A DNA stretch of 11,587 nt from a bacterium (GTDB lineage Bacteria > Hydrothermota > 32-111), in NCBI GenBank assembly GCA_050239825.1, contig JBFXGO010000007.1:1-11587 (forward strand), given 5' to 3'. This document shows positions 1 through 11,587 of this stretch, piece by piece. Numbering within the stretch: the stretch's first letter is position 1; the number at the start of each line of letters is the position of its first letter. The translations under genes and the position numbers were made by a program. A model generated the notes under the pieces. The model saw nothing but the letters and a program-made list of their open reading frames with translations. It was not told the origin of the DNA and made no database searches.

Positions 1-86
1 CCTTGTAACTTTCTTACTTCCTTTACCCAGTGCCCATTTATACTTTTGTGGGGGTCCTTGCATTATTTTAAATTTTGATTATCATA

Positions 87-107
87 TATAATCTAAACTC
101 AAGGAGG
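87..107 (+). promoter_or_regulatory. -10 box (TATAAT 87-92) and RBS (AAGGAGG 101-107) for the cupin gene
   Basis: Perfect TATAAT and a strong SD 4 nt before ATG 112; no good -35 at 16-18 bp spacing. Confidence 0.45.
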
Positions 108-111
108 AATA

Positions 112-453
112 ATGGTAATAAAAAAAGTTGCAGATGTGCCGAAGAATGAAGTAACAGACGAAGGAACAAAGAGTGTAACACGACAGATTCTTATAGGTAA
201 GGATGACAATTCAAATAATATTATTATGAGGCTTTTCACGCTTGCTCCGGGAGGTCATTCTCCGCTTCACACTCATAATTACGAACATCTTGTAAAAGTA
301 GAGAAGGGAAGGGGAATTGCCGTATCCGATAGAGGCGAACAGGAGATAGGGGCAGGCGACATAATATATGTAAAACCCAATGAAATTCATCAATTTAAAA
401 ATAATTCTAATGTGGAATTCCAGTTCATCTGCGTTATTCCCAATAAGGTTTGA
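112..453 (+). CDS. Cupin-domain protein (Cupin_2-like, metal-binding)
   Basis: 113 aa with cupin motifs 'FTLAPGGHSPLHTHNYEHLVKVEKGRG' and 'GDIIYVKPNEIHQFKN'; strong RBS. Confidence 0.9.
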   Translation: MVIKKVADVPKNEVTDEGTKSVTRQILIGKDDNSNNIIMRLFTLAPGGHSPLHTHNYEHLVKVEKGRGIAVSDRGEQEIGAGDIIYVKPNEIHQFKNNSNVEFQFICVIPNKV

Positions 454-455
454 TT

Positions 456-3104
456 ATGAGAAAGATTCTCTTTGTATTGCTTGTCATAGTTTTAAGCATC
501 TCTGCATCAGCTGAATTTTCTCCTCTTTCGGCATATTCGGAAAGATTTGTCTCTCCTGAGATTGCATTTTCGGTGGCAGAGGAGAAGATGAAAAGTATTT
601 ATGATGATTTTAAATTCATAGACAAACCCATAGCTCTATACTGGCTGGATGATTCGATATATGCCTACATGTTTTTAACTGACTTCAGCGGAAGTATGCC
701 CAATCTGACATCCATTCTGAGCGAAATTGAGAGAAGGAGGGGCGGCGATGAAAAATCTCTCTCTCTTATCGACTGCGCAGGATATATAATTGTCTCCGCG
801 AGGTATGAGAATAATGTGATTCTCGAGTATGGAAGAGGAGTTCCCTACTCTATCTCGCGCTTTTCTGTTCTTCAAAAGAAATTCAATCTTCCTGATAGAG
901 GGAAACTCTACTATACCGGACATGGAAGATTCTTCTATGAGTATAATGACTGTGCATTTGACCTTGCTGAGTATAAGATTATCAAGAAGGTCCCCTTCTT
1001 ATCCACCGACATAATAAGCACAAAATGGAAATCTGTTTTAAACAAAAAATATTCAATATCTTCATTAAAAGGAACCGCATATATTCCGGATGTGCCTTTT
1101 GTTTTGTGGTCATACGGCTGTTCCCCCACAACATCGTCAATGATATTTTCATACTATGATTCAAGAGGTTACGGCGACTTGGTTGATTTTTACTTCACCA
1201 GATTTGATGATGTGATGGGCATATACAGGTATAATGTGCCTTCGGCTCAGAGACAGCTCTCTGTATTGATGAATACTGACTCTCTGTTGGATGGAGGAAC
1301 ATCCGTTTACAGCATCAAGGGAGGCAATGAAACATTCGCCAATACTTCGCATCCCTATAGTTTTACCTGCGGTTCTCATGTATATGGTCAGGCAGGAGAA
1401 AAATTCTTTTATCCCTTCATAAAAAATGAAGTTGATTCTCTCCGTCCCGCCCACTGGGCAGTGCTCAACTACTATTTTGAGGGCGATTACATAGGACACT
1501 CTATTGTCTCTATAGGATATGATGACGGAGGCAGCGACACTCTGATACAGGTGCATAATACATGGGACTATACGGAGCCATTCTGGAATCTATATACCAA
1601 TGTCGGCGGAGATCTTTCCTACTCATGTTTTTACGAAATAAAACCGGCTGGAGGCAACTCTTACAGAAAGGGCAGTATAGATATAAACGGCAATAAATAT
1701 TTCAAAGGTCTTAAAGGCATAGTCAGATTTGATGATCTGTCCGACTCCTTGAATTCAATTAAATTATATTATTCCGATAATAATTTTGCAACCAAGAATC
1801 TTGTGGGAGAATTCTCAGATTCAATCTTTGTGATTAATCCGGGATTTTCAGGCTCAGTAAATCTGGCGGCTGAGTTTTTGAAAGTCGGCGGCGGGCTGCT
1901 GGCGACAGACGGCACATACTCTCCCGTCTCTTTCGGCTCTTTTGATGACACAAACAATCTGCAGTTGCTGTCATACACTTATGACAATTCTTCCGCATAT
2001 TTTTCAGAAATGAAAAACGACACACTGATTCTCCTTGGTTCAAAAGGAATAAGCGAATATGCGACAGGGGATATAACTTTTCTTGAACCCATATCAAACA
2101 GAAATGACGGCAACACTTATAAATTTCTGAGTTTCATAAACGATACTGTTTTAGTTGCCGGAACAGAAAACGCGCTCTTCACGATAAAGAGAGCTGACGG
2201 ATACACATTTATTGATACTTTTATATTTTCGGGTTCTTTAGTTGATTTTGAGTACAGAGACAAAGTCGCCTTTTTAGTGACTCCCGGAGCATTCTATGCA
2301 GTGAATGTGAATGCGGATTTCTCATTGAGTTGCGTTGACACATTTATTGAAGGGTCGAGAAAACAGTACACATCAGTCGCGCTGAATGATTCGTTTGTTT
2401 ATCTGACAGACCTTCTCAGCGGCATCCAGATAATGAAGAGCTCGTATCCGTCGACCGGTTTTTACGGAGCCTCGCTCTTATCAACTTCTTACAACGAAGC
2501 ATTTGCTGATATAAAGAGGGACACTCTCTATCTTGCATGTTTGTCAAACGGTCTTTCGGTATATTCAATCGACTCGACAGGTTCTTTGAATTTTTCAGGA
2601 AACTATTTAATAGGAACAGTCAATAAGGTAGAGGCACTTGAAAGCGGAATCGCCTGCATAAACAATTCTCTGGGTGTCTCTTTGAGAAGATATTCAACCT
2701 TCACGGAGCTTTCTCATATCTATACGAATACAAAAATAACGGATGTTTTTGAAGATGTTTCAGAACACAGGATTTTTCTCTCCGATAATGCAAACGGACT
2801 ATTCATCGGTTCATTTGACCCGCTTGCAGGAGTAAAGGAGAGTCCGGATGCCGATGGTCTGTTTTTTTCTGTGAAGCAGTTTTCAAGAGACAATATAGTG
2901 ATTGATTTTCATTCGGATGTCACTGAATACGGAAGAGTGACTCTCTTTGACCTTTCGGGAAGAGTGGTTGAAATGTCGGAAATCTACTTCAGAGCGAACT
3001 CTTCTGAGGCGGTTTCTGCGAAAAACCTCAGAAGCGGCATCTATTTTGTAAAAATAGAGAGCAGGGGAGTCAATCGGGTATTTAAAACGACTCTTATAAA
3101 ATAA
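456..3104 (+). CDS. Secreted papain-fold cysteine peptidase (C10/C39-like) with putative prodomain, beta-propeller-like (LVIVD-type) region and T9SS type-A-like C-terminal sorting domain
   Basis: Signal peptide MRKILFVLLVIVLSISASA (ATG 456 preferred over TTG 450). Putative catalytic motifs WSYGCSPT (Cys codon 1119-1121), GHSIVSIGY (His 1497-1499) and QVHNTW (Asn 1557-1559). Repeats such as 'VYLTDLLSGIQI' and 'LYLACLSNGLSVY'. C-terminus 'VTLFDLSGRVV...LRSGIYFVKI...K'. Confidence 0.7.
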   Translation: MRKILFVLLVIVLSISASAEFSPLSAYSERFVSPEIAFSVAEEKMKSIYDDFKFIDKPIALYWLDDSIYAYMFLTDFSGSMPNLTSILSEIERRRGGDEKSLSLIDCAGYIIVSARYENNVILEYGRGVPYSISRFSVLQKKFNLPDRGKLYYTGHGRFFYEYNDCAFDLAEYKIIKKVPFLSTDIISTKWKSVLNKKYSISSLKGTAYIPDVPFVLWSYGCSPTTSSMIFSYYDSRGYGDLVDFYFTRFDDVMGIYRYNVPSAQRQLSVLMNTDSLLDGGTSVYSIKGGNETFANTSHPYSFTCGSHVYGQAGEKFFYPFIKNEVDSLRPAHWAVLNYYFEGDYIGHSIVSIGYDDGGSDTLIQVHNTWDYTEPFWNLYTNVGGDLSYSCFYEIKPAGGNSYRKGSIDINGNKYFKGLKGIVRFDDLSDSLNSIKLYYSDNNFATKNLVGEFSDSIFVINPGFSGSVNLAAEFLKVGGGLLATDGTYSPVSFGSFDDTNNLQLLSYTYDNSSAYFSEMKNDTLILLGSKGISEYATGDITFLEPISNRNDGNTYKFLSFINDTVLVAGTENALFTIKRADGYTFIDTFIFSGSLVDFEYRDKVAFLVTPGAFYAVNVNADFSLSCVDTFIEGSRKQYTSVALNDSFVYLTDLLSGIQIMKSSYPSTGFYGASLLSTSYNEAFADIKRDTLYLACLSNGLSVYSIDSTGSLNFSGNYLIGTVNKVEALESGIACINNSLGVSLRRYSTFTELSHIYTNTKITDVFEDVSEHRIFLSDNANGLFIGSFDPLAGVKESPDADGLFFSVKQFSRDNIVIDFHSDVTEYGRVTLFDLSGRVVEMSEIYFRANSSEAVSAKNLRSGIYFVKIESRGVNRVFKTTLIK

Positions 3105-3107
3105 AGG

Positions 3108-3153
3108 TTGACAAAATTAAACTCTTAATTATATTTTGTATTTAAAATAAGGA
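3108..3153 (+). promoter_or_regulatory. Sigma70-type promoter and RBS of the grpE-dnaK-dnaJ operon
   Basis: TTGACA 3108-3113, TATATT 3130-3135 (16-bp spacer), AAGGA 3149-3153 before ATG 3159. Confidence 0.65.
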
Positions 3154-3158
3154 ACTTT

Positions 3159-3767
3159 ATGGCACGAAAAAAAAGAATTGCAAACAGAAAGATAAAATTG
3201 ATAGGAAAATCCGAGAAAAAAATGGAACTTCTTACATCGGATGCAAACAATTTAAAACAGCTTGACGAAGAGAAGCAAAATCTTATAAAGCTTCTCGAGC
3301 AGAAGGATACCGAGCTCAAAGAGCAGAGGGATTCTTTTATGAGAAAACTCGCGGAGAGCGAGAATGCGAAGCGGCTACAGAAAAAAGAAACAGAACACAT
3401 GATAGAGAATTCAACTTTTAAGCTATTCAAAGAGATTCTCGCAGTTGTTGATAATTTTGACAGGGCTATCGAACATGCCGTGAAGACGGATGACAAGGAG
3501 AAGATAATTGACGGGATAAGAATGATAGACAAACAGTTTCATCAGGTATTCGAAAAGCTCGGAGTCACTCAATTTGAGTCACGAGGTCAAAAATTTGACC
3601 CTTCAAAACATGAAGCTATATCAGTTGTTTCAAACACATCTCTCTCAGACGGCGAGGTGGTGGAAGAGCATCAGAGAGGGTACATGTACGGAGATAAAAT
3701 TCTTCGTGCCGCAAAAGTGGTCGTCAATAAGATTGACAGTGAAATTAAAGAAGAAATAAACGATTAA
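3159..3767 (+). CDS. grpE: Nucleotide exchange factor GrpE
   Basis: Coiled coil 'RKLAESENAKR', 'ILAVVDNFDRA', 'GQKFDPSKHEAI', 'QRGYMYGDKILRAAKVVV'; directly upstream of dnaK. Confidence 0.96.
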   Translation: MARKKRIANRKIKLIGKSEKKMELLTSDANNLKQLDEEKQNLIKLLEQKDTELKEQRDSFMRKLAESENAKRLQKKETEHMIENSTFKLFKEILAVVDNFDRAIEHAVKTDDKEKIIDGIRMIDKQFHQVFEKLGVTQFESRGQKFDPSKHEAISVVSNTSLSDGEVVEEHQRGYMYGDKILRAAKVVVNKIDSEIKEEIND

Positions 3768-3779
3768 CGGAGGATAAAA

Positions 3780-5711
3780 ATGGCAAAGGGTAAAATCATC
3801 GGAATCGACCTTGGAACAACCAACTCCTGCGTGTCAGTGATGGTAAACGGGGAACCAGTTGTAATTCCAAATCCTGACGGAGCGCGCACAACACCTTCTG
3901 TTGTCGGCTTCCAGAAAAACAAGGAAAAAGTGGTGGGTATTCTCGCAAGGCGTCAGCAGGTTACGAACCCGGAAAATACCGTCTTCTCAATCAAGAGATT
4001 TATGGGAAGACGCTTTAGAGAAGTTCCTGAGGAGATTAAACTTGTTTCATACAATGTTGAAGAGGGACCCAACGGGGATGTCAGGGTAAACATAGACGGC
4101 AAACTCTATTCTCCGCCGGAAATATCCGCAATGGTTTTACAGTATCTTAAAAAATCTGCTGAAGATTATCTCGGAGAAGAGGTTACTCAGGCAGTTATAA
4201 CCGTTCCTGCTTACTTTAATGATTCCCAGAGGCAGGCGACAAAGGATGCAGGCAAGATAGCAGGTCTTGAAGTTTTGAGAATCATCAATGAACCGACAGC
4301 GGCATCTCTTGCTTATGGCCTCGATAAAAAGAAAAATGAGAAGATAGCAGTCTATGACCTCGGCGGAGGCACATTCGATATATCCATCCTTGAAATAGGA
4401 GACGGAGTATTTGAAGTGCTCTCCACAAACGGAGACACTCACCTCGGAGGCGACAATTTTGATGAAAAGATAGTTGAATTCATAGCCAACACATTCCAGA
4501 GGGATAACGGCATAGACCTGAGAAAGGATAAAACATCTCTGCAGAGGCTCAGAGAGGCGGCAGAGAAGGCTAAGATGGAGCTCTCCACAGTAATGGAGAC
4601 AACCATAAATCTTCCCTTCATAACAGCCGATGCATCCGGACCCAAGCATCTTGAACTGACTCTTTCAAGGGCGAAGCTTGAATCTCTTGTGGAAGACCTT
4701 TTGAAACGCACTCTTGAACCGTGCAAGAAGGCGCTTGATGATGCTAAACTGACAAAAGCCGAAATAGACGAAGTTGTTATGGTGGGCGGCATGACAAGAA
4801 TGCCCTCTGTCCATAAACTTGTCAAAGACTTCTTTGAAAAAGAACCCCACAAGGGAATAAATCCCGATGAGGTGGTGGCGATAGGAGCGTCAATTCAGGC
4901 TGGAGTCTTGGCTGGAGATGTAAAAGATGTTCTGCTTCTTGATGTGACTCCGCTTTCTCTCGGAATTGAAACACTGGGCGGAGTGTTAACAAAGATCATT
5001 GAAAGAAACACCACAATACCGGTAAAAAAACAGCAGGTCTTTTCGACTGCATCTGATTCGCAGACCGCAGTCACAATAAATGTGCTTCAGGGAGAGAGAG
5101 AGATGGCATCAGATAACCGCACTCTCGGAAAATTTGAACTTATAGGGATACCTCCTGCACCGAGAGGCATACCTCAGATTGAAGTTTCATTTGACATAGA
5201 TGCAGACGGCATTCTCCATGTATCTGCAAAGGACAAGGCAACAGGCAAAGAGCAGTCCATTGTCATCACATCTTCAAGCGGACTCTCTGATTCAGAGATT
5301 GACAAGATGGTAAAAGAGGCCCAGATGCATGAAGAGGAGGACAAGAAAAAACGTGAACTTGTCGAAACGAGAAATGATGCCGAGCAGTTCATATATACAG
5401 CCGAAAAATTCATGAAAGAGAACCGCGAAAAAGTAAAGCCAGACCTCATGGATGATGTTACAAAGGCGATAAAATATCTCAGGGACATTATGATTACGGA
5501 TAACCTTGAGGATATAAAGAACCGTCTTGATGCCGCTAAACAGTCATTCTACAGAATATCAAACGACCTCTATTCGCAGACAGAGGCACAGCAGGAAAAT
5601 CCAAAGCAGGGGCAGGCAAATGAAAATCAGCAGGCCGGAGCCAAAGACCAGAAAGAGTCCGCTGAAGAGGCAGATTATGAAGTAGTGGATGACGAGGAAA
5701 AGAAGAATTGA
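3780..5711 (+). CDS. dnaK: Molecular chaperone DnaK (Hsp70)
   Basis: [60 protein letters not shown]-terminal [17 protein letters not shown]. Confidence 0.99.
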
Positions 5712-6832
5712 GCGGCAAAGACTATTACAAGATATTAGGACTTGAAAAGAATGCAACGCCCGATGAGATAAAGAAATCCTATCGGGCGCTTGCAAAAAAA
5801 TACCATCCCGACCTCAACAGAGAAAACAAGGAGGAATCCGAGAAGAAATTCAAGGAGGTCTCTGAAGCTTATGAAGTATTGATCGACCCGCAGAAGAAAT
5901 CCATCTACGACCAGTACGGTTATGAAGGAGTCTCTCAGCAGTTCGGACAACAGGGATTCAGATGGGAGAACTTTTCGCATTATGATGACATATCCGACAT
6001 ATTCGGAGATTTGTTCGGAAACCGCAGGGCGGGAGGAGGAGAATCAATATTTGAGTCATTTTTCGGCGGAGGAAGGCAGTCAAGGAGTCAAAATCCGGAC
6101 AAGAGGGGAAGCGACATAAAGATAGTTCTTAAACTCACTCTTGAGGAGATGTATACCGGCATTGATAAAACAATCAAATATCACAGGCATGAAAAATGCC
6201 CTACTTGCGGCGGAGTGGGAGGATTAAAATCAGATCTGAAGAGATGCGCCGACTGCAACGGCACCGGTCAGAGGAAGTACAAAACACAATCAATATTCGG
6301 CACAATGATGCAGGTTGCCGTGTGCCCGACCTGTCAGGGAGAGGGTACAATCATAGAAAAAAAATGCAAAGACTGTTACGGAGAGGGAAGAATCAAGAGA
6401 GAGCACACAGTAAAGGTGCATGCTCCTGCCGGGGTCTTTGACAATGCATATATGCGGATGGAGGGCGAGGGCAATATAGGCAAGAGAGGCGGATTAGCTG
6501 GAGACCTTATTATTGTCTTTCAGCAGGAAGCAAACAGCAGGTTCACAAGAGAGGAGAACAACCTCACCTCAGAGCTTCGCATTTCGTATCCCCGCGCGGT
6601 TCTCGGTTCCGAAGAGGAGATATTGGGTATTGATGAAAAAACCATCAAGCTGAAGATTCCGGAAGGAACTCAGAATGGAAAAGTTTTTGTCCTCAAAGGA
6701 AAGGGAATGCCGGAATTGCATTCAAACAGGCATGGCGACCTCTTTGTCAAAATCACTGTGGATGTTCCAAAAAAAGTTGACCAGAAGACAAAAAATCTTC
6801 TGAAAGAACTGGAAAAGAATCTTCATTTGTAA
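5708..6832 (+). CDS. dnaJ: Chaperone DnaJ (class A)
   Basis: J domain with HPD, G/F-rich region, four CxxCxGxG motifs ([32 protein letters not shown]). TTG start overlaps the dnaK stop (TTGA). Confidence 0.98.
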
Positions 6833-6837
6833 AGAAG

Positions 6838-7512
6838 ATGGAACATATTTTTTGGGCTGAAAAGAGAAAAAACGGATTCTTCTTTTCAAAAGAAGAGCTC
6901 AAGCATATGTCTGTTGTGAGAGTTGTTTTCCCAAATCAGATTCTCTTCACATGCGGAGATGGAATACTCCATCGCGGTATCGCAAATAAAGATGGATCTG
7001 TTGAGGATGCCGAAATCGTTGAATCATCGGATAAAACGGGAATAGATATTTTGTTCGGAGTGTGCGATAAAAGCAGGATAAGCTATATTCTTGAAAAATG
7101 CACAGAGCTTGGAGCGGATTCATTTACGCCTCTAATAACGGCAAAAAGCGAAAAGTACTCATTAAGTGAAAGCAAAGCGGAAAGGATAATAGTTTCAGCC
7201 CTTAAACAGAGCAGAAGGTTTACAATGCCCGAATACAGAACTCCCATTAAGCTGAAAGATATTGCCGCTGATGGCTCCACCCAGCTTATTTTCGGTTCCA
7301 TCAAAGAGAACAGAAGAAAGATAAATCTGACAAAAAGCAGGATATCACTTCTTATAGGACCTCCGCTCGGTTTTACTGAGGAGGAGGAGAATTTTCTCAT
7401 AGAAAAAGAAGCGGAACCTTTTCATTTTGATACCGGAATTCTGCGCACTGAGACATTTGCTCATTCCCTTCTCTCAATTGTGCATTACCTTAAGGCGGTA
7501 AAAAATGGGTGA
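6838..7512 (+). CDS. rsmE: 16S rRNA m3U1498 methyltransferase RsmE (SPOUT family), divergent
   Basis: 'H..VVRV', 'ILEKCTELGAD', 'SALKQSRR', 'LLIGPPLGFTEEE', 'ILRTET'; position after dnaJ is typical. Confidence 0.88.
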   Translation: MEHIFWAEKRKNGFFFSKEELKHMSVVRVVFPNQILFTCGDGILHRGIANKDGSVEDAEIVESSDKTGIDILFGVCDKSRISYILEKCTELGADSFTPLITAKSEKYSLSESKAERIIVSALKQSRRFTMPEYRTPIKLKDIAADGSTQLIFGSIKENRRKINLTKSRISLLIGPPLGFTEEEENFLIEKEAEPFHFDTGILRTETFAHSLLSIVHYLKAVKNG

Positions 7513-7849
7513 TTGTATTTTCTGCAGTATAGCTGATAAAAGCATTCAGTCTAAAATTGTATATGAGGATGAGTATGTTCTTGCATTTGACGACATATCT
7601 CCTCAGGCGCCGGTTCATGTAATCATAATCCCGAAAAAACACATTTTCTCGGTTGACTCTCTGTCTGAAGATAACAGGGAGATGATTGTTGCCTTGAATC
7701 TCTCATTCAAAAAAATAGCTCAAATAAAAAATATTGATAAAACGGGATACCGCATTGTTTCAAATCATCTTTCAACTGCAGGTCAATCCGTCTTTCACCT
7801 TCACTTTCATCTTTTGGGTGGCAGAAGCATGAATTGGCCTCCCGGCTGA
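7505..7849 (+). CDS. hinT: HIT-family (Hint/PKCI-like) nucleotide phosphoramidase
   Basis: DCIFCSI, 'AFDDISPQAPVHVIIIPKKH', histidine triad 'GQSVFHLHFHLLGGR', C-terminal WPPG. Confidence 0.93.
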   Translation: MGDCIFCSIADKSIQSKIVYEDEYVLAFDDISPQAPVHVIIIPKKHIFSVDSLSEDNREMIVALNLSFKKIAQIKNIDKTGYRIVSNHLSTAGQSVFHLHFHLLGGRSMNWPPG

Positions 7850-7862
7850 TGTTTTTCTTTTT
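7834..7862 (+). terminator. Possible weak intrinsic terminator of the chaperone operon
   Basis: TTGGCC-TCCC-GGCTGA stem (two GU pairs) followed by TGTTTTTCTTTTT, at the convergent HIT/sensor junction. Confidence 0.3.
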
Positions 7863-9700
7863 CAGCTCTTGATTTCTCTGTATATAACGACAATTTCATC
7901 CGAAGAGAGTTTGTGCACAAAATTTTCGCGCACTCCCGAGATTCTGTCGTCCCTGTAAACAGATGCCTCTTTATGGATATCCATTCCCGTTAAATAAACC
8001 TTTTTGAATATTTCAAGGAGACCGAATCCTATGACTCCGGGAAATACCTCCTCAACATTTTTGCCTATAACCCTCTCTCTTGATATCTGCTCAGTCCTCT
8101 CTGCAGTTTTGTTCAGATCGGCTATTATGAAGTTTTCTCCATCGGAGGTTCTATAAATTATTACGCATTCGCTCAGACGGTCAAAAATGCTCTTTACCTT
8201 GACTGAGTATTCTTCAAGATGCTTTTCGTTTTTCATCAGCAGGTTTATATGATGAACTCTCTCCTGCTCGGTTGTTTTCAACTGATTGTTTGTTTTTTTG
8301 AGATTCTCCAGACTCTCAAAGAGCTCTTTGTTCTTCGCCTTCAGATCATTATCTACGGCAACCCTGTCGCTTATATCCCTTATTATAAGCTGATAGTATG
8401 TTTCATTGTACATGCTAAACCGTTTAGCGCGGATCTCGACAGGAATGAGGCGGCCTCCCTTCACAAAGTGCTCTGTTTGAAAAACTGCGCCGTTATCTCC
8501 TATTGAAGAATTGAAGAAAAAATCAAATTTCATCTCCCGCTCTTTAAAACCCCGGCTTATAATATCATTGAAGTTGAGTCCGAGTATGGAATGATTTCCA
8601 TTCTGATACTGACTGACTGCGCTTTTATTGGCATACTTTATGAAGCCCGCATTATCAAGAAGGAATATCATGTCATCAGCCATCTCTAAAAGATAATCAA
8701 AATGCTTCATCAATGTTTGTTTTTCCTTTTCTGAGAGAAGATCTCTCTCAGCCGCTTTTTTTGAGTCCGCTAAAAAGAGGATGTAAAGCGAGAAAAAGAG
8801 AGCGATGATTATGAACAGACACACAGTAAAGACAGCCCAGATATAAATTATAGTTTTGTCGGAAATAAATTCAACCGGAACACAGGAAACAAAGAACCAG
8901 TCGGTATTCTCTATTGCCGACGGCATTATGTAGTAGCTTCTATTCATGAAAGTAGAGTTGAATGAAACACCATCCTTGCTTGCTTTTATCCTGTTGAGAG
9001 TGTGTGCGTCGAATACGACCCTCTCAATTCCATGCGCTATGTTGAGGGCGAATGAATCTGAAAAAAGAATCACCGAATATACATCATCATTTGGATTGAA
9101 TCTGTTGATTTTTGGAATTATATATTCCCTCAAATCAACTCTGAGGAGAATAAGAAATGCAGGAATATTTTCGCCGCCCGTGCTCTTAATTATCGGAGCA
9201 AATATGTCCAGATGTAGCCTCTTGCAGTTACTGCAAAGGTATGGTTCGCCCAAAACAGGGCTCTTGCTCGACATTGCCTCCTTGAAGAAGAATGAAGAGG
9301 GTTGTTGCAGAGATTCGGGATTCTCAAACACTGTGAATATAAGATCCTCTGACTTACTGTAAAGGGCAATAGTGTAATAATCGTTGTTCTTATTGAATCT
9401 TGAGAGCCATGCTTTTTTCCTTTCAAAGGTTACATCTTCGGAAAAGTACATGTTTTTTATTATGCTGTGAGCATAATCATTTTCACTTATAAGGTATGCA
9501 TTGAACATTCTCTCGGTTATGAATTTCGATATTGATGATGACTGCAGTGATGCTGTCTGAGAGTAGTTTTCAATCTCTTTTTTAATGAAATTCCTTCTCA
9601 ATGAAATAAAGATAAAGAATCCTGTTGCAATAATGACTGTTGATACTGTAAAGAATATTGCATAATAAATTATTGGGATTTTTCTGAACCGATTAAACAT
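7862..9700 (-). CDS. Membrane sensor: TM - Cache-like extracytoplasmic domain - TM - PAS - coiled coil - PAS; no kinase/GGDEF output domain
   Basis: Two hydrophobic helices. Cache-like 'PVLGEPY...LDIFAPI' and 'IENTDWFFV'. PAS1 'LLEMADDMIFLLDNAGFIKYANKSA...IPVEIR...IIRDISDR'. PAS2 'IFDRLSECVIIY...LNKTAE...VIGKNVEEVFP'. ATG 9700 (SD AAGAGGG) is preferred over ATG 9724. Confidence 0.8.
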   Translation of the reverse strand: MFNRFRKIPIIYYAIFFTVSTVIIATGFFIFISLRRNFIKKEIENYSQTASLQSSSISKFITERMFNAYLISENDYAHSIIKNMYFSEDVTFERKKAWLSRFNKNNDYYTIALYSKSEDLIFTVFENPESLQQPSSFFFKEAMSSKSPVLGEPYLCSNCKRLHLDIFAPIIKSTGGENIPAFLILLRVDLREYIIPKINRFNPNDDVYSVILFSDSFALNIAHGIERVVFDAHTLNRIKASKDGVSFNSTFMNRSYYIMPSAIENTDWFFVSCVPVEFISDKTIIYIWAVFTVCLFIIIALFFSLYILFLADSKKAAERDLLSEKEKQTLMKHFDYLLEMADDMIFLLDNAGFIKYANKSAVSQYQNGNHSILGLNFNDIISRGFKEREMKFDFFFNSSIGDNGAVFQTEHFVKGGRLIPVEIRAKRFSMYNETYYQLIIRDISDRVAVDNDLKAKNKELFESLENLKKTNNQLKTTEQERVHHINLLMKNEKHLEEYSVKVKSIFDRLSECVIIYRTSDGENFIIADLNKTAERTEQISRERVIGKNVEEVFPGVIGFGLLEIFKKVYLTGMDIHKEASVYRDDRISGVRENFVHKLSSDEIVVIYREIKS

Positions 9701-9746
9701 ATATCCCTCTTGAATACAGAACATGATACCTTTCAGTTTCGTTCAT
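9693..9746 (-). CDS. Putative 17-aa upstream ORF (MNETERYHVLYSRGIYV) overlapping the sensor start
   Basis: GGAGG SD (9757-9753) 6 nt before ATG 9746; stop TAA (9695-9693) lies within ATGTTTAA of the sensor start. Confidence 0.35.
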   Translation of the reverse strand: MNETERYHVLYSRGIYV

Positions 9747-9778
9747 ATTTCGCCTCCATAAAAAAGTATAGATAAAAT

Positions 9779-9808
9779 AAAAAATAAATCAATAGAGATT
9801 TATTTTTT
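9779..9808. promoter_or_regulatory. Perfect 12-bp inverted repeat, candidate operator in the divergent intergenic region
   Basis: AAAAAATAAATC-aataga-GATTTATTTTTT. Confidence 0.4.
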
Positions 9809-9830
9809 GAAACAATATACATATTTGGTA

Positions 9831-9881
9831 TTGCCAAAAGTTTTATATCTGATAAAATATTCAAATTAAACAATTAAGGAG
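9831..9881 (+). promoter_or_regulatory. Sigma70-type promoter and RBS of the epimerase gene
   Basis: TTGCCA 9831-9836, extended -10 TGaTAAAAT 9850-9858 (16-bp spacer), AAGGAG 9876-9881. Confidence 0.6.
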
Positions 9882-9884
9882 AAA

Positions 9885-10817
9885 ATGATGAGCAGAATAC
9901 TTGTCACGGGCGGAGCAGGTTTTATAGGAAGCAATCTATCGAAAAAACTTATTGAAGACGGCAATAGTGTCAGAATACTCGACAATTTTTCAACAGGCAA
10001 GAGGGAGAATCTCTCTGACATTATAGACAGGATAGATTTGATTGAGGGAGACATCAGAAGTTATCACACGGTAATGAAATCCCTAAAAGACATAGATTAT
10101 GTTTTTCATGAAGCGGCTCTTCCTTCGGTCCCCCGTTCGATTTATGACCCAATAACCTCCAATGATGTTAATATAGTCGGCACCCTCAATCTGTTGCAGT
10201 GTAGCAAGGATATGGATGTGAAAAAATTTATATTTGCATCATCCTCATCTGTTTACGGAGATAATATGGAGCTTCCCAAAAGAGAATCGATGAAGCCTGT
10301 TCCGAAATCCCCATACGCTCTTACAAAGCTTACAGGTGAGCACTATTGTTCTATTTTTCATAGAATCTACAACATGCCCACAATTTCCCTCAGATACTTC
10401 AATGTGTTTGGTCCCAATCAGGACCCGAATTCCCAGTATAGCGCATTTATACCCAAAATATTCAAGTCGGTCAAAAATAAAGGCAAGATAACGGTATTTG
10501 GAGACGGGAATCAGACAAGGGATTTCACATACATTGACAATGTCGTAAAAGCCAATATTCTGTCATTGTCAGCCAAGGAGAATGCTTACGGCGAATATTT
10601 CAATGTTGCGACTGGAAAATCAATATCAGTGAATGAGATAATCAGTTATGTTTTTGAAATAAGCAAAAAGCAGACAGAGGTCTCTTTTGAGCCTCCGAGG
10701 CCCGGAGATGTAAAGGATTCTCTTGCCGATATAAGCAAGATTGAAGAGAATCTGAATTACTCTGTCTCTGTCTTTGTGAGGGACGGACTCAAAAAGGCGA
10801 TGGAATACTACATTTGA
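9885..10817 (+). CDS. NAD-dependent nucleotide-sugar epimerase/dehydratase (extended SDR; WbpP/UDP-GlcNAc C4-epimerase-like)
   Basis: ILVTGGAGFIGS, 'FHEAALPSVPRS', 'ASSSSVYG', catalytic YALTK, 'LRYFNVFGPNQDPNSQY', 'GDGNQTRDFTYIDNVV'. The start could be ATG 9888. Confidence 0.93.
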   Translation: MMSRILVTGGAGFIGSNLSKKLIEDGNSVRILDNFSTGKRENLSDIIDRIDLIEGDIRSYHTVMKSLKDIDYVFHEAALPSVPRSIYDPITSNDVNIVGTLNLLQCSKDMDVKKFIFASSSSVYGDNMELPKRESMKPVPKSPYALTKLTGEHYCSIFHRIYNMPTISLRYFNVFGPNQDPNSQYSAFIPKIFKSVKNKGKITVFGDGNQTRDFTYIDNVVKANILSLSAKENAYGEYFNVATGKSISVNEIISYVFEISKKQTEVSFEPPRPGDVKDSLADISKIEENLNYSVSVFVRDGLKKAMEYYI

Positions 10818-10834
10818 GATTCTGAAAAATAAAA

Positions 10835-11075
10835 AAGGAGTGAATATAAAAAATTCCGATTCTTTTAATCATACTTGTGATGCTTGCGGGCTGTCTCTCA
10901 ATTGGAAATTCTTCGACTTTCACGAACTCTGAGCCATACTACAGAGGAGGATCGAATTCAACCGGAATCCAGGACTCAAAACACACAAAAATAATCTGGT
11001 CAATGACCCTTTCAAAAGACGAGCAGTTCATCTCATTTCCCACAGTGAGCGGAGGAAGAATTTTGTTTATTGATG
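10835..11075 (+). pseudogene. Remnant of a lipoprotein with a PQQ/BamB-like beta-propeller N-terminus; start codon lost and truncated at the repeat block
   Basis: SD AAGGAG 10835-10840, then ATAAAAAATT with no in-frame ATG (in-frame TAA 10847-10849). The frame then reads KIPILLIILVMLAGC (lipobox LAGC) and 'YYRGGSNSTG...IIWSMTL...FISFPTVSGGRILF', and runs into the repeats. The 3' boundary is approximate. Confidence 0.55.
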
Positions 11076-11104
11076 ATTTATTATTGAGTTGGGGACTGCT
11101 GTCG

Positions 11105-11321
11105 GGTGTAGCGTCGGCTCACACACTCCGCTTCGCCGCTTGATTTTTAGGGACGGTGGTTGCAAAAAGCTGCATTTTTTAGGGGCGACACGCTGGTGTA
11201 GCGTCGGCTCACACACTCCGCTTCGCCGCTTGATTTTTAGGGACGGTGGTTGCAAAAAGCTGCATTTTTTAGGGGCTACACGCGGGCATAGCGTCGGCTC
11301 ACACACTCCGCTTCGCCGCTT
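11105..11321. repeat. 90-bp tandem repeat, ~2.4 copies
   Basis: Core TAGCGTCGGCTCACACACTCCGCTTCGCCGCTT at 11109-11141, 11199-11231 and 11289-11321. 11105-11186 is identical to 11195-11276. The two full units differ at only 4 positions (11187, 11194, 11197, 11198). Confidence 0.97.
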
Positions 11322-11557
11322 AATCAAGATGGGTTAGCGTAGCAAGGGGAGAACCACTTGATGGGCGTCTGCGCGGAGCGTCCTCGCCGACTTTGAGCTT
11401 TCGAGCATCAATAAGATAATTAATTGCCTGAATCTTCACAAAGCATTGGCTGGGGTGAAATGTGCGCAAGCGCACATGATAGACACCTCGGGTTGCACCA
11501 GAACTTTGTGAAGATTACTGTAAAGACTAAATATTAATCAGCTCCCCTTATTAAGCT
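11293..11557 (+). ncRNA. Candidate structured non-coding RNA (or ssDNA-structured element), family unknown
   Basis: Manually found pairings: imperfect hairpin 11293-11391, UUCG-capped hairpin 11393-11411, long hairpin 11431-11516 with a 13-bp perfect base, and 11336-11351 complementary to 11542-11557. GU pairs and UUCG favour the + strand. Confidence 0.55.
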
Positions 11558-11587
11558 CATGGCACATGGCACACGGCTCAGGGCTGA
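11554..11587. repeat. Degenerate 7-nt tandem repeats (GGCWCAN), truncated by the window edge
   Basis: AGCTCAT GGCACAT GGCACAC GGCTCAG GGCTGA. Confidence 0.7.

What the first reader, a model, noticed from the sequence alone, without database searches (positions are those of the whole stretch)
11293..11557. Candidate novel multi-domain structured RNA with a long loop-to-3'-end pairing (pseudoknot-like or closing stem)
Seen in the sequence: (i) an irregular hairpin 11293-11391 (GTCGGC/GCCGAC, ACACTCCGC/GCGGAGCGT, CGCC/GGCG, ATCAAG/CTTGAT, GGTT/AACC). Its 16-nt loop AGCGTAGCAAGGGGAG (11336-11351) pairs at 14/16 positions (1 GU) with CTCCCCTTATTAAGCT (11542-11557). (ii) TTGAGCT-TTCG-AGCATCAA (11393-11411). 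(iii) An 86-nt hairpin at 11431-11516. This density of nested pairing in a non-coding, GC-richer block of an AT-rich genome seems unlikely by chance. I see no tRNA, tmRNA, RNase P or SRP signature. Inference: a functional ncRNA or a switch between alternative folds, possibly the RNA part of a mobile or defence system whose protein lies beyond the window.
Basis: partly seen in the sequence, partly recalled or inferred. Interest (0 to 1): 0.8.

Follow-up and report, generated by a model that had tools for sequence, protein, structure and literature searches.

The report
Unit of a genome-wide hairpin repeat
The folded stretch is not a one-off RNA gene but one unit of a hairpin-rich repeat that fills dozens of gaps between genes in this uncultured bacterium and is probably spread by the genome's own small transposases, so it is a new example of a known kind of repetitive DNA.

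Summary
The two long hairpins (11293-11391, 11431-11516) are real, and compensatory changes conserve their pairing. The small hairpin (11393-11411) and the 16-nt loop-to-3'-end pairing are peculiar to this copy: other copies do not keep them and they show no covariation. The region is not a single RNA gene. It is one A-B-C unit of a head-to-tail array, cut by an assembly gap at the window's end. The modular family has 121 A, 65 B and 61 C matches in 46 arrays (35 kb, 1.7% of the 2.1-Mb genome) and was found only in the same genus. It joins the 5' arm of hairpin A to a 33-nt sequence that also forms the inverted ends of one of four RAYT-like Y1 transposase genes. Arrays keep one orientation that follows GC skew (39 of 46), and a sister species has empty sites. 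Best reading: a lineage-specific mosaic intergenic repeat (BIME/BOX-like), probably seeded through single-stranded DNA by Y1 transposases and grown by tandem duplication. An RNA role is not excluded; no RNA data were available. The scan had already met this family on other pieces of this genome.

The parts
10877..11143 (+). 88-aa open frame: N-terminal remnant of a gene that is about 1 kb long and intact in a sister species; its body is replaced here by the repeat array
   Evidence: G002 carries a continuous ~1-kb coding stretch between the same flanks; no Pfam hit for the remnant
11103..11321 (+). 90-nt tandem repeat, 2.4 copies; each unit = truncated 5' arm of hairpin A + module R1a + start of the next A module
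   Evidence: (copies 1 and 2 are 98% identical)
11148..11180 (+). module R1a, copy 1: 33-nt sequence identical in type to the terminal inverted repeats of the Y1 transposase gene on contig C5
11238..11270 (+). module R1a, copy 2
11268..11414 (+). module A (121 matches in the genome, 100 near full length)
11293..11391 (+). hairpin A, 99 nt, three stacked helices; arms almost invariant within the genome, compensated in divergent and sister-species copies
11336..11351 (+). apical loop of hairpin A; variable, and replaced by other short hairpins in 11 of 98 unique near-full copies; its pairing to 11542-11557 is not conserved
11393..11411 (+). small hairpin (ii): present in this copy, not conserved
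11415..11520 (+). module B (65 matches, 42 near full length)
11431..11516 (+). hairpin B, 86 nt: outer 17-bp and inner 7-bp helices with five compensated pairs; the middle helix is not supported
11521..11587 (+). module C (61 matches): junction word shared with other modules, then four 7-nt repeats (11559-11586); unstructured

Best explanation
The 265 bases are one A-B-C unit inside a head-to-tail array of a genus-restricted mosaic intergenic repeat. Module A (11268-11414) holds a 99-nt hairpin, module B (11415-11520) an 86-nt hairpin, and module C (11521-11587) has 7-nt repeats. SHOWN: the family is multi-copy, modular and non-coding. The two hairpins are kept by compensatory change. Each array has one orientation, and that orientation follows GC skew. 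The arrays are missing from the same sites in a sister species. The arrays are physically joined to the terminal-repeat sequence (R1a) of a RAYT-like Y1 (HUH) transposase gene. INFERRED: new arrays are seeded, and modules are cut and rejoined, as folded single-stranded DNA on the lagging-strand template. One or more of the genome's four Y1 transposases would do this in trans. Arrays then grow and shrink by tandem duplication and unequal recombination. Any effect on neighbouring transcripts would be secondary. I put about 0.97 on 'unit of a genome-wide mosaic repeat, not a stand-alone RNA gene' and about 0.4 on the Y1-transposase step.
For: Copy number: 148 matches to 488 nt in the own genome; 159 blastn pieces in 46 arrays, 35,371 bases; nhmmer A 121, B 65, C 61. 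Grammar: units abut by 0-7 nt; variable strings such as A-B-C, A-76nt-C, A-B-105nt-A; further modules E (50 copies), X (48 copies, 45 in arrays), R, a junction word and a trailer. Structure: hairpin B has 5 compensated pairs, covariation 0.131 against 0.061 shuffled (0 of 500) and at most 0.037 slid. Hairpin A has 15 of 26 pairs compensated in 24 divergent copies against 5.8 +/- 1.5 shuffled (0 of 500). Polarity: 45 of 46 arrays have one orientation. 39 of 46 have the window's + strand on the G-rich strand (p 2e-6). This includes 14 of 17 arrays whose flanking frames are convergent or divergent, so transcription gives no cue (p 0.013). Turnover: of 5 loci compared, the sister species G002 has no array at 3: an intact gene at the window's locus, and spacers of about 98 nt and about 48 nt in place of the C3 and C9 arrays (1.7 kb and 0.9 kb by blastn). 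Transposase link: 4 PF01797 genes, the two scanned with best NCBIfam hit 'REP-associated tyrosine transposase'. Each is flanked by its own inverted repeats, which also occur as 120-300-bp doublets. The arrangement is kept in G001 and G002. Of 17 R1a copies, 2 flank the gene and 11 lie in or at arrays, all in array orientation, 6 at the 5' edge; arrays +/-150 nt cover 2.3% of the genome. Two R1a copies sit 120 and 30 nt upstream of the finding. Literature: Y1 transposition acts on single strands at the lagging-strand template and gives genome-wide orientation bias (PMC5027513, passages). RAYT-like genes flanked by long inverted repeats with moderately abundant repeat families are described (PMC3733652, passages).
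Against: No Y1 gene is flanked by A, B or C. R1a is in or at only 10 of 46 arrays. R1a is not a hairpin (DNA fold z +0.53), unlike classic REPs. Both Y1 proteins scanned score below NCBIfam's cut-off (73 and 56.6 against 80 bits). Y1 relatives occur in 29 of 41 genomes of the phylum, whereas A-B-C occur in 3 of 41, so the enzyme family does not predict the repeat. GC skew and gene direction are strongly correlated here, and the gene calls are my own long open frames. Strand of folding is unresolved: three fixed G.T wobbles favour the + strand, but energies slightly favour the - strand. As DNA, hairpin A on the + strand is no better than shuffles. The arrays come from a short-read metagenome assembly; no contig of the source run spans this array, so order and copy number inside it may be collapsed.
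Confidence: 0.6

Rival explanations
1. Co-transcribed RNA modules: the arrays are read through from the upstream gene, and the hairpins act at RNA level (3'-end protection, attenuation, processing sites or protein sponge), as proposed for BOX, ERIC and some BIMEs. Spread could still be by transposition.
For: Between tandem genes, arrays are sense to both neighbours in 14 cases and antisense in 2. Three fixed G.U-type wobbles lie on the + strand. Hairpins are well folded as RNA (B z -5.55, A z -1.97). BOX elements are transcribed and thought to alter co-transcribed genes (PMC3049150, passages).
Against: At the C3 locus the array lies after a terminator-like GC hairpin with a T-run and before the next gene's -35/-10. 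No terminator-like site and no excess of promoter-like sites in or beside this array (4 against 2.0 +/- 1.3; 0 terminators). 14 of 17 arrays with convergent or divergent neighbours still follow skew, which transcription does not explain. Copy number per locus varies from 1 to more than 6 units and sister species lack the arrays, so no fixed dose is needed.
Confidence: 0.2
2. Host-serving DNA sites: the hairpin modules are polar chromosomal motifs (binding sites for nucleoid, gyrase or fork-associated proteins) kept in one direction relative to replication.
For: Strong skew-linked polarity (39 of 46). The arms of hairpin A are nearly invariant in sequence in 87 copies while loops and flanks vary, as expected for a protein-recognised site. 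BIMEs bind host proteins (PMC2817692, abstract in search listing).
Against: Genus-restricted (0 of 38 other genomes). Present or absent between sister species at the same site. Very uneven spacing and array size. Arrays replace a gene body at this locus.
Confidence: 0.1
3. A passive satellite spread by recombination or an unknown enzyme, with the R1a junctions arising because Y1-type elements prefer to insert next to hairpin arrays (the reverse causal order).
For: A, B and C outnumber R1a about tenfold. 36 of 46 arrays have no R1a. Recurrent breakpoints lie at hairpin loops, as replication slippage would give. The 90-nt units here are 98% identical, so they are recent local duplications.
Against: Dispersal to 46 separate intergenic sites with uniform polarity needs some transposition-like step. 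R1a sits at the same edge (5') and in the same orientation in all 6 edge cases.
Confidence: 0.08
4. One reading: a single novel multi-domain RNA with a loop-to-3'-end pseudoknot or closing stem, or a switch between folds.
For: 14 of 16 complementarity in this copy; no Rfam match.
Against: No covariation and no better pairing than with shuffled partners. 38 of 91 loops lack the partner module. RNAalifold on 15 full A-B-C units gives two independent hairpins and no long-range helix to C. About 120 copies exist.
Confidence: 0.02

Closest known systems
REP/BIME repeats with RAYT (TnpA-REP) Y1 transposases of Enterobacteria and Pseudomonas (PMC3333891, PMC3116915, PMC5581495)
   Same: High-copy intergenic mosaic of hairpin modules plus linkers. 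Variable number of tandem units per locus. RAYT-like Y1 genes in the genome flanked by inverted copies of a repeat that is part of the mosaic. Lineage-restricted.
   Different: REPs are 20-40-nt imperfect palindromes with a 5' GTAG and alternate in orientation inside BIMEs. Here the hairpins are 86-99 nt, all units point one way, the gene-flanking repeat (R) is not a palindrome, and A, B and C do not flank any Y1 gene.
RAYT-like genes flanked by long terminal inverted repeats with moderately abundant repeat families ('TIRYT', Di Nocera et al. 2013, PMC3733652)
   Same: Exactly the arrangement of the four Y1 genes here: 24-37-nt type-specific inverted ends, 8-17 copies per type counted for R1a, R2 and R3, and short doublets.
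   Different: That description concerns the end-repeats only; their incorporation into long head-to-tail arrays of other structured modules is not in the passages I read.
BOX elements of Streptococcus pneumoniae and S. suis (Croucher et al. 2011, PMC3049150)
   Same: Modular A-B(n)-C grammar with optional and repeated modules. S. suis has extra modules of 115-133 nt. Strong predicted folding. Intergenic. Leading-strand excess.
   Different: In BOX, boxA and boxC pair with each other; here A and C do not pair and each hairpin is self-contained. BOX elements are single elements, not kb-long arrays. Leading-strand share is 61% there against 85% here. No sequence relation was looked for beyond Rfam.
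ERIC/IRU (127-bp imperfect palindromes) and Neisseria Correia/NIME mosaics (recalled from general knowledge and named in earlier scan notes; not read here)
   Same: About 100-nt imperfect hairpins in intergenic DNA; mosaics delimited by short repeats.
   Different: Different lineages and sequences; those are bounded by inverted repeats and are mostly single insertions.

Membership tests
REP/BIME-RAYT system | Repeat is a 20-40-nt imperfect palindrome with conserved GTAG 5' of its foot (PMC3333891, PMC3733652) | tested here: not met
   Hairpins are 99 and 86 nt. The foot of A is preceded by [G/A/T]TAGC, so only TAG is constant. R1a does not fold (z +0.53).
REP/BIME-RAYT system | Units alternate in orientation (REP / inverted REP) within a cluster | tested here: not met
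   45 of 46 arrays have all pieces in one orientation.
REP/BIME-RAYT system | The Y1 transposase gene is flanked by members of the repeat family | tested here: inconclusive
   Met for module R (all 4 genes; also in G001 and G002). Not met for A, B and C (no hit within 1.5 kb of the 4 own genes, or in the 9 fetched loci around relatives' Y1 genes).
REP/BIME-RAYT system | Transposase belongs to the RAYT clade of Y1/HUH enzymes | tested here: inconclusive
   PF01797 over cut-off for all 4. NF047646 is the best NCBIfam hit over its whole length but at 73 and 56.6 bits, under the cut-off of 80; the proteins carry an extra C-terminal helix-turn-helix-like part. No tree was built.
TIR-flanked RAYT-like elements (TIRYT) | Y1 gene bounded by long terminal inverted repeats that also form a moderately abundant repeat family | tested here: met
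   R1a 17 copies, R2 12, R3 8. R1b-type ends flank the C14 Y1 gene and form four doublets of about 215 bp. R2 and R3 also form doublets. This applies to module R beside the finding, not to the finding's own A-B-C.
BOX-type modular repeats | Ordered modules with optional or repeated middle module; outer modules pair to close the element | tested here: not met
   The modular grammar is met. Pairing of the outer modules is not: A loop/C pairing has no covariation and no A-C helix appears in the consensus fold of 15 units.
MITE | Terminal inverted repeats and target-site duplication around a short non-coding element | tested here: not met
   The only inverted repeats in 10000-11587 are one unrelated 80%-complementary pair further upstream and the arms of hairpin B. 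Arrays have unlike ends (leader-type and trailer-type modules). Two filled/empty comparisons show unrelated spacers and no clear duplication.
Known structured RNA families (Rfam 15) | Covariance-model match at or near the gathering score | tested here: not met
   0 matches in the window. In E-value mode the only match was a 13.4-bit chance hit to a mitochondrial rRNA model, E 2.7.
CRISPR array | Short identical repeats separated by unique spacers | tested here: not met
   Units abut by 0-7 nt, and the longer gaps are themselves recurring modules. No cas search was made.

The most novel reading that the evidence does not exclude
The arrays are the product of a so far undescribed way in which RAYT-like Y1 transposases work. 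Instead of scattering short REP doublets, the enzyme(s) would build replication-polar, head-to-tail arrays of long structured hairpins (A, B) next to a single copy of their own end sequence. Alternatively, the same arrays are co-transcribed and act as structured RNA modules. Either would make this WOR-3-type lineage a natural system for studying how hairpin DNA is amplified at replication forks.
Probability: 0.15. Interest if true: 0.6.

Novelty: new member of a known kind. Interest (0 to 1): 0.35.

Why it matters
As a finding it corrects a tempting false lead: dense nested pairing in a GC-rich non-coding block is here the signature of a repeat family, not of a new RNA gene. The family itself is of moderate interest. 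It takes 1.7% of a small genome, breaks short-read assemblies, and replaces a gene body at this locus. It is gained or lost between sister species. It shows one of the strongest replication-linked polarities I know of for a bacterial intergenic repeat. The junctions with the end-repeats of RAYT-like genes give a testable hypothesis for how such mosaics arise in a phylum with hardly any cultured members.

Tried and rejected
- RNA evidence: no RNA holder listed for the stretch, so expression could not be examined.
- Rfam in permissive mode gave only a chance hit.
- Loop-to-C pseudoknot: rejected.
- Small hairpin (ii): rejected as a family feature.
- Middle helix of hairpin B (window 11450-11457 with 11485-11492): 60.7% paired and no compensation, so rejected.
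- Within-genome covariation in hairpin A: uninformative because the arms hardly vary (0 compensated pairs).
- TnpB-type partner: PF07282 not found in the genome, which is 98.97% complete.
- Coding reading: the three open frames inside the array have no Pfam match; the best is E 0.052.
- Strand of folding from energies or from sporadic G.T against A.C counts: equivocal (10 against 10 pair columns in A2).
- Locus comparisons for the C48 and C50 arrays: flanks fall on different contigs or at contig ends in G001 and G002, so they are uninformative. G001 flanks of the C3 and C9 arrays end at contig ends, which fits arrays there but does not show them.
- Laying contigs of the source run: no contig spans the array. 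One contig each shows a joint going back 320 and 128 bases, as tandem units would give. Summed depth over modules (up to about 14,000 against 19.7 on the unique flank) mixes copies and organisms and is not a copy number.
- Structure prediction, complex prediction and the large protein searches were not used; nothing here needed them.

Full report
**What is in the sequence.**
The minimum-energy fold of 11293-11557 holds both large hairpins (-87 kcal/mol, z -2.88; reverse strand z -3.50).
- Folded alone, hairpin B (11431-11516) is far better than shuffles both as RNA and as DNA (z -5.55 and -4.35).
- Hairpin A (11293-11391) is modest (RNA z -1.97; DNA on the + strand z -0.76).
- The small hairpin 11393-11411 is not better than chance (z -1.31).
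- The block is GC-richer than its surroundings.
- ARAGORN finds nothing. Rfam finds nothing at gathering scores and only a 13-bit chance hit in permissive mode.

- The 5' arm of hairpin A is also the first third of a 90-nt tandem repeat just upstream (11103-11321, 2.4 copies; copies 1 and 2 are 98% alike).
- The window is G000:C14:1-11587 and stops at a run of ten N. After the gap a partial B-C copy follows, then about 140 unique bases, then an ordinary gene.
- A search of the organism's own 2.1-Mb assembly with 488 bases gave 148 matches.
- My blastn gave 159 pieces that merge into 46 arrays totalling 35,371 bases, 1.7% of the genome, many at contig ends.

**Anatomy of the family.**
I cut the window's unit into A (11268-11414), B (11415-11520) and C (11521-11587). 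nhmmer finds 121, 65 and 61 matches, of which 100, 42 and 53 are near full length.
- In arrays the modules abut by 0-7 nt and occur in variable strings: A-B-C, A-76 nt-C, A-B-105 nt-A and others.
- The gaps are themselves recurring modules:
  - a 105-nt module E (50 copies), which often opens an array;
  - a 22-nt junction word;
  - a trailer with 7-nt repeats;
  - a 25-nt perfect mini-hairpin X. It has 48 copies, 45 of them in arrays and all in array orientation. It sits in at least six sequence contexts, including the apex of hairpin A in six copies.
- Module C ends in three or four 7-nt repeats.
- The open frames inside the array have no Pfam match.

**Are the structures conserved?**
- Hairpin B. 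41 of the 42 near-full copies were aligned; I left out the one whose 5' arm is replaced by X.
  - The outer helix (17 pairs) is paired in 98.4% of cells with three compensated pairs.
  - The inner helix (7 pairs) is paired in 97.6% with two compensated pairs.
  - The middle helix is not supported (60.7%).
  - The covariation score is 0.131 against 0.061 +/- 0.005 for shuffles (0 of 500 as high) and at most 0.037 when partners are slid. The compensated states are linked in sub-families, so they may stand for few events.
- Hairpin A within the genome. 87 of 98 unique near-full copies were aligned; the 11 with other apices were left out. The arms are almost invariant, so there is no covariation signal. 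Hairpin (ii) is paired in only 57.6% of cells.
- Hairpin A among divergent copies. The set had 24 rows: the window, all 16 copies of at least 95 nt found in loci of two sister species, and 7 divergent own copies that I picked.
  - 15 of 26 pairs show compensation against 5.8 +/- 1.5 in shuffles (0 of 500).
  - Covariation is 0.192 against 0.083, and at most 0.072 when slid.
  - One very divergent copy replaces the sequences of helices 2 and 3 outright yet keeps them paired.
- The long-range pairing fails.
  - Of 91 standard loops, 53 have a C module in the same unit.
  - Their mean is 11.0 of 16 pairs against 11.05 with partners shuffled.
  - The window's 14 of 16 is the top of the distribution.
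  - RNAalifold on 15 complete A-B-C units returns two independent hairpins.

**Distribution and turnover.**
By DNA search the family is in both other genomes of the genus and in none of 38 further genomes of the family, class and phylum. In G001 most hits sit at contig ends. An exact-pattern scan of species representatives found 15 loci. Most are in a record titled as a WOR-3 bacterium, and a few are in assemblies labelled as unrelated taxa.

I compared five loci with the sister species:

| Locus | G002 | G001 |
|---|---|---|
| Window | Intact gene of about 1 kb where the window has the array; the 88-aa frame 10877-11143 is its stump | Another gene and no array |
| C3 array (1.7 kb by blastn) | Spacer of about 98 nt | Flanks end at contig ends |
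| C9 array (0.9 kb by blastn) | Spacer of about 48 nt | Flanks end at contig ends |
| C48 and C50 arrays | Uninformative | Uninformative |

At the C3 locus the array lies between a terminator-like hairpin and the next gene's promoter-like hexamers.

**Polarity.**
- 45 of 46 arrays have a single orientation.
- In 39 of 46 the strand shown in the window is the G-rich strand of the surrounding 30 kb (binomial p 2e-6). Counted by contig, 27 are all-with-skew, 4 all-against and 2 mixed.
- Between tandem open frames, arrays are sense to both in 14 cases and antisense in 2.
- Where the neighbours are convergent or divergent, 14 of 17 arrays still follow skew (p 0.013).
- Caveats: gene calls are my own long frames, skew stands in for replication direction, and the two are correlated.

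**Link to transposases.**
- The genome has four PF01797 (Y1) genes and no TnpB-type gene.
- The two I translated (273 and 259 aa) have the HUH and tyrosine motifs (read from their translations) plus a C-terminal helix-turn-helix-like part. Their best NCBIfam hit, over the model's whole length but below its cut-off, is 'REP-associated tyrosine transposase'.
- Each gene is bracketed by inverted copies of its own 24-37-nt sequence (R1a, R1b, R2, R3). The types counted have 8-17 copies, and R1b, R2 and R3 also form 120-300-bp doublets.
- The C5-type gene keeps its R1a-like ends in G001 and G002.
- R1a is the 33-nt part of the window's 90-nt repeat (11148-11180, 11238-11270).
- Of 17 R1a copies, 2 flank the gene and 11 lie in or at A-B-C arrays, always in array orientation, 6 at the 5' edge. 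Arrays with 150-nt margins cover 2.3% of the genome. R2 also occurs inside two arrays.
- Against a simple REP-RAYT reading:
  - A, B and C never flank a Y1 gene.
  - R1a does not fold.
  - Y1 relatives are present in 29 of 41 genomes of the phylum, most of which lack A-B-C.

**Reading.**
I conclude that the finding is one unit of a lineage-specific mosaic intergenic repeat. The most likely mechanism is an inference from three observations: the polarity, the R1a junctions, and the recurrent breakpoints at hairpin loops. On that reading the elements are seeded and rearranged as folded single strands at the lagging-strand template by Y1 enzymes and then amplified locally. The 98%-identical 90-nt units here suggest recent local duplication, as do contigs of the source run that join the unit's end back to its start.

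This fits published behaviour of Y1 transposases (PMC5027513, PMC3333891; passages read) and the described class of RAYT-like genes with long inverted ends (PMC3733652; passages). The modular grammar resembles BOX elements (PMC3049150; passages). An RNA-level role cannot be excluded, and no RNA run was listed.

**In print and earlier notes.**
A full-text search for WOR-3 or Stahlbacteria together with repeat terms listed WOR-3 papers with no occurrence of 'repetitive' or 'intergenic repeat' (listing only). The RAYT/REPIN search showed no paper on this lineage among the 12 listed of 41 (listing). Earlier notes of this scan describe the same family on other pieces of this genome as BIME/BOX/ERIC-like. 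I had stated the same reading before seeing them and tested it independently. The texts shown do not mention the Y1-end junctions, the polarity or the failed pseudoknot.

Noticed in passing
window 10877-11143; L044 2905-3830 (- strand): The 88-aa frame before the array is the N-terminal stump of a gene that is about 1 kb long and intact in the sister species G002 (repeated beta-propeller-like motifs by eye). The array has replaced its body here, or the assembly gap hides more.
   Followed up: partly
G000 C14:63662-64483, C5:4330-5109, C18 about 43129-43650, C56 about 11447-11899: Four RAYT-like Y1 transposase genes, each with its own inverted end sequence. Three of the end types also form short doublet elements of 120-300 bp (for example C14:36253-36467, C19:6838-6981, C33:9176-9455). 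One gene lies 52 kb downstream on the window's own contig.
   Followed up: partly
for example L059 642-666 (apex of a module A); 48 places in G000: A 25-nt perfect mini-hairpin (7-bp GC-rich stem) is inserted in at least six sequence contexts inside the arrays. Three copies lie outside arrays, beside what look like tRNA 3' ends (C7:59640, C7:59803; a similar context at C27:45379). It behaves like a tiny mobile hairpin of its own.
   Followed up: partly
L117, L118, L121, L122, L124, L128-L130: Exact matches to the module A core occur on contigs of assemblies labelled Vulcanibacillus, Gammaproteobacteria, Pacearchaeota and an unclassified bacterium. This is either mis-binned contigs of relatives of this organism or transfer.
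   Followed up: no
L045 1060-1095: In G001 the coding region upstream of the orthologous downstream gene holds a run of 7-nt repeats resembling the reverse complement of module C's 7-nt repeats.
   Followed up: no
window 450-3104: 884-aa protein with a type IX secretion sorting tail and a weak C39-like peptidase match; next to it the grpE-dnaK-dnaJ cluster (3159-6832).
   Followed up: no
L144 4040-4170 and other arrays: Module E carries an internal 35-nt unit present one to three times, and the trailer module is built of 7-nt repeats. Short-period duplication recurs at several levels of the family.
   Followed up: no
window 11095-11587: In contigs of the likely source run the summed word depth over the repeat modules reaches about 14,000 against 19.7 on the unique flank, and the 11.3-kb contig stops at 11125. 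The repeat is very abundant in that community and breaks the assembly.
   Followed up: partly
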